DNA from: an uncultured virus (IMG/VR IMGVR_UViG_3300021958_000031)
Lineage: Duplodnaviria; Heunggongvirae; Uroviricota; Caudoviricetes
Length of the DNA stretch: 64,000 nt
IMG/VR virus record: IMGVR_UViG_3300021958_000031
Direction: 5' to 3' (one strand)
Shown here: positions 1-64,000 of the stretch, piece after piece
Numbering within the stretch: position 1 is the stretch's first letter
Layout of the letters: every line of letters starts with the position of its first letter
Made by a program: the position numbers and the translations under genes
Notes under the pieces: generated by a model
What the model was told of the DNA's origin: nothing
What the model saw: the letters and a program-made list of their open reading frames with translations, nothing else
Databases searched by the model: none

Positions 1-2901
1 CCCAGTAAAACCAGAACCAGTGGCACCTATATTTCCTTCATCACCTTGCGGCCCTTGAATACCAGTGGCCCCAGTAAAACCAGAACCAGTTGCACCTATA
101 TCTCCAGCAGAACCTTGCGGCCCTTGAACACCAGTGGCTCCTATATTTCCTTCATCACCTTGTGGTCCTTGAATACCAGTGGCTCCAGTAAACCCGGTTG
201 CACCTATATTTCCTTCATCACCTTGCGGCCCTTGAATACCAGTGGCACCTATATTTCCTTCATCACCTTGTGGACCTTGAACACCAGTGGCCCCAGTAAA
301 ACCAGAACCAGTTGCACCTATATCCCCAGCAGAACCTTGTGGCCCTTGAATACCAGTGGCACCTATATTTCCTTCATCACCTTGTGGACCTTGAATACCA
401 GTAGCACCTGCACCAGTAGCTCCAACCGGTCCTTGAACACCAGTTGCTCCAATATCACCATTACCTACTAGCTTTGTTAAATTAAAACCAATATTAATAG
501 GCGTTAACGTACTAGTACCAGAATCTATTTTAAATCTAAGATCTATAACATCGCCGCCATTAAGATCAACTAAATCAGTAATACTAAATGATCCGTTTGA
601 ATTATTGGAATAACTTCTGCTAGTTTCAGTAGCTGAATCTATTATACCATTTATAAATACAGCTGATGAAATAAGACCTGCTTGTGCAATATCTAAATTA
701 TACACAGCACTTATTTGGTATACGCCAGCTTCGGCAGCATCAATAACTAATGTATTACCTTGTTGACCTCCACCAGATGCAACGCTAGTCATCTGATTTA
801 ATTCACCTGCTGTACCTAACCAACCTTGGTATGTAGTGCTTAATGCTAAAGTAGGAACCCCACCGACTTGAGTTAATTCACCGTATGCTACAGATCCGGC
901 AATAGCCCCAGCAGGCCCAGTAGCACCAGTAGGTCCTTGAGGACCTTGAATACCAGTGGCTCCTATACTACCACCTGGTCCTTGAATACCAGTTGCACCT
1001 ATATCTCCTTGCGGTCCTTGAACACCAGTTGCTCCTATATTTCCTTCATCACCTTGTGGTCCTTGAATACCAGTGGCTCCAGTATTTCCTGTACCTGCTG
1101 GTCCTTGAATACCAGTGGCTCCAGTATTTCCTGTACCTGCTGGCCCTTGAACACCAGTGGCTCCAGTATTTCCTGTACCTGCTGGTCCTTGAATACCAGT
1201 GGCTCCAGTATTTCCTGTACCTGCTGGTCCTTGAATACCAGTGGCTCCAGTATTTCCTGTACCTGCTGGCCCTTGAACACCAGTGGCTCCAGTATTTCCT
1301 GTACCTGCTGGTCCTTGAATACCAGTGGCCCCAGTAAAACCAGAACCAGTTGCACCTATATCTCCAGTGGCACCCACTGGGCCTTGAACACCAGTGGCGC
1401 CAGTATCTCCCTGTGGCCCAACATTACCAGTAACAACGAATGATACAAGAACATCTTCGTCCATTGTAAATGGTGCATTTTCAGTTGAAGCAACAGGAAC
1501 AACATCTAAGTCCCACCACCCTGTATTATCATTAAGATCTGTTATCTGAAAAAGTATAAACTCATTAGAGTCTGCCTTTGAAGATATTCTAACATGCCCT
1601 TTAGGAAGACCTGTAGAAGATTGTATTGTAGTTAAAAAATCAGATATATCAATTCCGCTAACACCAAAGTCATTAATTGACATAATAGTCGCCTGATTCT
1701 GGACTGCATCATCTAAAGAAACATAACTAAAACCTGGATCAGCAACATTAGTAGTTGTATTAAATTCATAATCAAATGTAGCACCACCAAAAGTACCATC
1801 TGCACCTGTAGCCCCAATATCTCCACTTGCACCAGTTGCACCAGTTGCACCAGAACCTGTAGCTCCTATTTCACCTTGTATTCCTTGTATACCTACAGGT
1901 CCTTGTGGTCCTTGTAGACCAGTGGCACCAAGGCCAGTGGCACCAGTAATACCAGTTGCTCCTATATTACCTTGTGGTCCTTGAATACCAGTTGCACCAG
2001 TTGCACCAGTTGCACCAGAACCTGTTGCTCCTATTTCACCTTGTGGTCCTTGGATTCCTGTTGCACCAGTCTGCCCAATCAAACCAGCAGACGCTGCATC
2101 TACATTAATCCAATTATTACCATCCCATTGTAAAAAATCTGATACCGTAGGGCTTGGTGCATTTACATTTGACAGCATTGTTATTGTAGCTGCATTATTA
2201 TTAAGAGTTTCTAACCTAATATTTGCTGAATTAAGATTATAAGAAACTGTTTTGGTTAAAGCATTATATTGTGTAGTTAAAGAATCACCTGAAGTAGTAT
2301 CAGAGTTAGTGGCAATTAAACCTCTAAAATCCAATATAGTACCGGTCATACCATCAAATATGTTGATTGCATTAGCATCTGTACTAACATTGGCACCTTG
2401 GTTTATTTCACCACCTGCTGATGTGTTAATTAATTTAACTGCCTTAACTGTATTGTCATATTGTAATTGTACACCTGGTCCTGCTATTAATCTAAAGGTA
2501 TCATTAGCAATAGTAGATGATAAAGTAAAATCATTACCTGCTTGTAAGTTAGGTGTTACTCCAGTATAGTTTACAATTATTTTACCATAACCAAATGAAG
2601 CTCCTAATGTTAAATCACCTGTTCCAATCCCACCAATAAGATCCCATTCACTAGTATCAAAAATGCCTTGTGTAGTTCTTTTGTTTGCTCTCCACCATGC
2701 AAGAGCCTCAGACTCAATACTGGTTCCACCAGTTACATCAGTTACTTCTACTGGATGGTATACAACATGACCTTCTTCATAAGTTCTGTTATCTACCCAC
2801 GGATTAGCTACTGCTTTAAAGTTTTCATCTACTTCACCGTTTAGAAGTTCTCTTTTAACTTCATTTCTATAGATGATATATTCTTTCAGATTGAATGCCA
2901 T
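1..2901 (-). CDS. Collagen-like tail/virion fibre protein, 3' end outside window
   Basis: Missing from the ORF track because no stop falls in the window. ATG at 2901 ([31 protein letters not shown]...) opens a frame to position 1 with long G-X-Y runs ([19 protein letters not shown]) separated by globular domains. Confidence 0.85.
1058..1309. repeat. Six tandem copies of a 42-bp unit (AGTGNTGATG(I/V)QGP on minus strand)
   Basis: ggtccttgaataccagtggctccagtatttcctgtacctgct, or a 2-nt variant, starts at 1058, 1100, 1142, 1184, 1226 and 1268. Confidence 0.95.
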
Positions 2902-2921
2902 TTAATCTTATCTTTTTTTAT

Positions 2922-3503
2922 TTATTCAGGTGGTTCATTAATAATAGTAGCATCATCATAAGGAAATTTATCTTCATTATTTCTTGATGTAAGTACCCCT
3001 CTAAGCTGATGTAAATACCAAGTACCTTGTGACCACCCAGGCTGTGCATAACACGGAGAATATATCCCTGTGGTATATATTCTATAAAGCTCATTCCAGT
3101 ATTTTCGGTAATCCTCAACTGCTCTGTTAATAAAAGCAATCTGCCTATTGGTAAATACAGACCTTTGCGAATTCCTCTGTATGTCAAAAGATGATCCACT
3201 AGTAAGTTTAAATTTATCAGTTAAATCTTCAGCTCTATATTCAGTTATAAAATCATAAAGATCACTTGCGCCTAAAAATAATTCAATAGATACCAAGTCG
3301 CCAACTAAACAATTGTCAAAAGGTACATAATTACTTTGATAGAATAATTCCATTTCAGCAATACTAGAAAAATCTGTGAATTCAGTTTTAGCACTAGCCT
3401 GATCATAAAATCCTATACGGATTTTTGATACTTCAATTTTATACTTTTTTAGATAAACAAAAAAGTCTAATGATAATTTAAATGTTAATGCTTCAATGAC
3501 CAA
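2922..3503 (-). CDS. Hypothetical protein, probably late/structural
   Basis: 193-aa ORF directly upstream of the fibre gene, preceded by an AATATATA motif. Confidence 0.7.
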   Translation of the reverse strand: MVIEALTFKLSLDFFVYLKKYKIEVSKIRIGFYDQASAKTEFTDFSSIAEMELFYQSNYVPFDNCLVGDLVSIELFLGASDLYDFITEYRAEDLTDKFKLTSGSSFDIQRNSQRSVFTNRQIAFINRAVEDYRKYWNELYRIYTTGIYSPCYAQPGWSQGTWYLHQLRGVLTSRNNEDKFPYDDATIINEPPE

Positions 3504-3529
3504 GAGGCTATACTATTTTTTGTATATAT

Positions 3530-4003
3530 TCAGCTCTTTATTGTGTGGTAGTCATTTACTAGGTTAGAAATTTTACCGTGCGTAACATTACATTGATTAA
3601 AAATTTCAAGATGAGCAGTATCCCTATAATCTTGAATCCAATAAACATGCCTAAATCCTGCATTGACTAAAATCTTAGTACACATTTTACACGGTGACAG
3701 TGTTAAGAGTATTATGTAATTTTGTGGATCGTATTCTTGAAACTTGGCAATCATATTTACCTCAGCATGAATAAACCCACTTTCACCTGGTGTTAATGAA
3801 TCTTCCTCTGTTCCGGTTTCTTTATTAGTTTCAGCACCACTATATGATCCATTATAACCAAAGCTTGCTATTTTACTAAAGTCTTTCTTTAATGCCATGC
3901 AACCAACTTTAGTTGTAGAAGAATTAGAAAGATCTCTAATGCTAAGTAAAATATTTTCAAAGGCGTTTACCTTTAGCTGAAGTCGTCGAAGTTTGGAATC
4001 CAT
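3530..4003 (-). CDS. dCMP deaminase family protein
   Basis: GYNG, HAEVN and SPCKMC zinc-deaminase motifs. Confidence 0.9.
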   Translation of the reverse strand: MDSKLRRLQLKVNAFENILLSIRDLSNSSTTKVGCMALKKDFSKIASFGYNGSYSGAETNKETGTEEDSLTPGESGFIHAEVNMIAKFQEYDPQNYIILLTLSPCKMCTKILVNAGFRHVYWIQDYRDTAHLEIFNQCNVTHGKISNLVNDYHTIKS

Positions 4004-4560
4004 TTTTGTTTAATTAATGTAGCTTTCATTTTTACTTCTGGTAATTCTTTATTTAGGCTATTTGCAATTTTAATATTTTCTCTATCATCATCAAAGAATT
4101 GAAAGTTTCTAAATCCCATTTGAACAAATTTCATAAAGGCTTCCTTTTTCTTTTGGGCAGTAGAGCCAGTAAATCCTAGAGAAGGGTCATTAATAGCAAA
4201 TATGTAATCAGGGTTTATCTTTACTCCGTTATGTGAGAGAAAATCGTGGATAAGTTTTGCATCATCTCTTGCAGTAATGATTCCTACAGCTTTACCTTTT
4301 GCTATAGTTCTTTTTAAGATGTTAAAAACCCACTCAATAATTTTACCGCCTTTAAGAATTTCTAAATTTCTAAAATCAGAAAAATCAAATTTGTCATGAG
4401 GTTTAGTTTTAAAGGTATTGAATTCTTGTGGTGTAAGTTCGATCTCGTAACCTGTTTTTGGATTGAAAACTTTAATCTTACTTTTGGTAACAACTAAAGT
4501 ATCATCCACATCAAAAACGGTTATATCTGTTCCTTTGCTATATACTTCAAATAGTTCCAT
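3973..4560 (-). CDS. HAD-superfamily phosphatase
   Basis: FDVDDTL motif I, ITAR motif II and FFDDD motif IV. Start moved to the ATG at 4560, just after an AATATATA motif. Confidence 0.8.
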   Translation of the reverse strand: MELFEVYSKGTDITVFDVDDTLVVTKSKIKVFNPKTGYEIELTPQEFNTFKTKPHDKFDFSDFRNLEILKGGKIIEWVFNILKRTIAKGKAVGIITARDDAKLIHDFLSHNGVKINPDYIFAINDPSLGFTGSTAQKKKEAFMKFVQMGFRNFQFFDDDRENIKIANSLNKELPEVKMKATLIKQKWIPNFDDFS

Positions 4561-4619
4561 ACAATATATATTATTTAATTTCTTTTCTCTTACTACAGGT
4601 GAGATATGGAATGGATACA

Positions 4620-5942
4620 TTAACAATCCCTCCCATTCTCATATATGTGTTTTACTACAGGGAACCTTAATGAATATCCACCGTTCTGATTTTGGCTTTC
4701 TTCAAAATATTGAACAGTTACTGTTTTACCGATTAGTTCATTATGATTGTTGAGGTAGTGTTCTCTTTGTTCCTTTGAGAATCCAGATCCTACACTTACC
4801 TTATTACCTTTATGTTCAATAATGATATTACTTAGGCCTTCCTTTTCAATCTGCTTTCCGTTTTCCGTCCATCTCATGGTACCGTTAACACATTCCAATA
4901 CCGTGTATTCAGCATCATGGAATTTTTTAACCTTTAGAAGATTGTGACTTCTCTTACCTTCATACCCGGTATTCTTTCTAACCATGATTCCTTCAAATCC
5001 TGCCTCTTCAGCTTCTTTAGCCATTTCAGTAAACTGTTCTTCGGTAGTCAATTGAACTTGCGGTAAGAATTCCAACATATCTGAGTTGATATTTTCTGGA
5101 ATATGATCATATCCGTTGCGGAGTCTTTCGGTAAGCGGCGTAGTTCCAATCTTATCGTCAAATTCATTTAAGGTTAAGTAATCAAATACAAAGAATTTAG
5201 GATTTTCAATTTGGTGATTCTTCTTTCGGATTTGTTTCATAATTCCTTGGAAGTCTTCATTACCATCTTTATCCACCATACAGATTTCTCCATCTAATAT
5301 AAAGTCTCCACCTATCTTAGAAATCTCATCGGCAAGTTTACCTAGAGTTTCAAATTCTTTACCGTTCCTTGAGAAGAAGGTAACCGTGTTCATTTCTTTA
5401 CGGCAGATACAACGGACACCATCCAATTTTCTAGAACCGTACCATTCTCCGCTTTGAAAATCCACTCTCTTAGGGTTGTATGCATTTGCCAAAGCCACCT
5501 TAAAGGTAGGAATAAGATCTGGATGGATTGCCTTATTGATAGAGGTAGTACCACATCCCATATTTAAATCTCGGTTAAGAATTGAATAAATGATGGTCTC
5601 CCATTGTGGCCATTCTTTAACAAAGCGATTTACATTAGCAATTGCAGAGTGACCGGTACAGACCCTATTTCTAAGATCATCCAATAAGGTAAAGATACTA
5701 CCGTAAGTATTAGGATGGCCTACAAGATCTGAATTCTTTTTACAATTCTTTGGAGTAACATTGTATTTGTAATAAGGATTGTAAGTATAGAAGAAAACCT
5801 TTTGAAGAAATTCTCTATCCTCATTCTCCTCAGAATTATCTGCATACTTTTTAAGGGTTGCAATTTTATGATTTCCTGAAGAGGAAGATCGCATTTCATC
5901 CAAAAAGGATTGTAGATAAGTAATGTTTGTGTATTCAGTCAT
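4620..5942 (-). CDS. ATP-dependent DNA ligase
   Basis: KLDGVR adenylation motif, plus LDGE, EGIMVR, LLKVK and SLRFP motifs. Confidence 0.95.
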   Translation of the reverse strand: MTEYTNITYLQSFLDEMRSSSSGNHKIATLKKYADNSEENEDREFLQKVFFYTYNPYYKYNVTPKNCKKNSDLVGHPNTYGSIFTLLDDLRNRVCTGHSAIANVNRFVKEWPQWETIIYSILNRDLNMGCGTTSINKAIHPDLIPTFKVALANAYNPKRVDFQSGEWYGSRKLDGVRCICRKEMNTVTFFSRNGKEFETLGKLADEISKIGGDFILDGEICMVDKDGNEDFQGIMKQIRKKNHQIENPKFFVFDYLTLNEFDDKIGTTPLTERLRNGYDHIPENINSDMLEFLPQVQLTTEEQFTEMAKEAEEAGFEGIMVRKNTGYEGKRSHNLLKVKKFHDAEYTVLECVNGTMRWTENGKQIEKEGLSNIIIEHKGNKVSVGSGFSKEQREHYLNNHNELIGKTVTVQYFEESQNQNGGYSLRFPVVKHIYENGRDC

Positions 5943-5943
5943 A

Positions 5944-6034
5944 TTCCGTTTATTTAATTATATTATAAATATAATAAAAAAAATTGGGAATTGAAAATTT
6001 TTCTAGGACTTTTTTCACTAAAGTTATTAACAAT
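5944..6034 (-). promoter_or_regulatory. Extended early-type promoter repeat, copy 1 (upstream of ligase)
   Basis: Minus strand reads TTGTTAATAACTTT...TTTTCAATTCCCAA...TATATTTATAATATAA. Positions 5984-6034 are identical to 21774-21824. Confidence 0.8.
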
Positions 6035-6278
6035 CTTTTAGCTGATCTTGAATCTCTTTAAGTTTAGCACACTTTTCAAAGTCTTCCTTTTCTTCAAAAT
6101 GCTCAATGATTTTATCCAAGCTACTTATTCTTTGCTGGGCTGTCTCTGTATCATATTGTAATACTTGGCTAGGAAACATTACAATTACATTATAGCATAA
6201 ATTCATATACTTATCCCAGCTTTGGTTTTCTAACTGGTCTAATAATGATTTCATAAATTTTTCATCGTCATTAATCAT
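6027..6278 (-). CDS. Small protein with C-terminal UVR (UvrB/C) coiled-coil motif
   Basis: FEEKEDFEKCAKLKE matches the UVR motif. Confidence 0.7.
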   Translation of the reverse strand: MINDDEKFMKSLLDQLENQSWDKYMNLCYNVIVMFPSQVLQYDTETAQQRISSLDKIIEHFEEKEDFEKCAKLKEIQDQLKDC

Positions 6279-7077
6279 TTTCTATATCTTTCATTTTTCT
6301 TATAAGAATTTCCTGCTCCTCGGTTAATTCATTAGGTAAATTAACCAATATGTTTATAAAGAGATCCCCAAGTAAATTAGGATTATTATATGAAGGAAAC
6401 CCTTTACCTTTTATTCTTAACATAGTTCCATTTTTTACACACTTAGGAATTGTATAAGATATTGTTTTATTAAAAACTTTAACCTCGTGTTTACTACCTA
6501 ATAAAGCATCATATAAATCTATGTGTGTTATTGTATGTAAACCTTTATCATCTAAATAAAAATTAGGATCTTCTTGTATAAGAACTGTTAAAATAAGATC
6601 ACCATCCTGGTCTCTTGTCATTCCTCTTTGCCCTAGACCCTTAAGTCTCATTCGTTGCCCAGGCTTTATTCCTGGTTTTATATCTACACTTATTGTTTTT
6701 GTTCCTAATCTTATTTGCTTATCACATCCATAATAAGCCTCCTCTAATGTAATATAAACCTTAGACGAAACATTTGAACCTCTTGTACTAAACCCATGAT
6801 GTCCATTAAAGCCACCACCAAATCCAGTATTTTTAACAAATTCTTGAAAAAAGTCTTCATTAAAATTACTAAAAGGATTAGTGCTTTGCCGGTCGTAAAT
6901 AGCTTTCTTTTTAGAATCACCTAAAGTTTCGTATGCATCTGCTATTTCTTTAAATCTCTCCTCATTTCCAGAAGATTTATCAGGATGATATTCTTTTGCT
7001 AATTTCCTATAAGCTTTTTTAATCTCACTCTCGGTAGAATTTTTATTTACACCTAATATTTTATAAGGGTCTTTCAT
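6271..7077 (-). CDS. dnaJ: DnaJ/CbpA-type co-chaperone lacking the zinc finger
   Basis: J-domain with HPD motif, G/F-rich region and DnaJ C-terminal domain. Confidence 0.92.
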   Translation of the reverse strand: MKDPYKILGVNKNSTESEIKKAYRKLAKEYHPDKSSGNEERFKEIADAYETLGDSKKKAIYDRQSTNPFSNFNEDFFQEFVKNTGFGGGFNGHHGFSTRGSNVSSKVYITLEEAYYGCDKQIRLGTKTISVDIKPGIKPGQRMRLKGLGQRGMTRDQDGDLILTVLIQEDPNFYLDDKGLHTITHIDLYDALLGSKHEVKVFNKTISYTIPKCVKNGTMLRIKGKGFPSYNNPNLLGDLFINILVNLPNELTEEQEILIRKMKDIEND

Positions 7078-7418
7078 TTCCAGAATAACTGTATACCAAT
7101 AAGACTACATGCAAGGGCTAATGATACTATTGTTTTTGTAGTAATACCTTCACCTAAAAGATACCAAGTTAAAAATGTAAATGAAATTATACCTGAGCCG
7201 AATGCTATAAATCTACCAGGCCATAAAAGACCATCATAATATTCTACAATAAACCTTGTTCCATATATTAATATGTAACTTATAGTGGTACCAAACAAAA
7301 TTGATATTGCTAAAGGGTTCTTTTTAAACCAAGGCCAAACAAACTGACCGTTAGTCTGTACCCATATCATTGTTTGCCCTAAAAAGAACAGACAAAATGC
7401 TGCTATTAATTTACTCAT
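7074..7418 (-). CDS. Small four-TM membrane protein
   Basis: Four hydrophobic segments in 114 aa. Confidence 0.7.
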   Translation of the reverse strand: MSKLIAAFCLFFLGQTMIWVQTNGQFVWPWFKKNPLAISILFGTTISYILIYGTRFIVEYYDGLLWPGRFIAFGSGIISFTFLTWYLLGEGITTKTIVSLALACSLIGIQLFWK

Positions 7419-7680
7419 CTATATAATATTTATATCCTTGTCTAAACATGAAGCTCATGTGACTTTCCATTTGCTTAGCAGTAATCCAAACCGAAGGCTC
7501 TGTAATTACTTTACCATCTTCTCTTTTGTCATACGCTTTATTAAGAAACCACTTCTCTCTTTTAGATTCCCACCAAAACCAAACCTTTTGCCATGATCTA
7601 GGTTTTTTCATATATACTCTATTACCTTTATCCATGTGAGCTATGAATTGCTTATAGGTAATGTCTTTATCCTTTTTCAT
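7411..7680 (-). CDS. Hypothetical protein
   Basis: 89-aa ORF overlapping both neighbours as in an operon. Confidence 0.65.
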   Translation of the reverse strand: MKKDKDITYKQFIAHMDKGNRVYMKKPRSWQKVWFWWESKREKWFLNKAYDKREDGKVITEPSVWITAKQMESHMSFMFRQGYKYYIDE

Positions 7681-7852
7681 TAATGTCTTTAATTTGAAGT
7701 TTCTTTATTTTTTCATCTAGGCGAAACTTCTTTTCTTCTATCTTATTTGATAGTTCCATTTGATCTGCAATTCTTTCAAGTACCTTTGTGAGTTTAGGGA
7801 TATCACTTTCATAATATTTACGGCCCATACTTGTTCTAAAAAATTCTGACAT
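7667..7852 (-). CDS. Hypothetical coiled-coil protein
   Basis: Likely start MSEFFRTSMG, downstream of the promoter motif at 7868-7896. Confidence 0.6.
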   Translation of the reverse strand: MSEFFRTSMGRKYYESDIPKLTKVLERIADQMELSNKIEEKKFRLDEKIKKLQIKDINEKG

Positions 7853-7867
7853 AATAAGTTGTTTATT

Positions 7868-7906
7868 TTTATATGTTAATTTATGAGTTAGTTTCATGAA
7901 TATATA
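7868..7906. promoter_or_regulatory. Back-to-back promoters: TGAAAC-17-TATAAA (minus) and AATATATA late-type (plus)
   Basis: Both motifs recur throughout the window; this is the divergence point between the minus operon and the plus-strand island. Confidence 0.6.
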
Positions 7907-7923
7907 ATCAAAATAACAACATT

Positions 7924-8421
7924 ATGAAAAAGGTACCTTTATTTGAAGATTTTATCCCAGTTGGGTTCGGTGGAAGTAATGCAGCTAACTTTGGATTAGG
8001 TGGCGGTTACAAAGAAACTGGTTACAATATGGATGCAATAGTTGGCCCGGTAGAACAATGTTCTAATCATGTAGCTGAACAAGCAAATAGCTATGAAAGT
8101 AATGATAACCCAGAACATACCGCGGAGTCATACATTAAAGAAGCAAAGAAACATATTAATGATAAGATAGATGAAGCATGTGAAAATTATTCAATGTCTG
8201 AATCTACTCTTAATGAAGGAACTGATATTAGTTCATGGAACCAAGCAGGAATTAAAGGTGATGCAAATGCACAGATAACTACCTTCGTTGGACCTAAGGA
8301 TATTGAAGATTTTGGATTAGGTAGAAAATGTATGCAAATAAACATTGGTAGAAATTATGTACAATTAAATCCTGCTGATATTGTAGAATTAAAGGAACTT
8401 CTTAAAAACTATAAAGTATAA
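7924..8421 (+). CDS. Putative internal head protein with capsid-targeting-like N-terminus
   Basis: MKKVPLFEDF start; internal SESTLNEG linker. Confidence 0.65.
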   Translation: MKKVPLFEDFIPVGFGGSNAANFGLGGGYKETGYNMDAIVGPVEQCSNHVAEQANSYESNDNPEHTAESYIKEAKKHINDKIDEACENYSMSESTLNEGTDISSWNQAGIKGDANAQITTFVGPKDIEDFGLGRKCMQINIGRNYVQLNPADIVELKELLKNYKV

Positions 8422-8422
8422 T

Positions 8423-8668
8423 ATGATACCTAAATTTAATAACTATTTAAATGAAGCATCTGATTACGAGTTTAAACCTAATGAGGCTGCTGCTAGATTA
8501 AAAGCTAGAGAAAAAGAAAATATCCAAAGATATAGAGCTGCTCAGGATAGAGGTGATAATTATGCAATTGCTTTATATGAATTAAAAATCAAAATGGATA
8601 AAATTGACCTTGAAGGTTTAAAGGTACAAACAGCAATCCACGACCTTAAAAATAAATTCGGTAAGTAA
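8423..8668 (+). CDS. Putative internal head protein
   Basis: MIPKFNNYLNE-A start. Confidence 0.65.
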   Translation: MIPKFNNYLNEASDYEFKPNEAAARLKAREKENIQRYRAAQDRGDNYAIALYELKIKMDKIDLEGLKVQTAIHDLKNKFGK

Positions 8669-8988
8669 TGATTGGTAAATTTAATGAATTCTTAACCGAG
8701 AAAAACTTTATGGTAGCAACTGCTGATACTGCTATTAATTACAAGCTATCTCATAGACCAGGATCAGGGCAGATTGTAGCAATGGCGTCTAGCGGAAAAG
8801 AATTAGATAAAGAAATAGAATCAGGATTTTCTAAAACCGAAATTGCAAAAGACATAGAAGACATGTTAAATAAGCAATTAAAAAAGTGGAGACAACAGAT
8901 TAGTGTAAAATCTGATTCTAGGTATGAAGGTGCAGGTTACGCATTTACGATTGAGATGGATGAATTGCTAAAAACACTAAATAGATAA
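8668..8988 (+). CDS. Putative internal head protein
   Basis: MIGKFNEFLTE start, resembling the T4 capsid-targeting sequence MKTYQEFIAE. Confidence 0.65.
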   Translation: MIGKFNEFLTEKNFMVATADTAINYKLSHRPGSGQIVAMASSGKELDKEIESGFSKTEIAKDIEDMLNKQLKKWRQQISVKSDSRYEGAGYAFTIEMDELLKTLNR

Positions 8989-9416
8989 TGGAAAATCAAG
9001 AAAGAGAAGATCTAAACAAAATCCGCCACTATAAAGGAACGGTAAAAGACTTTAAGAATTACTGGGATGAAATGGCAGGTACAGAAACCAATGCATTTGG
9101 CACACCAGAGTATCAAGGCTTTAATGATGTACACCCTACTCGCGGTGAAGGTGATAGTGAACATTGGAAAACATCTAATGTAACTGAAGGTAGAAAAACT
9201 ACTGATGGTTTAGGAGACGAAGGAATGGAGATATTCAGGGACTTAGATTTACAAATAGGTCTTGATGATCCTAAGTATACTATTCGCAGTTACAAAGATA
9301 TAGAACCTGCCATGAAAGCTCATAAGTTATTTAAAAAGTTAAATCCTAGAGAGGTAAGAATCTTAGGTAATGCATTAGGTAATCTAATGAGAATAGCAAT
9401 TAGAATGGAAAGGTAA
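8988..9416 (+). CDS. Hypothetical protein, putative head-associated
   Basis: Translationally coupled; internal VKDFKNYWDE and NVTEG motifs. Confidence 0.6.
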   Translation: MENQEREDLNKIRHYKGTVKDFKNYWDEMAGTETNAFGTPEYQGFNDVHPTRGEGDSEHWKTSNVTEGRKTTDGLGDEGMEIFRDLDLQIGLDDPKYTIRSYKDIEPAMKAHKLFKKLNPREVRILGNALGNLMRIAIRMER

Positions 9417-9417
9417 T

Positions 9418-9519
9418 ATGAAAGTAGATTTACCTCATTGGTGGCAATCAAAAGTTATCCTAGCCAAAGAATACCTAGTTAAAGCAAAGCATTATTTAAG
9501 AGCTGAATTAGAAAAGTAA
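9418..9519 (+). CDS. Small 33-aa ORF (MKVDLPHWWQSKVILAKEYLVKAKHYLRAELEK)
   Basis: Starts 1 nt after the previous stop and ends at the terminator; below the ORF-track cutoff. Confidence 0.5.
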   Translation: MKVDLPHWWQSKVILAKEYLVKAKHYLRAELEK

Positions 9520-9546
9520 AAAAAGGAACCTTAAGGTTCCTTTTTA
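9518..9546. terminator. Bidirectional intrinsic terminator
   Basis: Perfect palindrome AAAAAAGGAACCTTAAGGTTCCTTTTTT between convergent genes. Confidence 0.8.
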
Positions 9547-10187
9547 GTTTGTACATTTAATTTAGGAAATGGGATATTAGGTATTTCCTTACCAAGAAAC
9601 TTACAAACAGGTTCCCATTCTAATTTTCTTGATATATCTAATTCTAATAGGTTATTTTTAAATAGAGATTTAACCTTTTCGTTTCTTTGATGAAACCAAT
9701 CCACCCATAAAGATTTATTCTTTATCATCCCACTATAATCACTTTTAACAATTTGCGTGATGTTAGGAATATCTCCAAGAACCCAAACAAACTCTCGAGA
9801 ATAAAGAGTCCAAATGTCATAAGGGTTTAATAAACCTGCTTCTGTTTGTTTTTTATAAAATGAATATGCGCTATAGTGCCATTCATCAGCATCCCTGGTA
9901 GTTAATACATAGCCATATTCAGGAAATGATTTAGCTAATATGTCAATGAACGCACTAGTGTTCCACGGTGCGTCATCAAAAGTTGAATAATTCTTTATTA
10001 AAAAATCAATATTTTCTTTTCTCTTATCATAGTCGTTTTGTAGATCATGAACATACTCTATAGAATTACTCCTATTTAGGTAATTTCTGGTATTACCATC
10101 ATGATCCCCACCTAATAAAGCATTGCATGCATTTCCTACCGACGTGGTTGCCGTTTTCCACGTACCTATACAAAAAATCTTATTCAT
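9531..10187 (-). CDS. Sulfotransferase-family protein
   Basis: KIFCIGTWKTATTS PAPS-binding loop, LTTRD..W..S, and WEPVCKFLG...PFPKLN C-terminus. Confidence 0.8.
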   Translation of the reverse strand: MNKIFCIGTWKTATTSVGNACNALLGGDHDGNTRNYLNRSNSIEYVHDLQNDYDKRKENIDFLIKNYSTFDDAPWNTSAFIDILAKSFPEYGYVLTTRDADEWHYSAYSFYKKQTEAGLLNPYDIWTLYSREFVWVLGDIPNITQIVKSDYSGMIKNKSLWVDWFHQRNEKVKSLFKNNLLELDISRKLEWEPVCKFLGKEIPNIPFPKLNVQTKKEP

Positions 10188-10755
10188 TAAAAAGTTCCTT
10201 TAGGTTATTTTTCTTAATTACATGTTTCAGCATATTAACATAGTTTTTTGCTTCAGCATAACTTGCACCTAAGTATTCAAAGTATTCTTCCTCTGAATCT
10301 AATCTGCTTAAATACCTACATTGATAAAAAGCGTAGTCGTATACTGATTCTCTCCAATGATTATAGTAAGCATGATTTCTTGAGGTACCTTCTGCTGTGG
10401 TAATTCTACGCCTTGCTTGCTTCATACCAAAAAGGTTATGGTTCTCCAAAAAGATATCACTTTTCCAATGACCAGTTTCTAAAATGGATTGTGCCATAAC
10501 TATGTGTGGGTAGTCAACATTAAGATCCGTTAACATAGACACTAATCTATCCTGTGAAAAGGTATCAACTTCAGCAATAAAAATTTGAGTTTCCCCCTCC
10601 TGAAGATTTTCAATAATTACCTCTTTTGCTGTATTCTTGCCTATGGAAAATCCAATGATAGCAATTAATAATAAAATTGATAAAAGATAAAGAACCCATG
10701 TCCTTATACATAACTCACTATACATTAGTTTTTCTTTGTCATATTTAAATATCAT
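10180..10755 (-). CDS. Membrane-anchored GH73 glucosaminidase (peptidoglycan hydrolase)
   Basis: N-terminal TM segment; AQSILETG, NLFGMK and YAE motifs. Confidence 0.82.
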   Translation of the reverse strand: MIFKYDKEKLMYSELCIRTWVLYLLSILLLIAIIGFSIGKNTAKEVIIENLQEGETQIFIAEVDTFSQDRLVSMLTDLNVDYPHIVMAQSILETGHWKSDIFLENHNLFGMKQARRRITTAEGTSRNHAYYNHWRESVYDYAFYQCRYLSRLDSEEEYFEYLGASYAEAKNYVNMLKHVIKKNNLKELFNE

Positions 10756-10866
10756 ACACTTTTTTTAAATTAATACAATAAGGCATACATCATTAGACAA
10801 AAATATACTAATGCGATACCTAAAAATATATCTATACTTGTTAGTTTTTCTAAAAACTTTTTCATA

Positions 10867-11052
10867 TTATTTTTCTTTTGGGATTGCTATCCAAAAAATA
10901 AGATATAGTAAAAAAGATGGGATCGTTGGAATACAAAACATGATTAGAAAAACTAGCCTCCATAATAAAGGTTCTACATCAAAGTAATTACCTAGGCCAT
11001 CACAGACTCCACCTAAAACACGATTCTTTCCTCTTTTTAGATTTTTTTCCAT
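10867..11052 (-). CDS. pspC: PspC-domain membrane protein
   Basis: R...VLGGVCDGLGNYFDV..LWRL...YLIFWIAIP. Confidence 0.85.
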   Translation of the reverse strand: MEKNLKRGKNRVLGGVCDGLGNYFDVEPLLWRLVFLIMFCIPTIPSFLLYLIFWIAIPKEK

Positions 11053-11054
11053 AA

Positions 11055-11519
11055 TTAAAAGTTACCGTCAGCTACCTGGAAGCAGGTTATTCCATTGTCT
11101 CTCCACATCTGAACTACCTTATCCCTATCATCAAAGACACAGATAATATCATCAGTGTTTGGAAATAAATCAGTAAGCCATTTTTTCTTAAGTAAATCAT
11201 CCTTCATCCATTTTAAACCGCCATCAGTTGGCCTCATCTTTAAAACATCAAATGGTATTTTATGATTATTTAACCAAGCCCTTGTTGCATCTTTAGTTGC
11301 TTTAGACCTACCACTAAATATTACTACACTATGCCCGGCTTTTTTAAGAGTTTGGGCCATCAAAATAACAGGCCAATTAGGCTTATCTAATTTAATGTTA
11401 TCAGGATCAAAGAAAGTATCCCAATCCATTTTACCGTTGTCTTTTGTGGAAATAGCTCGCCTATCGTCGATTAGTGCAAGTGTACCATCTAAATCAAAAA
11501 TTACAGTTTTAGTATTCAT
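11055..11519 (-). CDS. HAD phosphatase, like the polynucleotide kinase 3'-phosphatase domain
   Basis: FDLDGTL, SGR, MRP and FDDR..VV.MWR..G..CFQVA.GNF motifs. Confidence 0.88.
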   Translation of the reverse strand: MNTKTVIFDLDGTLALIDDRRAISTKDNGKMDWDTFFDPDNIKLDKPNWPVILMAQTLKKAGHSVVIFSGRSKATKDATRAWLNNHKIPFDVLKMRPTDGGLKWMKDDLLKKKWLTDLFPNTDDIICVFDDRDKVVQMWRDNGITCFQVADGNF

Positions 11520-11575
11520 ATATTATTTTGTTTATAATAAAAATATAACAAATAAAATGTAAATGTGAAAGATGG

Positions 11576-11776
11576 TTAAGAATTTTTTTGCTCCTCATCC
11601 CTAAGGCCTTGGATGTAAATAGCTTTTTGTTTTTTAAGTCTTTTAGTCTCAGACTTTTTAATATAATATTTGTTATCTTTAAGTTGCCTTATTTGTTTAG
11701 TTTTCTTTAGTTTTTGCTTATATCTTTTAAGCATTCTATCAATAGAGTCTTTTTCATTTCTTTTAATTATTATCAT
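11576..11776 (-). CDS. rpsU: 30S ribosomal protein bS21 (phage copy)
   Basis: SIDRMLKRYKQK...YYIKKSETKR...KAIYIQ matches Bacteroidota-type bS21. Confidence 0.88.
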   Translation of the reverse strand: MIIIKRNEKDSIDRMLKRYKQKLKKTKQIRQLKDNKYYIKKSETKRLKKQKAIYIQGLRDEEQKNS

Positions 11777-11791
11777 ATAGTATATATTTAG

Positions 11792-11866
11792 TCGGGGTGG
11801 CAGGATTCGAACCTGCGACCTCCTCGTCCCAAACGAGGCGCGATAACCGGGCTACGCTACACCCCG
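11792..11866 (-). tRNA. tRNA-Pro(UGG)
   Basis: Cloverleaf CGGGGTG...; anticodon arm CCTCG-TTTGGGA-CGAGG; GGTTCGAATCC T-arm. Confidence 0.95.
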
Positions 11867-11873
11867 AAAATTG

Positions 11874-11946
11874 TTGTCCCTACAGGGGTCGAACCTATAC
11901 TCTTCTGGACCAAAACCAGACGTGTTGCCAATTACACCAAGGGACA
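11874..11946 (-). tRNA. tRNA-Gln(UUG)
   Basis: TGTCCCT acceptor; anticodon arm TCTGG-TTTTGGT-CCAGA; GGTTCGACCCC T-arm. Confidence 0.93.
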
Positions 11947-11954
11947 GGTTAAAA

Positions 11955-12299
11955 TTACCTATTGTTCTTTACAATAAACTGGCCTATTGTACCTTCAATT
12001 TTTTGTAATCTTTGTTCTATTGAGTGAGAAATCTTATCAGCTCTTGAATCAATTAGCTTACCTAACTCCTGGGACTCATAGGCTGACGCTTTTTCTATTC
12101 TATCTACTTCTTTATCAAAGTGATCATATAGTTTTTCCAATTCAGTATTAAGGTCATCTGCAGTGTCCTCAATAAAATCTTCCATACTTTCTTCAGAAAA
12201 TTGAATTTCTGAAATTCTTTTCCAGATTTTAACCATACCTATCACGCCGAATATAAATAGCACGGTAAGTACACCTAAAATAAAATAAATCATTTCCAT
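11955..12299 (-). CDS. Single-TM coiled-coil protein
   Basis: N-terminal hydrophobic helix followed by an acidic coiled coil. Confidence 0.65.
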   Translation of the reverse strand: MEMIYFILGVLTVLFIFGVIGMVKIWKRISEIQFSEESMEDFIEDTADDLNTELEKLYDHFDKEVDRIEKASAYESQELGKLIDSRADKISHSIEQRLQKIEGTIGQFIVKNNR

Positions 12300-12313
12300 A
12301 GTTGTTGTTTTAA

Positions 12314-13021
12314 TTATTGTTTGTTATTATCTTTTCTTTTCCATATAGGGTGCCAGTAAATGTCAATATCAGGATTCCAATACCACCCTTCAGTACCTTT
12401 AGTATTTTGCTCCGCTTGTGTTGGTACATTTTCCAATTTAATTTTGATCATTTCCGGATCATCATACCAATTATGTAATATGATATACCTAGGATTCATT
12501 TGTTGGTTCACAGGATCTTCCGTTTTATTAAAAAATGAATAATAACCACCAGGGTTAATTAGCCGCCACATATTTGCATGAAAAGCGCCATCATCTTCTG
12601 CCCATGTATCAAAATATACTCCATCAAACATTCTACCTTCTTTTTCTAATCTAGGTAATACTTCTTGCCATTTTCCAAATATACATTCTACATTAGGCTT
12701 ATCTAACCACCCATCGGCCTTCATCTTTTTCCAAACAGTAGGATGGCATTCTATGATAGTATGATGTTCTATATTTTCTTTTTGAATAGCATCATCAATA
12801 TATCCCATACCGAAACCAACATTCAAAATCTTTCCTCCACCTTTACATATAGTTTTAGCAGCTACCTCCATTAAAGGCTTTTCCCACTCCATCATTATAG
12901 CTCTACCATTGTCATCTAATAAAGTCGTTTCAGTGTATACGATATTTCGTATCGTGTAATCAACGGCTTGCCCTTTGGTTACAAACTGATTAGTATTCTT
13001 ATGGTAATTAATGTTATTCAT
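12314..13021 (-). CDS. SAM-dependent methyltransferase, Rmt2/GAMT-like
   Basis: MMEWEKPLM, ILNVGFGMG, HTIIECHP and FDGVYFDTW motifs. Confidence 0.85.
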   Translation of the reverse strand: MNNINYHKNTNQFVTKGQAVDYTIRNIVYTETTLLDDNGRAIMMEWEKPLMEVAAKTICKGGGKILNVGFGMGYIDDAIQKENIEHHTIIECHPTVWKKMKADGWLDKPNVECIFGKWQEVLPRLEKEGRMFDGVYFDTWAEDDGAFHANMWRLINPGGYYSFFNKTEDPVNQQMNPRYIILHNWYDDPEMIKIKLENVPTQAEQNTKGTEGWYWNPDIDIYWHPIWKRKDNNKQ

Positions 13022-13026
13022 TTATT

Positions 13027-13055
13027 ATTATATGCAATAATATGAAAAGGTTTAA
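13027..13055 (-). promoter_or_regulatory. Class-2 promoter TTAAAC-17nt-TATAAT (representative of 10 copies)
   Basis: Same geometry at 7868, 13709, 15152, 18429, 29067, 42827, 46312, 52327 and 60730. Confidence 0.8.
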
Positions 13056-13059
13056 GCAT

Positions 13060-13095
13060 AAAAAAACCCAGGGTCCTAGAATCCTGGGTTTTATT
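13060..13095 (-). terminator. Intrinsic terminator after the beta-barrel gene
   Basis: AAAACCCAGG/CCTGGGTTTT inverted repeat with T-tract. Confidence 0.75.
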
Positions 13096-13109
13096 TATAA
13101 AAATTAGTT

Positions 13110-13538
13110 TTAGAATCTTAGTCCAAATCCTAATGTTAAATTTATTGTTTTATCTCCAGTGTGGTAAACCACTTTAGGGTCAACAAAAATAGCATCTCTG
13201 TGGAATGTGAACATTTTACCTAAACCTAATTCAAGATTATCAGTTTCAAATTCACTCATAGCAGCATATAGGAAAAAATCCTGTCCACCTGCATTCATAA
13301 AATATCTTGCATGAACATCCATTACAAGATCCTCTGTTGAGTCAGCTTGTGCAATTCCTAAACCTACCATAAGCTTATCGGATACTCCGTAACCTAAAGT
13401 TGGTGACATTGCCCATTCTGTCCATGCAACATTTGCAACGTCACCAGTACCTACGTACCAATCACCTTTTGCATTTTGTGCGTTTGCTCCAAAACCTACT
13501 AGGATTGTTAGAGCAAAAGTTAAAATTAAATTTTTCAT
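13110..13538 (-). CDS. Small outer-membrane beta-barrel protein
   Basis: Signal peptide ending ANA-Q, alternating beta strands and C-terminal LGFGLRF BAM-type signal. Confidence 0.82.
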   Translation of the reverse strand: MKNLILTFALTILVGFGANAQNAKGDWYVGTGDVANVAWTEWAMSPTLGYGVSDKLMVGLGIAQADSTEDLVMDVHARYFMNAGGQDFFLYAAMSEFETDNLELGLGKMFTFHRDAIFVDPKVVYHTGDKTINLTLGFGLRF

Positions 13539-13734
13539 TTTTAAAATTTTTTTGTTAAAATTATCGTTTTCATTGTTATTAAAACACTCAAATAGTATAA
13601 GAATAAATCTAGTACTTTTAAATTATCATATTATTTAAGTGAGTGGTTCATAAACAGATTAGTTTATGAATTTCTTTGATATTTTCTAATTTCTTTTTGT
13701 TATATTTAATTATATAGCATAAAGTTTATTTGTT

Positions 13735-14178
13735 TCATACATTATGAACTACTGATCCTGAAGGGATGTCAGTATTATTAGGTATATCTACACCTTCGTG
13801 TATTGTTACGTTATCTCCTATTGTTACCCCATCTCCTATATTACAATTTATATCTATAATAGTACCAGCCCCAATATACACCTGATCACCTATTACGGTA
13901 CCTGGTCTAATTAACGAGCAGCAACCAACAAATAATCCTTTACCTACAGTAACGCTGTTTAAGTTATTACACCCTTTAAATAATATCTCCAGTTTTGCCC
14001 CACCTAGTTGAGAGTTTTGAACGGCTACCCTATCATCACCGTTTTCTAATGCAATTACCCAGGGTAAATTACCAGGTGCTTGGTCATAATTAGATTCGTC
14101 AAATTGTGCATACTCACCGTCATTTAATAATGAGGTTATTTTTGTAGCCCAATCTCCAGTTCCATAAATGTTTAACAT
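13735..14178 (-). CDS. Hexapeptide-repeat (left-handed beta-helix) acetyltransferase-like protein
   Basis: Repeats VTVGKG / TVIGDQ / VYIGAG / CNIGDG / VTIGDN. Confidence 0.75.
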   Translation of the reverse strand: MLNIYGTGDWATKITSLLNDGEYAQFDESNYDQAPGNLPWVIALENGDDRVAVQNSQLGGAKLEILFKGCNNLNSVTVGKGLFVGCCSLIRPGTVIGDQVYIGAGTIIDINCNIGDGVTIGDNVTIHEGVDIPNNTDIPSGSVVHNV

Positions 14179-14201
14179 ATCTTTATTATTTGTTTATATA
14201 T

Positions 14202-14663
14202 TTAGTTAGTGTAAGATATATTTACATTTCCTGCTGTAGTATCAGTAACCCAATAAGGCGGTGGTGCGGTAACACTTTGTAAGTATATACCTTCTGTTGG
14301 TTTGTTTTGTATCTCACTGTAAAATTCAGCCAGCTCTTCCTCGGTCATAGATTCAATCATATCATTTAAAACCATGTCTAATGCATGTGATTCATCAAAC
14401 TCTTCATTAGGTTTATGACGATCAACATAAGGGTCATGTTTAGGTCCTTTTTGAACATAGAGTAAATTAGTTCCTATTAGCTCAGCTTCTAAAATACCAT
14501 CTACATAAATTTCCTTTACTGCATTGTATGGAAGTGATTCTGGGATTAATTCTTGATATAAATCTGATTGCGCTGAGATAATTTTTGCCACATACGCTTT
14601 AGTATATTTAACATTATACTCTGAGACTTTACCGCTTATTGTAATTGTTTTTACTTTTGACAT
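14202..14663 (-). CDS. Hypothetical protein
   Basis: 153-aa ORF. Confidence 0.6.
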   Translation of the reverse strand: MSKVKTITISGKVSEYNVKYTKAYVAKIISAQSDLYQELIPESLPYNAVKEIYVDGILEAELIGTNLLYVQKGPKHDPYVDRHKPNEEFDESHALDMVLNDMIESMTEEELAEFYSEIQNKPTEGIYLQSVTAPPPYWVTDTTAGNVNISYTN

Positions 14664-14685
14664 TAGTTTAGATTGTAATAAAAAA

Positions 14686-15113
14686 GGGAAGACGATACGG
14701 AAGGGCTTGAGAATACCTTCATCATTGCGAGCTGCTTTAAATTAGACTACCACTTTTTGAATTGCCATTCTATTACTTAATTAAACCGGCCGAGGTTTAA
14801 TCATCGTAATTGGTCATCATAACCTTTAAGTGTACCTTACGCCACATACTCTTTGCGTTGTTCAGTCATTAACTAGGCTTCGGCGGTCTGCCTTCCTAGA
14901 AGTCTTTGCAAAATCTCTGTTAGATTTTTATTGCATTGAACCTAAGTTCTGGTAATTACTCCAGTTCTGTTTCCTCATTTGAGTCATCAGCGAACCATCG
15001 TTCTAACTTAGTGCCTTATTCCCTTTTGCTCAGGAATTTTTCGGCCACGCATCTACACATAATTGGAATAATCATTTAGGAGCTACCTAAAGCCTTCCAT
15101 TCTGTGCCTTCCC
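14686..15113 (-). ncRNA. Large structured non-coding RNA (~428 nt), possibly GOLLD-like
   Basis: No long ORF. 5' GGGAAGGC...ATGGAAGG pairs with 3' CCTTCCGT...GTCTTCCC; many internal hairpins; own promoter (15152-15180) and a downstream U-tract. Confidence 0.7.
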
Positions 15114-15449
15114 ATAATTTCATAGAACTTTTTAATCCGTTTGGATTTATTATTATATACTTAATTTTAAAATAGTTTCATCATTTTTCAGGGGGATCCA
15201 TTATATGAGGAGCATATTGCATTACCTCAACCGTTTCTTCTACTGCGTTATATAATGAAATACCTAAAAGTGCCAAAGCACATGCGATAATAATTGCTAT
15301 TACTCCTTTCATTTCTCGTTTTACTTATTGCCAATACAAAAAAATATAGGCAATGGCTAAGTATACCTAACAACTGGACTTTCACCGTGTTTTTCGGGGT
15401 TATTGGTTTGCATACGATACTATTAACCCTTTTTCTCCCACTACCTATA

Positions 15450-15704
15450 TTACTTCTCTATATAATTGTTTGACATCAATGTCAATAAAATACTCACCTC
15501 TGTAGGATTAGTGAACCTAATCTCTGGAGTTTCAAATACTTCCACATACCATCCATCTTCTTCAACCTCATCACTTGCTTGAGAGATTAAGCTGAAGCTG
15601 CCTACGTCGTATACGTAGTAGTGCCAATCCTTTGATGTTCCACTATTCTCAGCTGTCTCGTCAATACGAGTGAAGTCTAAATCTAATAAATCCTTCTCTG
15701 TCAT
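15450..15704 (-). CDS. Hypothetical protein
   Basis: 84-aa acidic ORF. Confidence 0.65.
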   Translation of the reverse strand: MTEKDLLDLDFTRIDETAENSGTSKDWHYYVYDVGSFSLISQASDEVEEDGWYVEVFETPEIRFTNPTEVSILLTLMSNNYIEK

Positions 15705-16118
15705 ATGTCTTGATTAAACCATTCATCTACTGTTCCATTAGCATACCCAACACCGTGAGCAACCTTTCTTACCAATTCCATAAACTCAGTAAAGCTAAGG
15801 TCATCGTTTTCTCTTTCGATAGAAACCTTTTCATCGTAATGTTCAACTGTTATTTTCATTTCTCTTTAATTTTATATTCCGATTACAATTTCCCACTTTA
15901 ACCAACCTATAATAAATTCTAAATATCCGTTAAGGTCTCTGTTATGGGTTACCTTTACGTAAGGCGTTATGTATATTTGACTGGTAATACTGAAGACTCT
16001 TATTTTCATTTCTCGTGCTTATGCTCTCTAATATATTCTAATAATGCCATAGCCACTCTATAGTCTGAGTCAAACATTTGTGTTAGTTTTGTCTCAAGTT
16101 CTATAATATCTTTTAATG

Positions 16119-16442
16119 TCATTTCTCTGATGTATTAATTATACCACCAATGATTTTAGTATCAGCTAAATGACTCACATCATCTGGGTCGTATTCATGC
16201 CCCTTACACTTAATAATATAACCAGTATCAACACGTTCAAACGATTCTACTATAACATTAAGATCGTCTCCATAGACAATGTGAGATAGCATTTGACCTT
16301 TCTTAATAAATGGTCCTCCGCTTGGATCTATAAAATCATCTCCTGATCTCATCCATTCAAACTTTCCCTCCATTAACACATTACCATCCTCTTGTTTTGT
16401 GAATGAGTAAACATCTCCATATCTATTTGTGTATTTTGCCAT
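16119..16442 (-). CDS. Hypothetical phage protein
   Basis: 107-aa ORF with NRYGD and FIDPSGGPF motifs. Confidence 0.7.
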   Translation of the reverse strand: MAKYTNRYGDVYSFTKQEDGNVLMEGKFEWMRSGDDFIDPSGGPFIKKGQMLSHIVYGDDLNVIVESFERVDTGYIIKCKGHEYDPDDVSHLADTKIIGGIINTSEK

Positions 16443-16463
16443 ATTTTTATATTTTACTACCGG

Positions 16464-16537
16464 TGAACCAGACAGGATTCGAACCTGTGACCGTCTGCTT
16501 AGAAGGCAGATGCTCTATCCAACTGAGCTACTGGTCC
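16464..16537 (-). tRNA. tRNA-Arg(UCU)
   Basis: GGACCAG acceptor; anticodon arm TCTGC-CTTCTAA-GCAGA; GGTTCGAATCC. Confidence 0.95.
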
Positions 16538-16544
16538 AAATGTT

Positions 16545-16772
16545 TTAATCTAATTCTCCGTTACTCCATGCTTCATAAACAATTGCCATAACACCTTCAT
16601 CAATATCAGCTTCTTCCCAACCAGTAGATTCATTCCATACAAAGAATTCTGTGCTCTTTGGATTTTCAGCAATTCTTACCGATAAGTTTTCTCCATCTAC
16701 TTCAAGATCATATTCGTTAGTAGTTGCCCACCATACTTCATCTTTGCCTTTTACTTCAATTGTATAACTCAT
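16545..16772 (-). CDS. Hypothetical protein
   Basis: 75-aa acidic ORF. Confidence 0.6.
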   Translation of the reverse strand: MSYTIEVKGKDEVWWATTNEYDLEVDGENLSVRIAENPKSTEFFVWNESTGWEEADIDEGVMAIVYEAWSNGELD

Positions 16773-16774
16773 GA

Positions 16775-17044
16775 TTAAATCTTTTTAAGTGTTTCATTAG
16801 TCATACTAACAGTCTTATCATAATACCTTTCACCGCAGATTGCATCTTTGTATTGTTCAGCCCAATCCGGTCGGATAGAATAACCATTTGCATTAGTTCC
16901 AATAACTCTTCCTTTTTCTAGTTTATCTCTGAACACTGGAAGTACTTCTCCATTACGGTCAGTTTTTCCTTCAGGATGAGGTACACATGTCATTGGTCTG
17001 ATCCATGAAACTTTGTCTCCTACTTTTAATTCTACTTTTGTCAT
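16775..17044 (-). CDS. Hypothetical protein with SH3/KOW-like start
   Basis: LKVGDKV motif, 89 aa. Confidence 0.6.
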   Translation of the reverse strand: MTKVELKVGDKVSWIRPMTCVPHPEGKTDRNGEVLPVFRDKLEKGRVIGTNANGYSIRPDWAEQYKDAICGERYYDKTVSMTNETLKKI

Positions 17045-17065
17045 TTTTAATTATTTAAAGATTAG

Positions 17066-17151
17066 TACCGCTGGACGGATTCGAACCGTCACTCACCGTT
17101 CGGTGAAAGGGATTTTAAGTCCCTCGTGTCTACCAATTCCACCACAGCGGC
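17066..17151 (-). tRNA. tRNA-Leu(UAA)
   Basis: Anticodon arm AGGGA-CTTAAAA-TCCCT, long variable arm TCACCG-AA-CGGTGA, GGTTCGAATCC. Confidence 0.95.
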
Positions 17152-17160
17152 ATTCGTTAT

Positions 17161-17385
17161 TTACTTATTCTTTTTAGGGTTTACTGTGTTCTTATTAAAC
17201 ATAATTGAAAATAATACATTTAATCCGAAGGCTTGCCAGAATCCAATAGGATTAACAGCATCTATAGCCGGTACGAGGCATGAGTTCCAAAGCCATTGAG
17301 TAGGCCATGCAAGTATCAGTGCCAGAATCACAAGGCCTAATATAAGTAAAAAGGCGAATGCGAAGGGTGCGGTAATTTTATTCAT
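17161..17385 (-). CDS. Small membrane protein
   Basis: Two hydrophobic segments; WLWN...P...IGFWQAFGL. Confidence 0.7.
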   Translation of the reverse strand: MNKITAPFAFAFLLILGLVILALILAWPTQWLWNSCLVPAIDAVNPIGFWQAFGLNVLFSIMFNKNTVNPKKNK

Positions 17386-17605
17386 ATTTGTTATATTGTT
17401 TATAGTATAATTATAACAGGTTAAAAAGATTTCTGAAAGAGTTTATTAAAGTTATTTCTTACAACTTTTCTTATGCTTAAATATACCTCCACATTTACAC
17501 TTAATATAATGTATAGAAGTTATTATAATTGGTGATGATGCAATTGCAGTAAAAGCATTAGGGTGCCAATGATCACCACAGATACCAAGTATATGTTTTA
17601 CTAAT

Positions 17606-17788
17606 TCAATCATCATCTTTAAAAATACCGTATAAAAACATTAGCAAAAAGAAAGGCCATGCTATAAACCAAAAGACCCTTTCAAAGTTAGAGGCAGGTT
17701 CCATATCTAACCTCTCATAAAGAACATCAAAACAAAACCCACACACTACACCAATTGTAATATATGCAATCATGTAATTAGATACCAT
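17606..17788 (-). CDS. Small membrane protein
   Basis: Two hydrophobic segments in 60 aa. Confidence 0.6.
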   Translation of the reverse strand: MVSNYMIAYITIGVVCGFCFDVLYERLDMEPASNFERVFWFIAWPFFLLMFLYGIFKDDD

Positions 17789-18059
17789 CTACCAATTCTT
17801 TAATTTGGCCTGCAGCAACATTACCGATCTTCTTTCCTTTAATTTCACCATCTTCAAAATACATAAGAGTTGGAATACTTCTAATACTGTATTCTTTGGC
17901 AAGATCTGATTCTTCATCCACATTACAGAAGATAACCTTTATATCCGGATTATCATCTGCAAATTTTTGTACAGTAGGTTTCATTACTTTACATGGACCA
18001 CACCACGATGCCCAAAAGTCTACAAGTACTCTAGGTCCATTAAAATCTTCTTTAGTCAT
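17778..18059 (-). CDS. trxA: Thioredoxin
   Basis: VDFWASWCGPCK active site and SIPT cis-Pro loop. Confidence 0.95.
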   Translation of the reverse strand: MTKEDFNGPRVLVDFWASWCGPCKVMKPTVQKFADDNPDIKVIFCNVDEESDLAKEYSIRSIPTLMYFEDGEIKGKKIGNVAAGQIKELVDGI

Positions 18060-18079
18060 AATAAGTTTCTTTAAGGTAT

Positions 18080-18391
18080 TTATACAGGTGGATCAAGAGG
18101 TATGTTTGTATATCTCTCACTACCTAGTATTAGATTTGTTGTGGTGTCTGGGATACCGGCACCAACATAAGGTTCAAGTTTTTGCATAGCTTCAGTAATG
18201 TCTGTGGCTATAATATTGATTTGCTTTTCTACATTATTGTCTAAGTACACACATTCATAGATGAGGTGGTCTTTAATCTTAGATGTTTCTATTACTTCAA
18301 TACTAAGTACTACTGATTGTCTTGGAATTATTTTTAAAGACTTAAGTAATTCAGATTTACTTCTACTATATTTCTTTTTAAGTTTTGCCAT
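18080..18391 (-). CDS. Hypothetical protein
   Basis: ORF downstream of the promoter at 18429-18457; likely start MAKLKKK. Confidence 0.6.
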   Translation of the reverse strand: MAKLKKKYSRSKSELLKSLKIIPRQSVVLSIEVIETSKIKDHLIYECVYLDNNVEKQINIIATDITEAMQKLEPYVGAGIPDTTTNLILGSERYTNIPLDPPV

Positions 18392-18459
18392 TACTTTCAA
18401 TTCTTTTTAAAAATTGTTATTGTTTATTATTATATTGCAAATTTGTATTTTGTTTACGG

Positions 18460-18536
18460 TCGGCCGAGAGAGACTTGAACTCTCATGTAACCAATTACTC
18501 TTTCTACAAGGTATAAGCTTGAGGAGATACCGGCCG
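18460..18536 (-). tRNA. Atypical tRNA-like RNA, anticodon UAU (Ile), D-arm missing from its normal position
   Basis: CGGCCGG/TCGGCCG acceptor, GAGAG-TTCAAGT-CTCTC T-arm, CAAG-CTTATAC-CTTG anticodon arm, and GTAA-TTGG-TTAC hairpin in the variable position. Confidence 0.75.
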
Positions 18537-18545
18537 ATGTTTTAG

Positions 18546-18770
18546 TTAACCTATAGCGGTTACTATAACAGAAGAGTCTATCGCGGTAAACTCTCCGCCG
18601 TCAAATATCTGACAGTGGGTTAAACTACCTCGTTGTTTGTTCACCAGGAGGGTATCAGTTCCACTTGGTGTAGAGATAGTAAACACGGAGCCAGAGGGGA
18701 GGCGCCACAATTTGTAATGGTTACCCTTAATGGGTTCTTTGATCGTCCAGTCTTTAATGTTTCTTGACAT
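18546..18770 (-). CDS. Hypothetical protein
   Basis: 74-aa ORF. Confidence 0.55.
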   Translation of the reverse strand: MSRNIKDWTIKEPIKGNHYKLWRLPSGSVFTISTPSGTDTLLVNKQRGSLTHCQIFDGGEFTAIDSSVIVTAIG

Positions 18771-19067
18771 GGTCTTGTAATTAAAATGTTTATATAAAAT
18801 GTAGGGTTGTTTTCTGAGTTCTTAGAGGTTCGGCACATTTTCTAATGGCGGTCGCACATTCGCACATAGCAGCACATAGTTCCACTTAGAGTATCGAGTT
18901 AGCCCAGGAAGTATCCAAGCCAAAGATATGACAGAACGCCACCGCAAAAGCAAAGCCAAGTGTTGCTAGTAAAATTCCAATCGCGCCATTAGCCAAACAC
19001 CATAAGCAGTATTCAGCAGTTCGTTTAATTTTTTTAGTCTTCATATTCACCATTCCATTTGTAATTA

Positions 19068-19466
19068 TTATATAGCACCATCATTAGATTGTTTAAAGGC
19101 ATTGCCTAATTTCTTTGAATTTTTTTCTCTAACCACTTCTTCCTCTAACCTATCTACTAATTCATCAAAATAGTCTGGATCACTAGTAACAGAACCATAC
19201 TCTAAATAATCTATATGGTCCATAGTAGGGCAGGTCTTTGGAATAACGAACGCGGTAAATTCAAAACCAGCGCCGAACTGTGGCTGTCGTTCCCTCGCAT
19301 GGTTAAAAGTCCTATTAGTAAATCCGAGTGGCGTCGCGTTACCGTAGTATGTCGCGTTTAGTCCATCAGCCTCGTAATGACCACCAGACTCGCCGCAGTG
19401 GCAGGTCTTGGTAGTATACGATAGCGAGAAAATATCCCGGCAGGTATTACAGTGTAGTAGCTTCAT
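19068..19466 (-). CDS. Zinc-ribbon hypothetical protein
   Basis: CNTC...CHCG motif. Confidence 0.7.
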   Translation of the reverse strand: MKLLHCNTCRDIFSLSYTTKTCHCGESGGHYEADGLNATYYGNATPLGFTNRTFNHARERQPQFGAGFEFTAFVIPKTCPTMDHIDYLEYGSVTSDPDYFDELVDRLEEEVVREKNSKKLGNAFKQSNDGAI

Positions 19467-19709
19467 TAGTTTATTAGTTATTAGTAGAACTCATAATTTT
19501 GAATAGCTTTTAGACCTTTAAAGATTACTAGACAAGCCATGAGTACTACGATGAGGTGAGCACTTGTACTGATTGCGGATAAGGACTCCGCAATGGATGC
19601 TAGAGCATCTGCTTGGTTGGTATGATCACTTAAGAATTGATTCATAGGTAATATTGTTATTGTTATTATAATACAAATATAACAAGTACCCTAAGTATCT
19701 GAAAGTTTC

Positions 19710-20520
19710 TGGTGGCTCTTTTTTTACAGGATGAAAAAATTTCTGGACTAGACATGACCCTATTAGACATACCAGATCTAGTCACATTCTGGAACTATGC
19801 AAATTTTCTGGCTAGAATTTTTGCGTGGGCCCAAACTCATGAGCCCGCTAGACCTAAAATGAGGCAAGCGAAAAATACTCTTGAAGGGTATTATTCTCTA
19901 GACTATACCTTACCCTTCTACTAGCCATACTAGACTAGCAAGGACAATAGGGTACTACTACAGCTATCAAGGACCACTATGGACTAGCAAGGACCACTAC
20001 CGTTACTATAGACTACTACTACCATATAGGGTATTTACTGTTATTTGCCTGCTAGGGCTGCTCTAGGGCGGATAATGCCTGTAGGGACCCTAAACGCGTA
20101 GACAGCTCCAATTATAGGGATTATGCCCAAATGGTGATTGTAGCAAGCTTTGTGGTGGTTTTTGTGGATGAGTGAAATAGATGAGGTATGGCACTATTAG
20201 CTTCTAGGGCCGATATATCACAATATAGGCTATATTTGGGTGTCTAGAGGCAGTCTAGAGTGCTATTTGTGTGAAATAATGTGTTCTAGAGCGGTATATA
20301 TGGGCTATATATGGGCTCTAGAGCGGCTATCCAGTGGCTATGGCTAGTAGAGGGCCCAAAAATGACCTAAAATGTGGGTAAATATCACACCAAAATAGGC
20401 ATTTTTACCTAGTCCTGCTAGAGCCCATTCTAGATGTGTGAGTTTTGTGTGAAATTTGGGCACTAAAAAGGGCAGCCTTGTCTGAATACAGATTTATGGC
20501 TGCCCTATAACCTAGGGAGA
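19710..20520. other. Non-coding, CTAG-rich repeat block (candidate origin, terminus or injection-stop signal)
   Basis: About 20 CTAG in ~800 bp by manual count; GACTAGCAAGGAC and TCTAGAGCGG repeats; C-rich to G-rich switch near 20040. Confidence 0.55.
20466..20506 (-). terminator. Intrinsic terminator after the 20565-21722 gene
   Basis: AGGGCAGCC/GGCTGCCCT inverted repeat followed by a T-tract on the minus strand. Confidence 0.7.
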
Positions 20521-20564
20521 AAAACGGAAATTTAAAACCCTGTGGTTTAATTCATAATCAATTG

Positions 20565-21722
20565 TTATGCTTCTCCCCTAACCATTGCGGCTTCAGAAGT
20601 AGTCAGTAGATCGCGAGAAGCGAATGGGTTAATATCCAGTACACCTTCAGTATCATATTGTTTCTTACATAGGATATTACCAGCGGTTACCATTAGATTC
20701 CCCATTTTACCTTCGTTTATATTAAACTTAGTATCGTTAGAGGCAAAATTGGTCATACCATTTACTAGATCCCAAACAGACATACCTGATTTAGCATTTT
20801 TCATTTGAGCCTTTGTAAAGGTATTTGGATCGGCACCTAATTGGCTATACGCCTTAAATGCTCTTTCTACTGGAATGTATTTCTGTACATAGTCGTAATC
20901 CACAGCTTTATCCAAGGATAGTATACTAGAGGCAGCGCGTTGCATTTCAGCCAAACTCGCATCGGTATTATTAGCCTTTGTAATATTCTCGGCCAATCCT
21001 ACTGGTTGGAAATTGGTAGATGCCATTCGGATCATATGTTCATTAAACTCATTGATGTTTTTATCGTTGAGGTTATGTAAACCATAGTTTTCAGCAAATG
21101 CGGTGGAGGTCATACCGTTTGAACAGATTAGACGTTCTAGGTAAGGTGATACTTCCAATCCACGAGTTGGGGTATTTCTGAATGTTACACCAGTATTAAA
21201 TACCTCGTTCTGCATTCCTGGTACATTAAACATTCCCTGTGGTGATACACAGTTAATTTGAGTACCTCCATACTGAGATGATCCCATATGCGTTACTCCT
21301 AAATTGTATTGGTCAATATAGCGAGAAGCAAAATCAATAAATGATTCTTGGCTAATAGAGGCATACCCTGCAGGCAGAATATCAGTAATCTTTCTAGAGT
21401 TAGGATCCACCAATAGTGTTACCGTTTGGTCGTTCTTAGATGATTTCATAGATTTCATCATAGTAATCAATTGGCGCAAACCATCGTTACCGAAACCTTC
21501 ACTAAACCTTGTGGCAAACGCCTTAGGAATACGGAGGCGGCCAAGTAGTTTACCGAATGCCTTATCAGTTACCTCAATCTTAACTCCATCCAATTCAATA
21601 TGGTTATTGTCAATTACATTAAACTCAGACAGTGAGATTTCCTTTCGCATCAATTGGTTATTGATAGCTTCTGCCTTTTTAACGTCGAATGCAGATTGAC
21701 TAAGTGTTGTAATACTTCTCAT
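20565..21722 (-). CDS. DUF932-like phage protein
   Basis: LERLICSNGM motif and C-terminal SVWDLVNGMT helix typical of DUF932-type proteins. Confidence 0.65.
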   Translation of the reverse strand: MRSITTLSQSAFDVKKAEAINNQLMRKEISLSEFNVIDNNHIELDGVKIEVTDKAFGKLLGRLRIPKAFATRFSEGFGNDGLRQLITMMKSMKSSKNDQTVTLLVDPNSRKITDILPAGYASISQESFIDFASRYIDQYNLGVTHMGSSQYGGTQINCVSPQGMFNVPGMQNEVFNTGVTFRNTPTRGLEVSPYLERLICSNGMTSTAFAENYGLHNLNDKNINEFNEHMIRMASTNFQPVGLAENITKANNTDASLAEMQRAASSILSLDKAVDYDYVQKYIPVERAFKAYSQLGADPNTFTKAQMKNAKSGMSVWDLVNGMTNFASNDTKFNINEGKMGNLMVTAGNILCKKQYDTEGVLDINPFASRDLLTTSEAAMVRGEA

Positions 21723-21736
21723 AATTTGTATATTTT

Positions 21737-21824
21737 TACCGTTTTTATTATAATATAAATATAATCAATTTATTTGGGAATTGAAAATTTTTCTAGGACT
21801 TTTTTCACTAAAGTTATTAACAAT
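21737..21824 (-). promoter_or_regulatory. Extended early-type promoter repeat, copy 2
   Basis: 51 bp identical to 5984-6034. Confidence 0.8.
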
Positions 21825-21839
21825 TCCCTGATGTTATAT

Positions 21840-22697
21840 TTATTCAGTTACCTCATCCTTTAATCCGAATAGTTTGTCAAATTCAAGGCCATCCTTTTTA
21901 ACCATTTCCTTTTCCTTCTTTTTCAGTTGTTTAAGGCTTTCAGATTTTTTGAACCTTTCAGTATCGTAGGTAACATCTCCACTAGCGGAAAGATCAAAGA
22001 ACATTTGTTTTCCAACATGCCCTCGGCGGTTTTTACTAAATACCACATACCTTTCATCCTGAGACCTTTCATCCACAAATCGGATTTCCATCATCCCGGT
22101 AGTCATATGCTTTAGTTTATTGGATCCTACGAATGTACCACCTTTATTTACCTGTTGGATATTAAGGAACGAGGTATATTTCTTACCTTTGTTCTGTCCA
22201 AGATTTTGTTTGTACATCATATCCAATAACCACTTCTCTGAACCATTCCTTGTCATCTTGGCATGTTCACGGATAGTTTCTTGGAGTTCCACAAAAGAGT
22301 CGATTAGTACCAGGTCATACCCAGTATCCAGGATCTCGTTTAGTACCTTGCGGGGATCCTCAGAGTCAGCGATATCTTGTGGAAAGAATATATCCAGTTC
22401 ACCAAACTTAGGGTAACGCTTTACGTAGAGGTACAGATCCACCTGGTTCATTTCTGCTGATATAAATAGTACCTTACTACCGCTCTTTTTTGCATTAGCG
22501 ATAATATCCAGTGTAACGGTTGATTTACCTACACCAGGATCCCCTACTACCATCCAGTTAGTAGCCTTTGGTACACCACCGTCGATTGAGAATAATCCAT
22601 CCAGTGGAGTATTTGTTTTGTGAGCATCAAATAGACCTTTAGCATATTTGACATTAGAGATTTGAGTCAGTCGGTTGTTTAATTTAGATACTCCCAT
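21840..22697 (-). CDS. RadA/Sms-like RecA-fold ATPase lacking zinc finger and Lon-like domain
   Basis: GDPGVGKST Walker A, LFISAE, LVLIDS Walker B, QVNKGGTFVGSNKLKH and KNRRG motifs. Confidence 0.82.
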   Translation of the reverse strand: MGVSKLNNRLTQISNVKYAKGLFDAHKTNTPLDGLFSIDGGVPKATNWMVVGDPGVGKSTVTLDIIANAKKSGSKVLFISAEMNQVDLYLYVKRYPKFGELDIFFPQDIADSEDPRKVLNEILDTGYDLVLIDSFVELQETIREHAKMTRNGSEKWLLDMMYKQNLGQNKGKKYTSFLNIQQVNKGGTFVGSNKLKHMTTGMMEIRFVDERSQDERYVVFSKNRRGHVGKQMFFDLSASGDVTYDTERFKKSESLKQLKKKEKEMVKKDGLEFDKLFGLKDEVTE

Positions 22698-22699
22698 AA

Positions 22700-22873
22700 T
22701 TACTTAGACGTTTTAGATTCATGATTCTTTACCTTTTCAACCATTTCGTTGAAACGTTCCACAGCATTAAATGCCGGTACTGTCATTGCCTTTAAAAGAT
22801 TGCCGTCGAGGTCTTTAATCATTAGTAGATCGTTTAGGAGTTCTACCTTGTACTTTGTTGTTGTTTTTATCAT
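22700..22873 (-). CDS. Small early hypothetical protein (57 aa, MIKTTTKYKVELLNDLL...)
   Basis: Directly behind promoter copy 3; abuts the ATPase gene. Confidence 0.65.
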   Translation of the reverse strand: MIKTTTKYKVELLNDLLMIKDLDGNLLKAMTVPAFNAVERFNEMVEKVKNHESKTSK

Positions 22874-22876
22874 TTT

Positions 22877-22965
22877 TCCGTTTTTTAATTATAATATAAA
22901 TATAATACTTTTTATTGGGATTTGAAAATTTTTCCTAGACTTTTTTTAGAGAAGTTATTAACAAT
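22877..22965 (-). promoter_or_regulatory. Extended early-type promoter repeat, copy 3
   Basis: TGTTAATAAC box, TCCCAA and TATATTTATATTATAA. Confidence 0.78.
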
Positions 22966-22992
22966 CCCATGTTAACAACCTAGGCCGTTTGA

Positions 22993-23169
22993 TTAACCTT
23001 GGAGGTTAGCGTGACGGTTACAGAAGTAATCCAGTTTAGACTTCGCGTACTCAGCCGCCTCAGTATCATTTGCGTTACAGGCTTCAGCCAGTACCTCAGC
23101 CCAGTATCCAATCTTTGGAAGGTAACCATTCGGATAGCGGTCTACTTTGTTTTTGTAAGGATATGCCAT
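22993..23169 (-). CDS. Small early hypothetical protein (58 aa, MAYPYKNKVDRYPNGYLPKIGYW...)
   Basis: Directly behind promoter copy 4. Confidence 0.65.
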   Translation of the reverse strand: MAYPYKNKVDRYPNGYLPKIGYWAEVLAEACNANDTEAAEYAKSKLDYFCNRHANLQG

Positions 23170-23189
23170 AGTTGTTTGTTTTATATGGT

Positions 23190-23284
23190 TTGAATTATTA
23201 TAATATAAATATAATCAATTTTATTGGGATAAAAAAATTTTTGGGCAGTTATTTTCTCAGAATAGTGAAAAAGTTATTAACAAT
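23190..23284 (-). promoter_or_regulatory. Extended early-type promoter repeat, copy 4
   Basis: Same three elements as the other copies. Confidence 0.78.
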
Positions 23285-23416
23285 TTATTTTACTTAGCTC
23301 CCTTTCTATATACAGTTCTATTAGTGGGTTAAGCGGATCCTTTTCTTTGTTTAGCGATTTAAGGATGTCGCTAGTCATAGTCTTTGCTAACTCTTTTAGT
23401 TCTTTTGTGGTTGTCA

Positions 23417-23596
23417 TTAGTATTTAGTTTTAGCGTTAAGAGATATCCATAGGGCTACTACACAGATACTTATGCTTATGATTGGATGTAATAGGGCTTG
23501 TAAGAATAGCCAGCAAATAGCAGTAATTAAGACTGGGGCTAACCAGACAAGTATTAGTATCGCAGTAAAGGCCAAGGATAATTGTAATAGTTTCAT
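23417..23596 (-). CDS. Small hydrophobic membrane protein (59 aa, MKLLQLSLAFTAILILVW...)
   Basis: Directly behind promoter copy 5. Confidence 0.6.
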   Translation of the reverse strand: MKLLQLSLAFTAILILVWLAPVLITAICWLFLQALLHPIISISICVVALWISLNAKTKY

Positions 23597-23604
23597 GTAG
23601 TAGT

Positions 23605-23698
23605 ATTTTTAATTATAGTATAAATATAAAACTATTTGTTGGGAAAAAAAAATTTTTAGGCAATTATTTTCTTAGAATAGTGAAAAAAGTTACTAACA
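23605..23698 (-). promoter_or_regulatory. Extended early-type promoter repeat, copy 5
   Basis: TGTTAGTAAC variant box, TTCCCAA and TATATTTATACTATAA. Confidence 0.72.
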
Positions 23699-23699
23699 G

Positions 23700-24350
23700 T
23701 CTTCGCGTGCTACAGGGGATTTCCTATCAAGTGTACATCCACTATACCAGACTGTACATCCACAATTCTACAGGTATCCTAGGCTTCAGTTCTCAGGTGG
23801 CTCCAGGGTGTCACGCTTCACGGCAGGATTTGGTTCCTTCCTAGTAACATGGGTCATTTGGGTACTTGTCAGTTGATTACTTTGAGTACTTTGGGTGAAA
23901 ATAGCGGTATTACATAGAATTAGGGTAAAAAACGGCTAGTATATATTAGACTACTCTGGATCATAGTACTGGAAGCCAGATTGAGAGATATCAGACTACC
24001 GGTACGGAATTACTGATAAACCATACTGGACCACCCCAGATACCATATCTACACGATTGTTACCGTATACGCGATTATATAGGTATCTACAATAATTATA
24101 TCTTTTTGAGTATAGATTGTGGTTATTGCGAAGAATTATATCTTTGCGGATATACTTAAGGTTCTTGCCTATTTAGTGGTTGTTGGAGCATTTGAGCTAT
24201 TTGGGGGCTTAAGGTTATTCCACTCATCATTCCAATAGATTTGAGCACTTTGCGGATTGCGGGGTAATTGTGGTTTTCTAGGTGGTTGCATGTTCGTTTG
24301 GTTTAGTGTGCCCAGTGTGCTGACCTTTGATTGTTTTGATTGTTTAGATA
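23700..24350. other. Second non-coding block with raised GC
   Basis: No ORF of 60 aa or more; TGTACATCCAC x2, AATTATATCTTT x2; G/T-rich distal part. Confidence 0.5.
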
Positions 24351-24355
24351 GAATC

Positions 24356-24910
24356 CTATTTACCGCCTCTTTTACTATTAGATCTTTGAGGGACTGTTGA
24401 CCTGGTTGGTTTAGGAGTAGTAGTATTAGTTATATTGAAATCTTTGAATTTTAGAATAGTATCTTTCTTTTCTAATAAACCTCTACCAACCATGTTATTA
24501 ATTAGTACCGCTTGCGATTTCATTATTCTTTTTGATGCTTCTTTATAATCTAAAAAACCAGCCCAATCAACTTCTTCTACCTGTAATTGTTTTTTAGGTA
24601 CCTTTAAATCTTTTAAGCCTATTTGCGAAAGATCTGAAATTTGAACAACATAATAATAAACAATCTTATTACCATACTTTCTAGTGGTTACTGTAAATGT
24701 ATGTTCTGTTTTGTCTATAAGATTCTTAGGAATAGTTATACCAACCTCTTCTTTGGTTTCTCGTATGGCTGCATCTAATTTTGACTCACCTTTATCAATA
24801 CCACCTTTAGGAATTCCATAAGATCCATACCAACCTCTTGATGTAGTATGAGCCAACAAAATTTTATTGTCATATATAATGGCTAAACCTGCAGATTTTT
24901 TTGTTTTCAT
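24356..24910 (-). CDS. NUDIX hydrolase
   Basis: PKGGIDKGESKLDAAIRETKEEVGI Nudix box. Confidence 0.92.
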   Translation of the reverse strand: MKTKKSAGLAIIYDNKILLAHTTSRGWYGSYGIPKGGIDKGESKLDAAIRETKEEVGITIPKNLIDKTEHTFTVTTRKYGNKIVYYYVVQISDLSQIGLKDLKVPKKQLQVEEVDWAGFLDYKEASKRIMKSQAVLINNMVGRGLLEKKDTILKFKDFNITNTTTPKPTRSTVPQRSNSKRGGK

Positions 24911-24927
24911 ATTTTATATATTGTTAA

Positions 24928-25149
24928 TTAAAACATGTTGTCAAAATCATAGTTAGGCTTTATTGCCCCAGGCTTTGGTATATCTGGTGGATCTACATAT
25001 ACCGGTTTTTTATAAGGTTTTGGTTGTGGTTGTTTGGGAGCTCTTAACATTTCTGGTCTGTTTTCACGTACCCATTGAATATACCAAGGAGCCATACGTT
25101 TAACTGTTTCTACATCAACTCCTTTATACTTACCTGATCTAAATTTCAT
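24928..25149 (-). CDS. Hypothetical protein (DUF3820/exonuclease X C-terminal-like motif)
   Basis: F.SGKYKG...V....P.YIQW motif. Confidence 0.55.
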   Translation of the reverse strand: MKFRSGKYKGVDVETVKRMAPWYIQWVRENRPEMLRAPKQPQPKPYKKPVYVDPPDIPKPGAIKPNYDFDNMF

Positions 25150-25235
25150 ACTATTCTATTAATTAAAAGAGATCATGATCCGGAGACCAATTATCCCATT
25201 CATCATTCCAACTATCTTTTATATTGATCTTAGGT

Positions 25236-25811
25236 TTATGCGGTTTTAGCCAATTCTTTATCCAAAGTTTTAATTTCTTGAGCATCCTTTTTCTGCAATT
25301 GTTTTAAGACCCTTGCCATTTCTTTATCGGCAAGTTTTATTGTAGCATCGTTAGCTCTCATTCTGATTTCTAACTTTACTTTATTTACATATTTAGTAAG
25401 CTTATCGCTTTCCTGTCCAATTGCATCCATTTTGGAAATAATGATTCCCTCTTTGTTCTTTAAGGCTTGTATCTTTGCACCTTTTGCTTTATCAGAAACA
25501 TCTAACCTGGATTGATTAGTTGAATAATTGGAACCTTTTGATTTTACCTCATCTCTAAAGGAATCAATTTGGTCTTCTTCAATTTCTAATTTGGTTAGCT
25601 CTACTTTGATTTTAAATAACTCCTCTCCTAGCTTATCTAATTCTCTTTTCTTTTTAGGATTAGAGAATAGCCCTTTTATGAATGAAAATATTCCTTCATT
25701 TAAAATTTCAGTAAGTTCCTCATGACTTACCTTTCCTTCAAGAATCTGATAAGTATCATTAATCAATTCTCTATTTTGTTTAAAGTTTTCAAATGTTGGA
25801 ATGTGTGCCAT
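25236..25811 (-). CDS. Coiled-coil putative internal head protein
   Basis: MAHIPTFENF start, ILE-G and LNE-G sites, AATATATA upstream. Confidence 0.65.
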   Translation of the reverse strand: MAHIPTFENFKQNRELINDTYQILEGKVSHEELTEILNEGIFSFIKGLFSNPKKKRELDKLGEELFKIKVELTKLEIEEDQIDSFRDEVKSKGSNYSTNQSRLDVSDKAKGAKIQALKNKEGIIISKMDAIGQESDKLTKYVNKVKLEIRMRANDATIKLADKEMARVLKQLQKKDAQEIKTLDKELAKTA

Positions 25812-26132
25812 TACAGTTAATTATTTGTTTATATATTTGCTAAGATCATCTAATAATTGAGCTGAGGTATAATACCAACCTTCAAAAGTAATACCATCAT
25901 CTTTATCATGATTTGTTAAATACCACAGATCCTCATCTTTTAAATATTGTATATGCCAGCCTACCATTTCTTTGTTGCCCCTTCTAATAAGAGTGATGCG
26001 ATAATTAATACTGATGCAACAATAGTTTGTCCTACAAATAATTCACTATTTGATACTACCGTGCTCATTAATAATCCTATACCTACAACCATAGAGATAT
26101 ACCAACCATGTTCTTTTATAAATCTTTTCATA

Positions 26133-26801
26133 TTACTTTCTTTTTATTACTTCATCAATTATACCATATTTCTTAGCTTCATCTGCATTTAACCAAAAAT
26201 CTCTCGTTGCATCAGATGCTACTTGCTTTGCAGTTTTGCCACAATACTCTCCTAGCAATTTAAATAAAGTATTGTTAACCTTTTTCCATTCTTTCATATC
26301 AATTTCAGCATCTTGAATATTTCCACTAAACCCTCCTGATGATTGATGCAACATTGTTTTAGAATGTCTTAATGAACTTCTCTTACCTTTTGTACCAGCT
26401 CCTAGTAGCACAGATCCCATAGATGCAGCCATTCCTGTATTAACTGTTCTAATATCTGATTTAATGTAATCCATAACATCAACCATAGACAAACCAGATT
26501 TAACAGATCCTCCTGGTGAATCAATATGCATTGTGATATCTTTATTTTCTACACTGTCCAAAAACATTAACTGTGCTTGTACTACAGTAGACATGCTATC
26601 ATTAACTGGTCCGGCAACCCAAAGTAATCTATCCATCATTAACCTTGAAAAGATATCCATTTGCGTTGCTCTTAATTCTCTTTCCTCTAAAATATAAGGA
26701 GTCATTGAGTTTTCAATATGCTTTTCATAATAATTCAATGTTGATGAACTTAAATTATGATCACTCATTGCATATTTTTGAAATTCTTTTCCGTAATTCA
26801 T
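26133..26801 (-). CDS. clpP: ATP-dependent Clp protease proteolytic subunit
   Basis: DIFSRLMMDR, DSPGGSV, GMAASMG and MLHQ motifs; Bacteroidota-style N-terminus. Confidence 0.95.
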   Translation of the reverse strand: MNYGKEFQKYAMSDHNLSSSTLNYYEKHIENSMTPYILEERELRATQMDIFSRLMMDRLLWVAGPVNDSMSTVVQAQLMFLDSVENKDITMHIDSPGGSVKSGLSMVDVMDYIKSDIRTVNTGMAASMGSVLLGAGTKGKRSSLRHSKTMLHQSSGGFSGNIQDAEIDMKEWKKVNNTLFKLLGEYCGKTAKQVASDATRDFWLNADEAKKYGIIDEVIKRK

Positions 26802-27169
26802 TTGCTTTTAAAATATTTAATTATTATATGTGCGGACCTATAATTAGTTGCTAGAGGTATTTTATGAACATCACACAATCTCATTAACATTGCAATATCA
26901 ACATCATGAGGGTGTTTATCTAGTGGATCCCTAAAAAATATAACAGCATCCATTTCTCCACGAGTAACCATTGAACCTATCTCTGCATCTCCACCTAGCG
27001 GCCCACTATTTAAACAGTCAACCTTTAATCCTGCATTTTCAATCATACCCCCAGTTGTACCGGTTGCAATTAATTCTACATCCTTTCGTTTAAAAAAATC
27101 CAATCTCTTCATTACGAAGGCAACCATATCTGCCTTCTTACCATCGTGGGCTATTAATGCTATTTTCAT
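26798..27169 (-). CDS. mgsA: Methylglyoxal synthase
   Basis: IALIAHDGKK, ATGTTG, SGPLGGD and FFRDPL..HPHDVD motifs; start at MKIALIAH. Confidence 0.93.
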   Translation of the reverse strand: MKIALIAHDGKKADMVAFVMKRLDFFKRKDVELIATGTTGGMIENAGLKVDCLNSGPLGGDAEIGSMVTRGEMDAVIFFRDPLDKHPHDVDIAMLMRLCDVHKIPLATNYRSAHIIIKYFKSK

Positions 27170-27585
27170 ATTGTTTTTGATATAAGTTTTTTGAATTTTG
27201 TAGTTGACCATCCATGATCTCTTTTAAAATAATGAATAGGTATATTTAAATCATACCCAGTAAAATCAGTTCTACCTTTATAGTCATCACCTAAGAATCT
27301 AATATTAGGATCAATACCTTTTAATAGTTCTTCTAATTCAGACTCATATGTATATACATGTACATCTGTGATGTATTTTATTGATTCTAACATTTCAATT
27401 CTCTCAAGTGTGGATAAAACTGGTTTTAGTTTATGAGGTCTTTCAATTGAAGGATCTGTGTGCAAAAGAACAATAAATCTTTCACATAGATTTCCAGCTT
27501 CTTTAAACATTTTAATATACCCAGGGTGCATTACATCGAAATTACCTGCAATAACACCCCTCTCATATCTTTTATCTAAAATCAT
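27166..27585 (-). CDS. Cytidylyltransferase (TagD/RfaE-like)
   Basis: GNFDVMHPGY HIGH-like motif; GDDY and RDHGWSTT. Confidence 0.85.
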   Translation of the reverse strand: MILDKRYERGVIAGNFDVMHPGYIKMFKEAGNLCERFIVLLHTDPSIERPHKLKPVLSTLERIEMLESIKYITDVHVYTYESELEELLKGIDPNIRFLGDDYKGRTDFTGYDLNIPIHYFKRDHGWSTTKFKKLISKTI

Positions 27586-27767
27586 ATTTTTAATTTTGCC
27601 CGTTCTAAACTTTCAACTGCTACATCTATATGTTTAGCAAAGTCTTTATTTAATTTATACACAGGGTGATGAATAATGTAATTAATTAAAAAGCTATGAA
27701 ATAGCTCTACTCTATCAGAGGCTTCTACTTTATCGCTTTCCTTTGGTTGCAATCTTTCTTTTTTCAT
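27582..27767 (-). CDS. Hypothetical protein
   Basis: 61-aa coupled ORF. Confidence 0.5.
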   Translation of the reverse strand: MKKERLQPKESDKVEASDRVELFHSFLINYIIHHPVYKLNKDFAKHIDVAVESLERAKLKI

Positions 27768-27875
27768 GGTTACCTTTTAGTACATTTAATAATAATCCTA
27801 AAAAAGAATCTGCTTTATATTTTCTCTTTCCTTCTACATTTAGAAGATATTTTGTTTTTGTTCTCATAATTTATT

Positions 27876-28463
27876 TTAGTATTCTGTGTTAAAGAAGAAT
27901 GTTTGAAACAACCTTCCATTATTTTTGTTTGTGCCGAAATAGTCTAATGATGAATGGAATAAATCACCACGGTAAAGTACTAATCTATTATAGACATTAC
28001 CAACCTTCGCAGTCATATCCCATTTTGAAAAATCTCTACTATGTGGCCAACAGTGTTTATCCAACCACTCGTTATCATAACTCCCATCATCTAATCTAGG
28101 AGGTCTTTCTAAACCAGTTTCTTTATGTCTAAATAATCCAGTGCCTCCATTAACCGGAGCATTAGGTGTTAAGTAACATACACCAGCCCACATAGTAGTA
28201 TGATCTGGGTGAATCCAACTAGAATCTTTTTCTGTAGTATACTGAAAGGTTGATGTGTATTCAGATTCATAATATGTAATGTTCCCACCAGCGTTTTTTA
28301 CTATTGATTGGATGCCTTCTTTTAAACCTGGCCAATCGTGAAAGGTTTTGGTTCTTTGCCCTGGGTAATTACCTTTTACATCAAATGGTTGGTTTAGGGC
28401 AAACTCTCTCACACCATCAGGGTCTTGGTAAAAATCATCAGTAATTATTAAATTTGTTTTCAT
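27876..28463 (-). CDS. 2OG-Fe(II) oxygenase-like protein (DUF6445-like)
   Basis: DDFY..PD.VR, YPGQRT, H.D...YLTP...GT and YNRLVLY...H...RL motifs. Confidence 0.78.
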   Translation of the reverse strand: MKTNLIITDDFYQDPDGVREFALNQPFDVKGNYPGQRTKTFHDWPGLKEGIQSIVKNAGGNITYYESEYTSTFQYTTEKDSSWIHPDHTTMWAGVCYLTPNAPVNGGTGLFRHKETGLERPPRLDDGSYDNEWLDKHCWPHSRDFSKWDMTAKVGNVYNRLVLYRGDLFHSSLDYFGTNKNNGRLFQTFFFNTEY

Positions 28464-28478
28464 GTTTTATTTTTAATT

Positions 28479-28832
28479 TTATCCTAACTCCGGACCAGCA
28501 CCACCTTCCTCCTCTACTGGTGGAGGTGTTGATATTAATGTAGTACTTAATGTTCCAATGTTATTGACTTCTATCTCATACACATTACCGTTAGGTGCGG
28601 TTAATTGCATATTAGGATTCCCAGAAGGGCCAGTGGAACCAGTAAACCCGGTAGCACCAATTTCTCCTGTTGCCCCAATTTCCCCTGTTGCTCCAGTTGC
28701 TCCAGTTGGACCTATTAGTGTACTAGGATCACCAATATTTAATTTAATCTTATCAACGATACCACCATTTTGGTTAGTTAATTTAGGGTAAACTGTATAT
28801 CGTTTCCACTTATCTCCGTATGGTTCACTCAT
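28479..28832 (-). CDS. Short collagen-repeat protein
   Basis: [31 protein letters not shown] followed by LTAPNG. Confidence 0.7.
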   Translation of the reverse strand: MSEPYGDKWKRYTVYPKLTNQNGGIVDKIKLNIGDPSTLIGPTGATGATGEIGATGEIGATGFTGSTGPSGNPNMQLTAPNGNVYEIEVNNIGTLSTTLISTPPPVEEEGGAGPELG

Positions 28833-29047
28833 CCTTTTTCTTGTTTGATTTTATTTATTTCATGTAGTTTATATTCTGAATCTATCCATCCACCATCTAC
28901 ATAATCCCATAAGGTTAAATTAATTAAAAATGGATGAGGTTGAGCTTTTGCCCACCTCTTGGCTTTCTGAAAGCCTTCAGGTGAATAATCAAATTTATTG
29001 ATATTTTTATAACTTGGTGTAAACCATCTTCGTAAAACCTTAAACAT
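28829..29047 (-). CDS. Hypothetical protein
   Basis: 72-aa ORF behind the class-2 promoter at 29067-29095. Confidence 0.6.
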   Translation of the reverse strand: MFKVLRRWFTPSYKNINKFDYSPEGFQKAKRWAKAQPHPFLINLTLWDYVDGGWIDSEYKLHEINKIKQEKG

Positions 29048-29271
29048 ATAATCCTATTTGTTTATTATTATATGTAAAAAAACTAAAAGGTTTAAGAAAG
29101 ATTAGAGAGAAAGTACAAATACTACTACCATGATAATTACATAAAGAAGTGAACTTATGTCATAAGGTTTTTGTGGTTCCATATATTATTTATGGCAAAA
29201 AGTCACTATAGTTTCTCATTCTGGTATTAATTAAATATTAATTCAATGTTATCTAAGTGTTAACAAGTTAA

Positions 29272-30354
29272 TTACCTAAACACAGTAATATGACCGGCTT
29301 CCTTAACTATAACAGGAGAGTCGGTCTTTTTACCTTTTACTTCATAATAGTAAATACCATCAGATACTAAATAACTTCCACTATTTACACTCCCATCCCA
29401 GAAAGGGTAACTCTCAAAGTCATCATCATACCCGGTGTAAATATTTTGACCCCATCTATTAAAAATTTTAAACTCTATATCTTCCCAACAATCCAAATCA
29501 TATAAAATTTTCCATACATCATTTACCCCATCATTATTAGGAGTGAATGTATTAGGTACATATATACTCTCATCACCTAGGCAAGGATAGCCAGGTACAC
29601 CATCACACGGTAAGCCTGTTATACAATCGATTAAGGTTTCTTCTATGATATATTGGGTAATTGTGTCAGTTGAGTATATAAAATTATCCAAGTATACAGT
29701 GTCTGTGAGGAATTCCGTTAAATAAAGGGTGTCTATGAGGTTTATAGTTTCAGTAAGGTATATCGTATCAGTAAAATTTTGAGTGATGTAGAGAGTGTCT
29801 ATCTCATAGACAGTTTCTGTAACATATACCGTGTCACATGGCCCTTCATTAGTAATCTCACAATCAACGCCTGTGATCATATCAAATACAAAATTATTAT
29901 TACCTGTAATTATTTCATTAGGTACACTTGTAATTGAAAAGTAATTACTCTGACCGGCATACCATGTACCAGGTGTACTAATTGACCCACCCACAGTAAT
30001 AGTATCCCCAGGCTGAATCCAAACAGACAGATTAGAAACGCCATTAAAACAATTAAATGTAGTACCTAAAAAATCATCAAGACAAAAATAAGTAACGGCT
30101 TCAGTTCCAATATTTACTAAAGTAGCTTCATAAGAATAAGACGAGTAAATACCGAATTCTAATTCTTCACAAGTTTCTTCTAAAATTGTTATGTCAATTA
30201 AAATAGGATCTGGGCCAACAGAATAAACACAAGTCCCATTATCACTAGTTGCATCTTCATCAAAGTTTAAAGCAAAAGGATCAGTACACCCTGGATATGC
30301 ATATAGACTTGTAGCTAGGAAAAGGCCATAAAAGGCCATTAAGAAATGTTTCAT
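29272..30354 (-). CDS. Secreted protein with T9SS type-B C-terminal domain (gliding motility-associated CHU_C)
   Basis: Signal peptide, GCTDP.A.NF..AT.D.GTC repeat, DT(L/V/I)Y repeats and C-terminal YVPNTFTPNNDGVND...IFNRWG...G.YYY...GHITVFR. Confidence 0.88.
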   Translation of the reverse strand: MKHFLMAFYGLFLATSLYAYPGCTDPFALNFDEDATSDNGTCVYSVGPDPILIDITILEETCEELEFGIYSSYSYEATLVNIGTEAVTYFCLDDFLGTTFNCFNGVSNLSVWIQPGDTITVGGSISTPGTWYAGQSNYFSITSVPNEIITGNNNFVFDMITGVDCEITNEGPCDTVYVTETVYEIDTLYITQNFTDTIYLTETINLIDTLYLTEFLTDTVYLDNFIYSTDTITQYIIEETLIDCITGLPCDGVPGYPCLGDESIYVPNTFTPNNDGVNDVWKILYDLDCWEDIEFKIFNRWGQNIYTGYDDDFESYPFWDGSVNSGSYLVSDGIYYYEVKGKKTDSPVIVKEAGHITVFR

Positions 30355-30393
30355 TCATCATTATGTTATTTTGGGGTTACTCTGCGCTCAGAG

Positions 30394-31665
30394 TTATTTG
30401 GACATCATATCCCACATAGCAGGATATTCTTCTTTAAAGTTTTCTCCGTAAGTCTCTTGCCAGATTCTAGCAATTTCTCTTTTATCGGTTATCTTTCTTT
30501 GTCTTATGATTTTAGCAACACCAGGATATTTGGTTGAAAACTTTTCACCGTATGCCTTTTTCCACATAGCCTCAATGTCTTCTTCTAAATGGTCATCATG
30601 TTTATGCTTACCATCAGATGCTTCAGTACCGTCTTTTTCAGAAGATTCATTTACAGCTTTGCTAAAAGTTTTCCAACTATTAACAGGTTGTCCCTTTACT
30701 TTAATTTTTCCAGTATCAGTATCAAAATAAATTTCAGCACCTTGATAAGTTAAATCTAATACAAGTGTATCATATCCTTTACCTATTGCAGTACCACCTC
30801 TTATTCCTAAACCGGCTTTTTCTGCCCAACGAGCAATTTGTTTCACATCTCTAAGAACACCTCTCTCCTTTGCAAATTTTTCAATGTTACTAGGAACGTT
30901 AGCAGCTTCAGTAACTACTGATTCAATTATTACCGATTCAAAATCACCAGGTAATCCTCCGTACCATCCAGATTCTTTATTACTAGGAGTTCCTTCACCA
31001 TAAATTCTATCTAGAACTTTAACGTCCATTATAACTTCCCAGGATTTAGTCTTAGAATCCCATCCAAAATCTTTTTTAATTGAACCCCTTTCGTCTTTAA
31101 TAAATTCTACAAAATCAAGATAATCTTGTTCTTCTTTAAATGCAAGACCAATAGTATTCTTAGCTTCATTTACTGATTCTTTAACAAATACAATAAATGA
31201 TTCTCCTGCTGAATTAGGATCTTCTAATTCTTTAAAATCTACATTATGTTTCTTTAAAATCTTTTTGGCATCATCCCATTGGTGTGATACATAAGAATAA
31301 AGAATAACTGTATTTTCATCTTCAGGATTAACACCAGCTTTTTTCCAAATCTTTTTCGTATCATCATCAGCATCATCAAGCCAATTAATTTCAGAACCTT
31401 TTCTTTTTAAGTCTTTCATTGCTTTATCAGCATCAGGAGCTTTACCTTCTCTAATCATTCCGCCATGATCAAACATAGATTTATTAACCGTGAATTTTTT
31501 ACCGTCTTTTTTTAGAGTTAAGACGTATCCGTTGTTATCAACAACCTCAGCTTCACCGCCCATATACATAATCATTGAACCCTTTTTGATTTTCTTAAAG
31601 TCTTTAAGGTCAATTTTTTTCATATAGGATTTTTTAAATCCTTCAAATGTTTTAAAGTATTTCAT
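30394..31665 (-). CDS. Putative internal-head polyprotein (capsid-targeting-like start, ESVxE linkers)
   Basis: MKYFKTFEGF start; linkers KESVNEA, IESVVTEA and AVNES. Confidence 0.7.
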   Translation of the reverse strand: MKYFKTFEGFKKSYMKKIDLKDFKKIKKGSMIMYMGGEAEVVDNNGYVLTLKKDGKKFTVNKSMFDHGGMIREGKAPDADKAMKDLKRKGSEINWLDDADDDTKKIWKKAGVNPEDENTVILYSYVSHQWDDAKKILKKHNVDFKELEDPNSAGESFIVFVKESVNEAKNTIGLAFKEEQDYLDFVEFIKDERGSIKKDFGWDSKTKSWEVIMDVKVLDRIYGEGTPSNKESGWYGGLPGDFESVIIESVVTEAANVPSNIEKFAKERGVLRDVKQIARWAEKAGLGIRGGTAIGKGYDTLVLDLTYQGAEIYFDTDTGKIKVKGQPVNSWKTFSKAVNESSEKDGTEASDGKHKHDDHLEEDIEAMWKKAYGEKFSTKYPGVAKIIRQRKITDKREIARIWQETYGENFKEEYPAMWDMMSK

Positions 31666-31667
31666 AA

Positions 31668-32930
31668 TTAGTCCATTCTATGTTTATCAATTCTGGCCAT
31701 AATTTTATCCTTCTTGGCTTTTAACTTAGCATATTCGTTTTCTTGCTTCATCATAATAGAACCATATCTATCTGCAACTGCTCCACCTTCTGGTTCAGCT
31801 TCTTGTTCCATGTCTCTAAGTGTTTGAGCCATTTCATCACCTAAATCTTTAATTTGTTGGTCTATGTCAATTCTAGTATCTAATAAACCCATATACTTAT
31901 CAAAACTTAATCTACGTGATTTTGCTTTAGCAGGTTTAAGTTTAGGTAATTCTCTTCGCGTTGCTCTAAATGCTACTAATACAGGATCATTCATATCTGT
32001 TGCTTCATTAACTCTATCATAAAGACCAGATTTAGAATTCCATTCCCAATCTTCTTTATCAAAGTCTTTAAGCTTTTTTGCCTTTTGGTATTCTTCAGAA
32101 GATAGATGAGCAGCTTTAAGATTTATTTTACGACTTTCATTGTAGCTTACAATATCAGAATATTTAATTTCATGTTCTTCGCCGTCTTGGTCTAATGCAA
32201 AGATAACTTTATCATCCCACATATCAGTATTATCTTGATTACCGTTATTAGGATTATAGATAATGTATTCTTGACCGTTACCTAGTTGAATCATCCCATC
32301 ATCCTTTTTCATGGCTTTCATTAATGATCTCTTATTGAATTTACCTTCGGTAACTACAGATTCACTAAATAATCTTTCACCAGTTTTAGATTCAACATGT
32401 ACAGTTGCTTTAGGATATTCTTTCTTTAATTGATTAAATGCAGCAGGGACTATTTGAGGAGTTCCAACTAATTCTTGTTTAATTACTTTACCATTTTCAA
32501 TCACAACAAGAGTTACTGGGTAACTTCCTTTCTTTGCAGCATTATGAATCTTGGATAGTTTAGCTTCAGTAACTGCTGATTCAAACTTTTTAATGTTCTT
32601 AATTACTTGGTTAATATTCTTATCTCCTATCTTTGCATAAACTGCATTAGGAAATGAATTACCGATAGCAACATTTACAACTTCACCATTAGGTCTTACA
32701 TTATAACTACCACCATCATATTTTTCACCATCTATTGATATTTCAAAACCAGCACCTTCACCGTTAACAAATTCCATATCATGAACAGCAGCTTTAGTTT
32801 TATCAACCTTTGCGATTGCTTTTGCTATTAAATCAGCAATATCTTTTATTTCTTTTTCTGAAAATGTAAAAGGTTCTTTAGATCTTCTTACCTCATTTAA
32901 AAATTGAGTGTGGGTTTTAAAATATTTCAT
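31668..32930 (-). CDS. Putative internal-head polyprotein
   Basis: MKYFKTHTQFLNE start; linkers FESAVTEA, SESVVTEG, SYNES and RVNEA. Confidence 0.7.
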   Translation of the reverse strand: MKYFKTHTQFLNEVRRSKEPFTFSEKEIKDIADLIAKAIAKVDKTKAAVHDMEFVNGEGAGFEISIDGEKYDGGSYNVRPNGEVVNVAIGNSFPNAVYAKIGDKNINQVIKNIKKFESAVTEAKLSKIHNAAKKGSYPVTLVVIENGKVIKQELVGTPQIVPAAFNQLKKEYPKATVHVESKTGERLFSESVVTEGKFNKRSLMKAMKKDDGMIQLGNGQEYIIYNPNNGNQDNTDMWDDKVIFALDQDGEEHEIKYSDIVSYNESRKINLKAAHLSSEEYQKAKKLKDFDKEDWEWNSKSGLYDRVNEATDMNDPVLVAFRATRRELPKLKPAKAKSRRLSFDKYMGLLDTRIDIDQQIKDLGDEMAQTLRDMEQEAEPEGGAVADRYGSIMMKQENEYAKLKAKKDKIMARIDKHRMD

Positions 32931-32935
32931 AGTTC

Positions 32936-33940
32936 TTATTTTATTCCTTGGCTTTTCATTTCAGCTTTAATGTCATCATGAAAATTCTTTATGTAATCTT
33001 TAGCACCTTTCTTATCACCATCTTCAATCCAATCGATTGCAATACCTAAGTTTCTAAAGGGTGTATGATAATTTACATCAGTTGCAGAATCAAATAATTT
33101 GTTTAACATCTTAATAGGCGTTTTCTCATTTACCTTTAATGCATACTTTAACATACCATCATAATCAAAATCACTTGACCACATATCACCAGGCTTAAAT
33201 TTCTTAGCTTCAGTTAATGATTCTCCAATACTGCCGGTCATCTTTAAAAGTTCTTTACAAACCATAGCGGCTTCACCACCTTTAATTCCTCTCATCTTAA
33301 GCATTGTCATACATTCAGATTTATCCATGTCAGCAATCTCTTCACCATTTACATCCAATAATTCATCAAAGATTTCTTTTGCAGTTTCCTTTGCATTTTC
33401 ATTAACAGATTCACTTATCTTAATGCTTCTAGGATCAATGTTCATTGCAGCCATTTCTTCAGCACCTTTGCCATCATTGTAATCTACCTTTGCAAATCCT
33501 CCCCTAGGATTAATTTCTAAAACTGTAAACGATGCAGGAAACCTAGCATGGCGTGCAGTTACAGTCTTTCCATCTTTTAAGGCTAATGCCATCGCTCTAA
33601 TATCACCTTTGTCTGAAAATCCTTCATTTACTTCAGCAGATTCATTTTTCTTATACCATTCTTTAGCAACCTTTACCAAGTCATCATATGTATGTTTACC
33701 ACTTAATGCATCTTCTATGATAGTTTTACTAGATGCAATGTCATACATTGAAATGTCATCAAAACCTACACCTTCAGAATATTCTTTCTTTAAATCAAAA
33801 CCTAATTCATCAGCAAGAGTTTTAGATAAACTTACATTACCGCTAAATTGGTCGTTTCTCATTAAACCGCCCTTGTTCTTAAATCTTTTAGCGTTTCTTT
33901 TGTTTTCGACAATATAGTCGAAGTCTTTAATATATTTCAT
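32936..33940 (-). CDS. Putative internal-head polyprotein
   Basis: MKYIKDFDYIVE start; linkers NESAEVNEG, SESVNEN and GESLTEA. Confidence 0.7.
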   Translation of the reverse strand: MKYIKDFDYIVENKRNAKRFKNKGGLMRNDQFSGNVSLSKTLADELGFDLKKEYSEGVGFDDISMYDIASSKTIIEDALSGKHTYDDLVKVAKEWYKKNESAEVNEGFSDKGDIRAMALALKDGKTVTARHARFPASFTVLEINPRGGFAKVDYNDGKGAEEMAAMNIDPRSIKISESVNENAKETAKEIFDELLDVNGEEIADMDKSECMTMLKMRGIKGGEAAMVCKELLKMTGSIGESLTEAKKFKPGDMWSSDFDYDGMLKYALKVNEKTPIKMLNKLFDSATDVNYHTPFRNLGIAIDWIEDGDKKGAKDYIKNFHDDIKAEMKSQGIK

Positions 33941-33990
33941 ATCTTTAGATTAATTTTTTTATATATTTAGGATACCTCCATGAAGTCGCA

Positions 33991-34341
33991 TTATGATAAT
34001 TTAGATTTACCGTCCCACACCTTTACAACATATTCATTACCATCCTTCTCTAGGTAACGAGGATCTTTTTTAGTAGGTCTCATTAATAAACCGTGTGAGT
34101 TTGCATCTCTTCCGTTAGCACCACCCTTTCCTCTTTGCCAAGAAGAGCCACCTGAAAAGTAAGATGAAAATTGTCCACGATTATCTCTATCATTTGGATC
34201 CAAGCCTTTTTGCTTTAAGATTACTGAATGTAATTCTTTCCATTTAGATTTACCGTTCTTTTCAGCAAAATCTAATACTGTCTTTTTAATTGTATCTAAG
34301 TTTTCATTTACAAAACTATCATACTCTTTAATGTGTTCCAT
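33991..34341 (-). CDS. Putative internal head protein
   Basis: MEHIKEYDSFVNE start; AATAAATA upstream. Confidence 0.65.
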   Translation of the reverse strand: MEHIKEYDSFVNENLDTIKKTVLDFAEKNGKSKWKELHSVILKQKGLDPNDRDNRGQFSSYFSGGSSWQRGKGGANGRDANSHGLLMRPTKKDPRYLEKDGNEYVVKVWDGKSKLS

Positions 34342-34375
34342 GTTATTTCTTATTTTAATATTTATTCTACAAAAA

Positions 34376-34411
34376 ATAAAGGATCCAGGTAATAATACCC
34401 AGATCCTTTTT
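34376..34411 (-). terminator. Intrinsic terminator
   Basis: AAAGGATC/GATCCTTT inverted repeat flanked by A and T tracts. Confidence 0.6.
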
Positions 34412-34417
34412 AACTCA

Positions 34418-34609
34418 TTACTTCTTAGTTACTAATCCTCTAAGAAGGTCCCAATTTCTAGTTAAGAATATGCCAAATGCAATTCCTGCATAAATCTTAT
34501 AACCGAATATCCACAATCCTACACCAATACCTAATGATGCTAATGCAGAAAATCCTTTAGTGTCAATCCAACTTACGACTTTTCCAAAAATTTCTTTAAC
34601 TTTTTCCAT
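34418..34609 (-). CDS. Small membrane protein
   Basis: Hydrophobic Gly-rich hairpin, 63 aa. Confidence 0.65.
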   Translation of the reverse strand: MEKVKEIFGKVVSWIDTKGFSALASLGIGVGLWIFGYKIYAGIAFGIFLTRNWDLLRGLVTKK

Positions 34610-34630
34610 GTTTTAAAATTTATTTTTTGA

Positions 34631-34966
34631 TTAAGCAAGTTCCAATTCTGCAGCAATCTTTTTGGAATGTTTACAAGTTCCTCTAAATTTACCTGCAGGG
34701 CAGTCACAACTTAACCTGTTACCATTCTTAGTAACAGTATATTTATTCCCAGTTGAACCTAAAACTTCGAAAGTTTCTCTTTTTATGTTTCTGTAAGGAT
34801 TAATAACCTCAACATCATCAAAGGAAATATGATCTTCTACGGGGATCCAACCAGGAAATAGATATTTTTGCCCACCTATTATAGAAAAGGCAATTCCCAT
34901 ATGAGATTCTATTTTATACTTCTTTGTCATATTAAAAAGGTAAGTCTTCGGTTTTAGATTCTTCAA
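34631..34966 (-). CDS. SWIM zinc-finger protein
   Basis: GS.GNKYTV...SCDCPAGKFRGTCKH; the true start may be an internal Met. Confidence 0.8.
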   Translation of the reverse strand: MKNLKPKTYLFNMTKKYKIESHMGIAFSIIGGQKYLFPGWIPVEDHISFDDVEVINPYRNIKRETFEVLGSTGNKYTVTKNGNRLSCDCPAGKFRGTCKHSKKIAAELELA

Positions 34967-35162
34967 AAGGTTCAGAGTGATCAGATAGTTTTCTATAAGT
35001 TAATGTAGCAAATGGTTGTTCACCAATTTCGGTAATTGCTGGTCTACGATTATATTTGTCAAATGCATCTTTCATCTTATGTGCTTTCTTACGAGCAGTA
35101 TAGTCATCCTTTGCATAGACATACATATCCATTGTTACTACATATCTTTTATCTTCACTCAT
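34932..35162 (-). CDS. Hypothetical protein
   Basis: 76 aa ending EDLPF (SSB-tail-like). Confidence 0.6.
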   Translation of the reverse strand: MSEDKRYVVTMDMYVYAKDDYTARKKAHKMKDAFDKYNRRPAITEIGEQPFATLTYRKLSDHSEPFEESKTEDLPF

Positions 35163-35521
35163 CGTATCTTAAGATTATTAAGTTGATCCAAAGTACCTTC
35201 AAATCCTGGTATGTCTTTTTGTGGATTACCATGATTTGTGATTCTGTCCATTAAGTCATTAATCTCATCTCTGCTTAACCATCCTACTACATCATCATGA
35301 TGGTCAGGGAAGAATGTTTTTGTTATAAAGTTATCATCGGCATCAAAGACAGCAATCTCAAATGTTAAGAATTGATTTACACTAGAGCGGTCTTCTCTAG
35401 GATTACAGTAAATACCCATACCAGCAGATACTGATAAACTAAATCCGTTTGTGAAATGAGTCCTGGATCTGAATCCACCTAACTCATCTTCTCTTTTAAA
35501 TATAATGTTATGAAAGTTCAT
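35159..35521 (-). CDS. Hypothetical phage protein
   Basis: F.NGFSLSV...FEIA...DDVVGWLS..EI motif; likely start MNFHNI. Confidence 0.65.
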   Translation of the reverse strand: MNFHNIIFKREDELGGFRSRTHFTNGFSLSVSAGMGIYCNPREDRSSVNQFLTFEIAVFDADDNFITKTFFPDHHDDVVGWLSRDEINDLMDRITNHGNPQKDIPGFEGTLDQLNNLKIR

Positions 35522-35816
35522 ATCTTCCTTCTTTATTAAATTGGTTTCTAATTTCACCTACCAACATGTCAGTGGTGATTGATAAATCTTTACCGATGAA
35601 GTCTACATCATGCTCTCGGTATTCATATTTTACATGTTCATTGCTTTTTGTAGCAACGAGGTTTGTAAGTACCTCTTTCAGATCATCAGCATACATGATG
35701 AGATCACTTTCAATGTTCTCAATTTCAAATACCTGACCACCTTTAGGCTTCCAGTAAGGAGTTGCCGTGTCAGAGTAATTTTCGTAATACTGTGTGTAAA
35801 TTGTAATAGTTGCCAT
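35508..35816 (-). CDS. Hypothetical phage protein
   Basis: TQY.ENY...YWKPKGG motif; first gene behind promoter copy 6. Confidence 0.7.
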   Translation of the reverse strand: MATITIYTQYYENYSDTATPYWKPKGGQVFEIENIESDLIMYADDLKEVLTNLVATKSNEHVKYEYREHDVDFIGKDLSITTDMLVGEIRNQFNKEGRYELS

Positions 35817-35819
35817 GTT

Positions 35820-35908
35820 TTCCGTTTTTTAATTATATTATAAATATAATACAAATTGTTGGGAATTGAAAATATTTTAGAGACTTTTTTCTAAAAGTTA
35901 TTAACAAT
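35820..35908 (-). promoter_or_regulatory. Extended early-type promoter repeat, copy 6
   Basis: TGTTAATAAC box, TTTTCAATTCCCAA and TATATTTATAATATAA. Confidence 0.78.
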
Positions 35909-36066
35909 TTTTCAATAGCCCATTATTGCCATGAAAACTACAGTTATGATACCGCCGCCGATTAATACTTTCCAGTACCATTCTTTAACCCAATCATCTT
36001 CATAGACGACCATGTGGAATATAAAGCTTAAAAGTAAAATGAATAATATGCCAAAAAATTCTAAGA

Positions 36067-36327
36067 TCATACTTCTTCATTTTTAAGTTTAGGCCATTTC
36101 TTTAGAATCATTGAACATAATTCATATTCTTCTCTTTCTTGGAAAAGAACCAGGAATGCCTCAGCTGCTTGGTAAGGTGGTACATCAGGGTTATGATCCT
36201 CAGGTACTTTGCCATCCAAGAGTTCACAGACACTTAGGTCAGTTAAGAGAGTTTCAGTATCGTAGTTAGACATACCCACAAGGAAGTCTTGTAGGTAGTC
36301 TTTTGGTATGTATTTTAAATCCTTCAT
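36067..36327 (-). CDS. Hypothetical protein with UVR-like C-terminus
   Basis: FQEREEYELCSMI. Confidence 0.55.
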   Translation of the reverse strand: MKDLKYIPKDYLQDFLVGMSNYDTETLLTDLSVCELLDGKVPEDHNPDVPPYQAAEAFLVLFQEREEYELCSMILKKWPKLKNEEV

Positions 36328-36328
36328 A

Positions 36329-36730
36329 TTATTTAGAGTTTTCCATTTGAAGCATTCTCATAGAACATTTATAACATCTTCCTAAAGAATCTTTAAATTC
36401 TACTGGAGCCTTTCTTGCTCTTGTATTAAATCCTGTAAGAGTATATGCTTTACCTTGGATTGTAATTTGATCACCTACAGATAAATGATCCATTCCATGT
36501 AATCCTCTGTGGCGGTTCCAATTAGTTGCTTCTCTTGTAATTACAGTTCCACCTTCACCGATTGTATTTCCTTTCAGTTTAAAGGTTACCTCATTTCCGG
36601 AGAATGATGCGTTTCCTGCATGCAGTTTGATTCCGAATTGATTTTCTACAGCTTTAAGAGCGTTGTCGATTTCAGTTCTTAGGACTTGTAGATTAGCCTT
36701 GTTAAATTGTGTAATTTCCGTTTTTACCAT
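36329..36730 (-). CDS. Hypothetical phage protein
   Basis: 133-aa ORF behind promoter copy 7. Confidence 0.7.
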   Translation of the reverse strand: MVKTEITQFNKANLQVLRTEIDNALKAVENQFGIKLHAGNASFSGNEVTFKLKGNTIGEGGTVITREATNWNRHRGLHGMDHLSVGDQITIQGKAYTLTGFNTRARKAPVEFKDSLGRCYKCSMRMLQMENSK

Positions 36731-36749
36731 GTTGTTTATTTTAAATATA

Positions 36750-36845
36750 GTTTGAATTAATATATTATAAATATAATCAAAATAATTGGGAAATAAAAAT
36801 TTTTCCTAGACTTTTTTCTCTAAAAATGAGAAAGTTATTAACAAT
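36750..36845 (-). promoter_or_regulatory. Extended early-type promoter repeat, copy 7
   Basis: Same three elements as the other copies. Confidence 0.78.
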
Positions 36846-37148
36846 TTAGAAACTTTGGTTATAATTAGGCATATCAATTACTGCATCCTTCTTTCCATTA
36901 AGAATATCTACCAATAGGTCAATTCCTACTTGGAATTCTTGTTTAGTTTTAGTAGGGATCATATAAAGAATATCATTTACTAAATCCATCTTTCCTGTTG
37001 TAGTACACGGCCCACACCTTAAGTACCACCCAAACCTAGCAGGCTGCATACGAGTAATTGCATACCATTGTTTATTATCCATCTGTACCAAAAGCCCTTC
37101 AACTTTTGTAGTACTTTTCATCGGTTTTGTTTTAAGAACTTGCATCAT
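36846..37148 (-). CDS. Hypothetical protein
   Basis: 100-aa ORF. Confidence 0.6.
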   Translation of the reverse strand: MMQVLKTKPMKSTTKVEGLLVQMDNKQWYAITRMQPARFGWYLRCGPCTTTGKMDLVNDILYMIPTKTKQEFQVGIDLLVDILNGKKDAVIDMPNYNQSF

Positions 37149-37156
37149 AGTTTTTT

Positions 37157-38122
37157 TTAATTCAATTCTAATTCCTCTTGTCTATCAAAAGGTAAATATT
37201 TTTCTAAAAGAGAAGTATTTTCTTCTCGGTATTTTAGTACGGCAACTTCTTTAGCCTTTGCCTCGACTTCGATGTCTACAGCATGGCCATAGTCATTGAT
37301 CTTTTCGTATATAAAATCAGCATGTGCTTGTGCTTTACAATCAGGGTGTTCAAATGTGCGACGACATGATGAGTAATGAAACAAAGGCTTTACCTTATGA
37401 TGGTGCCATGTGCTCATTGCCAATTCAAATGCTTCTTGTTCGGATAAGCCACCAGTTTGAAAACGGTGATGGTGAAAATCAAATGTAATAGGTACCTTTA
37501 CAGCAGAAAATATGCCTTCGTATAAATCTTTTACGGAATACATACTGCCTTTGTCATCATTCTCTACAACAAGCCTGGCCTGAGCAGATTTAGATAGATT
37601 GAGATAATTAGAGGCCCATCTACCCATAGTAGCAATCTTGTCACCGTATACACCATTACAGTGGATATTGATAGGATAGAAGTGAGATTGTGGAAGACCC
37701 ATAATATCCATGATCTCTGCATGTTGATTAAGTTCTTTGATAGTTTTTTGAACCAGTGTAGGATTAGGAGATCCTAGAACATTGAAAGGTCCTGGATGAA
37801 ATGATAACCTTTGGCCGTATTTGAGTGCAAGGTTACCTACACCTTTTAGAAGAGTTGAGATTTTTTGAAAATCTGGTAAATCCTTGAGTTCGTATTCAGA
37901 CATCCAAGGAAACATATCAGATGACATGCGGTATACCTTGAAACCGTTTTGTTCATTCCACTTTACAATCTCAATAAGATCTCTGATATTTTGTAATGCC
38001 AAACTACTGACGTGGGCCATACCTTTTTGCTGAAATGTAATTTTTCTACATGTACGGTTGACGGTAATTGGTTTGTTTCTTAGATTAAGATTGATACAGC
38101 AGTATCCAAGGTTAGTTTCCAT
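37157..38122 (-). CDS. uvsE: UV damage endonuclease (UVDE)
   Basis: LGYCCIN, RMSSDMFP, RLSFHPG, RLVVENDD, FDFHHH, HYS, HAD and EAKAKE motifs. Confidence 0.93.
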   Translation of the reverse strand: METNLGYCCINLNLRNKPITVNRTCRKITFQQKGMAHVSSLALQNIRDLIEIVKWNEQNGFKVYRMSSDMFPWMSEYELKDLPDFQKISTLLKGVGNLALKYGQRLSFHPGPFNVLGSPNPTLVQKTIKELNQHAEIMDIMGLPQSHFYPINIHCNGVYGDKIATMGRWASNYLNLSKSAQARLVVENDDKGSMYSVKDLYEGIFSAVKVPITFDFHHHRFQTGGLSEQEAFELAMSTWHHHKVKPLFHYSSCRRTFEHPDCKAQAHADFIYEKINDYGHAVDIEVEAKAKEVAVLKYREENTSLLEKYLPFDRQEELELN

Positions 38123-38171
38123 ATATTGTTATTTTATATAAATATAACAAAAAAAATTTAATTCTGAAAGA

Positions 38172-40061
38172 TTAATCAAGAGTATACCAATCTAATCGGT
38201 TTATCTTCTGTAGATATTCTTCCCATTTATTAATTAAAGACTCTGCCGAAAACTTTTCTGCAAATTTCCTACAGTCTTTAGGATTAATCTTATCTATATC
38301 ATTTATAGCTTTTACAAAATCATTAAAGTATGAACACCTAAATCCCGTTACACCTTCTAAAACATTTTCAGTATAGCCACCCCAGTCTGTACAAATAATA
38401 GGAGTACCTGATAACCCTGCTTCTATAGGAGTTAACCCAAAAGGCTCCGCATAATACGAAGGAGAAATAACAGCTTTGGCTTCCGATAAATATTTCTTCC
38501 TTTCTTCTATACCTAAGCACCCTACATATTCCATATTAGGCAACAATGAAATAACATCAATATTTCCTTGGCCTGCTATAATAAATTTTTTGTCTGGGAA
38601 ATGGTTAGCAAGATCTCTAAATATTGTTATTCCTTTATTCTCACCTAACCTACCTATAAAGAAAAAGTAATCTTTTTTATTTTCATTATATGTAAAATTA
38701 CTTAGGTCATTTGCCATTGGTGGAATTACTGTATCATGCCAATAATTACCATCCATGTTATATTTCCCATAATTAAAATGTTGATTTGATGCCGATGCCC
38801 ATACATGGTATGATGTTGATAATGAAGGCAATCGATGGCCTATATGACCGTCTACAATTTTTGCATAAGGAAATGATTCACGTAAAACTTTTATAGAAGG
38901 TGACCACATACATATAATAATATCACCTTCATTATAATTGTCTAACAAATGATCTTTTGCTCTATTAAAAAATATGCTATTTGCTTCATGATTATCAATC
39001 CATTGTTTATCTTTATACTCTGTAACAAAATATTTTTTTAAAAAATCATAATCACCACATTCCCACTTTTTAGTACATGAAACTGAAGATTCTTTATAAC
39101 CGTAGTAATGTACCTCGTGCCCATTATTATGTAAATAAGTTGTAACATAATAACTTACCATAGAATAAGGATCCATCGGTAATTTATCCGTTGATGGATT
39201 TCTTGCATTTCCTATAATATGTAGTCTCATATTTCTTTTTGTTATTTTATTCCAAATAGATAACCCTTTTTGTATGTTTCTATTTTTAGTTTTTTTATTT
39301 TTTTCCCATGGCTTTACCCATGCCATGTGTAAAATATTTGCATCGTCACCACCCATTGATTCAACATTCTCTATTTCATAATACCAATTCCATGAAGGTG
39401 TTAAATGCTTATAAAAAGATTTTGGTGTATCTAAAATTAATAAACCTAAAAGAATATCAGTATCTTTCATAGGATAACCTGCATCTTTACATTTAGTAAA
39501 AAGATCATATGACTTTTTGTAAATTTGCTCAGAAAACCATCTTTCATTATTGATAACCATTACGCCATCTTGGATGTCTATAATATTATCTTTATTTTGT
39601 AATTCAAATGTACTTTCTAAAAACTCAATAGTATCATTATCACAAACAGCTTTTAAATAATACCAGCAATCAATTTGTTCACTGAGATTATTTCTCATTC
39701 TTGGCGCTCCTGCAAATACAAAATCTTCATCAACCCAAGAAAAATCTAATTCTTTTAAACAAACAACATCAGCATCAATATGCATAGAATAATCATACCC
39801 GTATTTACGGAGAATGTCCGGAACTGCAAAGTAAAGAAAAGATTCGGGTGGATAACCTGTATCTGAATAACCTTCAATGTAATCTTTAGGATTAAGAACA
39901 ATTACATTTACATTAGGAAGTGATTTAGCCTCAGTGTCAGATGTAACTATAAAAAAATCAAAAACGCCTGGATTTTGCTCTTCAAATATCTCAAAACATC
40001 TTACTGCTTTGAAAAAGTAATTTTTATTAATATTTGTAAATAAAGCTATTTTCTTTTTCAT
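38172..40061 (-). CDS. Two-domain glycosyltransferase (GT8-like GT-A plus GT4-like GT-B)
   Basis: N-half HIDADV and H...KPW; C-half GRL...KG, EPFGLTPIEA..GTP and EGVTGF. Confidence 0.85.
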   Translation of the reverse strand: MKKKIALFTNINKNYFFKAVRCFEIFEEQNPGVFDFFIVTSDTEAKSLPNVNVIVLNPKDYIEGYSDTGYPPESFLYFAVPDILRKYGYDYSMHIDADVVCLKELDFSWVDEDFVFAGAPRMRNNLSEQIDCWYYLKAVCDNDTIEFLESTFELQNKDNIIDIQDGVMVINNERWFSEQIYKKSYDLFTKCKDAGYPMKDTDILLGLLILDTPKSFYKHLTPSWNWYYEIENVESMGGDDANILHMAWVKPWEKNKKTKNRNIQKGLSIWNKITKRNMRLHIIGNARNPSTDKLPMDPYSMVSYYVTTYLHNNGHEVHYYGYKESSVSCTKKWECGDYDFLKKYFVTEYKDKQWIDNHEANSIFFNRAKDHLLDNYNEGDIIICMWSPSIKVLRESFPYAKIVDGHIGHRLPSLSTSYHVWASASNQHFNYGKYNMDGNYWHDTVIPPMANDLSNFTYNENKKDYFFFIGRLGENKGITIFRDLANHFPDKKFIIAGQGNIDVISLLPNMEYVGCLGIEERKKYLSEAKAVISPSYYAEPFGLTPIEAGLSGTPIICTDWGGYTENVLEGVTGFRCSYFNDFVKAINDIDKINPKDCRKFAEKFSAESLINKWEEYLQKINRLDWYTLD

Positions 40062-40177
40062 TAAAATAATAATTTAAACACTTCATAAACCCATACCCAA
40101 AGAAATAGGCTCATACTTAATAATACTGCCCATGTTATAATAAAAAACCAATTATATTTTTTATACCATTTCATATG

Positions 40178-41266
40178 TTAATTACTTAAAGGTGCTTTAA
40201 TAGATTTATGACTTTCATAACCTATAAGATCGTATGCAAATTCACCACTTAAAATATCAGATGCAACTATATTAAGTTCAGGTAGCATAATTGGATCCCT
40301 TTTGAGTTGTTCTTTTGCTTGTTCTATATGATTTTTATATAAATGTACATCTCCTAGATTTCCAATTAATTGATCAGGTACCATATTTACCTCATGTGCG
40401 ATGATTTTTAAAAGTAATGCATAACTTGCAATGTTAAACGGAAGACCTAAGAATGTATCAACTGATCTTTGATTCCACATTAAACTAATCTTTCTTCTTG
40501 GAACATTTCTTTCATCTAAATCTTTATGTTCAAATCTTTTAGCATATGACATATCTTTTCCAATAGAAAGAGTCCATTCTAATGCTCTTTCTTCTAAAGA
40601 CATTTCTGTAGTATAAACCTGAAAGCCATAATGACAAGGGGGAAGGGTCATTTGATCTAACTCACCAACATTCCATGCATTAACCATTAATCTTCTACTA
40701 TCTGGATTTTCTTTAAGTTCAGTAATTAAATTTTTTATTTGATCAATTCCGTTCCACATCATATAGGATACGCCGTCGATATGCTCAAATTCTTCTACCC
40801 AACGCCTCCATTGCTTTCCGTAGATAGGACCTAACTCCCCCCACTTCTTAGCAAACTCATCATCAGTTTTAATTCGCTCAATAAACTCTTCTTGCGTCAA
40901 GATGCGAACTTTGTTTTGAATCGCATCTTCGATATGTACTTCATAATCTGGCTCTTCTAAATTTTTGGCATGTTTTGTATATTTCTTATATGCATCACCA
41001 TTCCAAATGTTGCATCCGTTGTCTACCAAATACTTAATGTTGGTATCACCCTTTAAGAACCACTTAAGTTCAGTAGCAATTGTTTTCATTGGCATTCTCT
41101 TTGTGGTTAACAAAGGAAACCCTTGTGTCATATCCCATCTGATAGTATATCCAAAAATTGATTTTGTTCCTGTACCTGTTCTATCCTTTTTATCTTTACC
41201 AAAATCTAAAATAGTTTGTAAAAGCTCCTGGTATCTTTCGTCTATTGTAAAATCTTTATCAATCAT
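40178..41266 (-). CDS. thyA: Thymidylate synthase
   Basis: DRTGTGT, FPLLTTK, LGPIYG.QWR, LPPCH, QRSVD..LGLPFNIASY and HLY.NH motifs. Confidence 0.96.
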   Translation of the reverse strand: MIDKDFTIDERYQELLQTILDFGKDKKDRTGTGTKSIFGYTIRWDMTQGFPLLTTKRMPMKTIATELKWFLKGDTNIKYLVDNGCNIWNGDAYKKYTKHAKNLEEPDYEVHIEDAIQNKVRILTQEEFIERIKTDDEFAKKWGELGPIYGKQWRRWVEEFEHIDGVSYMMWNGIDQIKNLITELKENPDSRRLMVNAWNVGELDQMTLPPCHYGFQVYTTEMSLEERALEWTLSIGKDMSYAKRFEHKDLDERNVPRRKISLMWNQRSVDTFLGLPFNIASYALLLKIIAHEVNMVPDQLIGNLGDVHLYKNHIEQAKEQLKRDPIMLPELNIVASDILSGEFAYDLIGYESHKSIKAPLSN

Positions 41267-41574
41267 ATGTATGCTATTAAATAATTTGAAATAAAATATG
41301 CTAACTTATAACCTGCGAAACCTCCAAAGGCAGTAGGAATAGGAAAAAGAATAAACTTTGCTAATGAGGTTACGTATTTAGGTCGGTTAATTACTCTACT
41401 GATATAAAAGTAATGAAACATATAAGCCATAATAACTGCTATATCAATTCTTAATGCAATAAAAGGTACAATAATAGCACCACTGAAGCCAAAAATAAAA
41501 TTTTCGATAATTGCAGATCGGATTTCTTTTTTACTAGATTCTCGATATTCTTTAGAGATTTTCTTAATTCCCAT
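41263..41574 (-). CDS. Membrane protein
   Basis: Two to three hydrophobic segments. Confidence 0.65.
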   Translation of the reverse strand: MGIKKISKEYRESSKKEIRSAIIENFIFGFSGAIIVPFIALRIDIAVIMAYMFHYFYISRVINRPKYVTSLAKFILFPIPTAFGGFAGYKLAYFISNYLIAYI

Positions 41575-41582
41575 GTTTTTAA

Positions 41583-41774
41583 TTACTTATCACTGTTTTG
41601 TTTCCAATCTATCCAAAATCCTACTGCTACCATTAAGTGTAAAAATATTGATAAACCATATTCATAAAAATCATGCCAAGTAGCAAAGTGCAAATGTACA
41701 TGACCAATTATCCAAAAAGGTATAGCCATTTGTTGACTATACCATATTAAAAAGAATTTAATAAATTTATTCAT
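41583..41774 (-). CDS. Small membrane protein, His-containing
   Basis: 63-aa hydrophobic ORF with GHVHLH. Confidence 0.6.
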   Translation of the reverse strand: MNKFIKFFLIWYSQQMAIPFWIIGHVHLHFATWHDFYEYGLSIFLHLMVAVGFWIDWKQNSDK

Positions 41775-42796
41775 AATAAATGTGGTTTTGCTTCATTTTG
41801 TCCAGCATTAGTAACTTGTATGTACTTAGGAAAAAATGATTTTATTTCCTTGGCTCCTGCATATGATAAAGCAGATCTTACACCATCAGTTAAACCTTTA
41901 ATTATATATTTGACTCCGCCTTTAAATGGAATAATTGTGGATTCTCCTTCTACATTTCTTTGTGCTTGTCCATGAGTAGTCTTTGTTTCTAAAGAAGCAG
42001 ATCCTCTATATCTTTTATAAAGAGCATTACTTTTTTCAACCATCTGACCTGGCGATTCTAAGGTACCTGCAAGAAGAGAACCTAACATTACATTATCAGC
42101 ACCGACTGCTAATGCTTTTGCAATATCTCCACTGCTTCTAATTCCACCATCTGCCATGATAGGAACTGTTGCAACTTTAGATATTTCTTCAAGACAAGTA
42201 ACATTAGGTACACCGAATCCAGTTTTAATTCTTGTAGTACATAAAGAGCCACCGCCAATACCTACTCGTAAACCATCTGCTCCTGCATCTTGTAATCGTT
42301 CGGCTGCCTCTGCTGTTGCAATATTACCTGCAATAATATCTACGTGACTAGGTAAATTATCTTTACACCATTTTGTCATATCTATAACATTTTGATGATC
42401 ACCGTGTGCAACGTCAATTAAAAGAACCTTAGCCCCACTAATTACTAATTCTTTAGCCCTTATCTTATCATCTTCTTGAACTCCAATTGCAGCCATGATA
42501 GGAATAGTTAAAGGTACTTTATTATTATGATAAGAATTAATTAAAGTTATGAGTTTAGTTATCTCATCACATTGTTCTTTAATAGTATTAAATCTATGAA
42601 TACATCCAACACCACCTAGCTGATAAAGTTTAAATGCCATTTCACTTTCACAAACCGTATCCATAGGAGATCCTACTATAGGTATACGAATTAAATATTT
42701 TTTAGAAAGTTTTGTTGTAAGATCAATCGATTGTCTTGATTTAATACCTGAGAATGCCGGTACTAATTGGATGTCATCATATGTTAAATACGTCAT
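41771..42796 (-). CDS. guaB: IMP dehydrogenase / GMP reductase family enzyme without CBS domains
   Basis: PMDTV, IDVAHG, GIGGGSLCTTR catalytic Cys loop and ADGGI. IMPDH versus GMPR cannot be resolved by eye. Confidence 0.8.
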   Translation of the reverse strand: MTYLTYDDIQLVPAFSGIKSRQSIDLTTKLSKKYLIRIPIVGSPMDTVCESEMAFKLYQLGGVGCIHRFNTIKEQCDEITKLITLINSYHNNKVPLTIPIMAAIGVQEDDKIRAKELVISGAKVLLIDVAHGDHQNVIDMTKWCKDNLPSHVDIIAGNIATAEAAERLQDAGADGLRVGIGGGSLCTTRIKTGFGVPNVTCLEEISKVATVPIMADGGIRSSGDIAKALAVGADNVMLGSLLAGTLESPGQMVEKSNALYKRYRGSASLETKTTHGQAQRNVEGESTIIPFKGGVKYIIKGLTDGVRSALSYAGAKEIKSFFPKYIQVTNAGQNEAKPHLL

Positions 42797-42851
42797 TCTT
42801 ATTTTAGATTAAATGTACTGTTTATTTTTATATGTAAAAAACTTAAAAGGT

Positions 42852-43076
42852 TTAATCTTTTTTGATTCCAAATTTAGATTTATACCAAATTCTTTCATGA
42901 ATATAGTAAAGTACCATTTTAGTAAATACTTCAACGCCACCTATACTTAAACCGAGTAAAGGGTCCCCGCTTATTATCCAAGCGACGACCATTGTATCTA
43001 ATGTTCCAATTAACCTCCATGTTACAGTTTTAAGTAAGTGTCTATGTCTGTTTATTAACGGCTTAGAGTTTTCCAT
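42852..43076 (-). CDS. DUF2061 membrane protein
   Basis: KTVTWR..GTLDT...K..LYYIHERIW. Confidence 0.85.
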   Translation of the reverse strand: MENSKPLINRHRHLLKTVTWRLIGTLDTMVVAWIISGDPLLGLSIGGVEVFTKMVLYYIHERIWYKSKFGIKKD

Positions 43077-43461
43077 CGGCTTTCATTTGATTTCTAATTG
43101 AAGTTGCCGAAATATCACCTATTTCTTTTGGTGGTACATGTTCGATAATATCATATCCTACACCTCTGCCATAATTAATAGATTCAATATCAGGAATAAT
43201 TGTTGGTAACACTTTACCTTCCTTGATAAGTTCTTTTAATTCTCCTTCTTTTACCATTTCTAAAATCTCTTGTGCAGTCCAAGGATTCTTTTCATCTGGT
43301 TTTACATCTCTAATTCCTAACCATACATTATAACCTTCCTTTAGTCTTTCATTAATTAACCAAAGATGCCCTTTGTGTAATGGTTGCCATCTACCTGCAA
43401 AGAATGAATACTTTACTTCTGATGATGAACTTTCTTTGTCTGCTTTTGCTTTAAATTCCAT
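43063..43461 (-). CDS. HIGH-superfamily nucleotidyltransferase
   Basis: GRWQPLHKGH and ISATSIR motifs. Confidence 0.85.
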   Translation of the reverse strand: MEFKAKADKESSSSEVKYSFFAGRWQPLHKGHLWLINERLKEGYNVWLGIRDVKPDEKNPWTAQEILEMVKEGELKELIKEGKVLPTIIPDIESINYGRGVGYDIIEHVPPKEIGDISATSIRNQMKADGKL

Positions 43462-43789
43462 TGTCTCTTATTAAGTTTATTGCTATTGCCCGTTCGCCGG
43501 GTTTGTTTGGATCCATGTCGTTAATGAGATATCTTGGTCCTCTTTCAATCCCCATCTCTAATCTACTCCATGGAATTTTATTTTCCTTAAGTTCTTTTAT
43601 AGTATGCTCTCTTAGCCATTCAGGTCTTGCTGTTGTTAAAATAATCATATGTCCCTCTTTAGCCTTTTCTTCTAAAAACTTTAGAGTACTTGGTATTACT
43701 TCAGCTTTACTAGTTTCATATGTTTCAAATTTACGATACTTAAATATAGTACCATCAACATCTACAAAATACGTTTCTTTCTTTTCCAT
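43451..43789 (-). CDS. Small HAD phosphatase (capsule-biosynthesis type)
   Basis: FVDVDGT, TTAR and LIND motifs. Confidence 0.8.
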   Translation of the reverse strand: MEKKETYFVDVDGTIFKYRKFETYETSKAEVIPSTLKFLEEKAKEGHMIILTTARPEWLREHTIKELKENKIPWSRLEMGIERGPRYLINDMDPNKPGERAIAINLIRDNGI

Positions 43790-44217
43790 TAAATGTTTTT
43801 AAGTATTTTAGCAAACGATTCTTCTGGGGTATCTTTAGTAGTATCAATATCAATATACTTACTCGTAGGAGGTACATAAGCAATTGCCTTAAAGTGATCT
43901 CTTTCTCTAGGCTCAGAGGTATGAACATAAAATTCAATCATCTCATCACCCATAAGAGTTTTAAAATCTTCTCTTTGATCAACATAAGGTGCCACCAAAG
44001 ATACGATTACATCATGCCCTTGGTTATTTAAATAATGGGCAATTTTTTGAGCCGTGCCAACATTAACTACCCTACCATTAATTGTGTAATCTTTGTTTGT
44101 AAATAACTCTCTCATCTCATCACCATCAATGCGAAATGCATTAGGCATTTTTTCTTTTAGCATATTAGCCAAAACTGTTTTTCCATGTGCGGGTTGTCCC
44201 GTAAACCAATAAATCAT
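43789..44217 (-). CDS. cysC: Adenylylsulfate kinase
   Basis: WFTGQPAHGKT P-loop, IDGDEMR and VSLVAPY..R. Confidence 0.85.
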   Translation of the reverse strand: MIYWFTGQPAHGKTVLANMLKEKMPNAFRIDGDEMRELFTNKDYTINGRVVNVGTAQKIAHYLNNQGHDVIVSLVAPYVDQREDFKTLMGDEMIEFYVHTSEPRERDHFKAIAYVPPTSKYIDIDTTKDTPEESFAKILKNI

Positions 44218-44219
44218 AT

Positions 44220-46238
44220 TTATCCTTTTTTAATTGTTAAAGTTCCTTTTGATCCTGTAACTTTAATGATGTCGCCTTCTTCAATTTCTTTTTTAAGAAT
44301 CATCTCAGCTACAGGGTTTTCAATTAATCTTTCCAATGATCTTCTTAATGGCCTTGCACCATATTTTGGATCAAAGCCTTGTTCTAAAATTATATCCTTA
44401 GCAGCTTTATTTATTTTTAAAACATACTCCCCGACATCTTTTAAGTTTTCGGCAAGCTCTTTGCATTCTTTATTTAAAATTGACATTACTACATTTTTAG
44501 TTAGAGAATTAAATACTATTACTTCATCAATTCTATTTAAAAATTCTGGAGCAAACTTCTTCTTTAATGCTTTATTAATGATATCCTTTTCTGCCTGTTG
44601 TTCTTCAGCAACTGTTTTTGTACCAAATCCTATACCACTCCCAAAATCTTGCACCTTTCTTGACCCTGTATTAGAAGTTAAAATAACTAAGCAGTTTCTA
44701 AAATCGATTGATCTACCTAAAGAATCGGTTAGATAACCATCGTCTAACATTTGAAGTAATACATTAAAGACTTCTGGATGAGCTTTTTCTATTTCGTCAA
44801 ATAATATAACAGAGTGAGGTTTTCTTTTCACCTGCTCTGTTAAAAACCCACCGGATTCATGACCTACATAACCAGGAGGAGAACCAATTAATTTAGAAAC
44901 AGAATGAGGTTCCATATATTCAGTCATATCCACCCTAATAAGATCCTCATCGGAATTAAACATATAAGAACTTAACTCTTTTGCTAATTGGGTTTTACCA
45001 ACTCCAGTAGGACCTAAGAAAATAAAGTTACCCATAGTCCTATTTCTTTTTCTGATACCTACTCGGTTTCTCTGAATAGTCATTGATATTTTATTAATAG
45101 CTTCTTCCTGCCCAATAACCTTTGATGATAAATGTTTATTAATTCCTAAAAGGTTTTTATGTTCTTTATCAGTAATTTTTTCTACAGGTATTCCAGTTGC
45201 TTTAGAAACAACATAAAGTATGTCATCCTCGGTAATTTCCATCTTAACTTCAGCTAATTCATGTTTCCATGTTTTATATTCTTTCTCAATTTTATTTTTT
45301 AGATTTAAACAAGCGTCCCTCATTTGTGCAGCAACTTCATACTTTTGGGCTTTTACAGCAGCTTTCTTTTCCTTTTCTTTTTCTACTAATTTAGATTCTA
45401 ATGTCTTTATTTTTTTAGGAATCTTAATATGTGTTAAATGTTTATAGGAACCGACTTCATCTAAAACATCAACAGCTTTATCTGGAAAATATCTATCCAT
45501 CATATATTGATCAGAAACCTTAACAATCATTTCAATAATTTCATCAGAATAATTTACATTATGAAAATCAGAATACTTATGTCTTAAGTGAGATAAGATT
45601 TCAACAGTTTCTTCCAACGATGGCGGTTCAATTACAACCTTCTGAAACCTTCTATCTAATGCACCATCGGATTCAATACTTTCTCTAAACTCATCAAACG
45701 TAGTTGCACCTATACATCTTATCTCTCCTCGTGATAAAGCAGGCTTAATAATATTTGAAGCATCTAAAGACCCAGTAGATCCACCTGCACCCATTATAGT
45801 ATGAAGCTCATCAATAAAAATAATTACATTTGGATTTTCAATAAGCTCATCAACGATGGCTTTCATTCTTTCTTCAAACTGCCCACGATATTTTGTACCA
45901 GCAACAATGGTAGATAATTCTAAAGTGTATATAATTTTTCCTTGTAAAGTAACAGGTACCTTTCCTTGAATTATTCTTGATGCTAACCCTTCGACTATTG
46001 CAGTTTTACCAACACCAGGTTCTCCGACTAATACAGGGTTATTCTTTCTCCGCCTTCCTAAAATTTGTATTACTCTTAAGATCTCCTCCTCTCTTCCTAT
46101 AACAGGATCAAGTTTATTATCTATGGCTAATTGTGTTACGTTAGTTCCATATTGTTCTAAGATAGTTAATGGATTAATTCTCTTACTTGATTTCTTTTCT
46201 TTGTTTAAATTCTCCTCGTCTGGATATATTTCTCCCAT
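44220..46238 (-). CDS. clpC: Clp protease ATP-binding subunit lacking the N-terminal Clp repeat domain
   Basis: Two AAA+ modules (GEPGVGKT, GPTGVGKT), KYRG and GYVG pore loops, UVR-like M-domain, IGF ClpP-docking loop and GARPLRR. Confidence 0.92.
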   Translation of the reverse strand: MGEIYPDEENLNKEKKSSKRINPLTILEQYGTNVTQLAIDNKLDPVIGREEEILRVIQILGRRRKNNPVLVGEPGVGKTAIVEGLASRIIQGKVPVTLQGKIIYTLELSTIVAGTKYRGQFEERMKAIVDELIENPNVIIFIDELHTIMGAGGSTGSLDASNIIKPALSRGEIRCIGATTFDEFRESIESDGALDRRFQKVVIEPPSLEETVEILSHLRHKYSDFHNVNYSDEIIEMIVKVSDQYMMDRYFPDKAVDVLDEVGSYKHLTHIKIPKKIKTLESKLVEKEKEKKAAVKAQKYEVAAQMRDACLNLKNKIEKEYKTWKHELAEVKMEITEDDILYVVSKATGIPVEKITDKEHKNLLGINKHLSSKVIGQEEAINKISMTIQRNRVGIRKRNRTMGNFIFLGPTGVGKTQLAKELSSYMFNSDEDLIRVDMTEYMEPHSVSKLIGSPPGYVGHESGGFLTEQVKRKPHSVILFDEIEKAHPEVFNVLLQMLDDGYLTDSLGRSIDFRNCLVILTSNTGSRKVQDFGSGIGFGTKTVAEEQQAEKDIINKALKKKFAPEFLNRIDEVIVFNSLTKNVVMSILNKECKELAENLKDVGEYVLKINKAAKDIILEQGFDPKYGARPLRRSLERLIENPVAEMILKKEIEEGDIIKVTGSKGTLTIKKG

Positions 46239-46341
46239 AGTTAGTTTTAGATTTATAATAAAAATATAACAACATTTATTACTTTCTGAAAGCAGTAATG
46301 TTACTATATTAATTATACCTAAAAAATATAAATAGTTTAAG

Positions 46342-46683
46342 TTAAGATTTTATTGAAATGCTCAAGTTTGAGGTGCCTTTAATTAAGCGGTGGATTAAGC
46401 CTTTAGGTATATGAATGATTTTACCTGGCTCTATTGATTGTGGTAATTCATTATCAAATTGAAATTGCCAATCGTTTTCATTAAGAGATTCTACAAAACG
46501 ATCTTCTTCATCGGCATGCCATTTATATAAGTGATCTGGTGCGGTTGGATCAAAGTGTCTTAGGACTGTATCTGTTGAATACTGTTCTTCGGTAAAAGGC
46601 TTAGTTTGATCTTCCATTTGCTGAATTACCTGTTCATTAGTTAATTCATTACATTTACAAGATTTACATTTGCAATCTTTCAT
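46342..46683 (-). CDS. Cupin-fold protein with Cys-rich N-terminus
   Basis: WH.DEEDR...WQFQFDNELP...IPKG.IHRLIKG. Confidence 0.7.
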   Translation of the reverse strand: MKDCKCKSCKCNELTNEQVIQQMEDQTKPFTEEQYSTDTVLRHFDPTAPDHLYKWHADEEDRFVESLNENDWQFQFDNELPQSIEPGKIIHIPKGLIHRLIKGTSNLSISIKS

Positions 46684-46686
46684 TGC

Positions 46687-47406
46687 TTATTCGTATATTC
46701 CAATATTAATACTACCAGGCTTAAATGATATAAGTTTAGCTCCAATGTCAGTACCTATTCTTTCCCATGCAGATTTATCACTCATATAAGAAGATAGTCT
46801 TACTTCATATCCTTTACCCTTTTTCTTAACAGCTTTAATTGCCTTAGGAGAAATACCCATATTATCTATAGCCATTTCTAAATCATATTTAAAATCGGTA
46901 AAGTTACCTTTATAAGATTCATTCATAATAGTTTTAGCTAGCTTCTTTACTTGTGCAGTTGATCTTATACCATAACGAGACAGCATTTCTTCATTACCGA
47001 ATTCATCAATAAATTCTATCATGTCCTTTACGGTACCTTTATCTTCAATGCCTTGAAAGGTATCCATTGTTTCTTGATCAGTTCCAAATATCTTTTCTAA
47101 ATTATTATAAGCATCTGTTACTGATTCTTTAACTACTTTATCCCATGCTGCCATAAATTCTGGTCCATCTAATTTAAAATGACCAATGATATCAGCAATA
47201 GTATTATCCATTGACATCTGAACCTCATCTTCGTATTTCTCACCTGTGATGGCTTCATATTCATTACGGATGCCTTGTGCTAATATTTCAGGATCTACAT
47301 AACGACCATTAATATTTTGTCTTTTTAATGCAGCCAATGAATTCCTAAGGGAACCTACACCATTAACTCCGTATCTATATTTTTCAAATGTTTTAAAGTA
47401 TTTCAT
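46687..47406 (-). CDS. Putative internal-head polyprotein
   Basis: Start MKYFKTFEKY at 47406; linkers KESVTDA and IMNES. Confidence 0.68.
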   Translation of the reverse strand: MKYFKTFEKYRYGVNGVGSLRNSLAALKRQNINGRYVDPEILAQGIRNEYEAITGEKYEDEVQMSMDNTIADIIGHFKLDGPEFMAAWDKVVKESVTDAYNNLEKIFGTDQETMDTFQGIEDKGTVKDMIEFIDEFGNEEMLSRYGIRSTAQVKKLAKTIMNESYKGNFTDFKYDLEMAIDNMGISPKAIKAVKKKGKGYEVRLSSYMSDKSAWERIGTDIGAKLISFKPGSINIGIYE

Positions 47407-47407
47407 C

Positions 47408-48370
47408 TTATTTACCAAATTTTTGAATTTTTCCGAACTCTGCTTCTTTTAATGCTTTTTGAAAATCTTCCGTATCAGGAATAAGATCTTCAGCACTTAA
47501 AGCTTTTGCTCTTTTTGCTATAAATTTTGCAGCAGCTCCTTGATCTTTTGCTCTTCCGTATGCCTGAATAGCATTCTTTAAATCTTTTAAGTTTTTAATT
47601 GGAAAACTACCATCAGGTAGTGCCAATCCTTTTGCCGCCATTTCTTTTCTTTGTTCAGTATCATAATTTTCCATGATAACCAATTCAGCATCGGCATAAG
47701 CAGATTGTATTGCATTATCTAATTCAGCTTGAGCATCCTTTCTTAATTGTGTTAACCTACTAGCTTCAGATTTAAATGTTTCTTTATCTTTATCTGTTTT
47801 AGCACCTTTAAACTTTACTAAGTTAGCTTTTAAATCAGACATTACCTTATCTAATTTCTTTTGTGCCATGCTTACAGCCTTATCACCTTTGCCTTCATTA
47901 ACTTTTTCATTAGCCATATTATATCTTACATCTTCAATCCAGTCATCTTCAGTAAAATCTCCATAGTCTTTAAAGAACTGTTTAGCATTTTTCTTTGCCA
48001 TTCTTTCTAATGATTGAATATAATCTTTAGCATAAGATAAAGTAGTTACACCTTTCTTCATTGCCTTTTTCATAGCGGCGTCAAGGTCTAACATAATTTC
48101 CCCATAAGGCGTGGATCTTTTTTCATCCAATGATTCACCAACATAAATGTATTCTTTACCTGCTTTTTTAGCTTCGCCTTTTGCCCATTTAACAGCATCT
48201 GAATAACTCATTGCCTTTGGTGTAAAAATTGGCTCACCTCCTCTATCATCAAAATAAAATGCCCATTGCCCATACCCTCTGGGTTTTTTACCATGGCTTC
48301 TTTCGTATCGGTTAGTTTCTACGCGAACTGCTTCGTTTAAAAATTCATTACGTGTTTTAATAAACTTCAT
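47408..48370 (-). CDS. Putative internal-head polyprotein
   Basis: MKFIKTRNEFLNE-A start; linkers GESLDEK, NEKVNEG and IMEN; last module G.ALPDGSFPI....DL.NAIQAYGRA. Confidence 0.7.
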   Translation of the reverse strand: MKFIKTRNEFLNEAVRVETNRYERSHGKKPRGYGQWAFYFDDRGGEPIFTPKAMSYSDAVKWAKGEAKKAGKEYIYVGESLDEKRSTPYGEIMLDLDAAMKKAMKKGVTTLSYAKDYIQSLERMAKKNAKQFFKDYGDFTEDDWIEDVRYNMANEKVNEGKGDKAVSMAQKKLDKVMSDLKANLVKFKGAKTDKDKETFKSEASRLTQLRKDAQAELDNAIQSAYADAELVIMENYDTEQRKEMAAKGLALPDGSFPIKNLKDLKNAIQAYGRAKDQGAAAKFIAKRAKALSAEDLIPDTEDFQKALKEAEFGKIQKFGK

Positions 48371-48371
48371 A

Positions 48372-49730
48372 TTATAGGTATCTTTTTGCCATTCTTTCCC
48401 AGTTCTTTAAACCTGCCTGTTTAAGACCGGCAGCCTTAACAAAAGTTCTCATGGAAACGTCGTTAGCTTTTTTCATAAATTCATAAATTTCTTCTTTATC
48501 CTTTAAAGGCATATCTTTAGGATCAAGATAGGGAAGTAAAGTTTTAATTCTTTCCATAAGAGTAGCATCATCAGGATTAACATCCATTAAAATAGATCTT
48601 GAACGAATAGCCCCATCAGGATCAGCTTTATCTTTTGCGAGGTTAGATATAAATATTACTCTACCGGCAAAATCAAAATAAGCAGGAACCATTCCATTCT
48701 CTATCATATTAAATTCGCCTTCAGGATCCATTTCAAAATCCTTAGGATCAAATACTAATCCACTTTTCTTAAGATAAGATATTCTTCTTACTGCTTTAGT
48801 ATCAAGAGCAGCCTTTAATATGTTACGGCCGTTCTCATCTCTAAATACAGCATCACAATCATCAAATACTAATACTTTATTTCTATACTGAAACATTTTC
48901 TTAAACATCATAATTGTTGATACAGCACCAGATACTATAATGTAATCATCATCCTCTATAAGTCCTTCATCTTTTAATGCTTTCTCTACACTAAAGGTTT
49001 TACCGGTACCGGCTCTACCTGATATCATTAATGAATTAAATGCACCGGCGGCAACCTTTCTTGCTATATCATAAATATCAGTTAATGTTTCATCTAAGAA
49101 TTTAACTTTATCTGCTAAAGTTTCTTCATTAGCAACAACAGCAGCTGGCTCCTCTAAAGAAATAGTTTCATTTCTTTTTAGTTTAAGAATTGCACCGTAT
49201 GATATTTTTAAATCTCTAGATATTTGGGCAGCACTCTTACCAGATTTTAATTGCTTAAGAACCATTTTTTGTTCTTGTGCCGATAATACACCACGAGTAC
49301 CTTCATTAACAGATTCTTGTAATGTTTCAACTTCTTTAGCATATGAAGGTTCACTGATTAATTTTGCAAATTCATAACATAATGCAGTAATAGGGAAATT
49401 ATCACTACTCATAACAAAATCAGCTTTTCTACTACCTGCATCAGAAAAGAAAGCAAGATCACCAACAATACCTGGACCTCTATTCATTCCTTTACCACCT
49501 ACTCTAACGGCAGCAGTACCTTTATTACTATATAGCATAACGCCTTCAACACCGTTTGATTTAACACCAAAAGGAAAGACTTTAAAATCTAATTTAGTTT
49601 TCTTATTTAAGAAGGAACAAATTACATCTGCAGCCTGTCCTAATTTAGTTTCGCTTACACTATCATTAAAATTAAGAGAAGCCTCATTTAATGAATTCTT
49701 AAAATCTCCATAGTTTGGAATAAATTTCAT
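48372..49730 (-). CDS. Capsid-targeting-like start plus HTH and AAA+ ATPase
   Basis: MKFIPNYGDFKNSLNEA; QESVNEG linker; HTH (GKSAAQISRDLKISYGAI); GRAGTGKT Walker A, LVFDDCD Walker B, IFISN and AIRSR. Confidence 0.8.
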   Translation of the reverse strand: MKFIPNYGDFKNSLNEASLNFNDSVSETKLGQAADVICSFLNKKTKLDFKVFPFGVKSNGVEGVMLYSNKGTAAVRVGGKGMNRGPGIVGDLAFFSDAGSRKADFVMSSDNFPITALCYEFAKLISEPSYAKEVETLQESVNEGTRGVLSAQEQKMVLKQLKSGKSAAQISRDLKISYGAILKLKRNETISLEEPAAVVANEETLADKVKFLDETLTDIYDIARKVAAGAFNSLMISGRAGTGKTFSVEKALKDEGLIEDDDYIIVSGAVSTIMMFKKMFQYRNKVLVFDDCDAVFRDENGRNILKAALDTKAVRRISYLKKSGLVFDPKDFEMDPEGEFNMIENGMVPAYFDFAGRVIFISNLAKDKADPDGAIRSRSILMDVNPDDATLMERIKTLLPYLDPKDMPLKDKEEIYEFMKKANDVSMRTFVKAAGLKQAGLKNWERMAKRYL

Positions 49731-49760
49731 ATCTTTGTTTGTTTTTATTGTTTTATTTAT

Positions 49761-50306
49761 TTACCAAGGGTTGGTAGATTTTAAACCTAGCTGCTTTCCG
49801 AAAAGAGAAGGTCCATAACATGCCCAGAAGCCTGCTTTATTTGGATCCATTTTTTCTTTCTTATCACAACCATGCCTTGCCCAAAAAGATTTAGCTCTTC
49901 CTGGATCATCGTTCTTTACAGATAATCCTGGATCTCCCCATTCAATCTTCTTTGCTACAATTTCACCGGTTTCTTTATCGGTTCTACCGGTATTGCGGTA
50001 CACAATAAATTTTCTATTTCCACCTCTCTTAGGAGAATCTAATTTAACCTTTATAGTTCTACCAGATTTACGGTCTTTATAGATAGCCTTCTTTCCTACT
50101 TCAAGGTTTTTTGCCATCCATCCACCTTTACCGTTTAATACTATATTTCCTTTATCCCAATACTGCTCTACTTCTTCAAAAAGTTTAGCATGAGCATCTG
50201 AACCTAAACGGAAAACCGTATCTTCTAAACCTAAACCATTATCTATATGGTATTTAAGTTCTTCGGATACTTTATCAAAATCTTTAAAGCCTTTTACAAA
50301 TTTCAT
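49761..50306 (-). CDS. Putative head-associated protein
   Basis: MKFVKGFKDF start; C-terminal SFWARHGCD...AGFWAC domain. Confidence 0.68.
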   Translation of the reverse strand: MKFVKGFKDFDKVSEELKYHIDNGLGLEDTVFRLGSDAHAKLFEEVEQYWDKGNIVLNGKGGWMAKNLEVGKKAIYKDRKSGRTIKVKLDSPKRGGNRKFIVYRNTGRTDKETGEIVAKKIEWGDPGLSVKNDDPGRAKSFWARHGCDKKEKMDPNKAGFWACYGPSLFGKQLGLKSTNPW

Positions 50307-50307
50307 A

Positions 50308-51102
50308 TTATTTAGGTAACCCTGTTGTTTTTAGTTTCTTATCTTCGCCTTTCTTTATTACTTCTTTAGCGATATCAGCATCAGCTCCATAAGAACCTTT
50401 AGGACCATTCTTCTTTGGATCATCTAACGGTCTTCCCCAAGTACCAGGTGCCTTAGTTAAAAATGAATTAACTCTAGCATAACCCCATTGTTCTTGACCA
50501 GCACCAGGTCTGTGTCCACTTTTCCATGCAGCCATACCTCTTCTCATTACTAATCTTAATAAAGGTAATGATACACCTGTTTGTTCCGATTTCTTTTTAA
50601 GACCAGTTTCTATTCCCTTACCACCAATAGGACCACGATCACCGCTTGCCTTTTCATCTAATGATTCACCTAAGCCATCAGTATAAAGATCTTTTAACCA
50701 ATTATCTAAATCTTTATTAGGTTTAACCTTATCACTAAATTCTTTGTAAAATCTTTTCTTAAAGTCAGCAAAGTTTTTTGCCTCTTCCATCATTATATGC
50801 AATTCGGACATTACTCCTTCGTTAATTATCATTTCTTCTAATCCTTCGGCGTATAAGTCGTCAAATGCTTTTGTATGTTTAGATTTTTTTAATGATTTTT
50901 TACCTTTTGTATCACCAGGTAATTCTTTATAAGCATTAGGATCATCATCAGCCATAGAGGACTGATCTTTCATTTGTTTTTCCTTTGCTCTTGCGGTAGA
51001 AGTAGAGATACCTTTATAGTATCCATGACCTTTGATTTTATCCTCAAAGTCTTTTTCTTTCTTCTCTGTAATAAATTGTTTGAAGTCTCTAACGAATTTC
51101 AT
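50308..51102 (-). CDS. Putative internal-head polyprotein (DUF5824-like last module)
   Basis: MKFVRDFKQFITE start; IINEG and GESLDEK linkers; RGMAAWKSGHRPGA..QWGYARVNSF. Confidence 0.7.
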   Translation of the reverse strand: MKFVRDFKQFITEKKEKDFEDKIKGHGYYKGISTSTARAKEKQMKDQSSMADDDPNAYKELPGDTKGKKSLKKSKHTKAFDDLYAEGLEEMIINEGVMSELHIMMEEAKNFADFKKRFYKEFSDKVKPNKDLDNWLKDLYTDGLGESLDEKASGDRGPIGGKGIETGLKKKSEQTGVSLPLLRLVMRRGMAAWKSGHRPGAGQEQWGYARVNSFLTKAPGTWGRPLDDPKKNGPKGSYGADADIAKEVIKKGEDKKLKTTGLPK

Positions 51103-51147
51103 AAAAATTTGTATTTTTTTATTTATTCATTAGAAAAAGGTAAATTA

Positions 51148-51396
51148 TTAAGTGCGAGGTTCCTCTATACCCATTTCCTTTTGAATTAAGTCAATTAGGT
51201 AATTATCCATTCTAACTGTGCCGAAGGTTTCCCAATCAGAATCTTCCAATACAGATTGGATTTTACTGGCAAGGCCGGTTTCTAAAATTAGAGCATCGAC
51301 CTTGCCAGTATACCATTTTTTAACATTTTCTATACCACCAGATTTATACCAATCAATAATCTGCCCATTGCTTATATGTCTCTTATGAAACCCCAT
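51148..51396 (-). CDS. Hypothetical protein
   Basis: 82 aa starting MGFHKRHI. Confidence 0.6.
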   Translation of the reverse strand: MGFHKRHISNGQIIDWYKSGGIENVKKWYTGKVDALILETGLASKIQSVLEDSDWETFGTVRMDNYLIDLIQKEMGIEEPRT

Positions 51397-51947
51397 TACT
51401 TAGCAGAAGGACCTTCAACAGAAGCTTGTGCTTCTAACTCAGAGATTTCTTGTTGCACTTTTGCTAATGCAGAGTGATTATCTCTAAGTGCTTGATTATC
51501 ATCTTGTACCTTTTGCACTGCAGCAGATAAAGATTCACCAACATTTGCCATTAACTCAACAAAAGTTTTAGCTTCATAAAAACCATTACCTGTCATTTTA
51601 GTAACCATTTGCCAAAGAATAGTAACACTAGTAGATCTCACTGGAATTAATCCATTGAATTCTTTTTCTTTTACTAATTCCTTTGCTTCTCTTAAGTTAT
51701 GATATAACATAATTAAACCAGTTGCAGTAGTATGACCCCACGGAGCATCTTTTTCTAAGAACTTAAGAAGTCGATCAAAAACTTTCTTGGTTTTAAAATC
51801 AATTTCATATTCTCTTTCTTGCATTTCTTTAATAAGATCCTCATTAATTTTATCTAATTGAGATTCTTTAGCCTTTAACTCTTTAATTGTTTTTGGAGCT
51901 TTTTCTGTAGTCATTTCAACTACTTTAGTTTCTGTTTCTTTACTCAT
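51396..51947 (-). CDS. Hypothetical coiled-coil protein
   Basis: 183-aa coupled ORF. Confidence 0.7.
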   Translation of the reverse strand: MSKETETKVVEMTTEKAPKTIKELKAKESQLDKINEDLIKEMQEREYEIDFKTKKVFDRLLKFLEKDAPWGHTTATGLIMLYHNLREAKELVKEKEFNGLIPVRSTSVTILWQMVTKMTGNGFYEAKTFVELMANVGESLSAAVQKVQDDNQALRDNHSALAKVQQEISELEAQASVEGPSAK

Positions 51948-52194
51948 CTTCTTTTTTATTTTTATTTTGTTCAGATATAGGATTAGGATTAAATTCTTTA
52001 TTTACATGATTACATTTTACACAAGCAAGACTATCCATTGGTATTACTCTATCAGTATCTTCACCAGTCAAAAACCTACTAATCTTTCTTAAAAAGAATA
52101 TTGGTTTAAATGTTTCATTACCACAGTTTTTACATATAACTGGTGTTGTATTGCTTATATCTAAATTACTGGTATTTAGTGGCTCTTTCTGCAT
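51940..52194 (-). CDS. Zinc-ribbon protein
   Basis: CKNC...CVKC. Confidence 0.72.
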   Translation of the reverse strand: MQKEPLNTSNLDISNTTPVICKNCGNETFKPIFFLRKISRFLTGEDTDRVIPMDSLACVKCNHVNKEFNPNPISEQNKNKKEDE

Positions 52195-52346
52195 TAAGTT
52201 AAAATTAAATATATTAACATTATAAACATCCCAACAAAACCAACAAAAGCACCAATGTAACTGGCTTTCATTTGATTATCGGATTTACCTTGATTTTCCA
52301 TGATTTTCCATAATAACTAATTTATTATTATATAGCTTTTTTATTA

Positions 52347-53057
52347 TTAGTTTAAGAATGTACGGACATAATCTAAATCCTTTTGGGTATCTATACCTTT
52401 ATATAAACCGGCTGCTCTAGCATAACTAAAATGTATTCCATTATCACCCCATCTGATTTGTTCTAAGTTTTCTACAATTTCATTGGGGGTTTCAATCATA
52501 ATGTTTTTATCAATTTTCTCTGTCATTTGTTTACTGAATCCGTAGATTCCTATATGTCTTTTTATAAAAATTGAAGACCCAAACAAAGGACTCCTAGTAA
52601 ACATTACTATTTCTTGGTTATCTAAAACAGCTTTAACTGTATTTCTATCTACCTTCTGCTTAGATGTAATGGATCCTACTAATGTTGCTATAGTATGAGG
52701 GCTTCTTTTGAGAGTATAAATTAAATCATTTATATCTTTATCATTTATAATAGGTTCATCGCCTTGTACATTAATAACAAAATCATATTCATCCTTATAA
52801 TCTTGATAAGCTTCTAATACTCTTTCTGTTCCGGTCTGATGCTTTATACTAGTCATCACTGCCTCACCACCAAATAATTTAACAGCTTCCCTTATTGCAG
52901 AATTATCAGTAGCAACCACAACTTTATCAACTATTGATTTTTCAACAGCTTCATAAACCCACTGTATCATTGGCTTACCGTTTATATCAGCAAGAGGTTT
53001 GCCAGGTAAACGTGTAGATGCCCATCTTGCTGGAATTATTGCAATTACCTTTTTCAT
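52347..53057 (-). CDS. kdsB: CMP-Kdo synthetase (3-deoxy-manno-octulosonate cytidylyltransferase)
   Basis: IPARWASTRLPGKPLADI, VATD, GTER, NVQGDEP, HIGIY and LEQIR motifs. Confidence 0.92.
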   Translation of the reverse strand: MKKVIAIIPARWASTRLPGKPLADINGKPMIQWVYEAVEKSIVDKVVVATDNSAIREAVKLFGGEAVMTSIKHQTGTERVLEAYQDYKDEYDFVINVQGDEPIINDKDINDLIYTLKRSPHTIATLVGSITSKQKVDRNTVKAVLDNQEIVMFTRSPLFGSSIFIKRHIGIYGFSKQMTEKIDKNIMIETPNEIVENLEQIRWGDNGIHFSYARAAGLYKGIDTQKDLDYVRTFLN

Positions 53058-53716
53058 TAGTTGTCTAATTGATAATCTGACGGTGGTAATTCATTTAATA
53101 AACTACCAGGTGGGTATTTTGACCCCTCTTTACTCTTATGACCGAGATATCCACTATGGTGTCTTTTTGAATATTCCTTCTTTGTAAATTTAATTTTTTT
53201 CATTGTTTCTACTACTAAGATATCACCCATAACCGTCATAAGAGTTGTTGATATTGTTGGAGTTAATCCTAGTGGGCATATTTCATCTGCATCACCAATA
53301 TGTAAACATACATTTGATTCTTTTCCTAATTCACTATCCTTTTTACCTGTTATACTAATTATAGGTATATTTTTAAAAAGGTTTCGTGATAATTGAATTA
53401 ATTCTAAAATTTCTCTAGTCTTACCTGAATTTGATAATAAAATTAATACATCATTGCTTTGTAATATACCTAAGTCCCCGTGTTGTGCTTCACTAGGATG
53501 CAAATAAACAGAAGGTGTGCCTGTTGAACTAAATGTAGTTGAAATGTTTAATCCTATTTGACCAGCCTTACCCATACCGGATATTACTACCTTACCGCCA
53601 GAACCATGAACCTTATTTCTAATTATGTTAACGGCCTTTTCATATTGATTATCCAAAGGAATATTTCCTATAGCTTCAATTTCTTTTTCTAAAATCTTTT
53701 TAATACTTTCTATCAT
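53057..53716 (-). CDS. kdsD: Arabinose-5-phosphate isomerase (SIS domain only)
   Basis: SGMGKAG, STGTP..LHPSEAQHGDLG, SNSG.T.E and CPLGLTPT.ST motifs. Confidence 0.88.
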   Translation of the reverse strand: MIESIKKILEKEIEAIGNIPLDNQYEKAVNIIRNKVHGSGGKVVISGMGKAGQIGLNISTTFSSTGTPSVYLHPSEAQHGDLGILQSNDVLILLSNSGKTREILELIQLSRNLFKNIPIISITGKKDSELGKESNVCLHIGDADEICPLGLTPTISTTLMTVMGDILVVETMKKIKFTKKEYSKRHHSGYLGHKSKEGSKYPPGSLLNELPPSDYQLDN

Positions 53717-53723
53717 TTGTTTA

Positions 53724-54515
53724 TTATTTAATCGTTGTTATTCTATTTGATCTTCTATAAATTTTAGGATTGTATTCTACAAAATCTGGGACTATACCTA
53801 GTGTCTTTGTAATATAAAATCTAAATAAACGATTTAAATTTATATCTGTAGAATGATATAAGTTTAATATATCTAAATTAATTTTTTTATCTTTAAAAAT
53901 AACTTCGCTCCAATAAGATAATATTTTAGTCATAGTTTCTACTTTACCACCAAAAAATAAATTGTTGATATTAACACCACCCTTTTGATGAGAAAATGGA
54001 AAAAACTGTTTTAGCTTTAAAAGATTAACATCAAATTTTTCATAAAGCATATCAGGTCTTGTTTTAATTATATGAGTATACTCAGATAGATTTTTTATTA
54101 ATGATAATGATTTACTGTGTCCATAATATTGATAAAATAATATCCTAACCCAATTAATAATATACTCAGAGTCTTCTCTATTATGAAATGTTCGGTTTTT
54201 AATACTAGAAATTAACCAACTCTCAAGATTAATGCTTTTTATAAAGGATTTTTGATTTTCTAAAATAATATTTTTAACTCGTAGTCCATTACTATTAAAT
54301 AATGAATGCACATCCTCAATAGTGATGATACCGTTATCGTACCATGTTTTTTCTAATGCGTTTTCGGAATTTTTATTTAGATTATCATCCCATGAATGGA
54401 TAAAGATATCCACCTCTGATACCTCATTAATTGGATCTACGAGATTAGATTTAAAATTTTGAATAATTTCTTCAAAATTTCTAAAGTGACCAGATAATAA
54501 AATTGCAGTTTTCAT
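53724..54515 (-). CDS. Putative glycosyltransferase-like protein
   Basis: KTAILLSGH.R, DIFIHSW and IIKTRPD motifs; lies in the glycan cluster. Confidence 0.6.
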   Translation of the reverse strand: MKTAILLSGHFRNFEEIIQNFKSNLVDPINEVSEVDIFIHSWDDNLNKNSENALEKTWYDNGIITIEDVHSLFNSNGLRVKNIILENQKSFIKSINLESWLISSIKNRTFHNREDSEYIINWVRILFYQYYGHSKSLSLIKNLSEYTHIIKTRPDMLYEKFDVNLLKLKQFFPFSHQKGGVNINNLFFGGKVETMTKILSYWSEVIFKDKKINLDILNLYHSTDINLNRLFRFYITKTLGIVPDFVEYNPKIYRRSNRITTIK

Positions 54516-54950
54516 TTAAATTTTATATGATTTAATATTATCACTACAAATACCTAAAGTATTTTCAGTAGGAAAGGTATTAAATGTTTCTGGCATAACT
54601 AATATCCCTTTATCTATATTATGCGTTGACCAAATATGACCAGTGTTGGTTAAAGTTAAAACATCATCTTCATGCCAAAAATAATTAACGTCATCTATAA
54701 GTTTATTAAAATATTCTATAGCTTCTATATTTTTACAATGAATCCATAATTTATTAGATCTTTCCATTATCCACTGTATTTCTATTTCATATGTAGGTTC
54801 ATCATGACCTAGTGATAAACGATTAGAATTACACCATACATCTACTTCTACATCGTAACCTAAGTTTATTGCATTTTGAATATATTCTGGTGAATTTTCT
54901 AAAGTAGGTTTGGATCCTTGTACATTTCCTCTATGTGCAATTAAAATCAT
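54516..54950 (-). CDS. Glycerophosphodiester phosphodiesterase-like protein
   Basis: IAHRGN, EN, DVEVDV, LGHD and GICSD motifs. Confidence 0.8.
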   Translation of the reverse strand: MILIAHRGNVQGSKPTLENSPEYIQNAINLGYDVEVDVWCNSNRLSLGHDEPTYEIEIQWIMERSNKLWIHCKNIEAIEYFNKLIDDVNYFWHEDDVLTLTNTGHIWSTHNIDKGILVMPETFNTFPTENTLGICSDNIKSYKI

Positions 54951-55279
54951 TCTTTTATTTTTATTATATGTTTATCATTAGGTTTGTTTTTTGTCTTTAC
55001 GCAGATTATTTCACAATCTTCTAAAAACTCTTGATCTGATATTTCATAAGGCTCTATAGTAAATATATCACCTGATGTTAAAGTATGACCATGCATTATC
55101 ATTTTTCCTTTAACTAGTAGATTTACTTCTGTAATTTCTTTATGATAATGCCATTCCCAATGTTCACCTTTAGGATGAATTCTGTAGCATACCTCAACAT
55201 CACTATCTTTATATGCTGAAGGTTCAAAGTTACCAAAGAACCACCCTTGTTTCATATCTTCTATTCTAAATATTTTCAT
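54947..55279 (-). CDS. Cupin-domain protein
   Basis: GWFFGNFEP, HYHK..TE and GDIF.IEP; start MKIFRI coupled to the upstream stop. Confidence 0.75.
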   Translation of the reverse strand: MKIFRIEDMKQGWFFGNFEPSAYKDSDVEVCYRIHPKGEHWEWHYHKEITEVNLLVKGKMIMHGHTLTSGDIFTIEPYEISDQEFLEDCEIICVKTKNKPNDKHIIKIKE

Positions 55280-56373
55280 TAAAGTCCATATTTTTTCCAA
55301 TCAGTTTTTTCAAACCCACCGTTAGTTATTACGTTTATTCCAATTGCTCTATCAAAAGAGACATCGGTTATTTTATCGTTAATCAAAATTCTATTTCCAT
55401 TGCCAACCCCCATTACCAATTGATCATAAGGAATAGCCAATTCATCTAAAAATTTCTCAGTAACTTTCCTAGCAGATTCTTTTCTGCCTGTCATAAGAAT
55501 AATACGATGACCGATAGAATCCCACTCATCTATTTTTTCTCTTACTCCTTTTAGTATTTCTGGTTGTTCATTCAGTCGTGAGTATTTATGAATGTGTTTA
55601 AATATAGTACCATCAATATCACAGATTAAAGTTTTTAGTTTATCATTATCGTATTCCTTTTTTCTACCTATATATAACTTAAGATCATTAGGAGTACCTA
55701 CTGGTATATACTGATTTTCGCCTAGGTGATATATCCTAATATCCGACCCTTTATCTATTAATGAATTATAGGATGGTGCAACATAATACTCATTCTTATG
55801 TCTTATGTCATTAGATATCATTTCTTCAACTGAATTTACAAAATCCTGGCCTCTTTTCCAATAATGCAAGCCTATTAAAGCAATATCAGATATAGGTTCC
55901 TTTTCAACAATTCTCTTTGCTTTATTATCTTTGCTTAATTCAACAAAACTATTTTTTGGATCTGTAGAAGTATATGTAACAACTGCTCCATCCATATCAG
56001 TCTTAATAAAGTTATTAAAAATAGATGAATCCCATTCCATTAATTGATCACAATTAGTAATTATTAATTCCTCTGAATTATTTATGTAATCTTTTGCCGC
56101 TAAACAAGTTTCAGCAGATCCATTAGTAAGTTTATCGATTTCTATAATAACACAACCAGGGGCTATTTCATTAAGAGCATTTTTAAGATTTAAATTATTT
56201 TTAGGATCTTGATATTTGCGTGTAATAAAAATATATCGGCCATTTAAATTTAATGTTTCAACTGCCTTTTTAATCATAGGTTCACCGTCTACTTTAATTA
56301 AAGGTTTTGGTAATTCATATCCATTTATTTTAAACCTGGACCCTTCTCCAGCCATTGGTATAAGTATATTCAT
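55279..56373 (-). CDS. Sugar-phosphate nucleotidyltransferase fused to a HAD phosphatase
   Basis: IPMAGEGSRF...PKPLI, NCDQ, EK.PIS, EYYVAP and GTP.DL; C-terminal DIDGT/TGR/LIND. Confidence 0.85.
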   Translation of the reverse strand: MNILIPMAGEGSRFKINGYELPKPLIKVDGEPMIKKAVETLNLNGRYIFITRKYQDPKNNLNLKNALNEIAPGCVIIEIDKLTNGSAETCLAAKDYINNSEELIITNCDQLMEWDSSIFNNFIKTDMDGAVVTYTSTDPKNSFVELSKDNKAKRIVEKEPISDIALIGLHYWKRGQDFVNSVEEMISNDIRHKNEYYVAPSYNSLIDKGSDIRIYHLGENQYIPVGTPNDLKLYIGRKKEYDNDKLKTLICDIDGTIFKHIHKYSRLNEQPEILKGVREKIDEWDSIGHRIILMTGRKESARKVTEKFLDELAIPYDQLVMGVGNGNRILINDKITDVSFDRAIGINVITNGGFEKTDWKKYGL

Positions 56374-56385
56374 TTTATCTTTATT

Positions 56386-57174
56386 TTAAAAAGGACACGA
56401 TTCCATTAATTTTTCAAGGTCAATATCAATTTTATAATCAGTAAACTGTTTTTCTATAGAAATTAACATAGTTTCAGTAGTTGAAATATTTAAGTCTACA
56501 TAAATAGGCCCAGTGTCGGTTCTTTTAACTGATGCAAAATAATCCCTAAATTTAAAACCATCACCACCTACTTTCTCAGACAATTTGATCCATTTAGATG
56601 GTATGCCATAAGAATCTGCTGCAATGATTCCGTGAAGCGCGCTTGAAATAATTCTATCACAACTTTTTATATCATCAATAACTTTAGTAGGATATTGCAA
56701 AATGTCTATAATTTTTACATCTGGTCTGTTTTTAAATTTATCTAACCAAGAATTTTTTTGATCAACATAATGAGGAATTATACCTAAACGATATTTCTTT
56801 TTTATAGTTGGATTATAAAACCTTGGGTAAAGTAAAGCAGGATCTCCATAAACCTCAGGGCAATCATACCCTTGTTCAATTAAACTTTTTCTAGTTAAAG
56901 GGCCTCTTACTGCATGAATTTTCTTTGGTTTAACTTTTAATTGAGATTCATATCTCATTAAACCTGTACCCCAAATTTCACTTTCAGTTGACATCGATGA
57001 TTGGAGAATGCTTCCTATACAATAATATCTAGGTTCATTCCCCGGGTCACCTACTTCTATTAGATTTATTTTCTTTCCTGATATATGATTGGCAATAATA
57101 GGATTTAATGCATCCCCAAAATTCTCCCCCTTTTGTTTTATCCACCATGATACGTTTATTGAATCTTTATTCAT
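56386..57174 (-). CDS. Polysaccharide pyruvyltransferase (ExoV-like)
   Basis: NFGD, IGSIL, WGTG, AVRGPLT, GDPALL, IPHY, SSALHGII.AD.YGIP and FKF.DY motifs. Confidence 0.85.
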   Translation of the reverse strand: MNKDSINVSWWIKQKGENFGDALNPIIANHISGKKINLIEVGDPGNEPRYYCIGSILQSSMSTESEIWGTGLMRYESQLKVKPKKIHAVRGPLTRKSLIEQGYDCPEVYGDPALLYPRFYNPTIKKKYRLGIIPHYVDQKNSWLDKFKNRPDVKIIDILQYPTKVIDDIKSCDRIISSALHGIIAADSYGIPSKWIKLSEKVGGDGFKFRDYFASVKRTDTGPIYVDLNISTTETMLISIEKQFTDYKIDIDLEKLMESCPF

Positions 57175-58174
57175 TTCTTAATTTATTTTCTAATCCTTTA
57201 ATTAATCTTTTAGCAACAGAGTCCCAATTATTCTTTAGTGCATAATTTCTTGAATCACCAGGATTAATCATTTCTAGTACCTTGTCCCACTCAATATCGG
57301 TATTAGGTTGATATTTATAATGTCTAACTGTATCTAATCTATCTTGATTAATATAATTATTAGGTGAGACTGTTAACGCCCCTGCTAAAGAAGTTTCTAA
57401 TACTACTAAACCAACACTTTCTGGATGAGTCACCATAAATAAATGAGCTTTACAGTGTTCTTTAGTTATTTCTGTAATAGGAATGACTTTAGATCTATCA
57501 AACTTTGGTATCTTATCTAAGTTACTGAAGGTTACATTTTCAATACCACCACTAATAAATCTTCTAACATTTATTGATTTAAATTTAGATTCCCATTTTC
57601 TTGACTCGACTAATTTCTTTACTTGTAAAATAACTTCTTTAGTACTATCAATAGGATTATTACCGTAATTAGTATGATCTATTAGAACAGTTAATGTTTC
57701 TGGGTCTTGTTTAGGTGTATTTAATTGTGAATCGGCACCCCACCCCACATAATGATTATATTTTTTATGATCTTCCAATTTTTGTTTACTAATTGCATTA
57801 AATTTTTTGTCTTCATTCTTTGTAGTGAATGTAATATCAACACCGTCATTGTTAAATCTAGAACCATCATGTGTTTGGCAAATTAATCCTTTAAACTTAG
57901 ACCTTAAATAATCTAATATTTTTTTAGGTTGATACTTTTGATGACTAAAAAATCTAATTCCTAAAAACACTATAGCATCATATTTATTAAAAGGTATATC
58001 TTCCAGTTGCTTTATTATGTTATGAGCACTAGGAGATATACCTATGTTTTTAATATCACAATCGGCATTAGAAACTAAAGATTTAGGTAAATAATAATTC
58101 AAAAGATCACTGTAGCATTTTATTTGCGACTTATCTTTTGCAATTTTACCTGGGCATATTATTAAAATTTTCAT
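57167..58174 (-). CDS. Putative GT-B glycosyltransferase
   Basis: ESVGLVVLE...G motif and C-terminal W..VA; lies in the glycan cluster. Confidence 0.6.
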   Translation of the reverse strand: MKILIICPGKIAKDKSQIKCYSDLLNYYLPKSLVSNADCDIKNIGISPSAHNIIKQLEDIPFNKYDAIVFLGIRFFSHQKYQPKKILDYLRSKFKGLICQTHDGSRFNNDGVDITFTTKNEDKKFNAISKQKLEDHKKYNHYVGWGADSQLNTPKQDPETLTVLIDHTNYGNNPIDSTKEVILQVKKLVESRKWESKFKSINVRRFISGGIENVTFSNLDKIPKFDRSKVIPITEITKEHCKAHLFMVTHPESVGLVVLETSLAGALTVSPNNYINQDRLDTVRHYKYQPNTDIEWDKVLEMINPGDSRNYALKNNWDSVAKRLIKGLENKLRNE

Positions 58175-58181
58175 TTCTTTA

Positions 58182-58946
58182 TTACTTATTATATGGACAA
58201 GAATTCATTAATTTATCTAGATCTATATCAATTGTATAATCATCCAATTTAAGATTATCTAATTCGCCATTCCAATTAATAGGTTTACAGTTCTTTCTTT
58301 TAACCGATGCAAAATAATCTCTAAATTTAAAACCTTCACCTAATACTTTATCTGATAGCTTTATCCAATATGAAGGTATATTATAGGCATCACCACAAAT
58401 AATACCATGCAAAGATGATGATAAAATAATCTCACATTCTAAAACTTCATCTACAAAGGAATTAACATCCTCATTTAAAATATTAATAACCTTTATACCT
58501 TCATCCTCTTTATCTTTCCATCTTTCTACATGATCGTGCTCCCAGTCAACATAATGAGGGATTATACCCAAACGATATTTCTTTTTTATAGTTGGATTGT
58601 AAAACCTTGGGTAAAGTAAAGCAGGATCTCCATAAACCTCAGGGCATGCTATACCTTGCTCTAATAATTTTTGTCTAGTTAAAGGGCCTCTTACTGCATG
58701 AATTTTAAATCTTTTTTCTAGTGGGCTAGAATTAACTACCCCGTGCTCGAACATAAAACCTGAACCCCAGATAACACTATGTGGAGTAGCCTTTTCTAAA
58801 ACACTTCCTATACACATATAATAATTACTATGGTGATTATAATTAACCCATACGGCTTGATTCCCAGATATGCTTTCGTATAAAGAACGATTTAATATAT
58901 CTCCCCAATTAGGTTTATGTGGTCCTGACCAAAATATTTCCATCAT
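58182..58946 (-). CDS. Polysaccharide pyruvyltransferase (ExoV-like), second copy
   Basis: NWGD, IGSVL, AVRGPLT, GDPALL, SSSLHG and FKFRDY motifs. Confidence 0.85.
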   Translation of the reverse strand: MMEIFWSGPHKPNWGDILNRSLYESISGNQAVWVNYNHHSNYYMCIGSVLEKATPHSVIWGSGFMFEHGVVNSSPLEKRFKIHAVRGPLTRQKLLEQGIACPEVYGDPALLYPRFYNPTIKKKYRLGIIPHYVDWEHDHVERWKDKEDEGIKVINILNEDVNSFVDEVLECEIILSSSLHGIICGDAYNIPSYWIKLSDKVLGEGFKFRDYFASVKRKNCKPINWNGELDNLKLDDYTIDIDLDKLMNSCPYNK

Positions 58947-60403
58947 ACTCTGTTTTTAAGTTTTCTACTAGCTTGAAAATGTTCAATCACTGGATCAACT
59001 GTAGGATACATTTCTCTCATACTATCAAAAATCATAGTATATTCTGGTGGGAGATTACCATCCTTAATTAATCCTTTATTTCTCATATCTTCTATTGCCT
59101 TTCCTAAGTTCCACTGTTCAAATGTTTTTGCATTTGGTCCTTCTGCTACATTTTCACCTTCCCATATTTTACATAATTCTCTCATCATAGCAGTATTTGA
59201 CATATAAATAGTACCGCTTAAACATTCATTTTTTCTCCATCTAAAGTCTTGCCACCTAACAGCAATATCATAAGAATAATTATCAAACAAGTAAGGATAC
59301 GAATGAATAACAGCATCACTATCAACCCATACAATACTTTTACCTATATGCTTATCTAACATTTGTGACATAAACTTAGCTTTAAATCTAGTGTTAGCTT
59401 GCCAACTCCCTAAATTTTCCACCCCTACGATGTCATAAGGTACCTTTAATTTATCTAATGACCTTTTTAGTTTTTCTGCTTCTTGTTCGTATGGTGTATT
59501 AATAGTATAATAGGAAACAATCACATAAGGTTTTTTATCTTCTATTTTTGGAGCTATTGATAATACATCACTTAGATTTACCTTAGGTATAATTTTTGAT
59601 AATGGTGAATCAGTTATTGTAAACAACGAAGACTTAGGACTTAATTTTGATTTTGCATATTTTTTAATTGATGATAATAATGATTTTTTATATTCTTCAA
59701 TTTTGTTTTTTATATTTGAAGTATTTCCATATCTTGAATGGAAATGAGTATCGCCTTTTGCACCTAGCCCTAAATCAAAACCTAACAGATAAATTTCATC
59801 ATATCCTAATTTAATTGCTAACTGCAATGCACAAAATCCGCTATTCTCACCATTTACAAATTCATTATCATTCAAAGAAAATCCACTATGATGATTATCT
59901 GATATATTAGAATAAAGTATTCCTGTAAATTTTTCTAAGCCTTGATATACATGATTTCTTCTCGTATCAGTTATTTTACCGTTAAGAGTTTTTATATATT
60001 GATTTGATGTATTAACAACAAAATAACTAAGCTTAGCAATATTAATAACCTCATCAATTGTGTTATTCTTTCTCTGTGGATTAAAGTAACTATAATCCAT
60101 AGTAATAAAATATGTAGGATTAGGTACATAATTAACAGCCGCATTTACACAAATAGTATCTTCTTCTTTAAGTAAAGATAAGTCTAAATTCTTTACTGAA
60201 GGGCCGCCACCTATAATAAATACTCTATTTTTTTCTATATGAGGTTTATAAAACTTTTTTAAGGTAATGGGAAATGACAAAGGGTGATTAGAGGTCCTGG
60301 CATTTTTAGGATTAACGCGCTTTCTTTTAGAACTGTTCTTAGGTAAACTATTAGGTTTAACTGTTGGTTGAATTAATATCTTAGGGATTCGTCGTCTTGC
60401 CAC
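58943..60403 (-). CDS. DUF115/MptE-like domain fused to a GT-A nucleotide-diphospho-sugar transferase
   Basis: IIGGGPS, ICVN, NSG..ALQLA..LG..EIYLLGFD; C-terminal WVDSDA and IEHFQASR. Confidence 0.75.
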   Translation of the reverse strand: MARRRIPKILIQPTVKPNSLPKNSSKRKRVNPKNARTSNHPLSFPITLKKFYKPHIEKNRVFIIGGGPSVKNLDLSLLKEEDTICVNAAVNYVPNPTYFITMDYSYFNPQRKNNTIDEVINIAKLSYFVVNTSNQYIKTLNGKITDTRRNHVYQGLEKFTGILYSNISDNHHSGFSLNDNEFVNGENSGFCALQLAIKLGYDEIYLLGFDLGLGAKGDTHFHSRYGNTSNIKNKIEEYKKSLLSSIKKYAKSKLSPKSSLFTITDSPLSKIIPKVNLSDVLSIAPKIEDKKPYVIVSYYTINTPYEQEAEKLKRSLDKLKVPYDIVGVENLGSWQANTRFKAKFMSQMLDKHIGKSIVWVDSDAVIHSYPYLFDNYSYDIAVRWQDFRWRKNECLSGTIYMSNTAMMRELCKIWEGENVAEGPNAKTFEQWNLGKAIEDMRNKGLIKDGNLPPEYTMIFDSMREMYPTVDPVIEHFQASRKLKNRV

Positions 60404-60434
60404 AATATGGTTTGTTTTGTTATATATTTATACT

Positions 60435-60462
60435 AAAAAAGGGAGGGTCTCCCCTCCCTTTT
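60435..60462 (-). terminator. Intrinsic terminator
   Basis: AAAAGGGAGGG-TCT-CCCTCCCTTTT-type hairpin. Confidence 0.75.
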
Positions 60463-60484
60463 CTAAGTAATAGAAGTAAGTTAA

Positions 60485-60709
60485 TTACTTCACAGCTTCA
60501 ATTACAGGTTCAGTTGGTTTTTCTGTATTTTCTACTGGATCTGTTCCTTCTTCGGTTTGGTCAGTCGGTGGTACAAAAACTTTAATAGCCTTTGATACCA
60601 TTTCAGCATCCTCTAATGTAAATGCACCTTTTTGTTGTGCAATTCTTGCAGCTTGAATAAGAACGTTAACTGCTTGCCCTTGATTCATTTCTTGAGTTTC
60701 TTGTGACAT
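60485..60709 (-). CDS. Small hypothetical protein
   Basis: A.NVLIQA..IAQ.KGAFTLEDA motif; own class-2 promoter and terminator. Confidence 0.7.
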   Translation of the reverse strand: MSQETQEMNQGQAVNVLIQAARIAQQKGAFTLEDAEMVSKAIKVFVPPTDQTEEGTDPVENTEKPTEPVIEAVK

Positions 60710-60755
60710 AATTTATAAATTTGTTTATTATTATATACCTTAAATTAATTTAGTT

Positions 60756-61115
60756 TCATAGTATTTCAATATCATTTTCTAAATCTTTCTTAGTTGGTAT
60801 AGTAACATATAGTATACCTTTTTCTACTTTAGCTTTAATTTTCTTTCTATCAAAATCATCAGGTAGGCCAAACCTTTTACTTAAAGGTGGAGTCCACATG
60901 TTATCTTCACTTTCAATTACAACACTTAAGTCATTCTTAATAAGCTTAATTTTAATATCTTCTTTATCAAAACCAGGAACTGGTATTTCTAAAATGTATT
61001 TGCCATCTTCTTTATCAAAATGGTATTCTTTAAAGGGATTTTTAATTTTATCCATTTCACCCCAAAATGGATGATCCTCAAGGATCTTGTCAAAGTTTGT
61101 TTTGAATGTAAACAT
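60756..61115 (-). CDS. Small heat-shock protein (Hsp20)
   Basis: VPGFDKEDI, F.LP and A.VEKGIL.VTIP motifs. Confidence 0.9.
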   Translation of the reverse strand: MFTFKTNFDKILEDHPFWGEMDKIKNPFKEYHFDKEDGKYILEIPVPGFDKEDIKIKLIKNDLSVVIESEDNMWTPPLSKRFGLPDDFDRKKIKAKVEKGILYVTIPTKKDLENDIEIL

Positions 61116-61172
61116 ATTTTTAAATAATTTTTAGTTATAACAAGGAACCATTCCTTATTTAATTATTATACT

Positions 61173-61209
61173 GAAAAAACCGTGCCATAAGTGAAATAGC
61201 ACGGTTTTT
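61173..61209 (-). terminator. Intrinsic terminator
   Basis: AAAAACCGTGC/GCACGGTTTTT inverted repeat. Confidence 0.75.
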
Positions 61210-61251
61210 CGGAAATATTGTCATCTTTCTATGTAGAGCTATGTCAACATG

Positions 61252-61638
61252 TCACTTAAAAGACTTTCTCTTACCGCCATCATATTCATGAGCATGGCCT
61301 TCGGTAACAAGTGTTTCATTAATATTTAAAATATTTTCATCTTTATCCATAATGAATAAATCGGCAAGTACTCTACCATATTTACCTTCACCGTATGATT
61401 TAATTCTAAAGAATCCTGGTTTTGAACTTACTTCAGTTAATAGTTCTTTAACCCTAGCTTTTGCTGCTAGACCTAAAGCTTTTTCTTCAAGGTTTCGTGT
61501 ACGGCTTTCCCATGCATTCATTCCTTTGAATCTTATTCTTCTCTTAATCCAAATATCAAACCCAACATCAATCATTGCATCAACAGTATCGCCATCCACA
61601 ACTCTGTCTAATTTACATCTATAAATATACTTATCCAT
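61252..61638 (-). CDS. Thermonuclease (SNase-like)
   Basis: RVVDGDT, RIR..G.NA.E, GKYGR.LA and N..LV.EG.A..YDGG motifs. Confidence 0.88.
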   Translation of the reverse strand: MDKYIYRCKLDRVVDGDTVDAMIDVGFDIWIKRRIRFKGMNAWESRTRNLEEKALGLAAKARVKELLTEVSSKPGFFRIKSYGEGKYGRVLADLFIMDKDENILNINETLVTEGHAHEYDGGKRKSFK

Positions 61639-61650
61639 TTCTTATCTTTT

Positions 61651-62532
61651 TTATAAGCTAACTAACATGTCCAAAAGTTCTGGCTGAGGAAACATATCAA
61701 ATTTATCTTTACGAGTATTGGTATGAGTCCATAGCCCTTTCACCTTTCCATAATATGCGTCTTCATTCCATTCAAAGGCATCAGCACCCTTTTGTTTTAC
61801 TAATTCTGGTAATCCTTTTCTAATATCAATACTATCCCTTTCACCAATCCATAAAATCCATTTTCTTAAGGCTTCTATTTGATCTTCTGAATAGGCATGC
61901 CAAGTATCAAATCCTCTAAATGGTTTATCTAATTTAACAAGCTGTCCTGGGTCTGCTGTGGTACCTGCATAAGTTTTTCCATTCTTTATATAACCAAAGT
62001 TATTTACTTCTATACCCACTGAATGTGTATGCATATGCTGTGATCCGTTTTTACCTAAGTGCCAACCATAACCACCTTCTGGGAATGCTTGAACCATTAC
62101 ACCGTCGTATGTATCATCATTACCTTTAATTGAAGGACCACCTAATACAAATTCTGTTGCAACTGCCCCTCTACTATCTCTGCCCCAATGATCTACAGTT
62201 CGGTAAGGGTTATGCCATCCTGCAGTATGATGTAAGAAAACATATTCTTTTTTTGTTGGTCCTGATTTATATTCTCCTATTGGTAAAAAATGCTTATTGA
62301 TAACTAATCCGTTTTCTGTTGTGTAAGCTTTTTCTGAATCATCAGTAGTAGCAAGGCCCATAGCGTCCCAAGTGGCAGGACCAACAATACCATCAGCAAT
62401 AAGACCGTTAGCGGCTTGCCATTTTTTAACTGCAGCTTCAGTTCCTGACCCAAAAATACCGTCTGCTCCGATACCCAAGAATTCTTGTAATTCTTTAACT
62501 TCATTTCCTTTTTTTCCTTTCTTTATTATCAT
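61651..62532 (-). CDS. Endolysin: peptidoglycan-binding domain plus amidase_2
   Basis: ADGIFG..T..AVK.WQ...GL.ADGIVGP.TW; LHHTAG, SVGIE, WTH and K.D motifs. Confidence 0.9.
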   Translation of the reverse strand: MIIKKGKKGNEVKELQEFLGIGADGIFGSGTEAAVKKWQAANGLIADGIVGPATWDAMGLATTDDSEKAYTTENGLVINKHFLPIGEYKSGPTKKEYVFLHHTAGWHNPYRTVDHWGRDSRGAVATEFVLGGPSIKGNDDTYDGVMVQAFPEGGYGWHLGKNGSQHMHTHSVGIEVNNFGYIKNGKTYAGTTADPGQLVKLDKPFRGFDTWHAYSEDQIEALRKWILWIGERDSIDIRKGLPELVKQKGADAFEWNEDAYYGKVKGLWTHTNTRKDKFDMFPQPELLDMLVSL

Positions 62533-62533
62533 G

Positions 62534-63151
62534 TTATTCTGTATTTTTATCAGATGCGTATTTCACACCCATAATTGTACCTACTATAGAGAATGCATTC
62601 GTAAGAAGTATACCAAACATATTAGACCAAGTTGATCCGATAATTTGCGTATCATATCCAGAGACCATTGCAATAGCGTACATTATAGTGGTAAGAACCC
62701 CTACTCCAATTATTACAAATAAAGCAACTCTTACAATAGTTCCAATAAGTTCAAATTGTGATTTCTTTTGCATAAGATCCAAATCAGTTAAAGCAGTCTC
62801 CATTGCTTTTTCTGCATCGGATTTAGCAATAATGGCTTGCTGTTCTGCGTCTTTGGCATCTTGCATAGCCCTTTCAGTTTCATCTAAAGCTCTGGATAAT
62901 TGTTTATTGACTCTCTCATTTTCTTTAGCAGCTAATTCAAGTTCTTTATTTTGGGCTTGCACCTTTTTTGTTACCTGTAATCTTTTTCTACGAGAGGTTG
63001 TATCTCTCTCCTTACAGTCTTCAATGTATTTTATTAATTGAACATCATCTTTATCCGGATCTATAATCTTTATAATGTTACCTTCAAGAAAAATTTTCTT
63101 TTCTTTAGCTAACTTTAGTAAAGTATCTCTTGTATCTTTATTAAGCTTCAT
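62534..63151 (-). CDS. Coiled-coil protein with two C-terminal TM helices (holin or lysis-regulator candidate)
   Basis: Long coiled coil then two hydrophobic helices; 1 nt upstream of the endolysin. Confidence 0.65.
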   Translation of the reverse strand: MKLNKDTRDTLLKLAKEKKIFLEGNIIKIIDPDKDDVQLIKYIEDCKERDTTSRRKRLQVTKKVQAQNKELELAAKENERVNKQLSRALDETERAMQDAKDAEQQAIIAKSDAEKAMETALTDLDLMQKKSQFELIGTIVRVALFVIIGVGVLTTIMYAIAMVSGYDTQIIGSTWSNMFGILLTNAFSIVGTIMGVKYASDKNTE

Positions 63152-63159
63152 TGTTTTCT

Positions 63160-63666
63160 TTAATGTATATGGCCTTCTATTTTATTATGTAGTTTAATAT
63201 TTTCCATTCTTAAATCAAATAACTCCCTTTGTTGATCTTCTATTTTCTTTTCAAGATCTTCTCTATACATTTTACTAACATCTTTGGTTTTCTTATCGCT
63301 GTTTTTAGATTCTATTTTTTGAGTTATTCTTCTAATATTACTTAAACCGCTAATTGCTATCACAACCCATCCCCAATTCATAGGGTTTGTGCTAAGACCT
63401 TCGCTTAGAAAATGTATAATCACAAATAATATAGCTATACTACCATATAGATACGAAAACACTCTTCTCCGTTCTAAACTACTGTAAACAACCGAGTGTA
63501 ATGTACCTAATCCGATTAAAGAGCTGATTACAGCCACATACCATAAGTTTGGAAAGAACTCCGCGCTTAAAACAAATGGTGCAAATAAAAACCATATTAA
63601 TCCTTGCAAAACCTCAGTTGGTTCTGAATCATGATATGTTAATATATGTACTAATTTCTTTATCAT
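63160..63666 (-). CDS. Four-TM membrane protein with C-terminal coiled coil
   Basis: Hydrophobic segments; coupled to the receiver-domain gene. Confidence 0.65.
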   Translation of the reverse strand: MIKKLVHILTYHDSEPTEVLQGLIWFLFAPFVLSAEFFPNLWYVAVISSLIGLGTLHSVVYSSLERRRVFSYLYGSIAILFVIIHFLSEGLSTNPMNWGWVVIAISGLSNIRRITQKIESKNSDKKTKDVSKMYREDLEKKIEDQQRELFDLRMENIKLHNKIEGHIH

Positions 63667-63998
63667 TATTTATACACTTTAAATTTGGCAGTCTTGTTTT
63701 TGTAACCATCGTAATCTTTTCTGAATTCTTCTAGGCGAGGTTCAATGTCATCTGATTTAATAATCCAAAATTGAGCCCCAGCTGCCTTAGCTTTTTCAAT
63801 CTCTTGATTATCGTCTGATGATGAAATGATACCAATAACACAGCCGTTACCATATTCATGATTGATTTTATCTATCATCTCAATTCCATTAAAACTGGAT
63901 CCAATAATGTTAAGATCTACAAATACACATTCTGGCTTTTCGTGATTTTGGTCATCAGGAAACCATTCCTTAAACTTTTTATCTGCTTCATCACTAGA
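63666..63998 (-). CDS. Response-regulator receiver (CheY-like) protein, 5' end outside window
   Basis: Frame stays open to the window edge: ...KPECVFVDLNIIGSSFNGIEM...IISSS...AGAQFWIIK, with phospho-acceptor Asp, Ser and Lys. Confidence 0.85.
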   Translation of the reverse strand, partial: SSDEADKKFKEWFPDDQNHEKPECVFVDLNIIGSSFNGIEMIDKINHEYGNGCVIGIISSSDDNQEIEKAKAAGAQFWIIKSDDIEPRLEEFRKDYDGYKNKTAKFKVYK

Positions 63999-64000
63999 GT

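What the first reader, a model, noticed from the sequence alone, without database searches (positions are those of the whole stretch)
14686..15113. ~430-nt end-paired structured RNA with its own promoter, in the tRNA region
Seen on the minus strand: the 5' end GGGAAGGC-ACAGA-ATGGAAGG pairs with the 3' end CCTTCCGT-ATC-GTCTTCCC, followed by a U-tract. Internal hairpins include TTTAGG-TAGCT-CCTAAA, ATTCCT...GGGAAT, GAAC-TTAG-GTTC, AAAATCT...AGATTTT, CTAGG...CCTAG and ATTAAACC-TCGGCC-GGTTTAAT. There is no long ORF, GC is raised, and a TGAAAC-17-TATAAT promoter sits ~40 nt upstream. Known: GOLLD and ROOL large RNAs occur in phages, often near tRNA genes. Inference: the 3' segment GAAGGTATTCTCAAGCCCTTC reminds me of GOLLD 3' ends (from memory, unverified), so this may be a compact GOLLD relative or a new ornate RNA class.
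Basis: partly seen in the sequence, partly recalled or inferred. Interest (0 to 1): 0.8.

Follow-up and report, generated by a model that had tools for sequence, protein, structure and literature searches.

The report
Doubled manA RNA in large phages
A large bacterial virus carries a conserved non-coding RNA made of two fused, intertwined copies of the manA RNA, a motif that builds hollow RNA cages in the test tube, and its sequence changes suggest that the contacts used to build those cages also matter in nature.

Summary
The element (14686-15113, minus strand) is a real structured RNA, but neither GOLLD-like nor a wholly new class. It is a tandem double of the manA RNA (RF01745). Rfam gives two sub-threshold manA matches. 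A model built only from second units of distant relatives finds both units and nothing else significant in 64 kb. I found 85 distinct homologues in three clades, with compensatory changes above a tree-based null. The P8 strands appear swapped between units, so unit 2 nests inside unit 1; support is strong in clades B and C, weaker in the window's clade. Loops matching the intermolecular contacts of manA cages (L8-L9, L5-L7) stay complementary across the units. Best reading: a stand-alone, self-assembling phage RNA, a fused manA dimer. Assembly, expression, ends and biological role are untested. This scan noted the tandem reading before on another genome (e1-6191320); that note, as shown, does not mention the swap or the cross-unit contacts.

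The parts
14686..15113 (-). Whole tandem manA-like RNA (428 nt between the end-paired termini; the true transcript ends are not mapped)
15152..15180 (-). Promoter-like site (two hexamers, 17-nt spacer); would start transcription near 15145 (inference)
   Evidence: not above chance alone; similar sequence in the closest homologues
15114..15131 (-). Short leader motif seen upstream of the RNA in all three clades; resembles an antitermination boxA (label recalled, from no call)
   Evidence: by eye in alignments; a clade-B weight matrix did not rank the window's copy among its 16 best sites, so weak here
15108..15113 (-). P0 5' strand, pairs with 14691-14686
   Evidence: 95% of cells paired
15056..15106 (-). 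P1 arm; its apical loop (15085-15081) holds a self-complementary 4-mer, a candidate symmetric kissing loop between two RNA molecules
   Evidence: function inferred by analogy with PMC12286853
15048..15053 (-). P2 5' strand, pairs with 14699-14694 and closes both units
   Evidence: 3 of 6 pairs double-changed; found independently by RNAalifold and the helix scan
14939..15047 (-). Unit 1 manA core (P3, P4 junction with P5, P6, P7)
   Evidence: Rfam manA 26.1 bits over 15065-14899; model R1 28.3 bits, E 3.5e-4
14933..14939 (-). P8 5' strand of unit 1, pairs with the P8 3' strand of unit 2 (14728-14722): helix P8x
   Evidence: 83% paired, 5 of 7 pairs double-changed; top-ranked helix in clades B and C; RNAalifold prefers a local hairpin in clade A
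14908..14917 (-). L8 of unit 1 (14917-14914, complementary to L9 of unit 2, 14712-14709) and the strand 14911-14908 that is complementary to L3 of unit 1 (15029-15026)
   Evidence: each 100% paired, 2 of 4 pairs double-changed
14901..14905 (-). P8 3' strand of unit 1, pairs with the P8 5' strand of unit 2 (14748-14744): helix P8y, which encloses unit 2
   Evidence: 96% paired, 2 of 5 double-changed; also predicted by RNAalifold
14873..14899 (-). P9 hairpin of unit 1
   Evidence: 100% paired, 2 of 5 double-changed
14751..14868 (-). Unit 2 manA core; its L5 (14819-14816) is complementary to L7 of unit 1 (14956-14953); its L3 (14851-14844) to 14735-14729
   Evidence: Rfam manA 21.2 bits over 14893-14689; model R1 30.3 bits, E 1.2e-4; pair counts
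14700..14720 (-).
   Evidence: 100% paired, 3 of 5 double-changed; aligns to the last manA hairpin
14680..14685 (-). U-tract after the closing helix, likely 3' end
   Evidence: sequence; present in most but not all homologues

Best explanation
A stand-alone phage non-coding RNA that arose by internal duplication of the manA motif and works as a self-assembling structural RNA. Shown by comparison: two manA cores inside one closing helix; P8 strands exchanged between the units so that unit 2 is nested in unit 1 (a covalent, domain-swapped dimer); L3 contacts kept within units; L8 of unit 1 complementary to L9 of unit 2 and L5 of unit 2 to L7 of unit 1. Inferred: these are the interfaces that join neighbouring monomers in manA pentamers, so the fused RNA encodes one monomer-monomer interface between its own halves. 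It then builds higher oligomers either by using these contacts between molecules or through the self-complementary P1 loop, which cannot pair within one molecule. Because the protomer has two unlike units and I found no reciprocal contacts, the product should be an even-membered ring or a different cage, not the pentamer-based shell. Most weakly inferred (about 0.3): the particle is an abundant, stable scaffold or decoy made during infection beside the phage's tRNA and translation genes, in the manner proposed for GOLLD and ROOL.
For: Two full-model manA matches in tandem. Model R1, built from 17 unit-2 cores of clades B and C only, hits both window units at 30.3 and 28.3 bits, next best 14.6, and 5 of 6 canonical manA at E <= 0.011. 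Clade C unit 2 passes the manA gathering score (11 loci, 61-68 bits) and 4 of these 11 also list a weaker upstream unit. Named model on 16 sequences: 94.5% of cells paired, 57 of 124 pairs double-changed, slid controls 35-46%. Unbiased scans with a tree-based null: helices with >= 2 co-change events 12 (B), 20 (C), 6 (A) against null means 0, 0.33, 0.83; P8x has 7 events in B and 9 in C. L8u1-L9u2 fully paired in 33 of 33 B and 28 of 28 C rows with letters, with double changes; L7u1-L5u2 in 29 of 34 B and 31 of 31 C and 16 of 16 in A2. Swapped P8 duplexes beat unswapped in 81 of 81 sequences. P1 loop palindrome in 30 of 30 C, 13 of 15 A rows and >= 95% of B rows with three types at columns 50-51. 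Downstream context varies: 14 ORF clusters, tRNAs within 330 nt in 5 of 58. manA cages use L5-L7', L8-L9' and L3-L8' contacts (10.64898/2026.07.01.735769).
Against: Both window units are far below the manA gathering score (55.2) and plain alignment of the two halves is not significant (28 of 500 shuffles as high). In clade A, P8x is only 83% paired, did not pass the scan threshold, and RNAalifold prefers a local hairpin that competes with P8x and two of the loop contacts. The clade-A pairs were chosen by eye on the same sequences and the double changes come from one to three lineages; the swapped-versus-unswapped energies use segments chosen for being complementary. L7u1-L5u2 is only 3 pairs in B and C, nearly invariant in C and broken in 5 of 34 B rows. 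Palindromes also occur in other loops (for example 7 of 11 in B L9u2), the loop-shuffle expectation is high (11.6 of 15 in C), and only 3 of 6 canonical manA scored by the strict rule. Covariation cannot tell intra- from intermolecular pairing. My incomplete nested model scores -82.6 against an MFE of -115.4 kcal/mol. manA cages are so far in vitro only; my loop numbering is mapped from the Rfam model because the preprint's supplement was closed.
Confidence: 0.58

Rival explanations
1. The same doubled fold, but a monomer: all cross-unit contacts are intramolecular, the duplication closes the particle on itself, and the RNA works alone or with a protein (for example as a binding platform or decoy).
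For: Reciprocal contacts (L5u1-L7u2, L9u1 with an L8 of unit 2) were not recovered by the scans; unit 2 has no clear L8 hairpin; one trial pairing of L5u1 in clade C, at a single register, gave 0 of 31. bS21 genes occur on 14 of 28 mostly fragmentary records, and OLE RNA is proposed to bind this protein (PMC12286853).
Against: A self-complementary P1 loop that switches among several palindromes across clades is the signature used for symmetric intermolecular kissing in OLE and GOLLD. No flanking protein gene is conserved downstream. The bS21 count has no control set and the gene can lie more than 150 kb away.
Confidence: 0.2
2. A tandem cis-regulatory element or double-aptamer riboswitch in the leader of the next gene, as manA was first proposed to be.
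For: manA was described as a riboswitch candidate in 5' UTRs (PMC2864571). In 11 of 13 clade-A-group members a same-strand ORF starts 13-33 nt past the end of the aligned stretch. Competing folds exist near P8. Tandem aptamers are known (glycine riboswitch; recalled).
Against: 14 different downstream ORF clusters; a tRNA starts 3-38 nt after the RNA in 3 members, and clade C ORFs mostly start about 190 nt away; in L351 a tmRNA-like gene follows directly. The RNA is closed by an end-helix and U-tract; I saw no conserved expression platform (by eye).
Confidence: 0.13
3. A catalytic RNA, for example acting on neighbouring tRNA precursors or on itself.
For: Complex pseudoknotted fold; 9 of 18 clade-B members have a tRNA within 600 nt; a hammerhead-like core can be read at 14990-14969 (by eye).
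Against: No ribozyme family matched up to E 10; the hammerhead-like letters vary among close homologues; tRNAs are near only 1 of 8 clade-A and 0 of 24 clade-C members.
Confidence: 0.06
4. A compact GOLLD or ROOL relative.
For: Large end-paired RNA in a phage, sometimes between tRNAs, like GOLLD and ROOL.
Against: No GOLLD or ROOL match; about half the length of GOLLD (many over 800 nt); both halves match manA.
Confidence: 0.03

Closest known systems
manA RNA motif (Rfam RF01745; Weinberg et al. 2010, PMC2864571; cages in bioRxiv 10.64898/2026.07.01.735769)
   Same: Order of helices, the conserved core around P3, the P4 junction, the last hairpin, the closing helix P2, and complementary loop pairs L3-P8 strand, L5-L7 and L8-L9.
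   Different: Two cores in one RNA (428 nt against about 200); P8 strands exchanged between units; L5-L7 and L8-L9 complementary only across units; an added end-helix P0; scores below the family cut-off in clades A and B. The 6 canonical manA found among 49 records were all single-unit within 300 nt.
GOLLD and ROOL RNAs (Kretsch et al. 2025, PMC12286853)
   Same: Large ornate phage RNAs, often near tRNA genes, with covarying kissing loops; may work alike as RNA-only assemblies (inference).
   Different: No sequence or model match; shorter; built by duplication of one module.
EGFOA strand-exchanged dimer (same preprint)
   Same: Two RNA units linked by exchanged helix strands.
   Different: There the exchange is between separate molecules of an unrelated family; here it is fixed in one chain.

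Membership tests
manA (RF01745) | Score at or above the Rfam gathering threshold (55.2 bits) | tested here: not met
   26.1 and 21.2 bits in the window; up to 44 bits in the clade-A group and about 33 in clade B; met by unit 2 of clade C (61-68 bits)
manA (RF01745) | manA core and helix order (P3, P4 junction with P5-P7, P8, P9, closing P2) | tested here: met
   full-model alignments; pair counts; cross-detection by model R1
manA (RF01745) | Single unit of about 190-215 nt with a local P8 helix | tested here: not met
   two units; swapped P8 better than local in 81 of 81; canonical P8 is local, 5 of 7 columns varying on both sides in 5 sequences
manA (RF01745) | Complementary L5-L7, L8-L9 and L3-P8 loops | tested here: met
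   met, but L5-L7 and L8-L9 only across units; loop numbering inferred
manA (RF01745) | Position in the 5' UTR of metabolic, chaperone or photosynthesis genes | tested here: not met
   14 unrelated downstream ORF clusters or tRNAs; the window's downstream ORF has no Pfam or PHROG match
manA (RF01745) | Assembly into pentamer-based RNA cages | not testable with these tools
   needs mass photometry or cryo-EM
GOLLD (RF02032, accession recalled) | Match to the GOLLD model, above all its conserved 3' region | tested here: not met
   no match up to E 10 or E 0.5 on 28 related loci
GOLLD (RF02032, accession recalled) | Length often above 800 nt, near tRNA genes | tested here: not met
   428 nt; tRNA within 600 nt in 10 of 50 members
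ROOL, RNase P RNA, tmRNA, group I/II introns, hammerhead | Match to the family's covariance model | tested here: not met
   none listed

The most novel reading that the evidence does not exclude
A widespread family of phage RNAs has fixed one monomer-monomer interface of the manA cage inside a single chain, as a domain-swapped covalent dimer, and assembles in infected cells into an RNA-only particle with a new, even-membered geometry. The cross-unit covariation would be evolutionary evidence that manA cage contacts are under selection in nature, and manA as a whole would be a stand-alone structural RNA rather than a riboswitch candidate.
Probability: 0.4. Interest if true: 0.88.

Novelty: new variant of a known kind. 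Interest (0 to 1): 0.7.

Why it matters
manA cages, including a 60-mer, have been seen only in vitro, and the roles of manA, GOLLD and ROOL are open questions. A natural fused dimer whose halves keep the cage contacts complementary through compensatory changes suggests these interfaces are functional, and names exact base pairs to break and rescue. It also shows that some Rfam-level manA hits (clade C) are only the 3' half of a longer RNA, so constructs and models cut at 192 nt miss the real molecule. As a two-unit protomer it is a ready template for RNA cage design.

Tried and rejected
Expression: 19 RNA runs under 19 study codes hold 0.35-0.42 of 88 sampled words of window 14600-15500, of which the RNA is 47.5%. 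No reads or contigs were laid, so I do not count this as evidence of expression, ends or habitat. No whole genome is held for the window. Cultured phage records hold no homologue of the RNA (only short matches). Plain alignment of the two halves is not significant. A pairing of the unit-2 P6 loop (14793-14788) with 15046-15041: 88.5% paired, 0 of 6 double-changed, no better than shuffles, and it competes with a short helix that covaries in clades B and C: rejected. Hammerhead-like core: not conserved. A conserved small ORF: longest stop-free stretch on the RNA strand 24 codons; the two plus-strand ORFs of 41 and 47 aa that overlap it were not followed up. Leader weight matrix did not single out the window's leader or its tRNAs. 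Literature searches that found no tandem manA: 'manA RNA'+'phage', 'GOLLD'+'manA', 'RF01745', 'manA'+'structured RNA'+'tandem'+'phage', nanocage terms; the word 'tandem' does not occur in the cage preprint's main text.

Full report
Observation. The element lies at 15113-14686 on the minus strand, is 428 nt long and richer in G+C than the window (40.7% against 33.0%). It has no stop-free stretch over 24 codons on its own strand and folds better than shuffles (z -2.98). The outer end-helix, the U-tract and four of the named hairpins hold up in homologues. The inner end-helix does not (69% paired, 0 of 8 pairs double-changed). The nearest tRNAs are about 1.35 and 2.7 kb away.

Setting. The window encodes ribosomal protein bS21, four tRNAs and phage-type enzymes such as a DNA ligase and thymidylate synthase; none of 31 proteins scanned matched a capsid family. 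Close homologues lie on IMG/VR viral contigs. bS21 was found on 14 of 28 mostly fragmentary records carrying the RNA, in all three clades, without a control set. Chen et al. describe bS21 phages of 293-331 kb and 31-34% GC with predicted Bacteroidetes hosts (PMC9723584, passages), and one partial member lies on a contig of a Flavobacteriaceae bin (L513). A large phage of Bacteroidetes is therefore an inference.

Identity. Rfam gives nothing at gathering level, but two adjacent full-model manA matches below it: 26.1 and 21.2 bits against 55.2. Plain alignment of the halves is not significant, so I tested the duplication another way. Pattern scans and iterated nhmmer gave 86 distinct sequences including the window: 21 in the clade-A group, 34 in clade B, 31 in clade C. 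Identities to the window are 86-91% among the non-redundant clade-A rows, 67% and 51% for two outliers, and 45-50% for clade B. Model R1, built from 17 unit-2 cores of clades B and C and no clade-A or unit-1 sequence, finds two significant hits in the whole window, the two units (E 1.2e-4 and 3.5e-4; next E 0.6). It also finds 5 of 6 canonical manA at E <= 0.011; unit 1 of other members scores from strong to marginal. In clade C, unit 2 passes the manA cut-off in 11 loci and 4 of them list a weaker second unit upstream; these loci were selected by a tandem pattern. The 6 canonical manA found among 49 records searched (50 of 117 loci given, 1 not held) have no second unit within 300 nt.

Structure. 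A column-pair G-test with a tree-based null (my own script, not R-scape) gave 5 pairs at E < 0.05 in clade B, all Watson-Crick, and 8 at E <= 0.05 in clade C, 7 Watson-Crick; they include L3 to P8-strand pairs of unit 2 and an L8(unit 1)-L9(unit 2) pair. An unbiased helix scan found 12, 20 and 6 helices with at least two co-change events in B, C and A, against null means of 0, 0.33 and 0.83 over 12 simulations; a few listed helices are mutually incompatible. Among the best are P2, which closes both units, and P8x, which joins the P8 5' strand of unit 1 to the P8 3' strand of unit 2. The partner helix P8y joins the other two strands and encloses unit 2. Both are nested, so the fold is a domain-swapped dimer in one chain. 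Swapped duplexes beat local ones in 81 of 81 sequences, although the segments were chosen for complementarity. On alignment A2 (16 of the 21 clade-A-group sequences; five 3'-truncated rows left out, L351 standing for L229) the named model has 94.5% of cells paired and 57 of 124 pairs double-changed, against 35-46% paired for slid controls. Against this: the A2 pairs were picked by eye, the 5' columns of the two outliers are misaligned, P8x is 83% paired there, and RNAalifold recovers P2, P8y and both cores (except P7 and part of P6 of unit 1) but prefers a local hairpin to P8x.

Link to cages. The preprint 10.64898/2026.07.01.735769 (read: parts 1-2 of 5, the Discussion, and passages; supplement closed) reports manA 60-mers, decamers and octamers held by intermolecular L5-L7', L8-L9' and L3-L8' contacts. 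In five canonical sequences the L5-L7 and L3-P8 strands are complementary, which supports my mapping of loop numbers but does not prove it. In the tandem RNA, L8 of unit 1 pairs with L9 of unit 2 in 33 of 33 B rows, 28 of 28 C rows and 15 of 15 A2 rows with letters, with double changes in each clade. L5 of unit 2 pairs with L7 of unit 1 in 16 of 16 A2 rows (2 of 4 pairs double-changed), 31 of 31 C rows (nearly invariant) and 29 of 34 B rows. Reciprocal contacts were not recovered. The P1 apical loop holds a self-complementary 4-mer whose identity differs between clades. Kretsch et al. used the same signature for symmetric intermolecular kissing loops in OLE and GOLLD (PMC12286853, passages). 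This signal is moderate: palindromes occur in other loops, and only 3 of 6 canonical manA passed the strict rule.

Mechanism. Shown by comparison: duplication, closing helices, swapped P8 (strong in B and C, weaker in A), cross-unit loop complementarity. Inferred: a stand-alone transcript, since downstream neighbours fall into 14 ORF clusters or are tRNAs; folding into a pre-formed manA dimer; further assembly through cross-unit contacts between molecules or through the P1 loop, with even-membered geometry. Speculative: a role as scaffold or decoy during infection. I put the self-assembling reading at 0.58, a monomer at 0.20, a tandem cis-regulator at 0.13, a ribozyme at 0.06 and a GOLLD relative at 0.03.

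Known and new. manA was described as a 5'-UTR riboswitch candidate (PMC2864571, passages and two supplement passages; PMC9964418, PMC7657543 and PMC7779021, passages). The window's RNA works like manA in architecture but fails the family's score, length and context tests, so I file it as a new variant, not a plain member. My searches found no tandem manA in print; subscription papers are not covered. The viral candidates of PMC10690425 are at most 151 nt (passages), so fragments of this RNA could be in its tables, which I did not search.

Noticed in passing
window 15343-15451 (-): A second end-paired element of about 110 nt (14-bp terminal helix, U-tract; folding z only -1.21). Its 50-nt core (15435-15386) is 80-86% identical to DNA of Klebsiella and Erwinia phages. 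In phage VLCpiM5b the match lies inside a group I intron of the DNA polymerase gene; in RaK2 and pEp_SNUABM_01 it stands alone just after a tRNA. Possibly a free-standing intron-derived domain; no Rfam match in the window.
   Followed up: partly
L351 1578-1694 (+): A 117-nt tmRNA-like gene that keeps the tRNA-like domain but lacks most of the mRNA-like part (54.9 bits), directly after the tandem RNA.
   Followed up: no
L130, L216, L151, L176 and other clade C loci: Above-threshold Rfam manA hits that are only the 3' half of a roughly 390-nt tandem RNA; what the model takes as P1 is P9 of unit 1.
   Followed up: yes
L364 1103-1256 (-) (also L366, L385, L436); L405 79-264 (+): Sub-threshold single manA-like units (42.3 and 37.8 bits) in unrelated contexts; no second unit was listed for them.
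   Followed up: no
window 11576-11776 (-): Phage-encoded ribosomal protein bS21 (PF01165) just after tRNA-Gln and tRNA-Pro; present on 14 of 28 records that carry the RNA.
   Followed up: partly
window 13709-13737, 15152-15180, 60730-60758 (-): Three similar promoter-like sites with a 17-nt spacer on the minus strand, possibly a phage promoter class; weak statistics.
   Followed up: partly
window 14791-14788 (-): A second self-complementary 4-mer in the P6 loop of unit 2, kept in 15 of 16 rows of A2; a possible extra symmetric contact, untested.
   Followed up: no
L505-L510: Canonical manA copies begin just after promoter-like sites (by eye), which fits stand-alone transcripts as well as 5' UTRs.
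   Followed up: no
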